64,000 nucleotides of DNA from Klebsormidium nitens (lineage: Eukaryota; Plantae; Klebsormidiophyceae), in NCBI GenBank assembly GCA_000708835.1, contig DF237431.1:6590-70589 (forward strand), in the 5' to 3' direction. The translations under genes and the position numbers were made by a program. Position 1 is the first letter of the stretch; each line of letters opens with the position of its first letter. Under the pieces are notes generated by a model that searched no databases, had not been told where the DNA came from, and saw only the letters and a program-made list of their open reading frames with translations. Below are positions 1 through 64,000 of this stretch, in pieces.

Positions 1-162
1 AGATCGTGGGATGAGAAGAAGGCGCCTTCATGCTCACCATCGATTACGTTTCAACAAATAGATTCAACCCAGTTATTTTGAGCTTGTACCAATGCTGCAA
101 CAAAGGCAAGGAAACCCTCTCATGTAGTCAATCTCATGACCTTTGCCTAAGTAGGTGCTCAC

Positions 163-368
163 CTCTGCTGCGCCCTTACAGATACAGAATCCGTATGACA
201 TCATCTCGAACTCTGGCGTTCCCATCCACGCAAGTAATCTCCAAGCGAAGAGAGCAGCGCAGGCAGCGAAGTACGCGGATACAACGATGATTTGGCTTCC
301 ATGATTGATCAGCCAGTATTTCCAGCGCTGACATCCACTTGCTCTTTGGCCCTCTAACGACATTGGAT
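163..368 (-). CDS. Internal exon of an RBOH/NADPH oxidase (ferric-reductase-like transmembrane) gene; gene runs off the left edge, other exons unresolved
   Basis: Acceptor (ttgatgcag) at 369 and donor (GAG|gtgagc) at 162. Translation ...WKYWLINHGSQIIVVSAYFAACAALFAWRLLAWMGTPEFEMMSYGFCICKGAAE parallels the RBOH TM1-TM2 segment (W..LF.WK...GYC.C.AKGAAE). Upstream EF-hand exons could not be assigned. Confidence 0.62.
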
Positions 369-3300
369 CTGCATCAAAAACAGGTTTTTAATGTCAGAAG
401 GCATTCTCTTTATATGCTTGAGTGTTGCGCAGTCCAAGAGTTTTTCTTTGATGAGCCCCGTATCTGATGTAAATCCTCTCGAGATGTTGACCTGAACCCG
501 ACAAGGTCGTTCACGCTGGCTTCGAAGGAAAATGAATTGCTTCAGCTTGAACGTAGTCCGCTGAAAACTATCTAACAGCTGCAATAAACATCGACAGTGC
601 CTCCAAGTGCAGGCGGGTGTAGAAAGGACCAGATAGTAAGCAGTCAGGATTGTCATCAGATACGCAACTCTAAAACAGTGGACTGACCAAGCCCCCCGTA
701 ACACGTGAATTTTGAACGTTCTCTGCTCTCTCGATTATACTGCAATTCGCCTCACCGCATGCTGAGTTCTCATGTGTTGCAGCAAATCTACTATCCGTTA
801 AACAGGTGTCGCAGCACAGACCAGAGAAGATGGCCACCTTTGGTGTTGGAACATGAATACCTCAGCTTGTCAACCGATCTCTGATAATCTGAAATAACAA
901 CTTACCTCTCTTGTCAGCAGGATCAAGTTGAACAGCTTTCGCCAAGCGCTTCGCTTGAAAGGAACGGCCTCAATATGACCATCCGCGCCCTCAGCACTAG
1001 GAACCTTTGAGAATCAAATGATTGCTAAGGTCAGAACATAGCAGAAACTTAAATCACACTCCGCGAGCTTTCAAAGTCCTCCTTTTGACTTCGTGTCCTG
1101 GATCTGGTCGAAGCTGCTCAGCACCTTCCCTCTCATCATTGCATCTGTTGATCCTTGTTCATGTTCCAGCCCGATGCCTAGTGTTGTTGGGGCGCAAAAC
1201 GCAAGCCCCTCCAAGCGACTCTATCGTTCGAGGGACCACTGGCACTGCGAGCTTGAATTCTACACCCTTCCACAGCTGCGCCGCCTTTATATCCGCTGGA
1301 AATGAGAGGACTCAGGACTGCAAATGCTGTAAGAAGCAACTGGACGGACATTCAGCGCTCGTGGAGCTTAAGGTTGCACGACCGTCAAGGCGGAATTTCA
1401 ACACTGGCGGGAATGAATATTTTAAATCACAAGGAGGACACCATCCTCGGCTGCTGAACGAGCACCGGGACTCCTCCCGCAACGTCACGCGCATGCTTTA
1501 CGTCATCTTAAGAAGTGAATCGTACACGTCAAACTCAACTTCAAAGCTAGAGTTGTGGCCGAAAGAGTTGGTGTCAATCCGGCGCCCGGGCTTCACGATC
1601 TTGGACCGCCCGGGTTCCTGCTGGGCCGCATGACGCGTCTTTCTGTCTTATAGGACTGGCCACAATCCCGCCACAATATTCTGCTTGATTAAGGTCTGCC
1701 TTGCGCACAATATGATCATGTCGATCTGGTCGGACCTAATAAAGCATTAGGCAAGTCTGCATCAGGTCAAGAAACTTCTAGTTGGTACGACGACCCTATA
1801 ACCAGAGCAGCCTTTCGACGTACAATAAGAACCTTACTCAATAATCACGCAAGGCGGGTGTATACTAAGCCGCGAGCCGACTCGATCCATCTTCTTGCTT
1901 CAGAGAGCAACGTGACTCACTGCCTCGAAAGGATATCGCTAGCGAAGGAAGCGAAGTTGCATGTGTGGCTGGACAGATAGCACCTCCTGGAACCCTTCAA
2001 TAATTTGCCAGCCGCCCTAGCTAGCTTATACATGGTCGACCAGAGCGAGCTCAATCTTGTACCGTAGTTCGGGTTGGTGCACATGCCGCCAGTCTGGCAT
2101 GAGCACAGGATTGATCGACTTCATAATTATCATGTACGTATACAATATTTATTCACGTGCATGAGTTAGTATGTTTCTGAAGCGATCGAGTCGTGACTCG
2201 TGAATCTTTGCAGGCGCGCACGGCTCCGGAATGAGATCAGCATTTTTCGCTCGTGCTATGAACCACTATGGTTGAATCATTTATTCACAAGATCATTGGA
2301 GCGCATACATGTAAGTTTGTGCGCGCATCCGAAATTCGTACAATATTTCGGGATGCATGATGATCTTGTTAATGAAGGCATGTGCAATTGCCGCACTTCT
2401 TCACCATGCTCTCCCATCCATTGCTCACTCTTTGCCGCCACTGATAACGTACTTCGAAAGAAATCTGCTCGAAGCTTGCATGCACTGCAAGCGACTTTAG
2501 AAGTATTTCGCCTTTGCAGTAATGTCTGAGCACATAATGCTTCTCTTCCAATTTGAAAGCAGATTGTGCGACAAATTGAGATCAACGATTGGCTCTTTTT
2601 CTTCGGCCACCGTATAATCAACTCGGTCCATTGAACATAGCATCAGTGACAGTTGCCTTCATGAGATCTTTGGCCTCAAAAGATATGCTAATCGAAAGTG
2701 TCTACTCGCCTTCACCAGCGAGCGCACCTTCTCCAGTAACCCTCCAAGGGGTCCAGCGCAGCAGCGCCTGCGCCCCTCTGCCCCTCCAAATCCAGCTTCT
2801 TGCGCAGCGGCAAGCGGGCCCTCTCGTTCAACCGTTTGGCCACGACGGGGTTCACAACGACTGGCGCAGACTCGCTAATGTCAACCTCCAAGGTTGGCCC
2901 GGGGCATCCCTTTAATCTTGCCGCCACCCGCACAGCGCACGCTCCCTGGTTTTCCCGCTCAGAAACTTCTCCTCGACCCCCTAGAGCAGCAACCGTTCAG
3001 CCTGTCGCTGATCAAGGAGCCGCTTCCCACCTGAAACCATTTCCTTGAAATTGGTCAATCTTCTCCAGGTCCGCAGGCTGTAGAGGTTCTGAAGCAGGAT
3101 CTTGGCTCGCGCAATAATCCGTGCGAACGACTCCCTCATTTGCCGTCCCTGACGGGCACTCGCCTCCGAGGAGGACCCCTGCACAGGGACCTCCCGCCAA
3201 TCTTTTGGGGGGGAGCCGTGCCCCCTCTTCCGAGATACTAGCAGCTGAAGCACCACCAGAACCCCCAGTATCCGTAGCCGAGGGCGGCCTTCATCCCCCA

Positions 3301-4923
3301 TTCGGTTTTCGATCTCTAAAGATCTGAGGCGCAGCACCAATGGGAGGGCACTGCGGCGATTGGCCCGCTCACAAAGGGATGGACGGCGGCGGCGGTGCCT
3401 CCATTCTGTGCGAGGAGCCCTTCAAATTACGAGGGGAGCGAGCTCCCTACTCTTGACGAGCTCCTCGCGGGCGTGGACGTGACAGGTGTACGCCAACGGG
3501 TCGCCTGGACAAGAGTTCAAATTTGGTCAGTGACTAGACCGATTGTCTCACCATTATCCAAGATGGCTATAAGCGACGGGAATTTGAGTTGAGTGACGGA
3601 ATCCTAAGTTTTTGGAAAGCATTGATGAAGACGTGCTTTCAGTGTCCAAAATTGAAGGCCGGATAGTTTTCGTTGTTCGTTCGATCAATGATAACGATCC
3701 CTTCGCTTGTTCGACTTTGCTGCTCAACTTTACAGCCACAAAGCTTTCGCTTCCAAAACTAGGCACTGACTAAGACAATTAGGTAGGATGAGAGGCAGCC
3801 TTGAATACCGGCATTGAAAGCTCAAGGGAGATGCATCATAACATGCTGAACCCTAACAAATGGGAGAAGACGGTGACTATTTGGTGGTCGAATGACCACA
3901 GTGCTTTCCTAGCAGTAAGAGATGCTGGATGATCCAAATTTTCATTTCAATCGAGCTCAACGCTTTCGAGATCCTCCCTCTCTCATATTCTGAACCATTG
4001 CATGAAGTCGAACGCTACGCTAAAGAACGCCAGCAACTGCAACTAGTCTTTCCTGGATAAAACCGCACCTGTAATCCCCAGCCACGCGCACTCGCTGCAC
4101 CCGACACTCAAAGCACCGCAGGTCGGGAATCTCGTTCGAGTCCATGCCCAATGTGATGTGCTGCAAGCAGGCCACCCGTGCAACGCCCTCCCGAAACCCG
4201 AACGCGTTGATGCTGGCAGTTGGCAAATTAGCACTGGCTCTTCAGCTTCAGCTTCTTGACGTGGATTTCCCACAGGCGTTTCTAGGCAGGAGCTCCTTGG
4301 TGCCGCCGTAGGTCCTGCCAGAATGGGAGCAATGGTGTGAATAATCTCAAAAAAGACGGGTTGCACTTTCGCAGTGACCCTGGATTTGCTTCAATAAGAA
4401 TACTTACGTGGCAAAGGCCGAAGCGAACAGGACCCTTGAACGACACCATTTCTGTTCAACCCAAGCTGGAGCTACGAATTCAGAAAGCGTCGGTCCATCT
4501 GCTGAAGGAGCTCCAACGGCACAGGTCCGCACCAAATTGGACGAAGCAACGTTCATCGAAAGTTGCAGCTTCACTCGAGCTAGCTGTCAGGTCGCAAGTG
4601 CATATGAGTGACGCCAGTTGGATAAGAAGCACAGGTCCTAACGTCATGTGAGAAGCTGCAACAGGCTGCGAGCTCACGGTGACGTAAGGACAGTAACTCA
4701 CATGAAGTTTATGACGTTATTCAGCGGGAACGACATCCTGGGTGCTTGTGGTTGGTTCCTGAGGTGACTCCCTGCACTCAAACTGATAGCCTCAGAAGAG
4801 ATCTCCTGTTGGAGGCTAAGATACACCGCTGAAGGACAACGGACGTTTATGAGTACAATGAGCACGACATAGAGACACCAGTCAGACCCAAGCAACCCAT
4901 TGCAAGCAGGACGTTTGGACACA

Positions 4924-7900
4924 TCAGCAGCTACTCAAGAAAGCAAAAAAGCAACAAAAAGGCCTTGTGTCGCAGACGATGCACCAGAGGCGCCAGGCCC
5001 ACCTGCACTCCAGAAGCTTTTGCAAGGCCTCCTCCTCAGGCGTCCACGTCATCTGCCGCAACATCTCCTCTTCCTGGACCTCCCCCCACTTCCGCTTCTT
5101 CGGGGCGCCCATCATCTCCTTCTGCTCCTGCCGGACCGTCTCCTGATGAACCGTAAGCCCCTCCTTCCCTGAATTTTCACTCTCCGGGGCCTGTTCCAAG
5201 GATTCAGGAGCAGCCTTCTCCGTCTCGCTCGGCGCAGCCCCGGCCTCGGGAACCCCCTCCGGAGCTTTCCTCTGCGGGATGCGCGCCCGCACGCCTTCCT
5301 GCGCGCTCTCCTCCGCCTGCGCTTGCTCCCGGTCCTGCTCCGGAGACTCCGGCGCAAAGCCCAGGAAGCCGGCGGTCGGTGACGTCAGCCAGTTCTGGTC
5401 GCCGGGAAGGTCCTCCACGGCTGGGAAATCGAGGATGTCGCCGATGTCCAGGTTGGCCGTCCCAGCGGGGTTCGACTCCCCAGGCCGCTCGCCAGGTTTC
5501 TCGCCAGCTTGCGTGGTTTGTCCAACTTCTACGAGAGGTCCCACTTCGCTTGCTTGGCCCTCTTGATCCGGCGGACCCGCTTCGACGGACTGCACGAGTT
5601 CCAATGCCCTCATCGTCTCTGTGGGTTGCTCAACTTCGGGGGCTTCTCCGAGTTCCTCCCGCCTCTCTTCCTGCCCGCCCCCCTGCTCCGCCTCCGCTCT
5701 CTTCTCCCCCTGCATGCGGTCCTTCCGAGCCTGCAGCCACGCCAGCCGTTTCGCGCCAGCTGTCACGCTCTCCCGCAGCCACGCGGGCACCATCGAGCGC
5801 CGCGCCTGCAGCTTGCGCACCGTCAGCTTGCGGAGCATCGCCTCCTCTTCCTCCGACAGCGGCAGGCTGTCGCGCGCAGCCCGCTCATCCTCGCCCAACA
5901 AAAGCTCGCTGATGGGGGGCGAGAGAGCAGGGAAGCCGAGCTGGGGGTTCGGGGCTCCCAGGGCCAACACCGCAGGTTCTTCTGGTATTTGGATTGAGGT
6001 AGTGGCAGGTGCAGGCAGGCTGTTTTTCGTGGGAACCCCCACAGGGAGGCTTTCCCTTGGTCGAGTGTCTGGTTCTGACACCGCCTCTACCCCGCCCTCT
6101 GCAACAGAGACTGGACCCGGCTCCTGGGGGGCAGCGACATCGCCGTTTGACTTTTCCATGGGAGTAGCCGTTTGAGTGCCCGCTGACCCCCCCATGTACT
6201 TGAGCATGGCCGCCGCATGCTCCGAGTGCGCGGCCTGCATCCGCCCCGGGCCCTCTTCCGGATTCTGCGAGGCGACCTGCTTCGCAGCAGGGGGCGCGCC
6301 GGCCTGGGCCTCCCGCAGCTTGTAGCGCCCCCCCGCCACCTCCTCAAACAGCCCGCACTCCAGCGCCTGCTGCAGCTTCACCTGCCCTTCCTCCGTGTCC
6401 AGCGGGAACTTCGACCACTTGCTCAGGAAGCTCTTGACCTCGTCCCGGCTTAGGCCCGCCTCGCCCGCCGGCTTGAACACCCGCGCACACTCCTCCACGA
6501 ACAGGACGTCCATGTCCTGCTTCCCCGCGCCCTTCTTCTTGGGCTGCTTCGGCTTGGGCGCCGGCTTCGGAAGGATCGGCCGGAACATCGGCCGACCGGC
6601 GTTGCTCGTCTGGGCGCGCGCGGCTTGCATTTGCTGCTGCATGTACAACGCCGCTGGAACCGCAACCTGGATGGGAGCACCCAAATGGCTTCTCCTAGCA
6701 GGGGGGCCCGGGCGCTGGTCGGATAGGGGGGTGCTGCCGATAGATAGGGGCGGGGCACCCGGTGGAGCCTTCTCGCCTGGTGCGTGCAAGTGCGCGACCT
6801 CGTATATGACGTTTGCGGCGGCCCCTTCGTCGTTGATCATCAGCTTCGTGGCAGGGCAGCCCGGAAAGGTGCAGGAGTAAATGCAGCCCGCACTGCCGTT
6901 GTCCCGCCTTTCCGCCGCCATCAACCAGTCGTACACATCCTCCACAGGGACCCCCTGGTAAACCTTCCCGAGCACTACAGCCTGGGGGGGAAGTTGCGGC
7001 GAGCGTTGCGCGGCTGGCGTCGGATTGGGGGCTCCGGTGCTGCCAGCTGGCAGGGACGAAGAGATCGACGGTGCGCTGCCCCCTGGCGCTGCAACCGCGT
7101 CGGTGACGTCCATGGGCATTGGGCCCTGACCATTTTCAATCAGATATATTTCTGGCTCGGTTGTCCCGTCTGGTCTCAGCTCCGGAGGTCTCTCGGCAGT
7201 GGCTGCTACACCGTTGGCCACTGGTAGCTGCAGGGCGAGAGGCCTAACCACGATCCCCGCCCCGACAGCCGGACCAGCCGACGGGCCCCCGTAAACGAAC
7301 CCGCCAAGAACGTCCCCCCTGCTCGAGCTCGGTTCCCCCGTTTCCTGTGGACCAGCACCGCTCGTGCCGGGCGCCCCGTCGTCCCCCTCCACACCGTCTT
7401 GAAGCAAGACCGCAACTGGCAGAGCTTGCTCCACTAGCGAAGGGTCCATGTCGACAATCATGTGCTGAGGGCCCCCCTCCATCATCTGCTTCGCCCGCTT
7501 CTTAGGCACGACTCCCGGTTCCCCAACTTTCCGCTGTCTCGGCCCGGTCCCGTTCGCCGCCCTCTCCTCGGCCGCTCTCTCCTTCGCAGCGGCCTTCTCT
7601 GCCGCTGCCTGCGCCCTCTGAGCCGCTTTCTCCGCTGCTACCCGTTTCTTCTCCGCCTCCTTCTGCTCCCGTGCCAGCTGGACCTGCTGCCGTTTCTCCG
7701 CGAGCTCGGCCTTCCACCCGTCCTTCTCTGCCGCGAGACGCTTTCTCTCCTCGGCCGCAGCTTCCATCTCCTCCTTGGTTCGGCGAGGCTTGGGGGTCGG
7801 GGCCGGCTTCTTCACTCGGACAAACGTCTCCATCTTCTCGGCGCGCTGCCGGGTGATTAATTGGTAGGCGTCTTGCCTGCGGGACATGAAAATATTGTTT

Positions 7901-10900
7901 AGCATTGAGCGAACACCCTGACCACAAAGACTACAAAGGAGCCTGCCGCATAAAAAGCTTGAGGTATTCCTGACGACTACTCTGGTCAAAGAAGCACTCG
8001 ACTCCTTGGACTGATCGACCCTGCCCCCCAATACAGCGGCGCGGGCCTCAGATCGGCTGATCAGGAACCTCCAGAAACCAAGTGGGAAGCCTTACAAGGA
8101 AACACAGCATCTGCTCATCTAAAGTCTCTAAGCAACCACATGATCCAGCTAGTGCGAGTCGCTCCTTGCCTGCCAGCTTTCATCCAGCAGTGCCAGGAAC
8201 AAGGTGGACAAAACCAAGGGTTCGTACCTGTACTGCTCAGCGTCCGTGATTGGAGAGGCCTTGTACTTGGCCACCCACTCCTCGACCAGGTCCCACTCCT
8301 TGAGCGCCTCAAGCTCCTCCTTCTTCGGCTGGTTCAGTACCTTGGGAGCCGCCATGTTATTCCCCTCGGGATGTAGAACCGACATGCCAGGGTCGGCGTG
8401 CTCCTTACACAGCATGGGCATGACGGCGCCTGCAGCAGCGAACGGAGGCCCCACGTGAGTCAACGTGCCTCCTAACAACAGCTTGGCTGGTCCTTGCGAG
8501 AGAGTAATCTTGACAGTTGGCCTCCTTGAATTTGTCCTGACACATATTGGAACCAAAAATTGCTGGGTGAGGTGAATCCAGGCATTTGGCAAGTGAAGAG
8601 AATAGCAGTGAAGGAGGCCTCTGGAGTTCAAGCTGGAGGTCAAATAGGGCTGCGGTGAAGCAAGTTGACGCGCACTGCTCTCACCTTCCGGCCCCATGGT
8701 CGCCCGGGCTGCGCACCCGAGCTTGAAGCAGCGGTCGTATGTGTCCTTCTTGCCGATCATGCCGCAGGCCGTGTGCCAGGAGCAGGCTAAGCGGAGGGAG
8801 AACCCAAAGATGCCGTTGGAGCCCGTCCTCTGGCAGCCCTCGACCCAGCACATCTTCCTGCGGTCGGCGTTCTTGGAGTGCATCTCACATAGGATGCCCT
8901 CTGGCATGCGCTCGCGCTTGCATTGCACGCGGCCTCTCAGCGGGCTGCAAGGTGGGATGGGGTAGTGACAAGAGTCAGGAAAAGTTGCCTTGCAAATGTT
9001 TGATCTAAAGAACCAGAGATTGTTACAAGTGATGGCAGATCGCCTCACCCAAAGAACGGCAGATGAAGCAGAGGAGGCAACCCGAAACTGTGTTCAGTAG
9101 GCAAATTGCGTCTCTCAACCTTTGTTGTCCTTGTGAAGTCCGGACAGCACATGAACACGGCATCCAAGACATAGCAAACTCAGACTACCTTGAATCACGC
9201 AAAAGGGAGGATGCTTCTCAGACCAGTCCGGTCCGACCGCGCAGACAACGAAGTTTTTGGCTTTCAAAGTAAAAGCAGGATCATGATCGTCTTCCTGCTC
9301 TGCGCAGCTAAGCGATCTAAGCGAAATAAGAGAGATGGTCTCCTCACTGCTGGGCCCAATACGTGCAGCGCTGCTCGTCTGGCACCGGGGGCACTTCGAT
9401 GGTTGGGGCAGCCACCGTGCCTTCTTTTGCCTTCTGCGCCCTCCGCCTCCGAAGCTCTACGTGGTGCTCGCACTGCTTGTACCCTTCCTTGCGGGGCCGC
9501 TTACACCTGCGCTGCTGCCCGATGCCAAAATCCCGGCTGTAGAACGTGCATCGCTCCTCGTCCGGGGGCACTGGCTCCGCCTGCTCAGTAGGCTTGGTGA
9601 ACCTGGGGACGGGACACGGTGTGTACGCTCGTAAGCTGCTGACTGGGGTTGTAAGAGTTCTAATGAAGCAAGTTAATGCTACGAACTCCAAGAAGGGGTC
9701 AGGCAACTGGCTTTCTGAGCACTATCCCATGATCTGGGCAGGACTCTCGCAGTGCATATAAATAGAAGCATGAACAACTCAATCGAGTCTTGCTGTCTTT
9801 CCTTTCAAAGAATTAAGCAGGAGGGCTCGGAGTTTGGAACATGCTCCAACTGTTGGCAGAGCCGAGAGACCTCAACAATGAAAGTAGCACTTTCCTTCAC
9901 ATTTTGATCATGATAGGAAAACAAGACCTTGAGGAAGGTAATCAACCCCTCCAAATCACCTTTTGCTTGTAAGTGGCAATCTTGTTACTCAAACAGGTTC
10001 TGAACAATGAGAACAAGCAATTCACCACGGGACTGTTCTACAGCCTCGGCCCTCCTTCCCATGAGCCTTGCAACCTATTACCCTAGCTAGACTGAGGCTC
10101 GTATACAGGTCTGAGTTCCTTTCCCAACTGCAGAGTTTCTCTCCCAACCGGGAAGCAACGCCCCAACTTGAGACGGCTCTAACTGGCGCAGGGCAAGTAA
10201 GCATCAACAGGATACATTCTCACCGTTTGCTCTCCCTGTCATTTGCCACCATGCCCTCCTCCTTATGCACCTCGCAGTGTGTGACTGACTGGCCAGGCCA
10301 GCCATATCGGGCATGCTTGAAGCACTGCAAATCATCCCTGCAAGAGATGAGCCAAAGCGGTAATGAGGCAATCGTCTTGGAGGAACCGTCAGTTAAGCAC
10401 CGTACTCAGCGAGGTGGTCAAGGATGGACTTCGGAATCACTAGCCAGGTCAAATTTATTTGACCATCTTTGCATTCAAAAACATTCTGTAGTCAGTGACC
10501 ATGGATTGGTCCAGATCAGGCATTGACAAGAGCTCAGCTTGCATCTTCAATAGGAGCTCACCTGTCAATTCAAACTGAAAGTAAAGTCTGAAGTGAAAGG
10601 CAAGTGTGGATAGGAAATGCTGTGGGCGACTAGAGTCACCATGCTATAAACAAATACACAGCTCGGACTGTGTTCTGAAATTACTGAGAATACTTCACAA
10701 TAGCAGCCACATTCAACAGTGCTCCTAAGCCAGCACCTACTGCCATTATAGTTTGATACAAGATGGAGCACCAAACTGCATAAAAATCCCTTTTAAAGCG
10801 ATCGTACATACGACATCATTCTGAATCTATAAGCAGACTCGTCTCAATGCGGTAAGAAAGAACCATGCTGCTCATACCTGGCACATAGAAACGTCCTTGA

Positions 10901-11140
10901 GAGCATCCCCTTCTCGCCATGATGTGTGCAGCGGCTATCCTTCTCCTCCCCTGGCCACCTGAGCACCGCCAGCCTCGAGCAGTTGTCTGCTGTACATAAA
11001 GCCCCGATCTTCGCCGTCGGCCCTGTCTTTGGCATTTTGGCGGGGTCTCTGGCGTTGCTGAGGCTAAGAGCAGCCTCCTTTTCGGGGCTATTGTACTTGC
11101 TGAGGACCATCTCCAGGGCCCCTTCATCTGCAGGAGCCAT
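4924..11140 (-). CDS. Large multi-exon putative nuclear/DNA-binding protein: EsV-1-7-like Cys repeats, 2 WRC-like C3H fingers, coiled coil, degenerate WRKY-like Zn finger, winged helix, low-complexity tail
   Basis: Phase-consistent exons: 11140-10878, 10337-10224, [linking exon(s) ~10130-9660 unresolved], ~9642-9348, 8944-8685, 8429-8228, 7876-5003 (donor) or read-through to the stop at 4924. Splicing reconstitutes motifs across introns, e.g. FLCAR|DDLQCFKHARYGWPGQSVTHCEVHKEEGMV, CTYWAQH|PLRGRVQCKRERMPEGILCEMH and CFKLGCAARATMGPEG|AVMPMLCKEHADPGM. Confidence 0.75.
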
Positions 11141-11501
11141 GGCTGCGCTCTTCGAGTAGCGCTCAGCCTGGATCTACTTACACCCCAACGGACAAGAATT
11201 GCAGCATGATGCCCGGTGCCTTGTTGTCTAAGCTGTCTAATCGGGCAAGAAGAACTCTCTAACCGACTGTTAAAGGAAGCGCAGTTGAGTGCCCCAAAAG
11301 GTATTGGGCGTCAGAGGCTGGAAAGAGATGAGCAGTCCTATGACTACATAAAGATGACACTACAAGTAAAGTTGACACAAGGGAATGCAATGGCACCAAA
11401 GCGCCAACCAAAACATGCTGATGAGGTCCAGCTGAAGACTTGGAAGAATCAAAAGGCAGGAGCCTGAGCAGTCCACTGTCCAGGAAGAAGCTCATCGGTT
11501 G

Positions 11502-11656
11502 CAACCCAGTCTCGTGCCTAAAATGGACGATCTCTCGGTTAAGTCCACGGCATCGATATCGATGGATCGACCAAGTTGAAACGGTGCAGTTCCCAAATCG
11601 ACTTTCGAGTTACCGTCCGATTTGCTTCCGGAAGACGACGACACCGACGACGACGG
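11502..11656 (+). repeat. Left terminal inverted repeat
   Basis: By hand alignment, about 104 of the first 122 nt match the reverse complement of 23583-23732. Contains the palindrome CATCGATATCGATG and an inner (GAC)n tract. Confidence 0.9.
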
Positions 11657-11851
11657 AAAGGCCAAAGGCGCTAACTCATGGGGCCTCAGACTTGTCTGAC
11701 CAGAGAAGTTCTAGGCTCAGCCTAGAGTCTAGGCTGGATGCTCAGTGTCCAGAGCAGGCTTTCATGCCGAGGCGCTAGCTGTGGCTCTGGAGGTCAGAAC
11801 AGGCTTGCTATTCGAGGTTTTGGAAGTTTGGTGAGGTTTTAGGGAAAGATC

Positions 11852-14800
11852 ATGGCTTCAAGCATGTCAGAGGAGTGCTCTGACGAGGCATTGGAAGGAG
11901 AGGTGTCCAGTCCATCTCAAGAATCATCTGAGCCCCATACCAGCAGTGGGCAGCACATTCCTGCTAGTTCTTCCTCAGATCTGTCTCCTCAGGAAGAGGG
12001 GGCTCTGGGGTCAGACAGTGAATCACAGGCAGCTGACTCTGAATCTGCGAGTCCTGAGGTTGTAACTTATGATGCCCAGGGTAGGCGGGTGGTCAAGAGA
12101 CACCGTCCAGGGACTCGGGAGGCAGCCAACAAGCGAGCAAACTCTGGGAACCAGCACGATGGGTCCCCTGACTCCGGTGGAGCTGGTGAAAGGGGGAGCA
12201 GGCAGTCCGAAGATGAATCAGACGGTCACAGGGAAGCAAGGGCAGTTGAAGCTGAACAGCGTGCAAGGGCAGAGGCGGTCAGGGCTGCGGCCACAGCGGC
12301 TGCCATGGCAGACTACTTTGAGGGGGGCGAGCCTTGCTCTGATGAAGGTTCAGATGGGGAAGAAAATTTTGCGGAACCGAGGCCGACGAGGTGGAGACAG
12401 CGTACAGCTGCGGCTTACGACCAGTACAAGGAGCAGCGTCCATGGCTTGCGCGAGAGATGCTGAGAGCGCATGCTGTCCCAGGTGCTTCAGTACAGTGTA
12501 GCAGGTCTGGCTGCAGCAGTCCGGTCGCCATCAAGTGTAGGACGTGTGGGCTTGTTTGCGCTTCTTGCGATCAGGATCTCCACCCCCATGCTCACTTCCA
12601 TCACCGTTGGTCTCTCCGGGAGGGGCACTGCTGGATGCCCATTGGTCCAGATGTTGAGCTTAGGGAGGGCAGCTTGACCCGGGTGGCAAAGGTGTTCCCG
12701 CAGCCTCCAGCGCAGCCGTGCGAATCTTGTCAAAAATGTAATTGGGGTGCAGCTGAATCAGCCCACGAGCCTCTGACAGTCGTGACGCTGGAAGGTCGCT
12801 TTGAGTTCTGCAAAGCTGTGCACCCTTGCTGCACAGAGGGGTGTAAGAACCGCGTTCTCCAGGGGTGTCCGGCGTTTGTGCAGCTAGGCTTTTGGCCGGG
12901 CACTGTGGCAAAGCTCAGGACTGTGTACGAGATCGGGATGCTGGAGCACTGGGCGACGGCAAGCAAGGCAATGCCTGGCTCCTCCCTATCAGCCTTCGTG
13001 GGGGTGCTTGAGGAGACCGGAAGAAGGCAGGGCAGGGTAAGGCTTGATTTGAGCTGCTTTCGCTCGCTCCCATTTGTACTTGCTCGCTCCCATCTACGAA
13101 ACCATGTCCTTTCTGGCTGAAAGGGATAACTTGGGCGTTTGTAACGTTTCCACCTTTTGGTTGCTTTAAGAAGACCACGTGACATGCAACGTATGGTTGA
13201 TATAAAGTAGGAACTCGATGTTCCTTTCACCAAAACCTGAATAATCCGCAGGTGGCAGATTCATTGATCTCCAGTGCAAGTTGAAACGGATCTTTTATAC
13301 CCACTTGCTTGTTGGACAAAAGAGTCATACGGTTTTGTTTTTAATCCTTCACATAATCTTCTGTGTAACCAAGTTCTGCACATAGAAGCTTGCAATGATC
13401 ATCATCGACCTCGCTTTTCAGAGTAGAAGTTACTGATCTTTTGCGAAAGCATACTCTGAAAGGAGGTTCTGCCGGGTGACTTCGGTGCACCCTCCTCTAA
13501 GGGTTGAAGAAAGGTTTGCTAACTCCTGCCACTCCGTTTAGAGAATGATTTCAATGAGGCACTATACATGCCTCAGCATCTCACTTCGTCTCCTTGCTTA
13601 TCCTCAGGATGCTCCGATCAACCGCCACACCATGTCGCTGGCCTTTGGGGAGTTCAAGTTCGCGCGCTTCGAGCTGAAGTATCTCAACGCTCACCGCTCC
13701 GGTCTAGACTGCCCGGCGTGCCACAGGCATCCGCACTCGTGCATGTGCGACGGGAACCACAAGCTCTACCGGTGGGATCGCGCCTACGAGGTGTTTCGCC
13801 AGTGCTACTACGGTGACCTCCTTCTCTACAGTGATGCAGACGTGCAACAGAGTCTGGCTCACTTGGACCTAGCCATGGGCAGCCGGCCCCGTGATACATG
13901 CTGCGGAACCGGGGAGTGGAAAGCGGCCAGGGACTCGAAGAGTGCCATCCGGGGTCAAGCAGAGACCGGGTGTGTACTATGCGGGTGTCGCCACCAGTTT
14001 GCGATGAAGGGCGTGAACATGCAATACAGCGGCGAGCGCTACGGATATGCCTACTTCCTGGACCGCCACTTTCTGCAGCAGAAGGGGGTGAAGTTTATCT
14101 ACCAGGACATCATTTGCAAGTACTTCCCCTGGCGGGAGAAGGTGCGAGAGAAGATGGGGCACGGGGACGGTGGCGGTATTCGGCCTGCCCTGAATCTTAT
14201 GCATGGAAAGCTCCATTCGTGGGAGTGCCAGGTGAGATTACTTGAAGACCAATTTTGGAGGTATATATCAGTGAACAAGCGGTGGTTTAATATGTCTCTT
14301 TGTTGGTCCCTCTCACCATGTAAAAACATTTCAAGGCAGCCGACGACATTGGGTACTTTTTGAAAGTCAGACCTGCTTCCTTCTTGGGGCAACGTTCTCG
14401 CTTCTAATCGGATACGAATCCGGTTGAGTGTCCTGATCGGCCGGCAATCAATTGGTTTAGCTCGAAAAACCAGGAAACCTGTTGCGCTTTACAGATGCTG
14501 ACGTGGCAGAAAAGTGAAGTTGAACGATTATCATGTTTTCTGCCTTTGTTCTTTCTCTTCAAATGGACAATAACCTGCCGGATATATTGTTGCGGGCCCT
14601 GGAGTAGAAACGTTTCTGCCGTTGATTGTGAATGGTCAATCGAAGCAACCCTTAATGAGGTGCCTACGTTTTGCTTCATCTCCACCGTAGGTACTCTTTG
14701 GAGGACTTTGGCAGGACGGTGCGGGCGCGGGCTCTGGCGAAGACATGGAACTCCTCTTCTCCTACCTCTCACGACTCGGCATCATCACAAAGCTGATGGG

Positions 14801-16969
14801 AGCAGCAAGTAAGCACACACGCATAACCCAGAACATGGATGCTTTGAGCCGATTCAGATAGTTTTGCAAAGAATTCCGCAAGTCCAGGGCCTCCGTTAGC
14901 ATTGTCTTCAAGTTCGCGCTGCTCTTTTGAACAACTTCCTGCACGTTTCTCTAGAGTCCCTTATGCTGCCATTTGCACGCATGCACCACTACAAGTGTCT
15001 TTAATGAAGAGTTCTTCAATCGCAGACTCATTAAAAACTTGTTCCATGTTTTCGCAGGACGAGCCGAGGCGATCACCGAAGCAGCCTTGTACTACAACGA
15101 GGAGAAGCTCCGGCATCTGGCACAGTCGTTGGCAAGGAGGTATGCCTCTGAAATTTTCACAGCTGAACCCACATGAAATCTGCATAAGTTGATCACCGAC
15201 GATGCAAGCTCTTGATCCAACGCCAAATAATCGCATTTGTTTTCCAGAGTTTTTGCCACAGCGCTCCGTGAATGACCTGATCAGTGAACCATCTTTTGCA
15301 AAGTTTCGATCTGGTCGTTTTCAATACGGTTTATATGCGATGGACAGGGTTACCAGCTTTATCAACCAGTTGTTTCACCGCATTTGAGTTTGTCCGTATG
15401 ATTTTTGAGCTGAGCACATCATTTCCTATGTCAAACGGACCCCTTTTTAAATGTCGTATGTAGGCCCTGTCAAACGTGGTGCTCCAATTCTGATTGTTCC
15501 GAGCTATTTGCGTATTTCGAGTTTTAACTGATCATTCCCGTCGTTCTTGGTCGGGCAGGTACGAGGAGTGTCTCAAGCGACTAGGCGATGCGGCCGTAGC
15601 GCTGGAAACCGCTTGCCGCGACATACTCGGTGTGCCGGCTGGTGAGGTGCCGCTAGAGCAATTCGAGGAGTGGAAGGCGGGGGTGCAGGAAGCTGCTCGG
15701 CGGAAGCTAGACCGGACGCTCCATCAAAGGTCAGACGGGGTTGAGTACTTCGCCCTGTACACCGAGTTGGAACTTGCACGGGGGCTGGAAGAAATCGCGG
15801 ATTCGGAATCATTTTCGGATGGTGCTTTGTGCTCGGAGAAGGTACAGTCAGTTCAGCAGCTTACAGCGGAGATGTTGAAAGACAGAGCTTCGAAAGAGAA
15901 GAAGCTGCTCGATCTCGGGAAGAAAGTGTTTGGGGCGGACTATGTCGAGAGGCGAGGTAGCCCCGAGCAAGAGCGCTTTCTGCGGGAAGCCAGAGTGCAG
16001 CTAGCGGAAGAGACGATTCAACAGCTGCAAATTGACCTCGAAGCCCAGCTCCACTCTCTTGAACGTTACAAATTGCGGGTTTCGAAGGAGGCTGACTCGG
16101 CCAAAATGAGGGCTTCTCTCCGAAGAAAGGAGGGCGAGATCAAGAAGCAGATTGTCGCTGCGGTCGGGCGGTACAACCGGCTGCTCGACCTGCAAATCTC
16201 GCCGAAAGAGCGGGATCGTGCTGATGCTGATTCTCTTCTGGCCGGCGAGGAGCTGCCTTGGTCATTCGAGGGGTGCGTGGACCCGAGCTTCAGAGTTGGG
16301 GTTTCGATGCATAGGACTGTGGAGTTCAGGAAACAGCTAGAGTTATTAGACGCTTACAATAGGCTACGCCGCTTGGAGGAGGAAGAGCTGTTACTGAGAG
16401 CAGAAAGGGATAATTACCTTACTTATTACACGGAACTCGTAGCGTCCTTAGACATGCAGATTGCTGAGGCTCAGGAGAGTGTTCGTAGGGCTGGTACGAC
16501 TCCTCGACCAACCTTTGAGGCCGTTGCCCAGTCGGGTAGGTACGTTGCTCCCGCCACTCTTTTGTGGTCTGATCAGGATGCATCAAGTGGTTTCCTTGCC
16601 ATTCTGTCGGCGGCGCGGTTCGAGGCTCTAAAGTATTTGAGACTGGGTCGGATACAATTTGGTCAGGAAACAAGCACACGGGCAGCGGGCAATGAGTCGG
16701 ACGATGTGTACGCCGAAGTAGACCCTGAAGGGTTGCCAACAGGTTTAGGAGCTGCGCCAGAACCGGAGGCGTCTTGGTCTGAAAACGTAGTGAGCCCGCT
16801 TCGGATCTGGCTACTAGCTAGGAACCTTGACGGTCATTTGCCCCCCGAGGTCATAGAGAGTTTGAATCTTGACGATTTGAAGTGGATGACCAACACGGAT
16901 CTGGTACACTTAGGCATGTCGTTAGGCGCTCGGTTAAGGTTCCTAGACGCCATTAAAACCCTTGCTTAA
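11852..16969 (+). CDS. KDZ transposase (B-box-like/CxC3-like Zn clusters + KDZ catalytic domain + helical region + C-terminal SAM domain), 1139 aa predicted
   Basis: join(11852-13036,13608-14231,14691-14808,15058-15139,15559-16969) = 3420 nt, all GT-AG and in frame. Motifs: CxC3-like LGFWPGT...PGSSLSAFVGVLE; KDZ CPAC...CDGNHKL, CGCRH, YQDIICK, MHGKLHSWECQ, GAGAGSGEDMELLFSYLSRLG, YNEEKL..L...L.RRY; SAM-like LRIWLLARNL...LNLDDLKWMTNTDLVHLGMSLGARLRFLDAIKTL. Confidence 0.9.
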
Positions 16970-18297
16970 ACCGTTTGCTGAGATCAATAATCTCGGATTC
17001 CGAAGTTTTGAGCACTTCATCCGAGTTTCAGTGTCAAGGCATAGTGGTGACCGAGTAGAACTTCGGAAGTTCTGGACCATACCGTACGAGAACGTCATCA
17101 CTGGTGCATGCATTTCGAGTCCTGTCAATGCACAGTGTTGGCGGTGCAATTAATGAACAGATTGCCGCACAAGTCCGGACTCTATCGACATGGCCGGGCA
17201 CTTAATTGCTACTTCGTGCCTTGCCAACTTTGCCTCAATGTTGCGTGCTCCAATGTTGGTAAACATAGACAAGCAATGGTTTTAGGAACAAGCTATAGCA
17301 TGTGCCAGCATCATCTGACGGAAGATGCCAAGTACTGCAGTAATTGTACAATTGAGTATTGAGCAGGCATAGAATCCAATTTTAACTCGAATGCCTGCAT
17401 TATCGGCCGGAACCATGCAAGGGTGCCGCAGTCGGGTAGCTTCACCAGACTTTATTGCGGAATTCGTTTGTTACTAGGGTATGGTATGCGGGCTGGATCA
17501 TCGATCCACCATGTGCATATATGTGCAATCAAGTCGAGCACACGAAAAGCCCTACTCTTACCTATTGCACACTGACAATGATATATGGCATGGATGCAGT
17601 GCGCACGTACGTTTTAGGATCGATTGTGGTCTTGAAGTTCTTGATTGCGTATCAATGAGTCCATGATGCCAGCATGCACATATTCTTATGAAAATGGATG
17701 ATTATGATGCATGATCGTGGATCCAACATGACCCTACGTCCATAACTATACTGAGAAACTAGAGAGCTGACGATAAACTCGCAGTGCACGGTTGTATGTT
17801 GGTATAGTATAATCAAGCAGCTCGATCGGACATGAGTATGATCGATATAGGTAGGCATATGCAAACATGTAATTAAGTTGAAGGTAGCGGCCAACTTGTA
17901 GAAGACAGCTCAGTGTTGAGTCTGTATTACCGAGTACGACTCGAGCGAGGCTCGACTAATTGAGATTCGCATGGCTGCACATGAGCTACTAGTGGGCACC
18001 GACTTCACAATTGAAAATGTGTTGCTGCTTTGCCGTGCCACCTTAATGCTTCCAGGCGCGGTCCGATGATTAAGTCTGTCACGAAGCTACTGTGTGTGGA
18101 CTCGGGATCGTTTTTAAGTACTCATTGAGGTTCGGCATCATGGGTTTGATCGAAGATGCTGAGGGCCTGTCAGCTAGTGCCAAACTAAGTTGTCGCTATG
18201 TGCACCATCATGGGCAGAGCTTCGAAAATTCAATCAGATGTCATTACTCATGCACACATTGAACGAGCTTAGCAACGTCCAAACGTTACAATATATC

Positions 18298-19076
18298 CTA
18301 GGGTCCACTGTTTGCCCACTTTTTCACGGCTACTTTAAATAACATCCGAGGACCAGCCTTGTCCCCGAAAATCGAGTTCAACCAATCTTTATCATCAATC
18401 AACTCTTTCAGACTCGCTTCATCCACTTCCCCAGATTCTAGACACGCAAGAACCTTGCTCCTCAGGGTCTCCTCCATATTCAAGGAGGCTACAAAGCTAC
18501 GAAGGCTTTGTGGCAAGCTATACGACGAGCTTGAAGGACCGGGAACACTAGCAGTATTCGGCGGTCCATTAGCTGAAGTGTGAGCCTTGCTCTGGTCGCC
18601 TTTTGAGGTTTTCTCCTCGCTCTGATCTTTCTTCGCTTTCTTATATACCCTTAAGGCCCTTTTGTACGACTTCTGGACGTCATCGCTGCCAACCCAGGAA
18701 CTGCCGAGGTCTCCGAAACCCAGAAAGTGAGCTTCCTTGCTCTTTGACTCTGCCTTCCTTCCTACCTTTCCGAGAGAGGCGCCGGATTCCGTTGAATCGT
18801 CATACCAGACCAAGCTTGTTTGAAAACCTTTTTCGGACAGAAGCATAAGGTCGTCTTTGATCCGGCGTATGATTCCTTTTGTGTCTTTAACGGCGCTCAC
18901 TTTCTTTTCTCGTTTCTCCTCCTGAGCGCGTCGGCGGAAGCTTTTGACGTCGAAGCCGCACGTCTTGCACTTGTTTGCAGCGGACGGGACCAAACCGGGG
19001 CAAGGGGGTATTGTATTGCTGGGGCAAGGGCGTTCCTTCGGAGCAACTTTCTTTGACTTGCGAGCGGGAGAAAGAC
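18298..19076 (-). CDS. Terminal exon of a transposon cargo gene: basic linker, Zn-ribbon-like Cys motif, C-terminal SAM-like domain
   Basis: Acceptor (ccgtttcag) at 19077 and an open frame to the stop at 18298: ...KERPCPSNTIPPCPGLVPSAANKCKTCGFDVKSFRRR...SLRSFVASLNMEETLRSKVLACLESGEVDEASLKELIDDKDWLNSIFGDKAGPRMLFKVAVKKW. The tail fits the SAM pattern (L.sL.l......f....id...L..L...dl......G.R..i..ai). Confidence 0.7.
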
Positions 19077-20935
19077 CTGAAACGGCATGGATTGATACGT
19101 CAAGTTATGTGCGAGGCACTTCGCGCATAACGCTTAGAGCTCCAAAGAGGTTCTCTCGAGCCAGCTGGAAACGGAAAGGCCCGCTCGTTCGAGCTTGAGC
19201 ATGCGCTCACACAGAAGTCGGCAGCCAGAAAAGCATCGCAGGCTGCCTCAGACCACGAGCTGTCCGCAAGGATGTGGATCATTTCAGGTGGATGCCTTCA
19301 GTGATCATCCGAGGGGTTCGAGAAGTCTTTGCCCCAAATGACGTTCTTGGCAGCCCTCTAACTTCCCATCGCTAGCCAGTTTTTCTCTTTCCTGCCCCCG
19401 ACTTCCTGACGAAGGAGTGTCCCCTTTTTGCAAGTTTCCACCGCTTTGAACGAGTCAAAGCATACAATGAACATTGAGAAGCGCGATGTGCCAACTTTTG
19501 GACCTCCGGTAGAGAGCCTAACAAAGGGATCACTTGCGGCGGACTTCTTTCTGGTGAACTCTCGTGAGATGACACCAGGGACTCACCAGGACTCGTTGAT
19601 GGCTTCGGGGTTTCGTTCGCATGCCGGCTTGTTCTTCTTGGAGAAGTCCACCTTTCCCTCCTCTGTCCGGGGCTGCTTACTGGGGCTCCGGTCTCTGTAC
19701 CAGACAGGGCCGAAAGAGAAACGAGGTTTGCAAGAAACGAAAGTGCACTGATTGGGAAGTGATGGCCAGTCGCAACATCGTTGAGATACAAACGACGCTG
19801 AAACCATATTGTTGAATTCTGAAGGTATCGCATCAACCACAATTGTCGACATCGAACCCCTTTTCTTGATCCACTTCCAGTTCCCCTTTTTGGGCCGGCA
19901 TCAAATACCGTTTGAAACAGATCGAGGAGCGTAACTGGTCCTTAGGCGTGGGAGTTTCCAGCGTTAAAAAAGAGAGAAGTCCATATATGCTGCCCCTAGT
20001 CTAGGCTTGCCAGATGTTTGCAAGGTTCTCGGCTGAGTTGCTGGGCTGTGTAAATAAAGGATATACAATGACACCCAGAGTCCTCCCCAGTATTGGCTGA
20101 CCCGAAGTCCAAAAGATCCGGTGTGAAGCATAATTGTTGGGCCCCTGATCATACGAAACCGTTTAGGACTGCCAACGGTAGGAACGGAACGGCTCTGATC
20201 TGCTTCAATTTTGAAGTAGCCACGGCCATTAGGAGGGACTTACGAGACGGTGGAAACGATGAAGGGGTAGGATCAGGCCCGGTCGGTCTCCGAGGAGACA
20301 TCCGCCGCTCCTCTGCTTGGGGAATGTCCGCAGTCTGAGAAGGTCCCCCGCCTGGAGAGAAGAAACACCGGGCCAGGTTTAGAAAGGGGACGTACATCGT
20401 TGTCGAAGTTCGATCGCTGCGAACGAAGGCGCGCTCGGCCAGCCCAGCTCGCGCGATGAGCCTTAGAAGCTGGGCCAAGAAGAAACAGCTTGCTTATATC
20501 TCAAAATACCCAGAAAATAAAATGGAAATTGAAAGACTACATGATGCTGCCCGCACGGTTTAGCACTGCCAAGGCTTCCACAGCAAATTCCACTTTGCCC
20601 AATCATGGAGAAGAGGCCACACTTCTGATGTGCGCAACCATAGAAAGTCAAAGCCGAAACTCAAATAACTACCGCTATTTCCATTACGGGACATCTTAAT
20701 AACGTAAGCGAGATCTGAACTGATGATGACAATGGCATTATTAATCTCCGCCTCCAGATCAGCTCAAATGATTGCTGAGATGCAGCGAGTAGGGGAACTG
20801 CACATGTAAGCGTTCTCCCTCACCTTCCTTCGCGGTTGACCCGGTGGTCTCATTTGCCTTTTCGGGAGATTGTCCTTTGTCCGCTCCCAAACCGGCGGAC
20901 TGCGATAGCGGCTCCGCTCCTGAAAAACGGTGTTT

Positions 20936-20989
20936 CGGTTTAGAAGCGTGCGATGTGTGCATCGGTTTAGAAGCGTGCGATGTGTGCAT
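20936..20989. repeat. Perfect 27-bp tandem duplication
   Basis: cggtttagaagcgtgcgatgtgtgcat x2; length is a multiple of 3. Confidence 0.95.
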
Positions 20990-22697
20990 CAAAAGCCAAG
21001 CCGGTGGATCAAACACAGATAGTTGCAGACTCTTCAAAAGCTCCAGCACGGGACTCCTTTCAAAGACGATAAAGAGTGGAAAAGGAGCAAAGGGGGAAAC
21101 AAGGAGGTCAAGCAAATCCTGAAGGCTGATGGCTCATTCGCAACAGCTGCTCCAAGCTCCCGAGAGATTACTTACGAGAAGATGGAGTAGTAACCCCTTC
21201 GGGGCTCTCGGTCCGCTTTGATGTGCTAGGACCTTGTGCAGGACCGTTTGCAGCACTACGATGCATCTCGGGGAACAGAGACGCCCCTGAAGGAAAGGGT
21301 TGAGTGTTTAAAAGCGGACAGACTACCAAGTCAATGAAGTGGGGCAGGCCACCAGAATAATTAAGGTTACCCAAATCCCCCAAGTGCAGATATCTAACTA
21401 TGGCGGCTCTAAATCTTATCACGAGGCACTCGACCGATTGGAGAACGACCTTGAGCACTACGAAGTGAAACAATCGAGCACAGCTTGAGCTTTCCGCAGG
21501 TCACAACTCACGTGGTGACCTTCGGACAGAATGCACAGGCTGTGGAGCTGGTGACAAGCTCCGCCGGTTGGCTGCGGGAGATGTTGGCGAAGCACGAGCT
21601 CCCTTCTTGTCAGCTGCAAATAGTTGTAAACATGTTTGAGACTCTAATATATGGAACCAAGACCAGGCATCCACACAAGTCTCTTCTAGGGTAACTGTCT
21701 GCTTGAGATCTGCCCTACTAGAAAACCGAAAGAGAGTACTTCCTTGCTTGAATTCCACTGAAAACTGAGAGCCCGCAACAAGCCTGCTCAGATTGTCGAG
21801 TAACAAAATGCCCCTTGCCCCCTGCGCTCATGTCTTCTGCGAGGCCCAATAGAGGACCAGGTAAACAAGCAGACGTTTCGATAGAGAGCAAGCCAATTGG
21901 ACATCAAACTGCTTCTACCTCGTGTGAGTCCGTTACTAAATCTCAGATGATCGTTACATCTAATTTGGAAGCAGTAGAAGGACAGATTGGCTGATGAAAC
22001 ACCTTTTCAAGAGAGCCCAGTTCATTGATACTTTGCAGCCCAAGAAACAATCAACCGGCCGCCCTTCGGGCCTTCAGTAGATAAAAGCTTTTGGATCAAC
22101 TGGGAATTCGTTGCTTTACATACCCGAAGAGAACAGGGCCACCGGTATACAAAGAACATGCCTTTGCAGAGCAGTAGCTATTATAATAATTGAGTCTGCA
22201 CGCAAGAATGGTGGCCACTCACCTGCGCCGCTTGGCTCCGTGTCTTTCGTTTTCCGCTTTGTCATCTTGCTCCGCTTCTTTTGTACGACTGATGGGGCAC
22301 CTGCGCAAGCAAACCTCAAAGGGTGTGAACAAGCTGATCTGTGGACTGCCACAAACAAAAGCAACTTGACAGGCGACGGCGTCGTGCTTGAACAAGTTTG
22401 AGAAAGTCTCTTTGTCAATGGCAACTGCAACATGAAGTGAAGGTTCCCTGCTGGCATGTCTGCTTGTGCATTTGTTTTGCTGCCCAAAGCCTTGAACATC
22501 GGAAAGGAGACACTTGAGCTTGATTTGTAAGCATGTCACTGACCTGGCACCACCTCTTTATGACTCTTTCCCAACTCGCTCGCTTTTCGCTTTCTCCCCT
22601 GCGTTTCTGCAGTGAGCAAAACACCTGGATCAAAATCCAACCCTTTCTGCAATGGTCCTTCGAAACTTTGGAAGCTTACATCCTGTACATCGCATCC

Positions 22698-23444
22698 TCA
22701 TCGCATACGACGCGGCTGCCGTCGAAAACCGTCAAGCGAGTGACAATAGCATGCACCACTGGCATTCAGGTATTCAAGTTGGCCAACAGAATGTACAATG
22801 GCAAAGCATGTAAGACCGTGTTCCAACCTCCAGAAAGTTGTTTGTATGCTGTCTGGCGACGACTCGATTCTGTCACAGCATTGTGCAAGACGATACTGAC
22901 AGCAAACGATGAATGCTGAGAGCTTTTTGAACTGATGCAATGGCCCGATTGTCGCTGACTGCTGACCTGCGCTGCCGTCACGTGCGGTGCCAGCTGCACA
23001 CTCCTTCACAAAAGCTTGAAACCCGATTCTTTCATCTTTTTGAATACTTGAGACTTCCGCCATCTGCTTGTCATTGTATCCCAGTTTCTCCTGCAGCTTT
23101 TCCCAACAGTTGGGTGCTTCCTCCAAAGGCAAGCTTGCCACCTCCACGCTAATTGCTCTAAAGACGTTGGCCATGTGCACTAAGCTAACATTATGTTTCC
23201 TGTGTATCCTGGGAAATGAGTTAGCTGGTTTCCCAATCTTCTTCCAGTAGAACTTAATGTCATCCTCTGTGATTGACAATGAAATGTCCTCCTTAATGTT
23301 GGCGGAATGTGCTGCCATCCCGCTTCCCTGCTTCGTCTTGATTTCTGAGTGGGCAAACGTTGCGGCAACAACCCCAGCACCAGCAGCACATCCACCCAAT
23401 CCTTGTACCGTGGTGCTAATTAATGCAGCATCAGATTGCTCCAA
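22698..23444 (-). CDS. Probable 5' coding exon(s) of cargo gene(s) just inside the right TIR; product unknown
   Basis: 248-codon ORF starting ~140 bp inside the right TIR, with protein-like helical composition (DDIKFYWKKIGK...NCWEKLQEKLGYNDKQMAEV). Further minus-strand splice-flanked segments lie between 19300 and 22700, but I could not join them unambiguously. Confidence 0.4.
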   Translation of the reverse strand: MEQSDAALISTTVQGLGGCAAGAGVVAATFAHSEIKTKQGSGMAAHSANIKEDISLSITEDDIKFYWKKIGKPANSFPRIHRKHNVSLVHMANVFRAISVEVASLPLEEAPNCWEKLQEKLGYNDKQMAEVSSIQKDERIGFQAFVKECAAGTARDGSAGQQSATIGPLHQFKKLSAFIVCCQYRLAQCCDRIESSPDSIQTTFWRLEHGLTCFAIVHSVGQLEYLNASGACYCHSLDGFRRQPRRMR

Positions 23445-23582
23445 GCAGGGAAGCTGGCGGCACCTTCTAGCTGGCCCACTCTGATTCTGAAGCCAAGCCT
23501 TCCCAGTCAGATGGTTCAGATTGCATGCTGAGGGTCAGGCTGTGCCACCCAACATGTGAGCTGGGGTTCTCGATCTTAGTTA

Positions 23583-23732
23583 CCGTCGTCGTCGTCGGTT
23601 TCCAGAGGCAAAATCGGACGGTAACTCGAATTTCTATTTGGGGACTCTACCGTTTCAACTTGGTCGGTGTATCGATATCGATGCCTTGGACTTAACCGAG
23701 GAATCGTCCATTTCAAAGGAGAGACTGGGTTG
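23583..23732 (-). repeat. Right terminal inverted repeat
   Basis: Reverse complement caacccagtctctcctttgaaatggacgattcctcggttaagtccaaggcatcgatatcgat... aligns with the left TIR. The ORF track also shows near-identical spurious peptides (NPVS.LKWTI.RLSPRHRYR..DQVETV) at both places. Confidence 0.9.
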
Positions 23733-23961
23733 TCCTCAGAGACGATTTTGAATTTCCCACTTTTGAGATTTGACCGTTTCCTTTTGGACCCGGAGAAATC
23801 CTCGTATGAACACAAGAAACAATTGAATATGTGCCGAAGGTAATTATGAGACAGGCGCTTTGTAGAGCGTTTCTACTTATATTATCTTTTAATTCTAAAT
23901 TGGTCCATTATCCGATCCGCACAAAGATCTGCGGGTTCCGGAACCTAGATGAACGCCAATT

Positions 23962-25923
23962 TTATTCAAAACTTTCTAGCAGAAAATGACCATGCAGACT
24001 GCAGCTCAGGAGACGGTGCATGCACTCCCCGCATCCAAGAAGAAGGCTTAGGCAGGGACGATCGAGGTCGTCATTCATCACCCTGGGCCTAGGTAGCTGG
24101 ACATCAGCTTCGAATTTCATAGCTGGCAAAAGGGCTCTGAAGGCGCTCATGCTCCTTGCAAAGCTGAGGGCCTTAATCGGAAGGACGGCTCTTGACCAGC
24201 AAAGGTTTAGAAAGCGTTCACAACTGTGGCTCCTGCACAAACGCGGTCCACACTCCTTGTGTGTGGACCGCACATGACCCTTAGTTGTTGAACAAACCCG
24301 AAGAGCAGTGAAGGTTCAGAGGCTGACAGAAGAGCTGTCAAGTAGTTCCACACCAGTCACATGCCGTTGCATGTCTTAGCCAGGGATGACAAGAAATAGC
24401 CTCCCGCTTTGGCGCATTCTGTGTAGGAAGCCTCCAGCTTAGGTTTTAGCCATCCTACCTCCAACCTTTCACTTCTTCCTTTGAAAACCTGCTGTAAAGC
24501 TGCAGCCAAAGCACTCTTGAGTTCTGTTACAGTCAGCTTAGCTCTAGCTATTCTGCATTTTAGGGATTTGCAGGGGAGGGGGCCTGTGAGGGATGGGGGC
24601 GCTGTGCTGCTGTCCCATACCAGAGGACTACTGGGAGGAGTATGGCCACCCAAACAGCCTTCAAAATTGTTTTGGCGTGCGCTACTGCTTCCGGTGGTGC
24701 ATACGCGCTGTGAGCATGCCCACTGGTCTCCGTCAAGTCTGCTTCTCCTTATTAGCTTTTGTCTAGTTTGTCTTCAGGGCAGAAACCTGGAGGCTGCAGG
24801 GTTGAACACCGGAAGACAACATGGCTTCTCAATGGAGCTCTTTCTGTAGGAGCTGTGTACTTGGAATTTGAAAGTCCTTGACGTGAAGCACCGGCTCAAT
24901 GGGTTGGAACATGTAACTTCCACCAGCCGTTTTTGGAGAATCTATGAGAATCTGCTTGGAGTACGCTTTGCCTAATGCATTGCTGCAAGAGGTCCTTGGC
25001 AGACATGTCATTCTTGGTCCTTGAGTCAAACAGGTATGGTTGGGTTCACCCTGTGTGCATCTGCAGCCCTTTGGAGAAGGCTGTTCCTACTTGTTTGTGG
25101 CATTCAATCCTTCCTACTTTGCTGATATTATAGAAACTTAAGAGAAGGAAGTAACGGTCTGCCCAGCTCGTGAAGAAGTTTCAGAACGGACGGACAAGTC
25201 CTGACTTTGGGTCTTCTTATGTTAGACCGCGTTGTCATTGTTGGCTGGGCGCCTCTTAGAATGTTTCTATCGATCCGACACCCCGTGGCGGCAGTCATTG
25301 TTTGAAATCAGCATTCATCGTTTTCCCCACAAGATCAGCTTTCTGGTCACATCCTAATCTGCGTCTTTGATGGCACTTCGATATCATGGCTGGCTCCGGT
25401 ATCAGGGTCGAAAGGGCACTTTCTAGGAGACTTCCACCAATAGTTTTGCTACAGAAAACTGTTTGTTGCTCCTCTCAGGATCTGTCGGAGTCTTTCTTCA
25501 GAGTTTCTTGCTTTTGCCCAAGCTTAGGAACCAAGCAAGGGGCTGCTCAAATGAAGTCTTACAAGTTCCCGGTCGAATCTGTCACTGAAGCGGCGCAACA
25601 ACGAGCTAGGCTCATTGGGTCCAATTATAGGATGCTGTCTAGTTTTTCCAATTTCTTAGAGAATCAAACATCAACAACTTGCTGGCTGGCTCCTGATTTT
25701 CTAATATCTAGTGCATATTTGCATCCGTAATGTTTGCCACCCCAATAACATGCCTACGGTCACCGTGCATCGAGACCCACGATACTGCTGCGCACATATA
25801 ATGGGCCCTGTGCCGGGTGGCTGATCGTAGAACTGACAAAGGATCCCTTTCAACGTCCTCAAGCAGTACAAATGACGAATGATGTTCTAAAAAGGTCTTG
25901 ATGGACTCCTTATCATGCATCAT
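23962..25923 (-). CDS. Putative multi-exon gene with winged-helix (OST-HTH/LOTUS-like) segments; structure unresolved
   Basis: Several minus-strand open segments (23962-24273, 24357-24653, ~24890-25020, 25708-25923). 24357-24653 reads LAAALQQVFKGRSERLEVGWLKPKLEASYTECAKAGGYFLSSLAKTC, loosely LOTUS-like. Exon joins not established. Confidence 0.3.
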
Positions 25924-26061
25924 CCCCCGAACAATCTTTCCGTCCGTGTCTTTGCAATACTGGACGCTCTTTTGACTCCTAAAATTCGTCGATCAGGCAT
26001 ACAAAGGATCGTTTGTGATGTTCTTTCCACTACAGTAACGATCCCGCTCAAGGGGCCTGCT

Positions 26062-28262
26062 ATGGGCGCCTTATACTGCGAAAGTCGCCTCAGAGGCTTT
26101 CTCACCTTCTCTTTGCAGTATCGGACACTAATTGACCCCCAGAATGAGCACCGGCTAGGGGGATCCCCCATCCACGGAACCTCAGCCAGCCCCTCCGCCG
26201 TTCTCCTAAGCCCAACTCGGACTGACTCCACCAATCCGGACTCCTACCGCGCGCCCCCCATGCCGTTGCCATTTGACCATCGGAACCTTCGGCCGCGGGG
26301 GCCCACCGGAAAGGGGGGGTCGGATCGGCAGCAGGAGGGGGGGGAGGGGATGGCGCTGCTTCGGCGGGGGGTGGAAGTGGGCAGCGTGACTGCCCCGCCA
26401 AAAGCCGAGGAGACTGAGACGGAAGAGACGAAGAAGATGGCGAATATTAAGAGGAACACTTCGGTGATGTCGTTTACGGACGAGGAGTGCTGTCCGACGT
26501 GCTTGGATGGTGAGTGGGACACCTCAGCAGAAGAGAATTTCGCAAAAAGTCAACGTATTTTGCTGCATCTCGTGGCTTGCCTCTTCTCCTGCTTACGAGA
26601 TCGAGCTCTTCTGCTCAATCAAATGTCCAAGATCCTCTGAACCTCGAGAGAACAAGAAAGAAGTCTGTAAGCAAGACAAGATGAGAACGACAGCTGGCAG
26701 TGCTGATTCAACATGCTTGCACAGGGAAAGCGCTTTTGAAAAGTGACCAGGCGCGCTGTGCTGTCTCGTCGCTTACTTACCTATCATGCTAGCTCCGTGC
26801 ACCGTTTCGAAGCCTCGTCGGCTAGAATATGTAAGTCCGGGCCTCGCTTATGTCATCACCGGTTCTCGCGCAGGCTATACCGAGGACAACCCGAAGATCC
26901 AGACGGCCTGCCTGCACCACTTTCATCTGAGTGAGACAATCCGTTTCCTTTCTGCCGGGGCTTAGCCCCGCCTTGCTCAATTACGACAGCCTGGAGTGCA
27001 GCAGCTTTTGTCAAGACGTATTGTGACGGCGTCCAGTTAGTTATGGGGACTCGAACCCCTCAACGGGGTTCCTCGAGTCCTGGCTCCGTTGTTGAAAGCG
27101 TAACGATTTGTATTTCTCTAAACTAACGGAGAGCTTAAAACCGCCCTTCATGGTGACCAAGGTTTCTGGAAAGGTCCAAGTCTTGAATTGGACTTCATCT
27201 GAGTGCTGATCTGGACCGCTGAAACCTACAGGGGCGCCCATGCCCCGAACCCACTGTCAGGGTTTTGAGCCGGGCTGCTTGTTGCCAGCTCTAGTTGCAA
27301 CTTTTGTCTCCTATTTAAGGCTCTGTCGTCATTTCTTGGTGCCCGGGTTGCAAGACATGTTATAGGGGTTAAAATAAGCTGTGTCTTTTCACTGTCAATA
27401 TGTGAGGTGTGTGGTTTGCAAAAGAAGCCTGGGTCACAGAAAGGGTCGGATAGGCAACACGCCTGCAAGCGGCGGAAACGAGGCCTCCTTAGTGAATTGG
27501 ACAAGTCTTGCAGCACGCTGCTGGTTTCTTCCATCCAACGCAACGTGTCTAGAAAGGAGGCAAGCGTCTTCTTGCACAGTGCTGTTGCGAAACGGGGCCT
27601 TACGGCATTCACCAGATGCGCTTCCTCGTGCGCGGTTCTCCTACCCATGCGGGGAACTCAACACCACCAAACCCTGAATCCACTCACCGAGAAATATCGA
27701 TGGCGCGTGCAGGTTGCATATACGAGTGGATGGAACGGAGCAACCGATGCCCCGTCTGTGACAAGGTACGTCGAAAAAGGAAGCAGCTTCGCTTTGTTGA
27801 CTTGAGCAAACCACCGCTACTTTATGCCTTCTGCTAGGGGCTACTTTCATAGACGTACGATTGGGTGTCCTGGAGCGAGAGGCCAGCGTCTCTGCCACCA
27901 AGGTTGCGCTGCTGTCCACTAGCACTGGTACATGAGTAGGGTCCTACGCGAATGTAGTGCTCCTGGATGCATGTAAAACGGCCCCACCGTAGCCCCATGC
28001 CTTTGATAGTGCATGGGCTTTTGAGAAGTCAAACATTGAACCTAAGCCTGCCTTCATCTCCCTCAAAGCTGCCTTTATTAGTCTCCATCTACTTGGACGA
28101 GACCCGAGTGTTCTCGATGGTGATGGGTTGCTGGACCTTATGCATTTCGAAGCTCGTCTCTCTGAATTTTCGGGCCCGCTTTCAAAAGGAGAATCGTTCA
28201 GAGGACGAGATCGAGACATTTTATCCCGTTTTCTGCAGGAGATGATGTTCGATGAAAGGTGA
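26062..28262 (+). CDS. RING-H2 E3 ubiquitin ligase (plant RHB1A/At3g02290-like type)
   Basis: join(26062 or 26119-26509,26874-26930,27713-27765,28239-28262). Reconstructs DSYRAPPMPLPFD...EECCPTCLDGYTEDNPKIQTACLHHFHLSCIYEWMERSNRCPVCDKEMMFDER*, a complete C3H2C3 RING. The 5' end is uncertain (ATG 26062 versus a strong acceptor at 26118). Confidence 0.9.
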
Positions 28263-30692
28263 CGTGGACAAAAACGAGCACGCAAAGCATCCGCTTGGCT
28301 GCATTCGCCTGTGACCTGTAATTAATAGATTGATCTGAAACGCAGCAGCATGTTTGTACAGTCAAGCGGGCACTTATTGGCTCATCAAAGGGGTAGAAGC
28401 TGGATTTGGAAGAGGACACGTGTGGGAAGGGTTGGTAGGCTTCGGCGAGCCCATAGAACTCGCCTGTAGATTCGATCAAGTTCGTCGTGGATCACACAGT
28501 GCCCTCAAGCCAGCTGTATTATAAGCTTCCAAAAGGTACGCTTTGCGAAGATATAGGTGGACCGACCATATTGTATATCGTCATCTAGAGTGGGCTCGAA
28601 AGTGGATTGAGTTCCTATGCGTCCGTTTAACATCTTCACAATGCGGGATGCACACGTTCTGCGGGCAGATGCTGTAGTTTTAATCATAGGCGATCGTTGC
28701 CATTGGCGTCCATCGTAATGATCTGTCTCAGCCAATATGACGAATTTGGCGAGCCGCCTCCACTGCTGGCACAGATTGTGCAGCTCATGCCAGCCCGTTG
28801 ATTACTTAAGATGCCAGATCAATCAGCTTGCAACGGAAATGCATATGCATGGTATCTAGAAACATATGGCTGCGCAATATGGTTGCAGTCGGGCCTTGCT
28901 CTGTTTATTTATTGCTATAGCTTGAGTTGGGCCTTTCTGTAATTCACAAATCTCCTGATTCCATGTAGAAAGCATGACGATGCGAACTAGAGCTTTGTGA
29001 TCTTGCAGAATTCGCCAGTCAAGTCCGAGTTCTTAGCGTCAGTAACCTATATAGCTCGGCAGGACTGCCTGCATGCAGCTATGTGCATGGCAGTGTCCCG
29101 TTGCGCCAGGGACGCGGAGACAACAAGCGGCACATGCATCCGACCTGCTCAGTCACGCAAGCCTGTTCGATAAGCATCAGGGGCTCAATCCTGAGTGTAT
29201 CGGTGTCTTGCTCGCTCGATCTCCGCTCTGGCATGTCTATCCCCTGCTCGATCGTTGGTCCAAGTACTCCAGCGAGATTCCTGTGGGCTCGTTCCGCTTG
29301 CAATGATGCTTGCGGCGAGGGAAGCGCTCTCGAGCGAGTCTGCCTGCGGGTGAGAACCGCATCTTCGTAGCTAAGATGCAAACCTGCGAGGCTGCTGCCA
29401 TCCCGCTGCCACGGCTGCTTTGTCTCTCCCACTCAGCGACGGTCGTATTTTCTCTCCCGGCTGCCGCGACTGTAAAAGACTCCGGCGTCGCTCCGGCGAG
29501 TCGTCATCTGATTCCCTCACTCGCAGATCTAGACTGAAATGCGGCACATGGTGGTGGCTGCGCCTGTCGCTGCACCTATACTCTTCCTCGCTTTCCCAGG
29601 GGCTCACACTTCGGCTACGCTCGCGAGCACGATCATGGCGCTCGGAGATCGTACGACTCTGGTGGCGCGCGCGGCCTTGCTCCACAGACGCACGCTCCTG
29701 GGACTGGCTCTCTGCTCTTCTCATGACCTCACTCTTTCCGAAGCCGACGGCCAGTCCCCGTTCATGTGCGGCCATTCCGTCCCGCCACCCGTCCTTTCCA
29801 GGTTCTCTGGAACGTGCGTTAGGGTGCGGCTGGCACAGCCCTTGCGCAGGGGAACTTGCGCAATTGTAGTTGACATGGATGTCCGTTTCGTCAGTAGCCG
29901 CATCCTGGCACCCCACAAGCATCATCCCAACCGCTACTCTGTCCCTGAAGACAACCGACGGCTGCCCAGCAGCTTGGTCATACTTCTTGCGTTTTGCCTG
30001 CAGATGCGAAGTCACAAAGTTGAGGGGATCCCAGAGGGCAGCGTCTCTGGAATCTTAGCCACCGTTTTGAGTCCTTCATAGGCCGGAGCATCTTGTATTA
30101 TGCAGGTGTGATGCCAGACAGGCGCTTGATGAGCTGGTTTACCAAGGACTCAAAAGCGAGTCTCGATCAAGCAGGACAGGAAATTGTGCTTCTTGAAACA
30201 ATGCAACTTTTGAACAAAACTTGAGTGCGGACATTAAGGTGCACTCCAGACAGGTCGCTTTCTCGACATATCAGTAAGCAGAACGCTCGCTCTTCTGAAC
30301 AAACCCGCGGCATTATTTTTTCGGACCACGAATGCCAGCAAGCGGTTTTGCGAGAAGTACCTTCACAGAGAACTTTGGAATTCAGCTGACAAAGTGCTCT
30401 TGCGTCTCACCATCAGAGTCAACAAGCTAATCAGCAAACTTGCTCAAGCTTTCGGAGTGTGCTCAGCAAGCTACTCACATCGTGACCTCTTATGCAAGAT
30501 CAGACTGTCTCAGATCTAGAATAAACCACCTGACAATTGTTTTTTTTCAAGGAGACATTAGGTGGTTGGTGATGCCACTGATTGGATCCAAAGCTATTGT
30601 CGCAGAAGTTGAAAACCATTTTAATTTGCTATCAGCAAAATTCAGGTCGAAAGGAAGATTGCATTCACCCCCCATTCACCCAAGTCTCTCAC

Positions 30693-31067
30693 CTGCCTGC
30701 CACTCGACTTAACCGCAAAGTACCACTTGATGACATCATCCAGTTGCTGCTGTGCCCAGGGGGGCCGTCCCTCTGCTCCCTTGGTCAGCGTCTCGGTCGC
30801 GTGCACAAGAAAAATGTGCGCCAAGCGCTGCTCATCATCCGGAAGGTCAGCCATGATGTGCTGAAAGTCAACAGGGTCAAACGGGATGTGGTTCATGATG
30901 CCGTTGCGGATGAAACTGCCCACACGGGAGGCCAGCTCATGAGCCCCCTCATCTCCAAAGTACGTGTCCATGGCCATAGGTTCCGTGGGGGAAAGGCCCC
31001 GCCCTGATCGATACCAAGCGCAGGCGGCATGGGCGTCAAAAAAGGCGCCAGAAACCTCAGCCTCAAC
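30693..31067 (-). CDS. Exon of an uncharacterised gene (probably spanning ~29100-32290)
   Basis: Acceptor (gcagctag) and donor (CAG|gtgaga) bound a 375-nt phase-0 exon: VEAEVSGAFFDAHAACAWY...HIPFDPVDFQHIMADLPDDEQRLAHIFLVH...WAQQQLDDVIKWYFAVK. Neighbouring minus ORFs at 29371-30015 (Arg/Ser-rich) and 31714-32292 may belong to it. No family recognised. Confidence 0.5.
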
Positions 31068-32591
31068 CTAGCTGCTGGCGAGCAGCGGGAGGCGCCATGG
31101 CCAACGTCACATATCTGGCGACGACACACCTGGCAAAGGTTCGAACCGTACCGCATAGCGCCTAAGGCTAGTGCGGCCAGCCTCTGCGACCGGGCTATAT
31201 CGCAGGCTTCTACCGTACTATAGCCTGCCCTGCCAGGCCGCTTGCCGGCGGCCGGGCCGCGGCGGCCAGGGATCCCCTTGATTTTCCGGGGGATTCTAGA
31301 ATTGGCCGGTCGGTTGGTCGGACTGAGTGGTATGGACTCGGTGACTGCGCACCGAGGACAATTCCTCAAATCCCCCAGCCTTTCAGGCGAGGAGTTCTAG
31401 CTCTCAGGGACCGGGATCAGTACTCCCGGCGTCCAAATCCCAGTGATCCGGCCGCTCATGCTTTAAGGTTTAATTGCACTTTCCGTTCCAACCCGTATGA
31501 AACTTAAGGTTTGGATCGAACGGTTGCAAAGGAGAGGTGACACGTATCGACGACTTTAAATTGTCCGATCTGACAATCGCGGAGCCACGTGGAAAGCGTG
31601 GGCCGTCGGCCGACGGCGTTGTCGAATTTACAATTTGCACAATGTGCATGCCACATATTTCAAGCGGTTACAATTTTGGCACGACCGGGGGACCTGGTTG
31701 AGTTTAGGTCGGTTTACAGGTGGCCCTGGCGGTGGCCTGGCACTTTCAGCTGAGGCTGAGCGCTTCTCGTTTCGGGTTTTACTGTTGACTGTGTTGTAGT
31801 TAGGCCACTCATAACTGTGGAACTTTCTGTTCGGGCGGCCAGGTCGGCATGACGATGCTGTGAGTCAGCTTGCCTAAGGAGCTGCCATGATTTCCATGCA
31901 TGCAACTTGTGCTGATTGCAGCCCATATGATAAAAGCAACGGCCGGCCTCGCACTGATCGTCGTCGGCCGACTCTCGTCGGCCGACTCCAATTCCAAGGT
32001 TGGAAGACAAAGCATATCTCTCGTGCTGATGTGTTGTAATCTTAGCTTCTTTTGCGTTTCTTGCAAGGTTCTGCGTGCTCGAGATCCTTTCCCGCCTGCA
32101 GGTCTCGATTCTTCGAAGTAAATCCAGCAGGCTGCGGGGCTCCTTTTGCGTCCAACCGAGGGTTGTCAGCTCAACTTCTAGTGTTCGCAGCTGAGCACTA
32201 AAGCACTGTAAGCTTTTGAGAGAGGCGTAGAAAGCTTGAGCTTGGCAGTGCTGGCCCCCCTGCACATGCATGGGAAGAAGGGGCAAGCGCACAGCAAAAC
32301 GAAGCTGAAATTGCTCACGCTTTTTTGATATTGAGTCGGTTCATCTGGCGACCGCTCTATTGGCTTTCTGGTGCATCAAACCTGCGAGCTGCTCTTAGTC
32401 AGAAATCTTCTTAGCATAATCAGCAGGCTTACTAGAGACAATTTCTGCATCTGATGGTTGAAAGTTTGACTTCCAGCTCCGGTTTGCTGGAGTTTCTATG
32501 TTTAAAAGGCCCTTGACGGCAGCCAGTCTTTAGCACCAGCCTTTAGCACCAGCCTTTTGGTAAGGAGAACGACCAGTCTTCAGCTCCAGCC

Positions 32592-35500
32592 ATGGTGTCA
32601 GGAAACTTCCCTGAGCTGCTAAGCCCCCCCCAGTTCTCTCTGAGAAAGAGCCGGTCGCTGCCAAGCTCCCCGCTGGCTAGAACGCCAACTAGATTGAAGA
32701 GACGCGGCTTCAGGGCAGAGGCTATTCACCCTGACCTTATTCACACTGAGATCCCTTCTTCCGAAGAGATTGATGATGAGGGGCTGATATCCTTAAACGG
32801 GGCCAGTAACACCAGTCAACTCAGCTCCCAGAAGATTAATGAACAATCTGCAGTGAGACTTGCCTCCTCCGGTTTATCCCTAACCAGTGCATACAAACCT
32901 TGGGCAAAGGGCTGGTTAAGAAGCACCGCTGAGGGCAGCCTGCCACTGTGGGTTGTCACAAGGGAGCGGGGCTTTCTGCCCTCAGTCGATCCCCCCACCA
33001 CGGCAGTAACCCACACCCAAACCATGACCGGGTCAGCACTAAACCAGCTCCTAACCCTCGAAGCTCTCTTGGGGGAGCTCCCAAAGCTAGTGGTGGCAGC
33101 GGCAGGCAAGCCTGGGGCGCTGAGGAGGGCGCTGACGTCAGCAGTGCGGGAGGCTGATGTCAGCGGGATCAATGACGAGGCGCAGGCGTGGCGCGCGTTC
33201 ACGGTGCTGTCCTTCTTGGCACACGTGTATGTCTGTGAGTTTTGTTGTCCCTGTTTCCCTGGTGTGGATGGAGTGCAGCAGGAGACGAGGGCTGGACTGT
33301 CAGGCAGCTTTGGTCCAGAGAATCCTTTGTTTTTAGATCCCCCTTCTTGATCTAATTTTTGCCATGATCTTTAGACTTTTGGTTGGTACGTTTGGGGGTA
33401 TATGGGACACTTCCGAGAGCCCCTCATTTTTCGTCTGTATAGTTCTAGATGCTGCTTGCTGAGGTTGGATGTATTAATAGGTTCCTGTGTGTAACAGCTA
33501 AACTTCCGGTTCCCACCTTTACCTCATGGTCGCACTCAAATGGCTTGAAACAAGAGCATACCAACTACCGTAGCTTAGTAACTTACTTCTTTAAGTGCCA
33601 GGATTCGCACCTGAGAACCTCTTGCCCCACAAAGCCCAGGCGTCTCCAGCATTGGCCTGGACACCCTCCTCAAAATAAACGACAAACAATTTTCTGGTTT
33701 GTCTTCCAGGGGGGGACTTTCTGCCGCCAGCAAACCGACTGCCCGCCCCCCTGGCACGGCCCTGGTGCCAGCTGGCATGGAAGCTGGGCGTGCCGCCTGT
33801 GATGTCATGTGAGTTTCCCGCCAATTGAGGGAAAGACTTGTTTGATTCCGAGAAGACATGGGGCTTCCCGCTTTTGAGGTTTGAGAATCCTTCAGCACAA
33901 GCATTAATGGCACAACAATGGCCAGAAGGTGTATCTGAATGCTGTTAGAGCGACCCGGACTCTGTAACCAGTGTTTTCACGGATGCAGTCTGCGTGAAAT
34001 TGTTTGACAAATCTCAGACGAAGTCCGCGATTGTTTGAGAATGAAAGCAATCGTTTGTGTCCGCCTTACATTGGCAGCACAGAGGCACATAACTGAGCAT
34101 TGTGGTCGTTGATTGGTGTTTTAGCAGACAGATGTCTACCAACTTTCTGCGAAGCTGTAGTCGAACTGAAGTGCTGAAGTCATATGGTTGCCTTAACCAG
34201 CCACACGATTGACCTATTCTGACTGATTTGGAACCCTGTTTCAAGAAGGCAGCGGATTCGTATTGACGTGCGGACATTGACTTATTGTGCAGACGCGACG
34301 TACAATCTGCTCAACTGGCGCAGACTGGACCCTCGGGACTCCATTGAGCTAGGAAACATTGGTGAGCGGTCTTTGACTTTTCAGGCCGCGTTCGTTTAGG
34401 CCCTGCGAAGCTAGCAATCCGTTCGTTTCCGTCTCTTCTTTACATTTTTATTACTGTACGGCTTGCGCCTGCGCGGCTCGGTTATTATCGAAGAGCGAAG
34501 AGACTCTCCTTCTGCAACGGTGGCGGTAGATTGAATGAGAGCGGCAGGCGGATGCATCTTTTAAGCTCCAACTCAACCGCTTATCGCTTATTGCTTTTTA
34601 TGGGTTTGATCGAGCAGGACCACTAGTCTGGATCGATTTGGGTGCCGGACTTTTGCGAAGCGCGAACTTTCGGAAACGGGCCCGATCAGCCCGCTTCGCT
34701 TGCTCGTTCGCAGTCGTAAGCAGGCTTCGTATAAATGCGCACTGACGCACATGGATGGAGATGCTGATTTTCGCCATCGTGTTCCGCTTCATTTGCAGTC
34801 TGCCTGGCAAACTTCAACGGCGGGCTCGACGAAGAGTGGTTCCGGTAAGGATTGGAGATTAGCATCTCCTGGATATGTTTGACGGCCATGTTACTGCTCG
34901 TGCTTCTTTTCGTTCTTTGGCGACACTTGCGTTGCCTTTCTTGCCTTTTTTCGAAGTGTAGTTTTGCGGCGGGCTTTTGAGCAAACGTGTTTGATTCCGG
35001 ACCCTGTTTTTTTTGCTTTGCTCCCTGTCAAAAGAACAGTAAACATAGCGTTGTGACTTCAGCTTGCCGCATCTAACCTTCGCGCCCTTGCGTCCATCAA
35101 CATTTTCAGCTTTTCAGAACCAGAACAAGGAAAGATGTCGTTTCAGTTTTTCCGCCGCTTCAACTTCTTGCGAACGAACACATCTTGTCATCAACGTAGC
35201 CTTCTTATCGAATCAGGTTGATCCACGTGGCGATCGAGCAGCAAGCGGCGCCCGCGATTGCGGCGATTTCCGACGCGCATGACTCCATACGTTCGTTTGA
35301 TGTCGAGAAAGTCTCCCAAAGCTTGGAGACGATCAAGATAACCCTGCGGACGATGCTGGAAACTCTCAAGAGGATGCAATCGGCGTGCGATCCGCACGTC
35401 TACTACCATCGGTGAGAAAGACGTTTGATACTTAACATGCCGTTGACAAAAGGATGTGTAGTCCTTCTTAAGTATCATTTGGTTTGAGTACCAGGGATTC

Positions 35501-38007
35501 CTCTGCAGCATCTAGTACGTTTGTCGGTCAAAGTTTGAAGAGCTAGACTTGTGCGTTCTTCTAAAAAGAAGCGACCTATCTAGCCTCACCTTAAGTTTCG
35601 TACGTAGTGCTATGCATCAGTCGCATTTTGGTTGTCGAACCACTCTTTTGAGCTTCTTTGTGGCAAGGCTTTGGCTTATTCGAGGTTTTCGAGGTACGAA
35701 CTCCTCGAGCGAAGCCAATCGAATGAGCAGACGTCAACATGCTCGTTTCTATGGTCTGCAGAGTACGCCCGTACACGTCCGGTTGGCGCAACAGCACCGA
35801 TCTTCCGGACGGCCTGATCTACGAGGTGAGCGCGGACACGGACACTTAATCAGACCAGAAGCATTTCTCTCTGGGTGTCATTGACACTAGGTACGGTATC
35901 AAAAACTGATGGATTATGCCGCACTAACTTGTTTTGTTAACAGACTCAACTTCCTTTCCGAGAATTATTGACGAAGAGGTCCTTCTGTGCCGTTGTAAAA
36001 TTTGTTCTGGAGATGGGCGTGGAGAGGAGAAAAAAGAGGCGAGAGACAGTAGCCGTTGCAAAAGCCGTGTAGGATGTTCGAGGCGTTTCTGAGAGGCCCC
36101 TAACGCATTACGGCGGGACCTTTAAAAATTCTGCGAACTTTTTGGTCAAATATGCGGATTGCTTCGTCTTCGAGCAATGGTTCGAGAAGTAGTTGGATCA
36201 CTGCGACAAGGTTTCAGCCTTCAATTGTCCATCGTTCCTGTGAGCCTGCAAAGCAAACATCAATATCAATCCTACTGTGGGAGGGCAAATGATTGGTAGA
36301 TAGCAACGGATATTCACTGCTTCTCTTGCCAGGATGTATCCCAGGAGCCCACGAAGCGCTACGGCACACAATCTCGTCCATTGATTGCACCCCTTTCATT
36401 CTAAGTATTTGGAAAGCAGCAATTGCCTGCAAATATCAAATCGAAGGGCACACAGTCTTACTTAACTAAAGATATTTATTGCTTCTTCTTCCAGAGGCCC
36501 AGAGGGCCTCTGAGATTCTCAAGAAACACTACGGGCGCGCGCGTCCTTGGTGTTCGCATTCTGATTCTGGCTGTGACATTGCAGAGCTCGTATTGGCTCG
36601 TATTGACCTATCTGAAGGGTTCAATATCCAGAAGTAGATAGAACTAGTTACCGCTCCTACACGTAGCTGCTTCCTCAAGTAAGTAAAACGAGTCACTGCT
36701 TCTTCCTCCAGGGCGTCTCCGAGGAGCCCGTAGAGCACTACGGCGAGTCATTGGTTTCGTTATTTGATTCTGGTGTGACTTTGCAGAGCTCGTATTGCCC
36801 CCAATTAATCAATCTGAAGCGGGCCACTATCCACAAGTAACCAGAACTAATTCCTGCTTTTTCCTCCAGGGCGTTTCCGAGGAGCCCAGGACGTACTACG
36901 GCGCGACCCTATTTGAAGGGGTCTCTACCCACAAGTCAATTTCAAAGCTAGTTCCTATTTTTTCCTCTAGGGTGTTTCCGAGGAACCCATGAAGCACTTG
37001 GCGCGTCCTTAGTGTTCGTATTTTGATTATGCGTCTTGCCCCCGATTCACCTCTTTGGAGGGGTCACTATCCGCAAGGAACTACTGTTTGAGTCTCTACT
37101 GCTTCTTTTTCCAGGGAGTTTCCGAGGAGCCCATGAAGCACTACGGCGCGACCGGGGCGCAGAGCGCGGTGCTGCCCGCGCTCGACGCCGCCCTCGGGGT
37201 GCAGCACCCGCCCGGTTGGCTCTCCGATTACCTGCGAGTCATGCGCGAGCATATGCCAGGGGAGCATCGCCGGGCGCTTCAGGCGATTGAACAGGGGCCG
37301 TCGATTCGCGCCTTCGTGCAGGAGCACTTTGAGAAGCTGGCGGGGCCGTACGATGAGGCGCTGAGGGAGCTGTACGCGTTCCGTAATCAGCACAAGGTCA
37401 GTGGTTGATTAAAATTTCCAGATCAATTTGATGGCAAATATGTATCAAAGCAATCCAGAACCATCCAAGCCTCGAGGCGGTGATTAGGTGACGGTTAGCC
37501 GTTGTTAAGTAGCCCGGGCGCAATCCTTACTGAAGGTTTATTACCCTGCTTCAGGAATTAGTTGTTGGGTCTTTCTGACCCGATCCGAATCAGACAGGGT
37601 AAATGGTTTGGTCTATGAATGGGGACAGCTCCTTTCCAGCGCTGTGTCACAAATGTTAGTAGTGCAGTGCAACAAGAAGCAAGTACTTAAGCCCACCAAC
37701 CTTGGTTGCTCGCAAAAAACCTGCACCACCAGGCTTCGCTGGAGCTTCTTCCACCGTTGAAGTATCTTCAGGCACGAGCGCTGGGGTCGAGTGGGCGACT
37801 TGTACGTCTCCTTTTGTGCACATCGGTCTAGTCTTGGTTCGTCTGAGATTTATATCTTCAGCTGACTCCCCCGTTGTTTATTTGCAGTCATTTGCCTTTT
37901 CTTACATCAAGAAGCAGAGCAAGCTGGTCGACGAGAAGGGCACGGGGGGGACCGATTACATGCCGTACCTGGACAAGCACGCGCGCACAACGAGAGTGAG
38001 CAGCTAA
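32592..38007 (+). CDS. IDO: Indoleamine 2,3-dioxygenase-family heme protein, 505 aa predicted, with N-terminal extension
   Basis: join(32592-33234,33710-33808,34293-34361,34799-34844,35217-35411,35762-35825,37115-37396,37888-38007) = 1518 nt in frame. IDO motifs: RGFLP.DP, RAFTVLSFLAHVYVWG, LGVPPVMSYATYNLLNW, FNGGLDEEWF, RM...CDP..YY.RVRPY.SGW, GLIYEG, G.TGAQS, FRNQH (proximal His), YI...GTGGTD. Confidence 0.93.
36320..37150 (+). repeat. Degenerate tandem array of five duplicated acceptor + exon-7 5' ends within IDO intron 6
   Basis: Pyrimidine tract-AG followed by variants of GGAGTTTCCGAGGAGCCCATGAAGCACTACGGCGCG, with AG at 36332, 36494, 36711, 36869 and 36970; the true acceptor is at 37114. 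Confidence 0.88.
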
Positions 38008-39937
38008 TCTTTGGGGCTTTAGCCTCTTGAGTATTTGCAGAGCAGTTGGACGGTTTCCCGTGGTGTCAGCAGGAGTTGGTCAAGGCTTGTGTGCGCTGGG
38101 TCGAGTCGTTGGTCGCTTAAATGCATCTTCGTTCGACAGCAATCTTCCTTTCGAATTTGCGTACTGAAACTGTTCAAGAAGGAGTGGCATTGGGTACCGC
38201 GTTTTCTTTCACGAACCGCCAGCTCGACGTGGGCATCGATGCGAGCGCCAGCGAACCCGTGCACGCGTCAGAAGGATTGACCTATTTTGGACGGTCACAT
38301 GGAGTGGCTATTCTTTGCAAATCATCTAAAAGACGCGCTGTTTCCCTCCTTCCTTTACACCTCTTTTGAATATTTGTTTTGGCGATCGATACGGATCGCC
38401 GCAAGAAATGGCTTGCCTGCATCATGAGTCTTGTGTCTATCTAGTGCTGGCCGCAGGACTAGAGCTGCACTTTTCCTGTGCTGTCAATTTCGACCGCGTG
38501 CCTCACAACTTTCGGCCACTCTTTTGCAGGAGCACCTTCTTTCCAACTAACCTGCACAAAGCTGGATAGACTTTGCAACAAGAGCCAATGAATGGCAGCC
38601 GCGATTGCTCGCGTTGATTTGTAAGAAGCAAGGATTTGCATTCAGTGTGAGAGCTTGTACATACTCTTGATAGAATGATTGGAGCACTATACTGTGCATA
38701 TAAACGATATGTGAAGGTTTGATTTGGGTGCTTGCGGATTCTAGCGTGCGCTGAACTTACACACCTTGTACAGAGCAGTATCGGTGATGGCTTGCAACTT
38801 GCTAGGTAGATAAGCTGGTAGATTAATCCGCTTATTGCTGGCTTTGAACATAATACATAGAAGTGTCAAGCTGCTACAATTTTGTACAGAGGCGAGCTGG
38901 CATGATGTCAAGAGCTAGGTATTGGTAGTCAAAACACATAGTAGCTGTGAAGCTGGCGTCAAAATAGCAGCGGTTCCAAACTTGAAACAAATTAGACAGC
39001 AATAAAAATACTGGCAGGGCATGATTTGAGGGCAGTTTGATTGATGTGAGAAGTCACACTAAGCGGTATATCACAGATAGATTGCGTGTATAAGGATTGG
39101 AACAAGAAAGAATTTTGAAGTTAATGTTGCAAATGCCAGTGGCCAAGCTTGCCCTTGATCGAATGAGCTTGCTTATTCCAGCTCCTTGCTTATGTCCGTC
39201 GTGTAGATTCATGTCGTTTCCATTGAGAATTCATCAGAAACTTGATTCCGACAAGACTAGTTCAAATTTTCAAACCGTTCGTTGAATGTTCTTGAAGCTA
39301 GCTAGCATGGCTGGCATGGAATATTACATACTTTTGTAGTCTCAACGCATCTGGCCGCATACCCGTCACTCAGAGGGCGGCCGCCATTGAGCATCATTAG
39401 GGCCCGGCGGCCAGGCCGCGTGCTCCAGTTGCGCGGCCGCGCTTGCGAAGAATTTTCCATCCAGGGTTTTCAGAGGGTTTCGAGTCTCGTTCGATGTCAA
39501 CCGTCGATGCCCTCTATTCAAATGCAATCGGACGCTCCAACTTCAAACTTATGACGGGACCCCTTGCCAGCATTTGCAAGTGCGACACCTTCCGACGCCA
39601 TGTTGTTGGGGCAGCTGCTTCTTTTCCTGTTTCAGATCAGATTATCAGGTACCTAGGTAGAAGGGAAGGGCGTTGCTGCTGGCATTCACTGCTGGGCGCA
39701 GATGAGCACTACCTGAGCTGAAATCTAGTCCTAAGCACAGCTTCCATTCTTTTTGTGAAGGGTGCAAGTGTCGGACTCGAGCAATATGCCAGCTCGGAAA
39801 GGGGAACAGGGGCACTTTTGTTTACAAGCCTTCTGCTTCTCTCAACCTGCTACTTACATTGAAATGGTGAAAATGGCAATTTGACTTTGATCCATTACCC
39901 AAGGCCAAGTTGTGCTCTGCAACAGCTAGCTGTGAAC

Positions 39938-42900
39938 ATGATTGACCTGACACAGGAAGACGTCGCGCTGGACGCATGCGATTCAAATCCTGGCAATAAC
40001 AAAGCAACATCACAAGGAAGCAAGGTTAGTCCTTTTCTTCAATTCAAAGCAAGTTTCCCGATCTGAAATTCTGCTTCCTGCAATCCGCCAGTCACCGAAG
40101 AACTTCCAGACATAGCGAGGTTCATACAAAACCATGCGTGCTGCCATTTGCTGCTACCACAATGTTTGTGAACAGAACCCTTCTTTGCTGCAATCAAGTT
40201 GCTACTTCCCAATGTCATCTGGTACGTTTCCCCCTCTTCATGAGGACAGGCCCGGCAGAAGAGGTGTGGTTTGACTGCACCAAGTCCATTGAATCACTCA
40301 AATTAAGGAAGTGCATTTTGTTCATGTGAAAGTTACACTCTGTCTTTGGGAAGCATACCACCATTTTAAGTCAGCCATCGCGGTGGGGTTGGACCGTGGA
40401 ATAGAGTCTGGTTCTGGGTCTTGCAGGAAGGAGCAAGCAGATGGAAGAAGCGGAAGGGTCCTTCAGCAGCAAGGGTAACCATCGACCTGGATTCAGAACC
40501 CCCCCGGCTTGACACCGAATCCTTCTCCCTGGCGGCTGAACCGAAGGTTTCTAGGGCTTCAGCCGCACTCAAGTTGACGCCCAAGACGCCGGTCAAACCG
40601 GTGGCAAAACGCCGCAAAAGCAGCCCTCTCCAAGCACCAGTTGCTGCATTGCTCAGAAGCTGTAAAGCTGAACAGAAAGGAAGTGGGGAGGATGCAGATA
40701 GTCAGGCGGAGAGCACAAACGGTGGGGACACCGAGGGTCACGGGGCGGAGGGCGAGGATACAGATGCCGAATGTGAATCAACAGAACTAGCATCTGCGAC
40801 ATCCAAGGTGCCGCAACCCCCCTGCGAGACAGACATACCATCGAAGCTGCCGCCAGTAGCAAACCCACGCAGCATTTTGAAGCCAACCCCAAGCCCTGTC
40901 CAAGTAGAGGGAACGGCACATAGGCCGCAGGGTGAATGGCTGCAGAATGCAGAAAGAGGATTAAAGCAGGATCCAAGCAGGCCAAGTGCTTCGGATGCAG
41001 CAGGGACGTCGCCAGCAGATACATGCCGGCCACAGGGTCCTATGTTGAATCTGCAGAGAGCTCAGCAGCAAGCAGCCCCATTGTTCAATCCTCCCCAGTC
41101 ACCAAGTGCACTTTCAGCCCCTAAATCCATCCCAAGCACTTTCCAACCGCCGCCAAACATCTCTTTGGTCCAGAAAACTCCCCCTGAGTTGAATCGAGAG
41201 TGGGAGGCTTCTGGGGCTGCGGTGCGCGCGACTCCTGCAGCGATTCCCCCCAGCAGATCCAGTGTACTTGAGCCACACGCATACGGTCAGAAAGCCCCTC
41301 CGAGCGTTGCGGCAGTCCCTCCCTGGATGTCCACCGAAACCCCTCCCAGTCAACGAGGGCCGATCAAAGGTCCAGCAAGGACAGTCATTGAGCCAGTAGA
41401 TGCGCGCAGTCCCCTAGAAACCACGATTAGGCAGAGCAAGCCACAGGCCGGAAGCGGACAGCCGAGGACTGCGACCACAAAGCCAATCAGTGATGATCTG
41501 AGCTGGCTGCCGGAGCCCGACTTCACGGAGCTAGACGCGCTGATCCTGGCGCACCAGGCGTCGAAAGAGACGTTCCGGCAGGAGGAGGAAAGGAGACGGC
41601 GAGTGGCGGAGCTTGAGAACGCCCAGGAGCGGACAGTAGCGGGAAGGGGCGGGAGAGGAGGTGTTGCTGCGGGTGTCAGTGGGAGAGGGGAAGCGATAGA
41701 GGGGCAAGGGAGGGGAGGCGGGGACAGGGAAGCTGACGCAGCAAACCAGCGGGCTTGGGAGACAGAGGAGCGGGGGGAGAGTATTGGGGAGCGGAGTGCC
41801 AAAAGGTGGGACTCTTGGCAGGGGCGTGTGGGAAGAAACGGAAACGGGGTGAGCACTTCGTGGCAGGGTGAGGGACCGGTAGGTATAGAGCGGAGTGAGA
41901 GGGAGGGACGGCAAACGCGTGTCCTGCAAGCAAACCCTCTGCAAAGCGGTTTGGGGAAGGCGAGAGAGAACGTGCCGGCGGAAGCAGTCTGGCCGCCTGA
42001 GCCAGATTTTGGAGAAGCCACACCCAGAAAGAGAGAGGCAGGGGGGCGGTCAGCTAGAAAGAAGCAGAGGGTGGTGGAGAGTGACAGCGAATTGGAGGAG
42101 GAAGATGAGCTTCCCGCTTCCTGCAAGAGGGATCCCCAGGTTCCACTGGATCCTCCCAAGTCGGAGAGGAAGCCCACGCCTGCTCCTGTGACCAGACAGA
42201 GAGCGCCCGCCTCTGAAAAGAAAGCGGGTGCCAAGCTGACGCCCAAATCGTGCATCTTGGACAGCGACACGGATGATGACGTCAGCAATGACAGTGGCGG
42301 GTCCGAAAAGAAAGTTGGGAGCAAGGGGGCGGGTTCGGACAGTCCGGTGGCAAGTTTGAAGGGGAGGGTGCTTCGGACAGTGGGCAAGGGGTCTGGAAGG
42401 AAGCCTAAGCGACTGGCTAAGGTGGGATCGGGTTATGGGGCGGGTTTCGAGACGGGTTTAGGGGAGGACCGAGTGGAGGAGGCGCTCGAGCGGCTGAGGC
42501 GCAAAGTGGCGGACGAGGGGCAGATCGTGCATGTGGAGTCGCAGCCAGCACAGTGAGTGGTATGGCTTTGGTGGTCCCCTTCAATTCTGCTTTGTACCTC
42601 TCGGCGGCTTGCTTTTATTTCTCAGTCTGAAAGGAAGGGAGAATTGACATCCGTCGGTTCAACAATTTTCTGGCAATTGGGCGCCGTTCAAATTCTTCAC
42701 TTTTCCGTCCCTTCGTTGAAAGTGCGTCCGTTTCCAAGTACCTAGATTGAGTTCCAGAAAGTTCCCGAATGGAGCGAGACTTGGGAACCACTTGTACGTT
42801 AAATGTCTGAAACTTACTCGTGCCCCTGTCGTCAACAGACCTGCCGTTCACCAAAAGTCCAAGTGGCCGCTACAGAAAAAGATCGAAGAAGCGTTGCTTG

Positions 42901-45900
42901 CAAGGTGAGGGGCAAGGCTGCAGCACCCGGCTCCGTTTGCTCTCCTCACGAAGCTGGTCGCAATCACGATTCGCAAGCAGCCGAGAACATGAGACTCTCC
43001 TCAGCAGTCCTAGAGCTGCTTAGCCATTCAGACAGCACGGGAGGAAGTCTGAATGCGGTTTTGAGCAAAGCATTCTCTCGGACAGCCAGTAGATCCGGCA
43101 GTTTGTATGCGGTTCGGAGCAGACCTTCTCTTCGGACAGCAGACAGGCACATCTACACCGCGCAAAGGCAGGAGACGAAATTGTTACCCTAGTCTACCTT
43201 TGAATAAGGCTGACAAATGTTGGTCTGCCACGTGGCAGGGGCGTCACCCAGCTGTACTCGCACCAGGCGGAGGCAATCACCCACGTGTTTGGCGGGAGTA
43301 GCTTGGTCGCAGCCACACCGACGGCAAGTGGAAAGAGTCTCACGTACTGCATCCCGGTGAGTCGACTTGTTCCTTCCAAGCTTCGAATCCTTCAGGGAAA
43401 CGATTGCGGTACTCGCTTCTATCATGAGAAGCATCATGAGCTGGGATATCGACTTATTTGGACCAGTTGGGCATACAGATCGACTACGGCGTCGAACAGA
43501 GGTGTACCCTTTTCTGCCTTCCCGTTGTGAACCGCAGCTTCGCAAGAGCCTGCAGAGGTCGCTGCTTTTCCAGATGCATCGCAAGGGGCCCCCTTGAAAT
43601 TGACGATTGCCAACATCCTGCCAGAAGCGTTTCTCTACTGCTGATTGATTCTTCGCATGGCGACTGGGCACAGATCAAACGAATAGAGGCTGCTCTTCTA
43701 CGTCGAAACGGGACTTTCTACATGTCGAAGAAGAAAAGCCTAGCTTTATCCGATTCTGCTGACGGTGCAGGTCCTTGACGCCATCCTGACCATCCCAAAA
43801 TCTCGGGCTCTCCTCGTCTTCCCCACCAAGGTAAGGCTGGTAGAATGGTTTGATTGCAGAGGTTCCGGGCTCTGGGTGTCAGATCCGACCAATGCGATGC
43901 TCAGCAAGGGGATTCGCCAAGCATGATGGAGACGTCTGCAATGGCGCTTCGCACTTGGGGATTTGGAATCTTGCTTATCCTTTGGAGCGCAGATTTTTCC
44001 TACTCGTGCCTTTCTGGAAGGCTTATCTTCCCGCAAGTTCCGGCTATTCAAAGTGCTTTCTTTTTCATTTCTTATTTTCTCGTTGAAGTCTTTTCCTTTC
44101 CCTTCTCTCGCGGGGGCCTGCCTTCCTATGATTCTGACAATTGTGAGACATCGCCATACATAGATGACTTTCTGCCTTTGACTTCCGCTTGCAGGCGCTT
44201 GCACGTGACCAGCTCAAAGCGATGCGGGAACTTGTGGCCATAGTCAAGCCGGGGGTCTCCTGCGAACTGTCAGTGTCCTTTGACTTTGTACATCGCTTGC
44301 TTTCACCCTTGTCTATTCTGTGCTGAGAAAATGGATGGTTCCCAGCCGTCAGCATTAGGCGCGATTGAAGAAATTCTCGAGCCTCCACGCATATTGTCAA
44401 ATGTTGTGTTGGGATTGTACATCTTCAGAGATACAAAGGGAAGGCCGCTAGGGCACGGTGCATTGGAGACCGCAACTCTGGATTCGATTCCGCTTCTCTT
44501 CTTCCTCTGACGAAAAGCAGACTCTGCAATCATGCGTCAAACAATGCGTAGGCTACTCTTGACAAAAATGTGCTACGTCGTCTGCCAGGTACGATGGAGA
44601 CACGCTATTCGAAGATCGGAAGCAAATATGCAGAAAGGCGCAGGTTAGTTGCACCGAGCTTGTCTGACGTCCTCTGATGCTTGCTTTGCATAGCACCTTG
44701 CCTTTCTTTCTGAAGGGCCCCCAGTCCTACTCAGATCCACCGGGAACCTAGCGCTTGCGATTAACTTCTGACGAAAAGCTGGTGTATCCTACGGGAATCG
44801 AGCGCAGCTCTCCTGGATAGATGGCGCGACTTGCAATGCAATCTGGTTGAGACCTGGAAGAGGCGGAGCTCGCCATGACTTGCCGACTCACTATTCGTTC
44901 TCTTCGAAGCCGGCACGTTCAAGAGTTCAAGAAAGGGAAGCAAAGCCGCCGGGATTAGCTAACTCGCACTTTTCTCCGCTCTAGATCATCTTTACCAACC
45001 CCGACATGCTCCACCAGACGATTCTGCAGCGCCACACGGTGAGCGACGGTGCTCTTTCCTTCTCTACTTCCTTTTTTAATTGAAATGTTTTACCGACCGA
45101 AGCCTAGCGCAGCGAGGGGCGTCGAGAGAGCGGGTCACCGACAGGGACGCCAATAGCATTGGTCGGTCCGGTACCTTCGAGCGCTTGTTTCGCGGCCATG
45201 CAACATGCGACGTCTCTACTCGACAAACGCCATGGCGTCTATTTGCTGCTGCCTACTTTTCGTGGAAGCTCCGTCATTTTTCGAAGCGCCCTGTTGCTGA
45301 GGTTGGAACCAGGAACGTGCTGCACGTGCAACTGCTCTCGTTCGGACCTTAAGCTGAACAATACATCAGCCGCAACGTCAGGCTCATAGGTTTGTTACAC
45401 TTGGGCGTGAACAGGGTCCGATCGAGACGACGAGCCCGATCAGGCTCAGGCAAATGCCATGTTGGTTACATTGACCATTTTTGGCAAGTGCCGGAGGCCC
45501 CGCTTTCGGTCGGGGGCTCGGGCAAACGTCGGGTCGGGTCGTAAAGTGGCCGACCCGAGGGGCATCGGGTTGTGTGCAACCCGACCAAGATTTCTTACAG
45601 GCTGAGGTCAACCAGGGGTCCGACTCATAGGTCTCGGGCCGTTTTCAATCGCAAAATCTTAAGTGTAACAACCCTATCAATCCAAGCCCTCGATTCACTA
45701 CAGCCTTTGATTTACTGGCTACCTCGACCCTAACCTTGTGCTTAACCAAAGCTGTGACCCATTTGCAGTACTGGAAGGCCTTCTTCGCTAACTTGGCGTT
45801 CTGCGTCATCGACGAGGCGCACCACTACAAGGGCGCCTTCGGCAGCCACGTGGTGAGCCGCCTGGAATATCATCCTCGTCCACTCCTCATCATGCTGTCC

Positions 45901-48900
45901 TTCCTTTTGCTGACCCAAATAAAACATGATCTACCAGTTGCGGCTTTTCGGTCGGTTATGATCTTCAGATCAGGTTTCCGTACGTCCAGTATTGGCTGTA
46001 GCTCTTTCACGCCCCCGCTCGACGAAGTGACCCCATTCATCTTGGTAGACGCCTGCAGTTATCGTCCGTGCTTAATGAGAAACGGCGCCTTGGTTGGCGC
46101 CCTCCTCCATTCCGGCCTACCTGCGTACACACCCGTTTCCTTACAGTGCGGTGTCGGCTTGAGCCTTTAAAGAGAGAGTGGAATCCACATCGACCAGACT
46201 TACCTTTTGAGGGACGGGCAAGTGGTCAGAAGTGTCTCAAAATGGTCGAGGCTCGCTAGCTTAATTCCTCACGCCGGTCCTCCGCAGGGCCTCGTGCTGC
46301 GGCGACTGCTCCGGGTTGCTCAACACTACGGAGGGACGCCCCAGTTCATCTGCTGCTCGGCCACTATCAACAATCCCGTGGTGCGCTTCTTTTGTTATTT
46401 TCCCTGTGACTTTTTGGATCATCTTTTCTTGCTGGCGTCCTCGTTTCCAGGGTCGGAGCAAATGTGGCGCCGTCTGCCTGTGTTTAAGATCCGTAATTGG
46501 AGGCTTACCGATGCAATGCTTCTAAATCAGCTCGTTGAGTATCCCGGTCGATCTTCCCAGTTAAGTCAGGACAGCGGCACTCTTACAAAGATCCGTCGTT
46601 TGCCGCATCAGGACTCTAATTAATTCCAGTAATCAACATTCTTGAATCGCGGACGGCCAACTGCTAACAATACTCGCCCTTGTAATCCTTCGCAGACTTG
46701 ACGAGGGTGATTGAGAAACTCCACCGGTACCTTACCGACTCCGACTCCGACCTCTCGCGCTGCCTTTAAAAAAAATTGCTTCCGAGTTCCGAAAAAATGG
46801 CAACCCAATTCTCGAAAGTCTAAACTCATCTTAGATGATTATGATTAGATGATTAGTAGCATCATAGCTGACAGTACTTACTTAAATTCAGTTTAGAGAT
46901 GAGCCAGAGATGAGTGTAGTTGCAAAAAGTGAACCCTACTTTGGTAGTCTAGTGGTAGAGTAGCTTCTCGATTTCAAGGATCGAACTCGTGACATGTCTG
47001 TACGGGCACCCGTTAGGTCCATGACGAAAGCTACGGCCTTCTAAAAGAAGTAAGAATGAATCTTGAAATCTCCGAGAAAACCTCGTTGACCCTAGGTTTC
47101 GAATCCCCCAGGAGCACGTGTCCCGGCTGATCAGCAAGGTGGACACGCAGCTGGTGAAGGGCAGCGGCGCGCCCCTGGGCCCGCGCCACATCGTGCTCTG
47201 GCAGCCCGCGCTCGCCAAGGACGGCGACGGCAAGCGCAAGAGCGCCTACGTGGAGGCCGCCAAGATCACGGTGGGGTGCATATCCACTTAAGCTTCTGCT
47301 TCTGAACTGCATTAAGGCTAAAGGCTGCGTGAACGTAGCTTCGATCCTCCGAGGAAGTTACGAACGCAGGCGCTCGTCGGAGGCCGCCAGAAAGCGTGGT
47401 GCGAATCACAGCAGGTCGACGCATTTGTAAACATGTGGATCCTTGCAAGAAACTTTCTCTCTCTTACTCTTCCTCCTTCCAGTAATATGTTCGATTGATT
47501 ATCACGCTACTTCTACAGCAAGTTCCTGCTTCTCATTGCAGGCTGAACTTTGGTGAAGGCGGGTCTCCCGACGCTGGTATTGCCGCGCACAAGTTGACCG
47601 ACAAATAGTCATATGCGTTGTTCTTTCTCCTTCCGATCCTTTCCTTTATCGTTTGCAATGCCCTTATACCCAGTCTTCACTGTGTATGGCAGGCGGAGCT
47701 GGTGAAGGCGGGTCTCCAGACGCTAGTGTTTGTCGCCGTGCGGAAGCTGACCGACAATGTCTAAAAGCTTCCTTCTTAGTCTATCTCGTTCCACTTCTTT
47801 CCTTCATGTTTTTGCAAAGCCCTTATACCCAGTCTTTATCTTTGATCGCAGGCGGAGCTGGTGAAGGCGGGTCTCCAGACGCTAGTGTTTGTCGCCGCGC
47901 GCAAGCTGACCGAGATCGTGTGCAACACCGCTCGCGACATGCTGAAACAAGAGGTGAGACGGCGCTCCTCTTAGACGCGTTTCTGCTACTCAAATGCTTC
48001 TGCCTTCTGTTCGTGTTCGTGCTTCCGCGGATCACCTCTTGCTTGGGACTGCGCGCAGCTCTGACGACTCCTTATAACGATTATAGATGATGCTCCCTTT
48101 TGCAGACATTACCTACCATTTTCACCTTTATGCTCAAGACCTGCTTAGATCCTCTTTTAGTAGCTAAGATTCCACTGTCACAAGACAAGCTTCTGTGTTG
48201 GTGTGTGCAGAACCGGTTCGATCTGATCGACAAGGTCGAGAGCTACCGAGCAGGCTACACCCCCGAGGAGCGCCGCAGGCTCGAAAAGGTCGGCGACCGG
48301 TGGCGCCTCTCCTATACTCTTTTTTGTTCCAGACAAGAGTATTTGACGTACTTCAATACAACACATATCTCAGACTGCTGGAGACTGCTGAAGAAGTGCT
48401 TTCCTTCTCGCAAAATTTAAACGGTTGTGTTTTTAATGCATGAAGTCCTCAAAGCAATGATTGGTCAAGACAGTCAGATGCACCGACGCTGAATTCACCT
48501 CTCAAGTAGAGCGGTTGGCAACCCTTCTGAAAGTAGACAGAGCACCCCAGCCAAAGTGAAGGTGGTCATTGTCGCTTTGGTCGACGCGCAAGCAAGAGAA
48601 GGAGGGATAGTTATTAGTCCAATGTTGTGACGCTCCTCCCCTTCTTGCAGAGCCTAGCTAACGGCGACCTTCGAGCGCTCGTGTCCACCAACGCCCTGGA
48701 ACTTGGGATTGATGTAAGCCGCTGCCAGCCGTCAGAACTAATTCTTGCCGGCAGGATTTGTCTGCACTTCATTCCGTTGAGGTTTACTTGTTTTCAAGAT
48801 ATCCCTGTTGTTCAAACCGCCTTCTGTTCGCTAGGAGACATTGCAGAATCCCGAGCCACACTAGACCTGGACATCGACAGAAAAGGCACCAAGAGGCGCA

Positions 48901-51900
48901 TTCCCCATACCGCACTCTCTGTCCAATTTCGCTTTGACCGCGAATTTAACAGATTCTCATCTTCTTTGGAAACATTGAGAATAAATGAAAGCACCATCTG
49001 GATTGCTTAAACCATTCTGAAGGGTTCGGGTAGTTGACCGGCAGACCTTTTGCGGCAATTACGACAGTGTGCCTCTTTTCTGGGCGTTGAAGCGTGCTCC
49101 CACTTGTGACCCACATCCGAAAACCGCGCATGTTCTTCAGCTGTCACGCTAACCCTGGTGCTTAACCCTGTTCCGGACAGATTGGACAGCTGGACTGCAC
49201 CGTCCACGTGGGCCTGCCGGACACGATGGCCAGCCTGTGGCAGCAGATCGGGCGCGCGGGGCGGCGCCAGACGGCGTCACTTGCCGTCATCATCGGGCAG
49301 CAGCGCCCGCTGGACCAGCACTACATGCGCCACCCCGACCAGGCGAGTGCTGACGTCAGCATATTTTTGGTGACGTCAGCTCGAATGTCCGGGACGTGTT
49401 TTGCAACCCATTCTTTGGAATACTCGAGCAAGCAAAGTACTATCTGTACTACTCAATTCGCTGTGAACTTAGGCTCGCTCTCGCTTCCTTCTCTTTCCAC
49501 AGCTCTTCTCGCGCGGCATCGAGGACGCACTGTGTGACCCGCTCAACCCGTACCTGCTCAGGATGCACCTGCCGTGCGCCGCCAACGAGCTGCCGCTCAC
49601 AGGCAAGCGTCGACTTGTCTTTACGAATCTTTCTCAGCTTGAATTTGTGCCTTGATCCTCGTGCCATGTATGCTCTGTCTCATTGCGATCGCCGAGGTCT
49701 TTTGGAATCCCTCTGCGTGGACGAAGCATTTGCAGCGGACTAGATCCTCATAAGCTTTGAGAAGACGGCAAAGTTCTGCTTCGCGCCTTCCTGCGCTCGT
49801 CTTTTGTAAGATCGAGTTGTTGACAGCAGCGGCTGGGTGGTTTTACAGACCAAAAGATGACTGCAGGCGAAGAGAGGTACTGTCTCTACCTCTGACTTCA
49901 ATCCTCTCCATTGAGGACAGATCAACGGAGAGAAGAGAAGTCAATCGAAATGCTGCGTTCAGGTCTGGTTGACATCTTTCTTTCAAGCTTCGCTGCCTTC
50001 CTCACGTGCAGAGGAGGACGAAGCGCTGTTTGGGTCCGACTTCGGACGCGTTCGTGACGAGCTTGTGGAGGCGTCCGAACTGCGGTACGTCCCGGGCCCG
50101 GACGGAGGCGACCAGTACACGTACCGGTGGGACGACAATCCGGCCACGAAGTTCAATATCCGGGGGGCGGCACAAGATCCGTTCAAGGTGCGCAGTAGTG
50201 TATATTTTCCTTTCATCAGTTATGTCTCATGACTGCCTATTCTTGCCGCCTCTTGAGGGTTTTCCGAGTCAGACTTGGACCCAGATTCCAGTGGAACTTT
50301 GTCCTAGCTGCGCACCTTTTGCTATTTTGAGGGCGTCCTGTAAGGGGTTGGGAATGGACACGGGCTTTCGAGCTGCATTTTTCGACACCCTTTCTCTTAA
50401 GTACACGTGTTGCGGATGGCCCCCAAAGGTTACCCCTCTAGTGCCAGTTTTGGAAGTGCGTGCTGCCGTGTGTTGAATAGATGAGCCACAAAAGAAGGTT
50501 CGTTGCGAACTTTCAAAGGATCTGTTTACTTTTGTCCTGGAAAGGGATGACGAAATGGATGAAAGCACTGGAACTTTCCCACATACTACTCAACAAGGAG
50601 CACAAACAATCAAAACGACGAGAATGAGAATAAACCACGAAAGGAGGGACTTCGATTGCATATATAATCCTTTCTCTGACGCCTCAGGTGGAAGATGAGG
50701 ACGGCCGGTTCATCGAGGAGGTCGAGAAGGCGACCGCGTTCCGGCGGATCCACGAGGGGGCCATCTTTCTGCACCAGCGGGAGTCGTACCAGGTGAGCGG
50801 CTGCAACGGGTTTCTGCTGACTCATCCTGTTTAAGGTCACGTTATGATGGACCGAGCTTACAAACCAGAGCCGGTTTACTGTTGATCTGCCTGGTTAACG
50901 GGCACAAACTTTCGGATCAAGCCCACAAAGTGAAACGGTGGAGAATTAGCAGCAAAATAGTTGGTCAAGGGCACCAGCGGGAGTCTTTCGTACCAGGTGA
51001 GGATCAGCAAGGCGTTACTTTTGTTTTCGTCCTCGGAAACGGGCGCAGATTGGATCGGGACGATTCTATACACCGATTGCAACAGCCTACCTGCCTGTGA
51101 TATGGGCGTCAGCGAATAATTTTGCGCGCTCCCTGCAGGTCCTCGAGCTAGACGTTGAGGGGCGGAAGGCAACCGTTCGAAGCTGTAGCCCCGAGTTCCT
51201 GACGGGTACGCACTCTCAAGCCCCTCGTCAGAGCACTCTCTGCTGTCCATAATCTGCAATATCTGCAACCCACACGTCATTTGCAGACGCTTTTGGCATC
51301 AACTGCTCGCTCGGACAGACGGCCTTTTGGTAACAATCAGCATAACCTGCAGCGAGGTTTCGTTCGTCGCGACTAAGTGGTGCGTGGACGGACTCGCGAC
51401 GTTTATATTCCTCTTAAGTAAGACCAGCCTCATGCTGTCAATGGGCACGGGTTTCGGAAGAGGACATGACGTGTGATACTCTCTTTCCGCAGAGGTGAAG
51501 GAGAAGATCTCCGTCAGGATCCTCGAGTCCCAGCAGTCCCGCAAGGCGTTGGCAGCTCAGCTGGAGTTTGGCACGGTGAGCGGGGCGACATCTCATTGTT
51601 GCTGTGAATCTTACGTATTCAACAGAGGATAGACTGCTGAGTTGAGCAACAATCGGTTTCTGTATCATAAACGTGCAAAGACCGAATCGACGACTGTCCC
51701 GAACGGTGGGCCTTTGAATTAGTTGTTGGCGTTGTTTGTAGCAGTCGTTGATGCGTAGCCATTCTAGACCAGGCGCTTGGCTGCTCTGGTAACGCTCCCT
51801 TAAGAGCTTCCGCGTGACCGTGCACGACGCTTTCCAACATCAGAAAAGCTCGCTTCTGAATCCCCACACTGTCCGAATAAGACTGAGTAAGCCTCATCCT

Positions 51901-54780
51901 CCGTCGCCCCTCCACTTCGCAGGTCAAGGTGACCGAGTCCATCGTAGGCTTCCAGAAGAAGCACATTCTGCACGACAAGGTCATTGAGGAGTGCTCCCTG
52001 CAGCTGCCGCCCACCGAGTACGACACGTGTGCGATCGTGAGTGGTCGATACGCTCCCCCACCTAAAAGGGTTGCGCTCGTACTAGTTCGTGTCTGGACGT
52101 GTTAAGGGATTGAAAGCGTGCTCTAATTGCTGACATCTGTTTTTGAAGACTGCCCAGTTTTGAAGCCCGGCATCGCCAGCCCCTGAAAGTCTAGGATGGG
52201 AGAATCCCAGCTACTTGTTGTGCTTTCATAACTTCCGTCCACCGCTCAATCTACTAATTGCCAAGTGCATCGTTCGTCGACGCGCGCTGCACTTCGAGTT
52301 GCAATGTTACAGTCTCGAGGTGGATTTCCACTGCCGAAATCGGATGTCTCTGCTCATTTCCTAACAAATCCCCCCCTCTTTCCAGTGGTGGGACGTCCCC
52401 CCCGAGGCGGTGTACCGGTTGGAGCAGGAGGGCAGCCTGATGGACGCCATGAACGGCGTGAAGCGCATGGTCATCTCCATCCTGCCGCAGCTCTCCCTAA
52501 GTGAGCCGAAGCCGTTTGTTTGCGCCCCCCTCAAACGAATGCTTCTGCGTCGTCAGTCTCACCCTGCGCGCCATGCATGAGAAGGCATTCTCCGGCGGAC
52601 GGATTGACCTCTGATTCATGGGGGCTGTGATTCAGCATTTTCTTGGCTAGAAGACTGTAGCTTCTGGTAGTTGCATGCTTTGAATCGCAGGACTTCGTTT
52701 CTCTTAGGTTCCAGCCTTGAATACTGAATTTGCAAAATCATGGACAAGGGAGGTCCATCACTGATGTGCTTCGTTTTGCAGCTTGCGATAAGCGTGTTGT
52801 TCACCTTCGCCTTCCTCAGCGGCTTTCGAACTTCCTTGCTCCTTGAACCTGCCTATCAAAGTCTTTCGATGGTCGCCCAAGGTTCCTGATTTGACGATTC
52901 TGACATTGCAAAGGATGAGGTTATAACTCGGTGGGCTCCTTTTGAACACAATGCGAAAGCAAAACTGCCTGATTGTTGGGAGGATACAAGCAAAGGTAAA
53001 AGCTTGCACTCTTTCCCAATCTTTGCAGTGGACCGCCAAGATATCGGAGGGCATGCCGTGCTTAGTCAGGAGGCCACGCAGAGACCGCAGGTGCAATCAG
53101 AAGCTCTCTTGATCGATTGTCATTGCCCCTCCTCGTGTCTAATTGGCTTTCGTGTCTTTGTGAGGGTCCTCGCCATGACTCGCCATTCTGGGAGGCGAAT
53201 ATTGTCCAACAAGATAGCTGACTTCTGAGAAAGCTCAGAGCTCTAGTGCAGAAGCACCGATTTTGCAGAATCAAAACGTAAGCAGGTGTTGAACAAAGCG
53301 GATGTAGCGGCGTAAATCTGATGAATAGATTGGCTTGGAATGCGGTTAGGCACACAAGTCCATGTTAGACTTAGGCATTCCTCTTGTGCATATTCGCAAA
53401 TCTCGTAACGTGGGGCAACGCCTCGATACCCCAATACAACTGTCGCGGGGAATCCGGTTGACACCTCATCTAGGCTCAGCGTCCTGAGCAATGCCAGCCC
53501 TGACTGTTACTCTTGCTTCTTCAGGTGTTCATCTTCGATGCATACCCGGGCGGCATCGGCATAACCAAGCAGGTAAGACCGCTTCTCTGCCGCTGGCCAT
53601 CGCCCTCAATTTCTGTGGAAAGAAGCAGTCCCGCTTGAACCGCGGGGTCCCCTGCCGGGAGCTAAGCATTCCCTGCATGCGATGGCTGTCAATTAATGTT
53701 TACCCGACTGATCAAAAGCAGAGTGAGTCGCAGGATTCTTTTCGGCCTGCGAAGACAACGAGTGTTCGCCTCTGGCGAAAGTCTGCAGAGGAAGACTCTT
53801 CACGAGATCATGTGAAGCAGATCTCCTGAATCAGTTGACTCTTTGCGCAGGCTTACGGCAAGATTGAGGAGGTGTGGCGGCAGGCGCTGAGCGTGCTCCG
53901 GGAGTGCGACTGCTCGGAAGGCTGCCCCAGCTGCGTCCAGGTGAGCTTCTCTAGGCCCGAACAGTTGTTACGCGAAGCTGGAATTGTATCGAGAAGAGTT
54001 TCTTGCCTGGTACTCCAGCACTGAACAAAAAGTTATACGAGGCTGTGATGCTATCGTCGGCTGTTTCATGGCTGGACAGAAGGTTGACCTCAAGCCCATC
54101 AGAGAACGTTCCACGCTTCGTTTGAAACAGCGTCCGAGTCATCCAGGCTGGGAGGCGAGGTCTCGAGCCTCACGCTAAGTTTTTGATGCATGAGAGAGCC
54201 AGTCGCGGGTTTCGAGATGCTCGCATCTTCTCAATCCACTTAAGCGTGGATTTTCGTTCATTCTTGTCTTTTTGTAATTCGTTTCGCAAGTCGTAGAAAG
54301 CTGCGACCCAGCAGACCTCCGGCCGCTGTACTGATCTCAGCTCATCTAGTTGATCTCTTCAAAGTCCCAAATAATTCAGGATCACTCGTCACGTGGTGTT
54401 GATAATCATGCAGATGATCTGAAAAACATATTCTCCTGGTTTTGCAGCCGTCGTCCTTTGAGAGCGTCTCCGGATCCATGGCCGTCAAGAAGGCGTGCCG
54501 CATCCTCCTGGAGGCCTTGCTGGCGGACTGGATGCTCACCACCGAGGCTGCAGATGAGGCACCGATCCCCACGACAGGGCCTCCTGAGAGCCACTTCCAC
54601 TCGGCGGCCAGTGCACAAAGAGACGCGGTTGCGAAGCCAAAAGCTGAGCCGTTAAGAGATGCGACAAACTTTGGGAAGAGATGCCAGGCAAAGCTTGAGC
54701 AGAATGAGGAGGTGAAAGTTAGGAGCGTCAAAAAGAAGAGCGCCGTGCCCCGGCAGGTTATTGACTTGGAAGACGAATGA
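39938..54780 (+). CDS. HRQ1: HRQ1/MrfA-type DEAH-box helicase with C-terminal DUF1998 Zn-binding domain and long disordered N-terminus, ~1557 aa
   Basis: 26 exons, frame-consistent (4674 nt): 39938-40024,40427-42552,42839-42904,43239-43356,43771-43830,44195-44268,44589-44643,44985-45038,45769-45852,46288-46380,47112-47270,47852-47953,48211-48288,48651-48713,49181-49342,49503-49602,50012-50187,50688-50792,51139-51205,51493-51575,51923-52036,52386-52500,53029-53090,53525-53572,53851-53940,54448-54780. Motifs: [75 protein letters not shown]. First exon tentative. Confidence 0.93.
47530..47915 (+). repeat. Three tandem copies (~150-160 bp period) of an intron-end + exon 5' segment in the helicase gene
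   Basis: AG at 47541, 47692 and 47851, each followed by GC(G/T)GA.CT..GGTGAAGGCGGGTCTCC.GACGCT...; only the third continues as the coding exon. Confidence 0.9.
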
Positions 54781-55882
54781 CGACGCTGAGCTTGATCAGG
54801 ACGTTATAAGGAATTAGTGGGTGGTGCTAGCCCTTGCGTCCGCCGTTGCAGTCTTGGCAGAGGGCGGCCACTCTCTGTGCTTGAAAAGAGATCAATTTTA
54901 GGGGGTTGAGTTAGTGGTGCGCGTTCGTAGGTCGGATCAATCTCGCACCCAGATAAGAGGACTGAGGCTTGACTTTAACATTTTCCATCGAACGCACTAG
55001 AAGGCAGATGTCCAATCAAGATAATTCTCAAACGGCAAGTTGCTTTCATCTGCGATTCAAAACAAGTTGAGTACACCCGCAGACATCGCGCTCCATCGAC
55101 TCTCCGAATCATGCGTCTAATTGTTAGATGTGCACACGACACAATTGTGACATAATGTACTCAGGTTTACCTATATACGTACCGTCGAATCACGTGCATC
55201 ACTTATACATACATGGTTTCACCGCTCATCAAGGCCCATGCAATCTCTGAAACCAAAAAATGCATGGCCAGCGCGCGGTCACGGCCGCAATGCATGGGCG
55301 GCTTGCATGCAAATTAATGCTCTTGTGCAACATGAAGGGGTGGATGGCTGTAGTGTTTCCAAAAGGCCGCCACGGTAGCAACCTGCCAGGTGTACCTCAG
55401 CGTTGCCGTCGGCGGCCCGGCCCGCGGCACGCGCGGGCCCCTTGATTTCTGAGTATATGTGCGACAGCCAGGCTCCTTAGTACATAGCTGCGTGGTCCAT
55501 AGGAGGTCCATAGGTGTTAGGGCGCCGGTCGTTTGAAAACGATACGTCACCAATACCAAGCCATTCGAACGCAAGAAGCGGCTGACTCCATCTGGAAGCG
55601 CAGCGCACAATCTCTGAAGCGAGCCGTTCACCAGATCAGCAAGACGCTGACGGGCTGCCAGTGAGTTCCAGCATATTCGACGTAAACATTTGACGAAGAT
55701 AGAGGATTATTCTCACTCCATTGTTTGACACTGGTAAATCTAAATGCTTGTGCTTTGATCCCGTAATGTAGGGTAGAATTAACTCGACTACTCAGGCCTA
55801 CTTTGATCTGTGAAAAGGGCACCAGTCCGGACGTCAGAATAACTCTCTCCTGCCACCAAGCATAAGGGTCAAATTCCAAGTC

Positions 55883-58800
55883 TCAAGGGAGAGAAAATAG
55901 AACGTCCTCGACGCTTCGACTCGATGTGTGCGCTCTGTGATGGGTGGGGCTGGATGCGATGGGGCTAGTGATGCTTGGATGGGTGTTTGGCGTTGCTTGG
56001 CGTGAGTGCCTGCTAACTTGGTCCTCATACGACTCGATCCGGCCTTCGAAAGTTCTCTCGGCGTTGACAAGGTCTTTCCGGGTGATGATGCCAATTACCC
56101 TGCAAAAACAGTCAAAAGTCACCTCACCGGATGTGAGAAGCTTACGGAGATAATCATATCCATCTGGAACCAAGCCACGCTTGCATCTGAACATATCAAG
56201 GACTGCAGATCAGTCCAAATAATTAAATGCGACCGAAATAGATGTTTAGGCCTCCGTTTCACCTGCTAACTTACGTCTGCTGCTTCATGGCAATCGACCA
56301 ATATGATTCCGTGCAATGAAGAGGGCGGATTCTGTTAACATGATCAACCTCCTTGCGAGCAAAACTTACAGATTTCTTGAGCTGACGACCAGGAGATGCC
56401 GCAGTCCTAGGCTTCGGAAGAGGATGTAGACACGCTGCGCCGAGCACTCTCGTCTCACCTACGAGGTTACAAAGGATAGTGTAGGTCCAATCAGTCGAAG
56501 TAAAACAGAAGTAGAAAAGGTCAGCGACTTCAATGAATGCTATGTGAGTGTTACTATGAGACTGGGGCTGTTGGTCTGCAGAAAGGTTCGATCCATTTTT
56601 TGGACGCAGATGACGCGGTGACATACACCAATCACCCAATCCAGCGTCTTTCAAAACTTCGTGCATGGGAGTCATTTCGAAAAGCCCGATGCAGAGTAGG
56701 GTGCAGATGATTCGACACAAGGCAAGTGGTCCTTTCCGATGAAGAGCGATCCAGAGATGATACTTACAGTCAAAGGAGCTCTGTTCATGAATGGGGTCAG
56801 GTCCAGAGCCAGGTTCGCAACGTCCCTGCCGACCGCGTCTGTTGGGCTTCCATTCGGACTGCTGCTCGCTCCTCCGTTTTCCGGGTCGTGTTCTCCTCCC
56901 AAAAGCGCCCGCTCAGCTTCGCTTGACCTATCTCTGTCCACATTCAACGCATCCACTGTCTCTGGCGTAGAATTCAGGTACCTTCTGTGCGGGTTGTGAA
57001 TCAGGTGGTACATCCGCATGGCTCGCTCTAGCATGCGGTGCTTGGCTGAGGTCGACGACGAAAACGAGTCGCGACGAGTCGAGCTCCGGTGACCAGGGTG
57101 CTGGGGCATCGGCACAAAATGCTGGTGTTCTAGAAGGACAAGGAGCTGACTGCGCAGAATCAGGCCCACGAGGCGGCCGTCTTCTGAGAAGACTGGGAAG
57201 CCGTTGTGCAGGGTCTTCCGCAGGATCTGGACAACATCGGCAACGCGTACAATCTGGAAAAAAAGACAGATCTTTAGAATTTCTTCAACGCCCGAGACAG
57301 CCCCGTGGCTCTCAGATGAAGACTACGAACAAAGATGGAAGCGAGCTCTCGGCCTGAGAACGTGAAATCTCTACGGGAAACGCTTAAAAGTAATAGATTG
57401 GTACGAAGACCTCAAGGCACCCCTGCTTGTACACCTCTACTTGGAAAGATCACACGAGGGGATTGGGATATTCTGTTTCGATGCCGCTTCTTTACTTCCA
57501 CATTCGTCAAGCATCGATGTTCGGGACAAACGGCTTAGAATGGTCAAAGTATGACGTACCTCTCTGAATCCGACGACGTTATGTGCCATGATGTCCTCTG
57601 CCCGAAAGCTCAGCAGCTTTCGGGGAGCCTCCGCGTGAAGGAAGGGTATGTGACCTGAGACACAAGCAGGCCAAGAGCTAAACAAAATATAGATCGAGTA
57701 GTCAACATCCAGAAGCGGTGGCTTGGTGGCACTCATATTGAATGGATCCGGAAGATTTACAGCTGTATGCTGAAATGAGAGTTTGAACCCTTACTGAGCT
57801 TCTCGATGTCGCTCTCGTAAGCGCCAGACGGGTGAAGGTGGTGCGAGACCCAGTTTGCCATCACCACCGCCAAGATGATTGGCAGGATGAAGTTTATGCC
57901 GCCAGTACCTTCCACCATGATGACCACCTGCACCGTCAAATTCGCTTTGTTACATTCGCATATTACTCTTATCCTTGTTTCAAAATACGGAGGAGCCGGT
58001 TTGCTTTCGCAGCCACAATGCCAATAAGAAATCAAAGGCGTTCCAGTAGTTGACGAAAAGGCGAGTTCTTCTGAGAGGCTGACATATATAAGAAGCAGAC
58101 TGACTATATCTTCTGAGGCTTACCAGAGAGATGGAGCTTCTGAAGACACCACCAAGCATAGCAGTCGCTCCAATCAGAGCATGCAGACCCGGTTCAATTT
58201 CCCACCTGCAAGACAAAGGGTGTCAGATGGAGTTGACTTGTGATTAGTGGTAGGACCTGGCTTGACATTGCCTAGCCCTCTGATGTACTGAGGTTCTTAC
58301 TAAGACTTCTCGGAAGATGGAGTAAAACAAGCAAGCGAATCTCGACGATTCTGTTTGATGTTCATTCGCTCGTTCTCAGTCACACGAATGCCCTGCCGAT
58401 TTCAGTCAGAGATCCTTACATTTTGAAGTACATCTGGAAAAGACAGCCGAGGACGCCGCCAAAAGAAGCTCCGGTCATGATCGAGGGCATGAAGAGGCCA
58501 CCGGGTACGGCAAGGCCGTATGCCAGGCAGAACATGGAGAAGAAGGCGCTGGCAAAGATGGCCAAGCTGGGCAAGGTGAAGTAGACCCTGTGTCCTTGAC
58601 TCGCTAGCGACATCTTGAACAGCTTCTTGATCGTCTGCACAAAAGGGATGAAACGGCAAGATTTGAGTGACATGTACAGTTAGGATGAATTCTTTGAGCG
58701 CAAAATGGCAGCAAAGATGCAAAGAGGGCTACGAAAACGGAAGGTTCACACTGTTGGGGTATTTTTCTGGCATGTTTAACAGTGTAGGAAGTTTCTCTGT

Positions 58801-61800
58801 TGATGCACCCACCTCGTGCGGCACAGACATGAACATGGTTGCCAAGTCGTTGTAGTAAAGGGGTTCTCCTTCGACTTGCTTGCAGGTGAACTTGATGCCG
58901 TAATGTTCATTGGTTCCGGGATGGTGCCTGCACATAGTGGTTCCCTTTCTCTTGCAAGTCTAGCAAATCCTGGTGCATGCAAGCGGCAACCACTTCGGTG
59001 CGTGGATCCATTGAACGTGCTGAAAGTTGAAGGGGATCAAAGAATTGCCAAAAGTCGAGCTCATCTCCGGCTAGTCAGATTGACGCCATTCAACCTACCA
59101 TTCGTCTGGCTGCGGCAGACAGCGGCCGAACTGTTGCGATAAGATGAACACTGCTGATATGGAAAGCGTGACCACGGTGCAGGCCTCGAGGATCCTGCGA
59201 TAGAATAGACGATTATATGAAGGGTAGGAGATTTTGCGCTCAAACGCTTGTACATGACTTGCAATTGAGCAATTTCAGCAATTCTCCGGCAAATCAGAGC
59301 AAGCCTACACCCACGTGGGTCATTGGACGGCCTTGTGCACAGGGCCCAACGCAGAAAGAGATGCCGGTACATGAATACTAGAACGGCTTTGTACGCAGCG
59401 TCACGAGAGTCACGCGTTTGATTCACTGATTGAAAATTCTTATAGAGTTGCTGCTCGGGATGTGTTGTGATACAGGATCATGTTTGCCCAACGTTGCGAA
59501 TCAACGTTGCTACCTCTTACCTCAAGCCTTTTCGACTGGCGCATGGCCTGAAGTTGTTCAGCTTTCCATGGATAAGGTTGAGCAAGGAGCCGAGAACCCC
59601 GGCAGCAGCAGCAGTCACAAAGAAGAACGGGAGCTCCTGAAGCTTGAAGATTGGCTGCAGGACAGGAACCCTAAATCCTTTCAGGCAAGTTCCGACAATG
59701 GATTAACAGCGTAACCGCACCTGACCTAGCATAACATAAAGCCATCCCAAAGCCACAAGGAAATTGGCAGAATCCCCCTCAAACAAGTTCAAACGGGCAG
59801 ATCACGAGTTGCGTAGGATTAGGGTGCTGCCAACGGAAATACCTTGAGGCCCCTGAAGGCGAGAAGGCCCGGGAAACTCAAGGAAAAGCGCCTGCAAGCA
59901 ATCGGAGGCTCGAATTTTCTACAACATCCTCATTGACTCTCGTGCTTCCAATCGAGCCGCGCAAGGTTTCGAGATTGAAGGTGTATCGCGTACGCTTGGA
60001 CCAAACGGCCAGATGGACAGAGCTAGCAACCAAGGTACAAAAACGAACGAACCTCTCGTGAAGAAAGGAGAGGGTAAGCGTAGCACACGCGCAGCTTAGA
60101 AGAGACCTCCACATAACCTGCAATCAAAAGCGGAGTCCCTCAAAGCGCCTTTGAAGCGAGCTTCCGTACATTTGCATTCACCTTGCATGTGACAGAGTCA
60201 CCACACAAAGCGGCATCCAAGGACTCTTCCGCGCCAGAAGAAGATAGAGTGCTAGAATTCATATACTCAACTGAATAGCAGCGTTTGAATAAGCTGGGAT
60301 GCGGAAAGGATCTTGGCAGCAGAACGAGGGAAACGAATGTACCTTCCGCGACCAAAAGCTGGATGCCTCTTCCAAAGAAAAGAGAACGCCACCGATCGGG
60401 GCACCAAAAACGGCCGCCAAACCTGCTGCTGCTCCAGCTGAGATGAACTCTCTTCGATCAACATCGTTATGAAAATCCTGCACGGTATAATTTTGGTAAG
60501 GTTCTCGAGCAGAAGCTGTTCCGATCACATTGAACTGATTTGACGTACACAAGCATCTATAACGAAAAGGATAATAAACGATCGGGTCTGTTGGCCCGTC
60601 TAGGTTCGAGTACAGCAGACAAGTCCTGATCTTCGGAGGTCCTGAGAGCAAGAGCAAAGTCGCGCTGCTTACATAGGACATTCCAGCAGGATGTGTCAAC
60701 CTCTCGATCCACGAACGATCACCCCTCTCGTCGTCCTCTGTTGTTGCTTGTCTCTTGCTCAAGACTGGCCATGTCAGGGCGGACGCAATGGCCGAACCGA
60801 TGTGGACAAGCGGAGCTTCAGGTCCGAGCTGCAAACCACACACCCAGGGTTTGCATCTGGCCTTACCGGTGGAGAGTAGCTGGTCGAAGTACGTCAATCA
60901 CTTCTGGCCAATGACAGAGCTTTTCTTCTGGACTGGATGCTCGATGACCCAAACGCACAAGCCTATTTGTTCCATGCAGTTGGTGAGGCAAGAATCAAGA
61001 ACCCCGAAGTGCGGTGGTGTCCAAACATTCGCTGAGTATTCTTTCCGCCAGGTTCTTACCGCCAGTCCGGAGGTAGTAGTGCAGATCGTGCCAATTATCT
61101 GAAGGAAACGAAACACTTTTGTCAGTATTGGTTTTGAAGAGTTTGGTGTGCTGGAAGGTCGAATGATCAGAAACGAAGAAACACAACTAGCTACACCGTG
61201 CTTTCAAGAGCTAGAGTTTTGATAGATCCACAGGCTTTCTGACCATTCCCTCTCACCTTCGTGATCAGAGTGGATCCTCGTAAAAAGTCAGGGACAGCGA
61301 TTCCGTTCAGGTATGCAATGACCAGCGTAACACCCCCTCCCGCAGCAGCTGGCGCCCAGAATGATACTAAACAGACGGCTACGCTGATGAGACCAATGCC
61401 AAAAAGAACTGCCCCTGCATAACGGAAGGAATCTATTTTCAGTGGACTGCCGGCATATTTTTGTCTATTCAGAGAGTCGGACTAAACATAGTGCATGTCA
61501 ATTCGCAGTCCGAGTCTTCGCTGGGAGGACATTGTTGTAAGAGCAAAGTGACTTGAAAGAGGCTCACCGAAGTATGCGAAGTATGGACTCCTGGTTATTA
61601 GAGTATCTTGGAGCCATTCGTTCTTCTTTTCGATGATCACTTCAACGGTCGACTCCATTCCAAATGCCACCATACCTGCATAAAGCGAGGGGACTCTCTG
61701 AATCTCCTGCATAAAAAGCTGCGGGGCAAACGTCACATAATACCATGGAGATGCTCCCTTGTTTCATGAAAACAGGGCAGGGTCTCTCACAGGATCATTA

Positions 61801-62322
61801 TTTTCAAACCATTTCTTTCCTCGAATTCTGCTCGTTCGTCGGGCTGGCTCTAGGCAAGCCGGAGACATTCTAGTACCCTCTCCCATGCTACTCACCGGTC
61901 AAGATGCCAATTGTAATAGTTGTGATGTACTTTGCCAGAGTGCTTCCGGAATACCTGTAGAGAAGCAAGCAAACTCAATCACAGGTTGGAGAAATCATCA
62001 GAAAACTGACCGATTCGAAAGACAGGCCTTCTTGCATTGACACATCTGTCTAGGGGCATATTCAACTACGAGTTGCCATAGAATGTGAAGACAAGACAGA
62101 ATGTGCTTACCCAAAGACGTGCTTGTGCTCAGGCTCCTGGATTCTGCTGGAACTTTGACTGTACGATAGACTGTCGTAGTCCTGGCTCTCCAAAGAATTC
62201 TCCAGAGTGTAGTCCTCCCCATCATTGAGATCGCGGTTGCAATCTTCAATCTCATCGATAGTGAGGCTTGGCTGACGCTTCTGTGCCTCCGCAGAGATCT
62301 CCTCTAGCAAAGGTTTCTCCAT
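55883..62322 (-). CDS. CLC: CLC-family anion channel/transporter with two CBS domains, 880 aa predicted
   Basis: 19 exons, frame-consistent (2643 nt): 62322-62111,61954-61896,61675-61568,61414-61257,61098-61060,60828-60673,60477-60343,60117-60053,59891-59843,59654-59521,59194-59099,58927-58813,58634-58420,58205-58124,57927-57795,57654-57560,57253-56768,56458-56370,56099-55883. Motifs: [103 protein letters not shown]. Confidence 0.94.
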
Positions 62323-63460
62323 CTGCAAAAGGGTGGTGCAGGTTAGATAATCCTAAAACAGTTGCTCAGGGGCCTACTTGTGCCAAATGCTTTATCTACT
62401 AGGAAGCAGAGAGTTGTTGCACAGGTAAGAAGGACCATTTTTGAATGGGTTGCTGTGCTGAGAGGGTTTCATGTTGACCCTGTGTATATGGTATGTTGGC
62501 CCTAAAAACTGCGAGTAGGTGGCGCCGCCGCCCTGACTTTGATGATCAGAACACTCTGTTTGTGGTGGTGGTGAGAATCCGAAGTTTTGTCCTTGCCTGA
62601 CCGAGTGGAAAAGTTGATTCATGAAAGCAACATTGAAGTTGCGCAAGCACAAATTTCAAGGAACTCTTAAGGAGAGCATTCCAACACCACCACCAGCACA
62701 AAGATCAGGCGTCACGTCTGTCGCTTCGACGTTTGGATTGGACAGTACTGGAGATTTTTCTGGCGTTCCACTCTAGTGTTATCAATGGCGCGCACCAGCT
62801 CTGCAGCTACGTACTTAGCTGACATGGCCTGGTCAGCTCACCTTCCTGCAAAGATTTTCGGCACGCACCCTGAGAGGACCATTCCTTTGCGTCCAGTTAT
62901 GCAGCTTGTGCGTCGCCCCTTACACTAGAGAGCCTTACGTCCGAGGCTCATTACCTTTCCATTCTGCGAACAGCTACGGTACCGCGCTGCCGCCGACGTA
63001 CTGGTTCTATCTGCAAACCACGGTGCGAGGCACTGCTACTCTATGCTCCATGTTGATAATCACCAAAATCTAGCACTTAGAAGATCTTATGCAGCTGCTG
63101 CACTGGCTCAGGCTGTCGTGAAGAACATGTCTCGCATGAGGGCCGGAGCAGATTAGGGTTCCACAATTAGGCCCCCAATTTTCAAGCCACAATTCAACCC
63201 ATACGGACCGCCATCTGAATGGATCCTACGGTGCCCATGGAAGTTAGGAGATGCGGCCACAGCTTTTGAGGGGGGGCGGCAGCCCCCCCCGATAGCTTGG
63301 GTGCTTAGCTGTGAGCCTGTGCTGTGAACGTGTACGTGAGGTTCACATCCATCCAGACTGACGAGGGGGGGTTCGGGGGGCGTAGCCCCCCCGATTCATC
63401 AAGTAAGAGGCCAAACTTATTAGTTTATAGTTTTAAAACCCTCTGGCCTTACCATCCGTT

Positions 63461-63570
63461 GCGCACTTGGTGTAGTGGTAACATATATGCCTCCCGGTGC
63501 TTACGTCGACATGACGCTAATGCTCTACGAGGTTACGCATATGCCCGGGGTTCGATTCCCCGAGTGCGCA
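63461..63570 (+). tRNA. trnG-CCC: tRNA-Gly(CCC) with a 39-nt intron at the canonical 37/38 position (63497-63535)
   Basis: Acceptor stem GCGCACT/AGTGCGC, discriminator A, D arm GTGT-AGTGGTA-ACAT, anticodon stem TATGC/GCATA with loop CT-CCC-G^C, T arm CGGGG-TTCGATT-CCCCG. Intron contains GAGG, complementary to CCTC at the anticodon arm. Confidence 0.9.
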
Positions 63571-63584
63571 TTCAAAACAGTACA

Positions 63585-63590
63585 TTTTTT
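63585..63590 (+). terminator. RNA polymerase III oligo-T terminator
   Basis: TTTTTT 15 nt downstream of the tRNA. Confidence 0.75.
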
Positions 63591-64000
63591 GGCACTTATT
63601 TTCCTCCAACGCTTCTTCACTTTTAGAGAGACCCCGGCACCCCCCGGCTTCAAGCTCCCGATGGCCCTTGTTAACCCTCTCCCCATTGCCCATCCTCGCT
63701 TGCTGAGCCTTAAATGATGCTCAATGGACTTACATGATGAGTAATATCTCCTTTGATTACAGATATCTTCTTCACCTTTATGACATTCAACTAAACGGAG
63801 GGGCTGCCACCCCCCATCATTGGAGTCCAATCAAACCATAGAGACGGCATCATGCCGCATTAGACCCAAATAACAATGAATACGCAATTCATGAGGATGA
63901 AGGTTGGTAGAATGGAATGTAGAAGACAGCAGCCCCATCTCTTGTCACGGGCTCATACGAGTACCTAAGTACCATTGTGACGGTTGGACAGGGTCACACG

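What the first reader, a model, noticed from the sequence alone, without database searches (positions are those of the whole stretch)
11502..23732. Twin-SAM KDZ transposon: transposase and convergent cargo protein both end in SAM domains
Seen: within one TIR-bounded unit, the plus-strand transposase ends in a SAM-like domain (~16790-16966), and a minus-strand gene transcribed toward it also ends in a SAM-like domain (~18310-18510). Established: SAM domains form homo- and hetero-oligomers through mid-loop/end-helix surfaces; KDZ elements are known to carry cargo (TET/JBP genes in fungi, SUMO-protease/Zn-finger modules in fish Zisupton). Inference: the two element-encoded SAM proteins may form a two-component system in which the cargo protein binds, caps or recruits the transposase polymer (a regulator, inhibitor or targeting adaptor). 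I do not recall this pairing being described.
Basis: partly seen in the sequence, partly recalled or inferred. Interest (0 to 1): 0.85.

Follow-up and report, generated by a model that had tools for sequence, protein, structure and literature searches.

The report
KDZ transposon with conserved partner gene
This is a real 12-kb cut-and-paste jumping gene whose cutting enzyme ends in a genuine SAM (protein-sticking) domain and which carries a second, expressed and conserved gene, but that gene's tail could not be shown to be a SAM domain, so the "twin-SAM" idea is unproven.

Summary
The element is real. TIRs of 122 nt (about 150 nt with one indel) bound 12.2 kb that two inward-facing genes fill. 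Gene 1 is a 5-exon, 1139-codon KDZ transposase: CxC3 cluster, KDZ core, long coiled coil and a genuine C-terminal SAM. One family member passes Pfam's SAM_1 cut-off, and the family profile hits the ANKS4B, Caskin-1 and USH1G SAM structures.

Gene 2 is a 9-exon, 598-codon minus-strand gene. It is spliced in RNA contigs of four runs. It sits tail-to-tail with the same transposase in a diverged metagenome copy (64-67% aa identity, no flank synteny). A third sample holds both genes on separate contigs. It is under strong purifying selection and has no other homologue among 1.84 billion representatives.

Its 75-residue, five-helix tail failed every SAM test: Pfam, PDB profile, profile-profile against the transposase SAM, Foldseek and VIA. 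Only sub-threshold language-model hits point to SAM. The complex prediction gave no verdict.

So the two-gene unit holds, and the twin-SAM pairing is not supported. No 8-bp TSD is visible.

The scan had noted this same locus from overlapping windows. It had also noted other KDZ elements with a tail-to-tail second gene elsewhere in this genome.

The parts
11502..11623 (+). Left terminal inverted repeat. Similarity continues with one indel to about 11655.
11852..13036 (+). Transposase exon 1: ATG, an acidic and Ser-rich N-terminus, and the CxC3 cysteine cluster at about 12707-13018.
   Evidence: Pfam CxC3 E 2.4e-15. GT donor at 13037 and conservation with L001.
13608..14231 (+). Transposase exon 2: KDZ catalytic domain, Pfam profile positions 5-164.
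14691..14808 (+). Transposase exon 3: end of the KDZ domain, profile positions 171-202.
15058..15139 (+). Transposase exon 4: short and conserved.
15559..16969 (+). Transposase exon 5: long coiled-coil region, the C-terminal SAM domain and the stop codon.
16787..16966 (+). SAM domain of the transposase.
   Evidence: SAM_1 at 20.8 bits in the window copy and 26.5 bits, above the cut-off of 23, in relative P0004. PDB profile hits to ANKS4B, Caskin-1 and USH1G SAM.
18214..19076 (-). Partner gene exon 9 (last). The stop codon is at 18298-18300. It encodes the Zn ribbon, a long basic helix, a middle region and the C-terminal five-helix domain.
   Evidence: RNA contigs and joints. Frames. Homologues P0001 and P0002.
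18301..18525 (-). Partner C-terminal five-helix domain of 75 residues. It looks SAM-like by eye but was not verified as SAM.
   Evidence: AF2 model at pLDDT 69.7 with five helices. Negative SAM tests. Weak language-model leads.
18958..19026 (-). Probable C4 zinc ribbon of the partner (Cys 17, 25, 36 and 39 of the exon-9 product).
   Evidence: Invariant in the window and P0001. Weak UPF0547 zinc-ribbon hit, E 0.047.
19587..22606 (-). Partner exons 8 to 2: 19587-19694, 20244-20351, 20824-20919, 21176-21286, 21512-21613, 22223-22300 and 22544-22606. All are phase-1 symmetric and encode a Ser/Pro/Arg/Lys-rich linker.
   Evidence: Eight GT..AG joints in RNA contigs of four runs.
22967..23512 (-). 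Partner exon 1: 5' UTR, ATG at 23316-23318 and an N-terminal domain of 117 residues with no family assigned. This domain is not conserved in L001.
23611..23732 (-). Right terminal inverted repeat.

Best explanation
This is a two-gene KDZ (Kyakuja-Dileera-Zisupton) cut-and-paste DNA transposon of about 12.2 kb. The two genes start just inside each TIR and converge.

Gene 1 is the transposase: CxC3 Zn cluster, KDZ catalytic core, a coiled coil of about 300 residues and a true C-terminal SAM domain. I infer that the coiled coil and SAM make the transposase self-associate so that the two ends can be paired.

Gene 2 is a family-specific accessory protein of about 598 residues. It has a variable N-terminal domain, a disordered basic Ser/Pro-rich linker, a C4 zinc ribbon followed by a long basic helix, and a conserved five-helix C-terminal domain.

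I infer that gene 2 works like the second protein of other two-gene DNA transposons (the Myb-like protein of PIF/Harbinger, TnpA of En/Spm). On this reading the zinc ribbon and basic helix bind element DNA, and a helical part contacts the transposase to help assemble or regulate the transposition complex.

Shown here: the TIRs, the domain identities, splicing and expression of gene 2, linkage of the two genes in a diverged copy, and purifying selection. Inferred only: DNA binding, contact with the transposase, and any effect on transposition.
For: - **Boundaries and layout:** the TIRs are real. The two genes fill the space between them: the transposase runs 11852-16969 and the partner 18214-23512.
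- **Transposase domains:** CxC3 and KDZ.
- **Transposase SAM:**
- **Partner expression:** spliced with eight GT..AG introns in contigs of four runs from four studies, all 99% or more identical to the window.
- **Second copy, L001:** it has the partner's last exon (64% aa) tail-to-tail with the same transposase (67% aa). Nothing outside 12.0-19.1 kb is shared, so this is not flank synteny.
- **Third sample, SRR14092358:** it holds both a SAM-tailed transposase (P0004) and a partner homologue (L002).
- **Selection on the partner:** pN 0.22 against pS 0.74.
- **Selection on the transposase:** pN 0.19 against pS 0.61.
- **Co-divergence:** dN is similar for the two genes in all three pairwise comparisons.
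- **No host homologues:** only P0001 and P0002 appear among 1.84 billion representatives, so the partner is not a recently captured widespread host gene.
- **Precedent:** KDZ1 of Cryptococcus is about 11 kb with long TIRs and carries two extra genes of unknown function (PMC11343200).
Against: - No function-bearing family was found for any part of the partner.
- The partner's N-terminal exon is not conserved in L001.
- No TIRs could be found in L001, so it is not shown that the partner lies inside the element there.
- The L002 copy has one in-frame stop.
- No TSD is visible and no second copy lies in the window, so mobility of this copy is not shown.
- The predicted complex of the two tails gave no verdict.
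- Transposase splicing is modelled, not observed.
Confidence: 0.5

Rival explanations
1. Twin-SAM two-component system. The partner's C-terminal domain is a very divergent SAM that hetero-oligomerises with the transposase SAM, and so caps, nucleates or recruits a transposase polymer.
For: The transposase SAM is real. The partner tail has SAM-like length and five helices, with a G-x3-G-P-R-x-L-F-K-x-A-V-K-K-W ending that resembles the helix-5 region of SAM. hhalign aligns just that motif to the transposase SAM. Four SAM-clan clusters are among its language-model neighbours at 0.76-0.85. The tail is the most conserved segment across all three homologues.
Against: There is no SAM hit for any of the three tails in Pfam, even at E 10. 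There is none in the PDB with the family profile. hhalign probability against the transposase SAM is 3.9% and 0.6%. The pLDDT-70 model matches no SAM structure in Foldseek or among 48,161 representatives in VIA; the best match is an mTERF repeat at Z 5.7. Atlas scores under 0.9 are leads only. The predicted complex scored 0.31, under the 0.34 mark, which counts as no verdict.
Confidence: 0.12
2. Passenger (cargo) gene with a host-directed role. The second gene rides in the element but acts on the host or on silencing (for example chromatin or RNA binding), not on the transposase.
For: KDZ and other transposons carry unrelated cargo such as TET/JBP (PMC12730594). Unchecked earlier notes of this scan report different second genes in other KDZ families of this genome. 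The partner's N-terminal part differs between copies. It is well represented in RNA contigs.
Against: The conserved part co-diverges with the transposase and is found only with it. No enzymatic or reader domain was detected.
Confidence: 0.2
3. Immobilised or domesticated gene pair. The locus is an old insertion whose two genes are now kept for a host function.
For: No TSD is visible and the TIR arms are only 85% alike. Both genes are intact and under strong purifying selection. The partner is expressed in many runs. No second copy was seen in the window or in the scan's index, although a blank there means little.
Against: Long TIRs with sharp, identical 12-nt termini are retained. The diverged copy L001 sits in different flanks. 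One sample holds at least two diverged KDZ members of the family, which is transposon-family behaviour.
Confidence: 0.12

Closest known systems
KDZ1 of Cryptococcus neoformans (KDZ superfamily; PMC11343200)
   Same: A giant KDZ DNA transposon (about 11 kb there, 12.2 kb here) with long TIRs (236 bp there, 122-150 nt here). Besides the KDZ transposase it carries extra genes for proteins of unknown function.
   Different: KDZ1 makes 8-bp TSDs and is shown to move. Here no TSD is visible and mobility is untested. The transposase here ends in a SAM domain, and the single partner gene is convergent and conserved across diverged copies. No sequence relation of the partner to KDZ1's extra genes was tested.
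Zisupton and fungal Kyakuja/Dileera elements with TET/JBP cargo (PMC12730594)
   Same: The same transposase superfamily (CxC cluster plus KDZ core) and the habit of carrying an extra gene.
   Different: The cargo here is not TET/JBP and no enzyme domain was found. The host is an alga. The SAM fusion did not appear in the papers I could search.
PIF/Harbinger two-protein transposons (transposase plus Myb/SANT DNA-binding protein)
   Same: Two element-encoded proteins are kept together through family divergence. The second is a probable nucleic-acid-binding adaptor. This is a resemblance in how it may work.
   Different: The transposase superfamily is unrelated. The partner has no Myb/SANT domain. 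No interaction or DNA binding has been shown here.
SAM-domain hetero-complexes (for example ANKS4B/USH1G-type SAM domains)
   Same: The transposase tail is a bona fide SAM, closest in the PDB to ANKS4B, Caskin-1 and USH1G.
   Different: The proposed second SAM (the partner tail) is not verified, and no polymer or hetero-dimer has been shown.

Membership tests
KDZ DNA transposon | KDZ transposase catalytic domain (PF18758) | tested here: met
   E 3.9e-17, 63 bits against a cut-off of 26.6. The domain continues into exon 3.
KDZ DNA transposon | N-terminal CxC cysteine cluster (PF18804 CxC3) | tested here: met
   E 2.4e-15, 56.8 bits.
KDZ DNA transposon | Terminal inverted repeats bounding the unit | tested here: met
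   122 nt at 85% complementarity, with sharp identical 12-nt termini.
KDZ DNA transposon | 8-bp target-site duplication (Zisupton, KDZ1) | tested here: not met
   The flanks read ATCGGTTG and TCCTCAGA, with 1 of 8 positions alike. An old insertion could have lost the duplication.
KDZ DNA transposon | Multiple copies or mobility | tested here: inconclusive
   Diverged relatives occur in other samples. No second copy lies in the window. The source genome cannot be searched with these tools.
SAM domain: transposase tail (16787-16966) | Pfam SAM_1 at or above the gathering score | tested here: inconclusive
   The window copy scores 20.8 bits, under the cut-off of 23. L001 scores 18.3 bits. Relative P0004 scores 26.5 bits, above the cut-off, over profile positions 6-63 of 64.
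SAM domain: transposase tail (16787-16966) | Family profile matches solved SAM domains over the whole domain | tested here: met
   ANKS4B SAM at 8.6e-7 over 57 residues, Caskin-1 at 4.5e-4 and USH1G at 6.2e-4.
SAM domain: partner tail (18301-18525) | Sequence match to a SAM family (Pfam, or PDB by profile) | tested here: not met
   None for the three homologues, even at E 10. hhalign probability against the transposase SAM is 0.6-3.9%.
SAM domain: partner tail (18301-18525) | SAM fold in three dimensions | tested here: not met
   The AF2 model (pLDDT 69.7, pTM 0.47) has no SAM among its Foldseek PDB, VIA-wide or atlas matches. The model's quality limits the weight of this result.
SAM domain: partner tail (18301-18525) | A five-helix module of about 65-70 residues | tested here: met
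   Helices at residues 6-14, 19-30, 36-44, 46-53 and 59-72. This is necessary but not specific.
Two-protein transposon system (PIF/Harbinger-like logic) | Second element-encoded protein conserved together with the transposase | tested here: met
   Linked in the window and in L001. Both occur in SRR14092358. dN is similar for the two genes and omega is well below 1.
Two-protein transposon system (PIF/Harbinger-like logic) | Second protein binds element DNA and/or the transposase | not testable with these tools
   The complex prediction gave no verdict. No DNA-binding family was detected beyond a probable zinc ribbon.

The most novel reading that the evidence does not exclude
The partner's conserved C-terminal five-helix domain is an extremely divergent SAM, or a new fold, that docks on the transposase's SAM and coiled coil. 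In that case transposition of this KDZ family would be controlled by an element-encoded hetero-oligomerisation switch, a mode of transposase control I could not find described.
Probability: 0.1. Interest if true: 0.75.

Novelty: new variant of a known kind. Interest (0 to 1): 0.4.

Why it matters
KDZ transposons are among the least understood DNA transposon superfamilies. No biochemical mechanism appeared for them in the papers I read. The extra genes of the only KDZ shown mobile in those papers (Cryptococcus KDZ1) are unexplained.

This locus offers a compact, intact, expressed two-gene KDZ element. Its transposase carries a recognisable oligomerisation module (SAM), and its partner gene has been kept with the transposase through deep divergence.

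That makes one question directly testable: is the second gene an obligatory transposition cofactor or regulator? The test needs only two proteins and 150-nt ends. The specific "twin-SAM" hook should not be repeated as a fact.

Tried and rejected
- **Complex prediction:** the two 74-residue tails scored 0.30-0.31 against a mark of 0.34. That is no verdict, and is evidence neither for nor against binding.
- **Metagenome scans:** scans with the partner alignment and the transposase alignment found no confirmed relatives.
- **TIR search in L001:** neither similarity to the window TIR nor self-inverted repeats gave anything convincing.
- **Partner exons 1-8 in L001:** only noise, plus one weak Ser/Pro-rich match.
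- **Fold searches:** both AF2 models gave only generic helical or coiled-coil matches at Z 5.7 or less.
- **Atlas search of the partner's N-terminal domain:** only weak EF-hand-like leads.
- **L007:** a KDZ relative interrupted by a gag/zinc-knuckle retroelement, so it says nothing about the partner.
- **L008-L010:** a more distant subfamily (34% identity) whose transposase ends without a SAM. Their contigs stop before any partner could be seen.
- **"Recently captured widespread host gene":** rejected. Only two homologues exist among 1.84 billion representatives. One is linked to the transposase. The other comes from a sample that also holds a SAM-tailed transposase.
- All searches were done exon by exon, by reference.
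Full report
**1. Is the unit there?**

Yes. The longest inverted repeat in 10.5-24.8 kb has arms at 11502-11623 and 23611-23732. It is 122 nt long and 85% complementary. Aligned end to end, both arms start abruptly with the same 12 nt, CAACCCAGTCTC, while the outside flanks are unrelated. Similarity continues with one indel to about 150 nt. A 30-nt terminal pattern occurs at only these two places in the 64-kb window, against 0.00 expected.

No direct repeat flanks the ends. The 8-nt flanks ATCGGTTG and TCCTCAGA share 1 of 8 positions. The 8-bp TSD reported for Zisupton and Cryptococcus KDZ1 (PMC12730594, PMC11343200) is therefore not seen. No second copy or fragment lies elsewhere in the window.

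**2. The transposase**

The plus-strand ORF pieces carry CxC3 (E 2.4e-15) and KDZ (E 3.9e-17). I used conservation with a diverged copy (L001) and frame-preserving GT..AG sites to build a gene model. The five exons are 11852-13036, 13608-14231, 14691-14808, 15058-15139 and 15559-16966, giving 1139 codons. The KDZ profile continues from exon 2 (positions 5-164) into exon 3 (positions 171-202), which fits the model. The splicing is modelled, not observed.

The last exon encodes a long helical, coiled-coil region and then a C-terminal SAM. Three results support the SAM:
- The window tail scores 20.8 bits on SAM_1, just under the cut-off of 23.
- The tail of relative P0004 scores 26.5 bits over profile positions 6-63 of 64.
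- A three-sequence profile of the tails hits the solved SAM domains of ANKS4B (8.6e-7, 57 residues), Caskin-1 and USH1G.

A more distant subfamily (L008-L010, 34% identity in the last exon) ends without a SAM. The fusion is thus specific to this subfamily.

**3. The convergent gene**

Contigs of four public runs, from four studies and under two organism labels, all 99% or more identical to the window, lie on 17760-23740. They show eight joints whose skipped parts read CT..AC on the plus strand, which is GT..AG introns of a minus-strand gene. Low-depth contigs also cover two introns.

The exons are:
- 22967-about 23512
- 22544-22606
- 22223-22300
- 21512-21613
- 21176-21286
- 20824-20919
- 20244-20351
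- 19587-19694
- 18214-19076

The frame stays open throughout. Exons 2-8 are all phase-1 symmetric and encode a Ser/Pro/Arg/Lys-rich linker. The first in-frame ATG is at 23316-23318 and the stop at 18298-18300, giving 598 codons.

Transcription therefore starts about 100 nt inside the right TIR. The transposase ATG lies about 230 nt inside the left TIR. The two converging genes fill the element.

The last exon encodes four parts:
- a probable C4 zinc ribbon (Cys 17, 25, 36 and 39)
- a 40-residue basic helix
- a poorly predicted middle part
- a 75-residue tail with five helices

**4. Is the partner's tail a SAM?**

I could not show it. The negative results are:
- None of the three available tails hits any SAM model in Pfam, even at E 10.
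- The family profile finds no SAM in the PDB.
- hhalign against the transposase SAM profile aligns only the last 19 residues, at probability 3.9% and 0.6%.
- The domain-only AF2 model (pLDDT 69.7, pTM 0.47) has the right number and lengths of helices. Even so, it matches no SAM structure in Foldseek/PDB, in VIA over 48,161 representatives (best an mTERF repeat at Z 5.7), or in the atlas shape search. The whole-exon model gives the same answer.

In favour are the eye-level resemblance of the ending, G-x3-GPR-x-LFK-x-AVKKW, and four SAM-clan clusters among the language-model neighbours at 0.76-0.85. Those scores are below the tool's 0.9 line.

The model is only moderately confident and the alignment has three sequences, so a very divergent SAM is not excluded. 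I put it at roughly one in three. The predicted complex of the two tails scored 0.31 against a mark of 0.34 and counts as no evidence either way.

**5. Does the partner belong to the element family?**

Yes, as far as can be tested.

The only full homologue in 5.8 billion clustered proteins, and one of only two among 1.84 billion representatives, is P0001. It lies on a 21.7-kb metagenome contig (L001), tail-to-tail with a CxC3-KDZ-SAM transposase and 2.0 kb from its stop.

Window and L001 share only the exons between about 12.0 and 19.1 kb, at 68-83% nucleotide identity. The amino-acid identity is 67% for the transposase last exon and 64% for the partner last exon. Nothing in the flanks is shared. 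This is a separate, anciently diverged element rather than the same locus.

The second hit, P0002, comes from run SRR14092358. Its contig L002 encodes the whole last exon at 51% identity but with one in-frame stop. The same run holds a SAM-tailed transposase (P0004, 55% identity) on another short contig. Linkage there cannot be shown.

Synonymous sites between copies are saturated while non-synonymous change is low:

| Gene | pS | pN | omega |
|---|---|---|---|
| Partner | 0.74 | 0.22 | about 0.08 |
| Transposase | 0.61 | 0.19 | about 0.17 |

dN of the two genes is similar in all three pairs (0.26/0.22, 0.44/0.38 and 0.39/0.39), as expected if they travel together.

There are limits:
- The N-terminal exon of the window's partner has no counterpart in L001. 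In L001 a SAP-domain ORF lies upstream on the same strand.
- I found no TIRs in L001.

**6. What it most likely is and does**

It is a two-gene KDZ transposon. The SAM and coiled coil of the transposase plausibly provide self-association for pairing the ends. This is inference from the general behaviour of SAM domains.

The partner is most likely an accessory protein of the transposition machinery: a DNA-binding adaptor, a regulator, or both. Its logic would be comparable to the Myb-like protein of PIF/Harbinger, but it is not related to that protein.

The rivals are:
- a passenger gene with a host-directed role
- an immobilised or domesticated pair, suggested by the missing TSD, the 85% TIR identity and the steady expression

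**7. Comparison and novelty**

Giant KDZ elements with long TIRs and extra genes of unknown function are on record. Cryptococcus KDZ1 is about 11 kb with 236-bp TIRs and two such genes. Cargo such as TET/JBP is known in fungi.

My paper searches found no SAM-bearing KDZ transposase and no such partner gene. The library is limited.

Earlier notes of this scan, which I did not check, say three things. The genome is Klebsormidium nitens. Other KDZ families in it carry different tail-to-tail second genes. CACTA families in it carry a SAM-plus-PHD partner. The same locus had also been noted from overlapping windows.

I did not verify the organism. The two organism labels with near-identical contigs would fit the known renaming of that strain, but that is my inference.

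I rate this a new variant of a known kind. It is of moderate interest as a tractable two-protein KDZ system, with the "twin-SAM" claim unproven.

Noticed in passing
window 20935-20990: A perfect 27-nt tandem duplication (2.1 copies, 100% identity) lies inside an intron of the partner gene.
   Followed up: no
L001 5643-6752: In the diverged copy, a 369-residue ORF with a SAP DNA-binding motif (E 4.4e-8) lies upstream of the partner's last exon on the same strand. It may be that copy's N-terminal exon or a separate gene.
   Followed up: partly
L002 3-698: The partner homologue from run SRR14092358 has one in-frame stop (in ...EKGF*VSF...), so that copy may be decaying or the contig may hold an error.
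   Followed up: no
L007 4341-5370: A KDZ relative from an ENA assembly is interrupted downstream of its KDZ exon by a retroelement gag gene with a CCHC zinc knuckle.
   Followed up: partly
L001 14663-14745: A near-perfect 40-nt-arm palindrome (98% complementary, 3-nt loop) lies in the intron just upstream of the transposase's last exon in the diverged copy. The window has nothing equivalent.
   Followed up: no
window 6001-8000 and 40001-42000: Composition outliers outside the element. GC is 64.6% at 6-8 kb, within a neighbouring gene that another reader flagged. AT skew is +0.22 at 40-42 kb.
   Followed up: no
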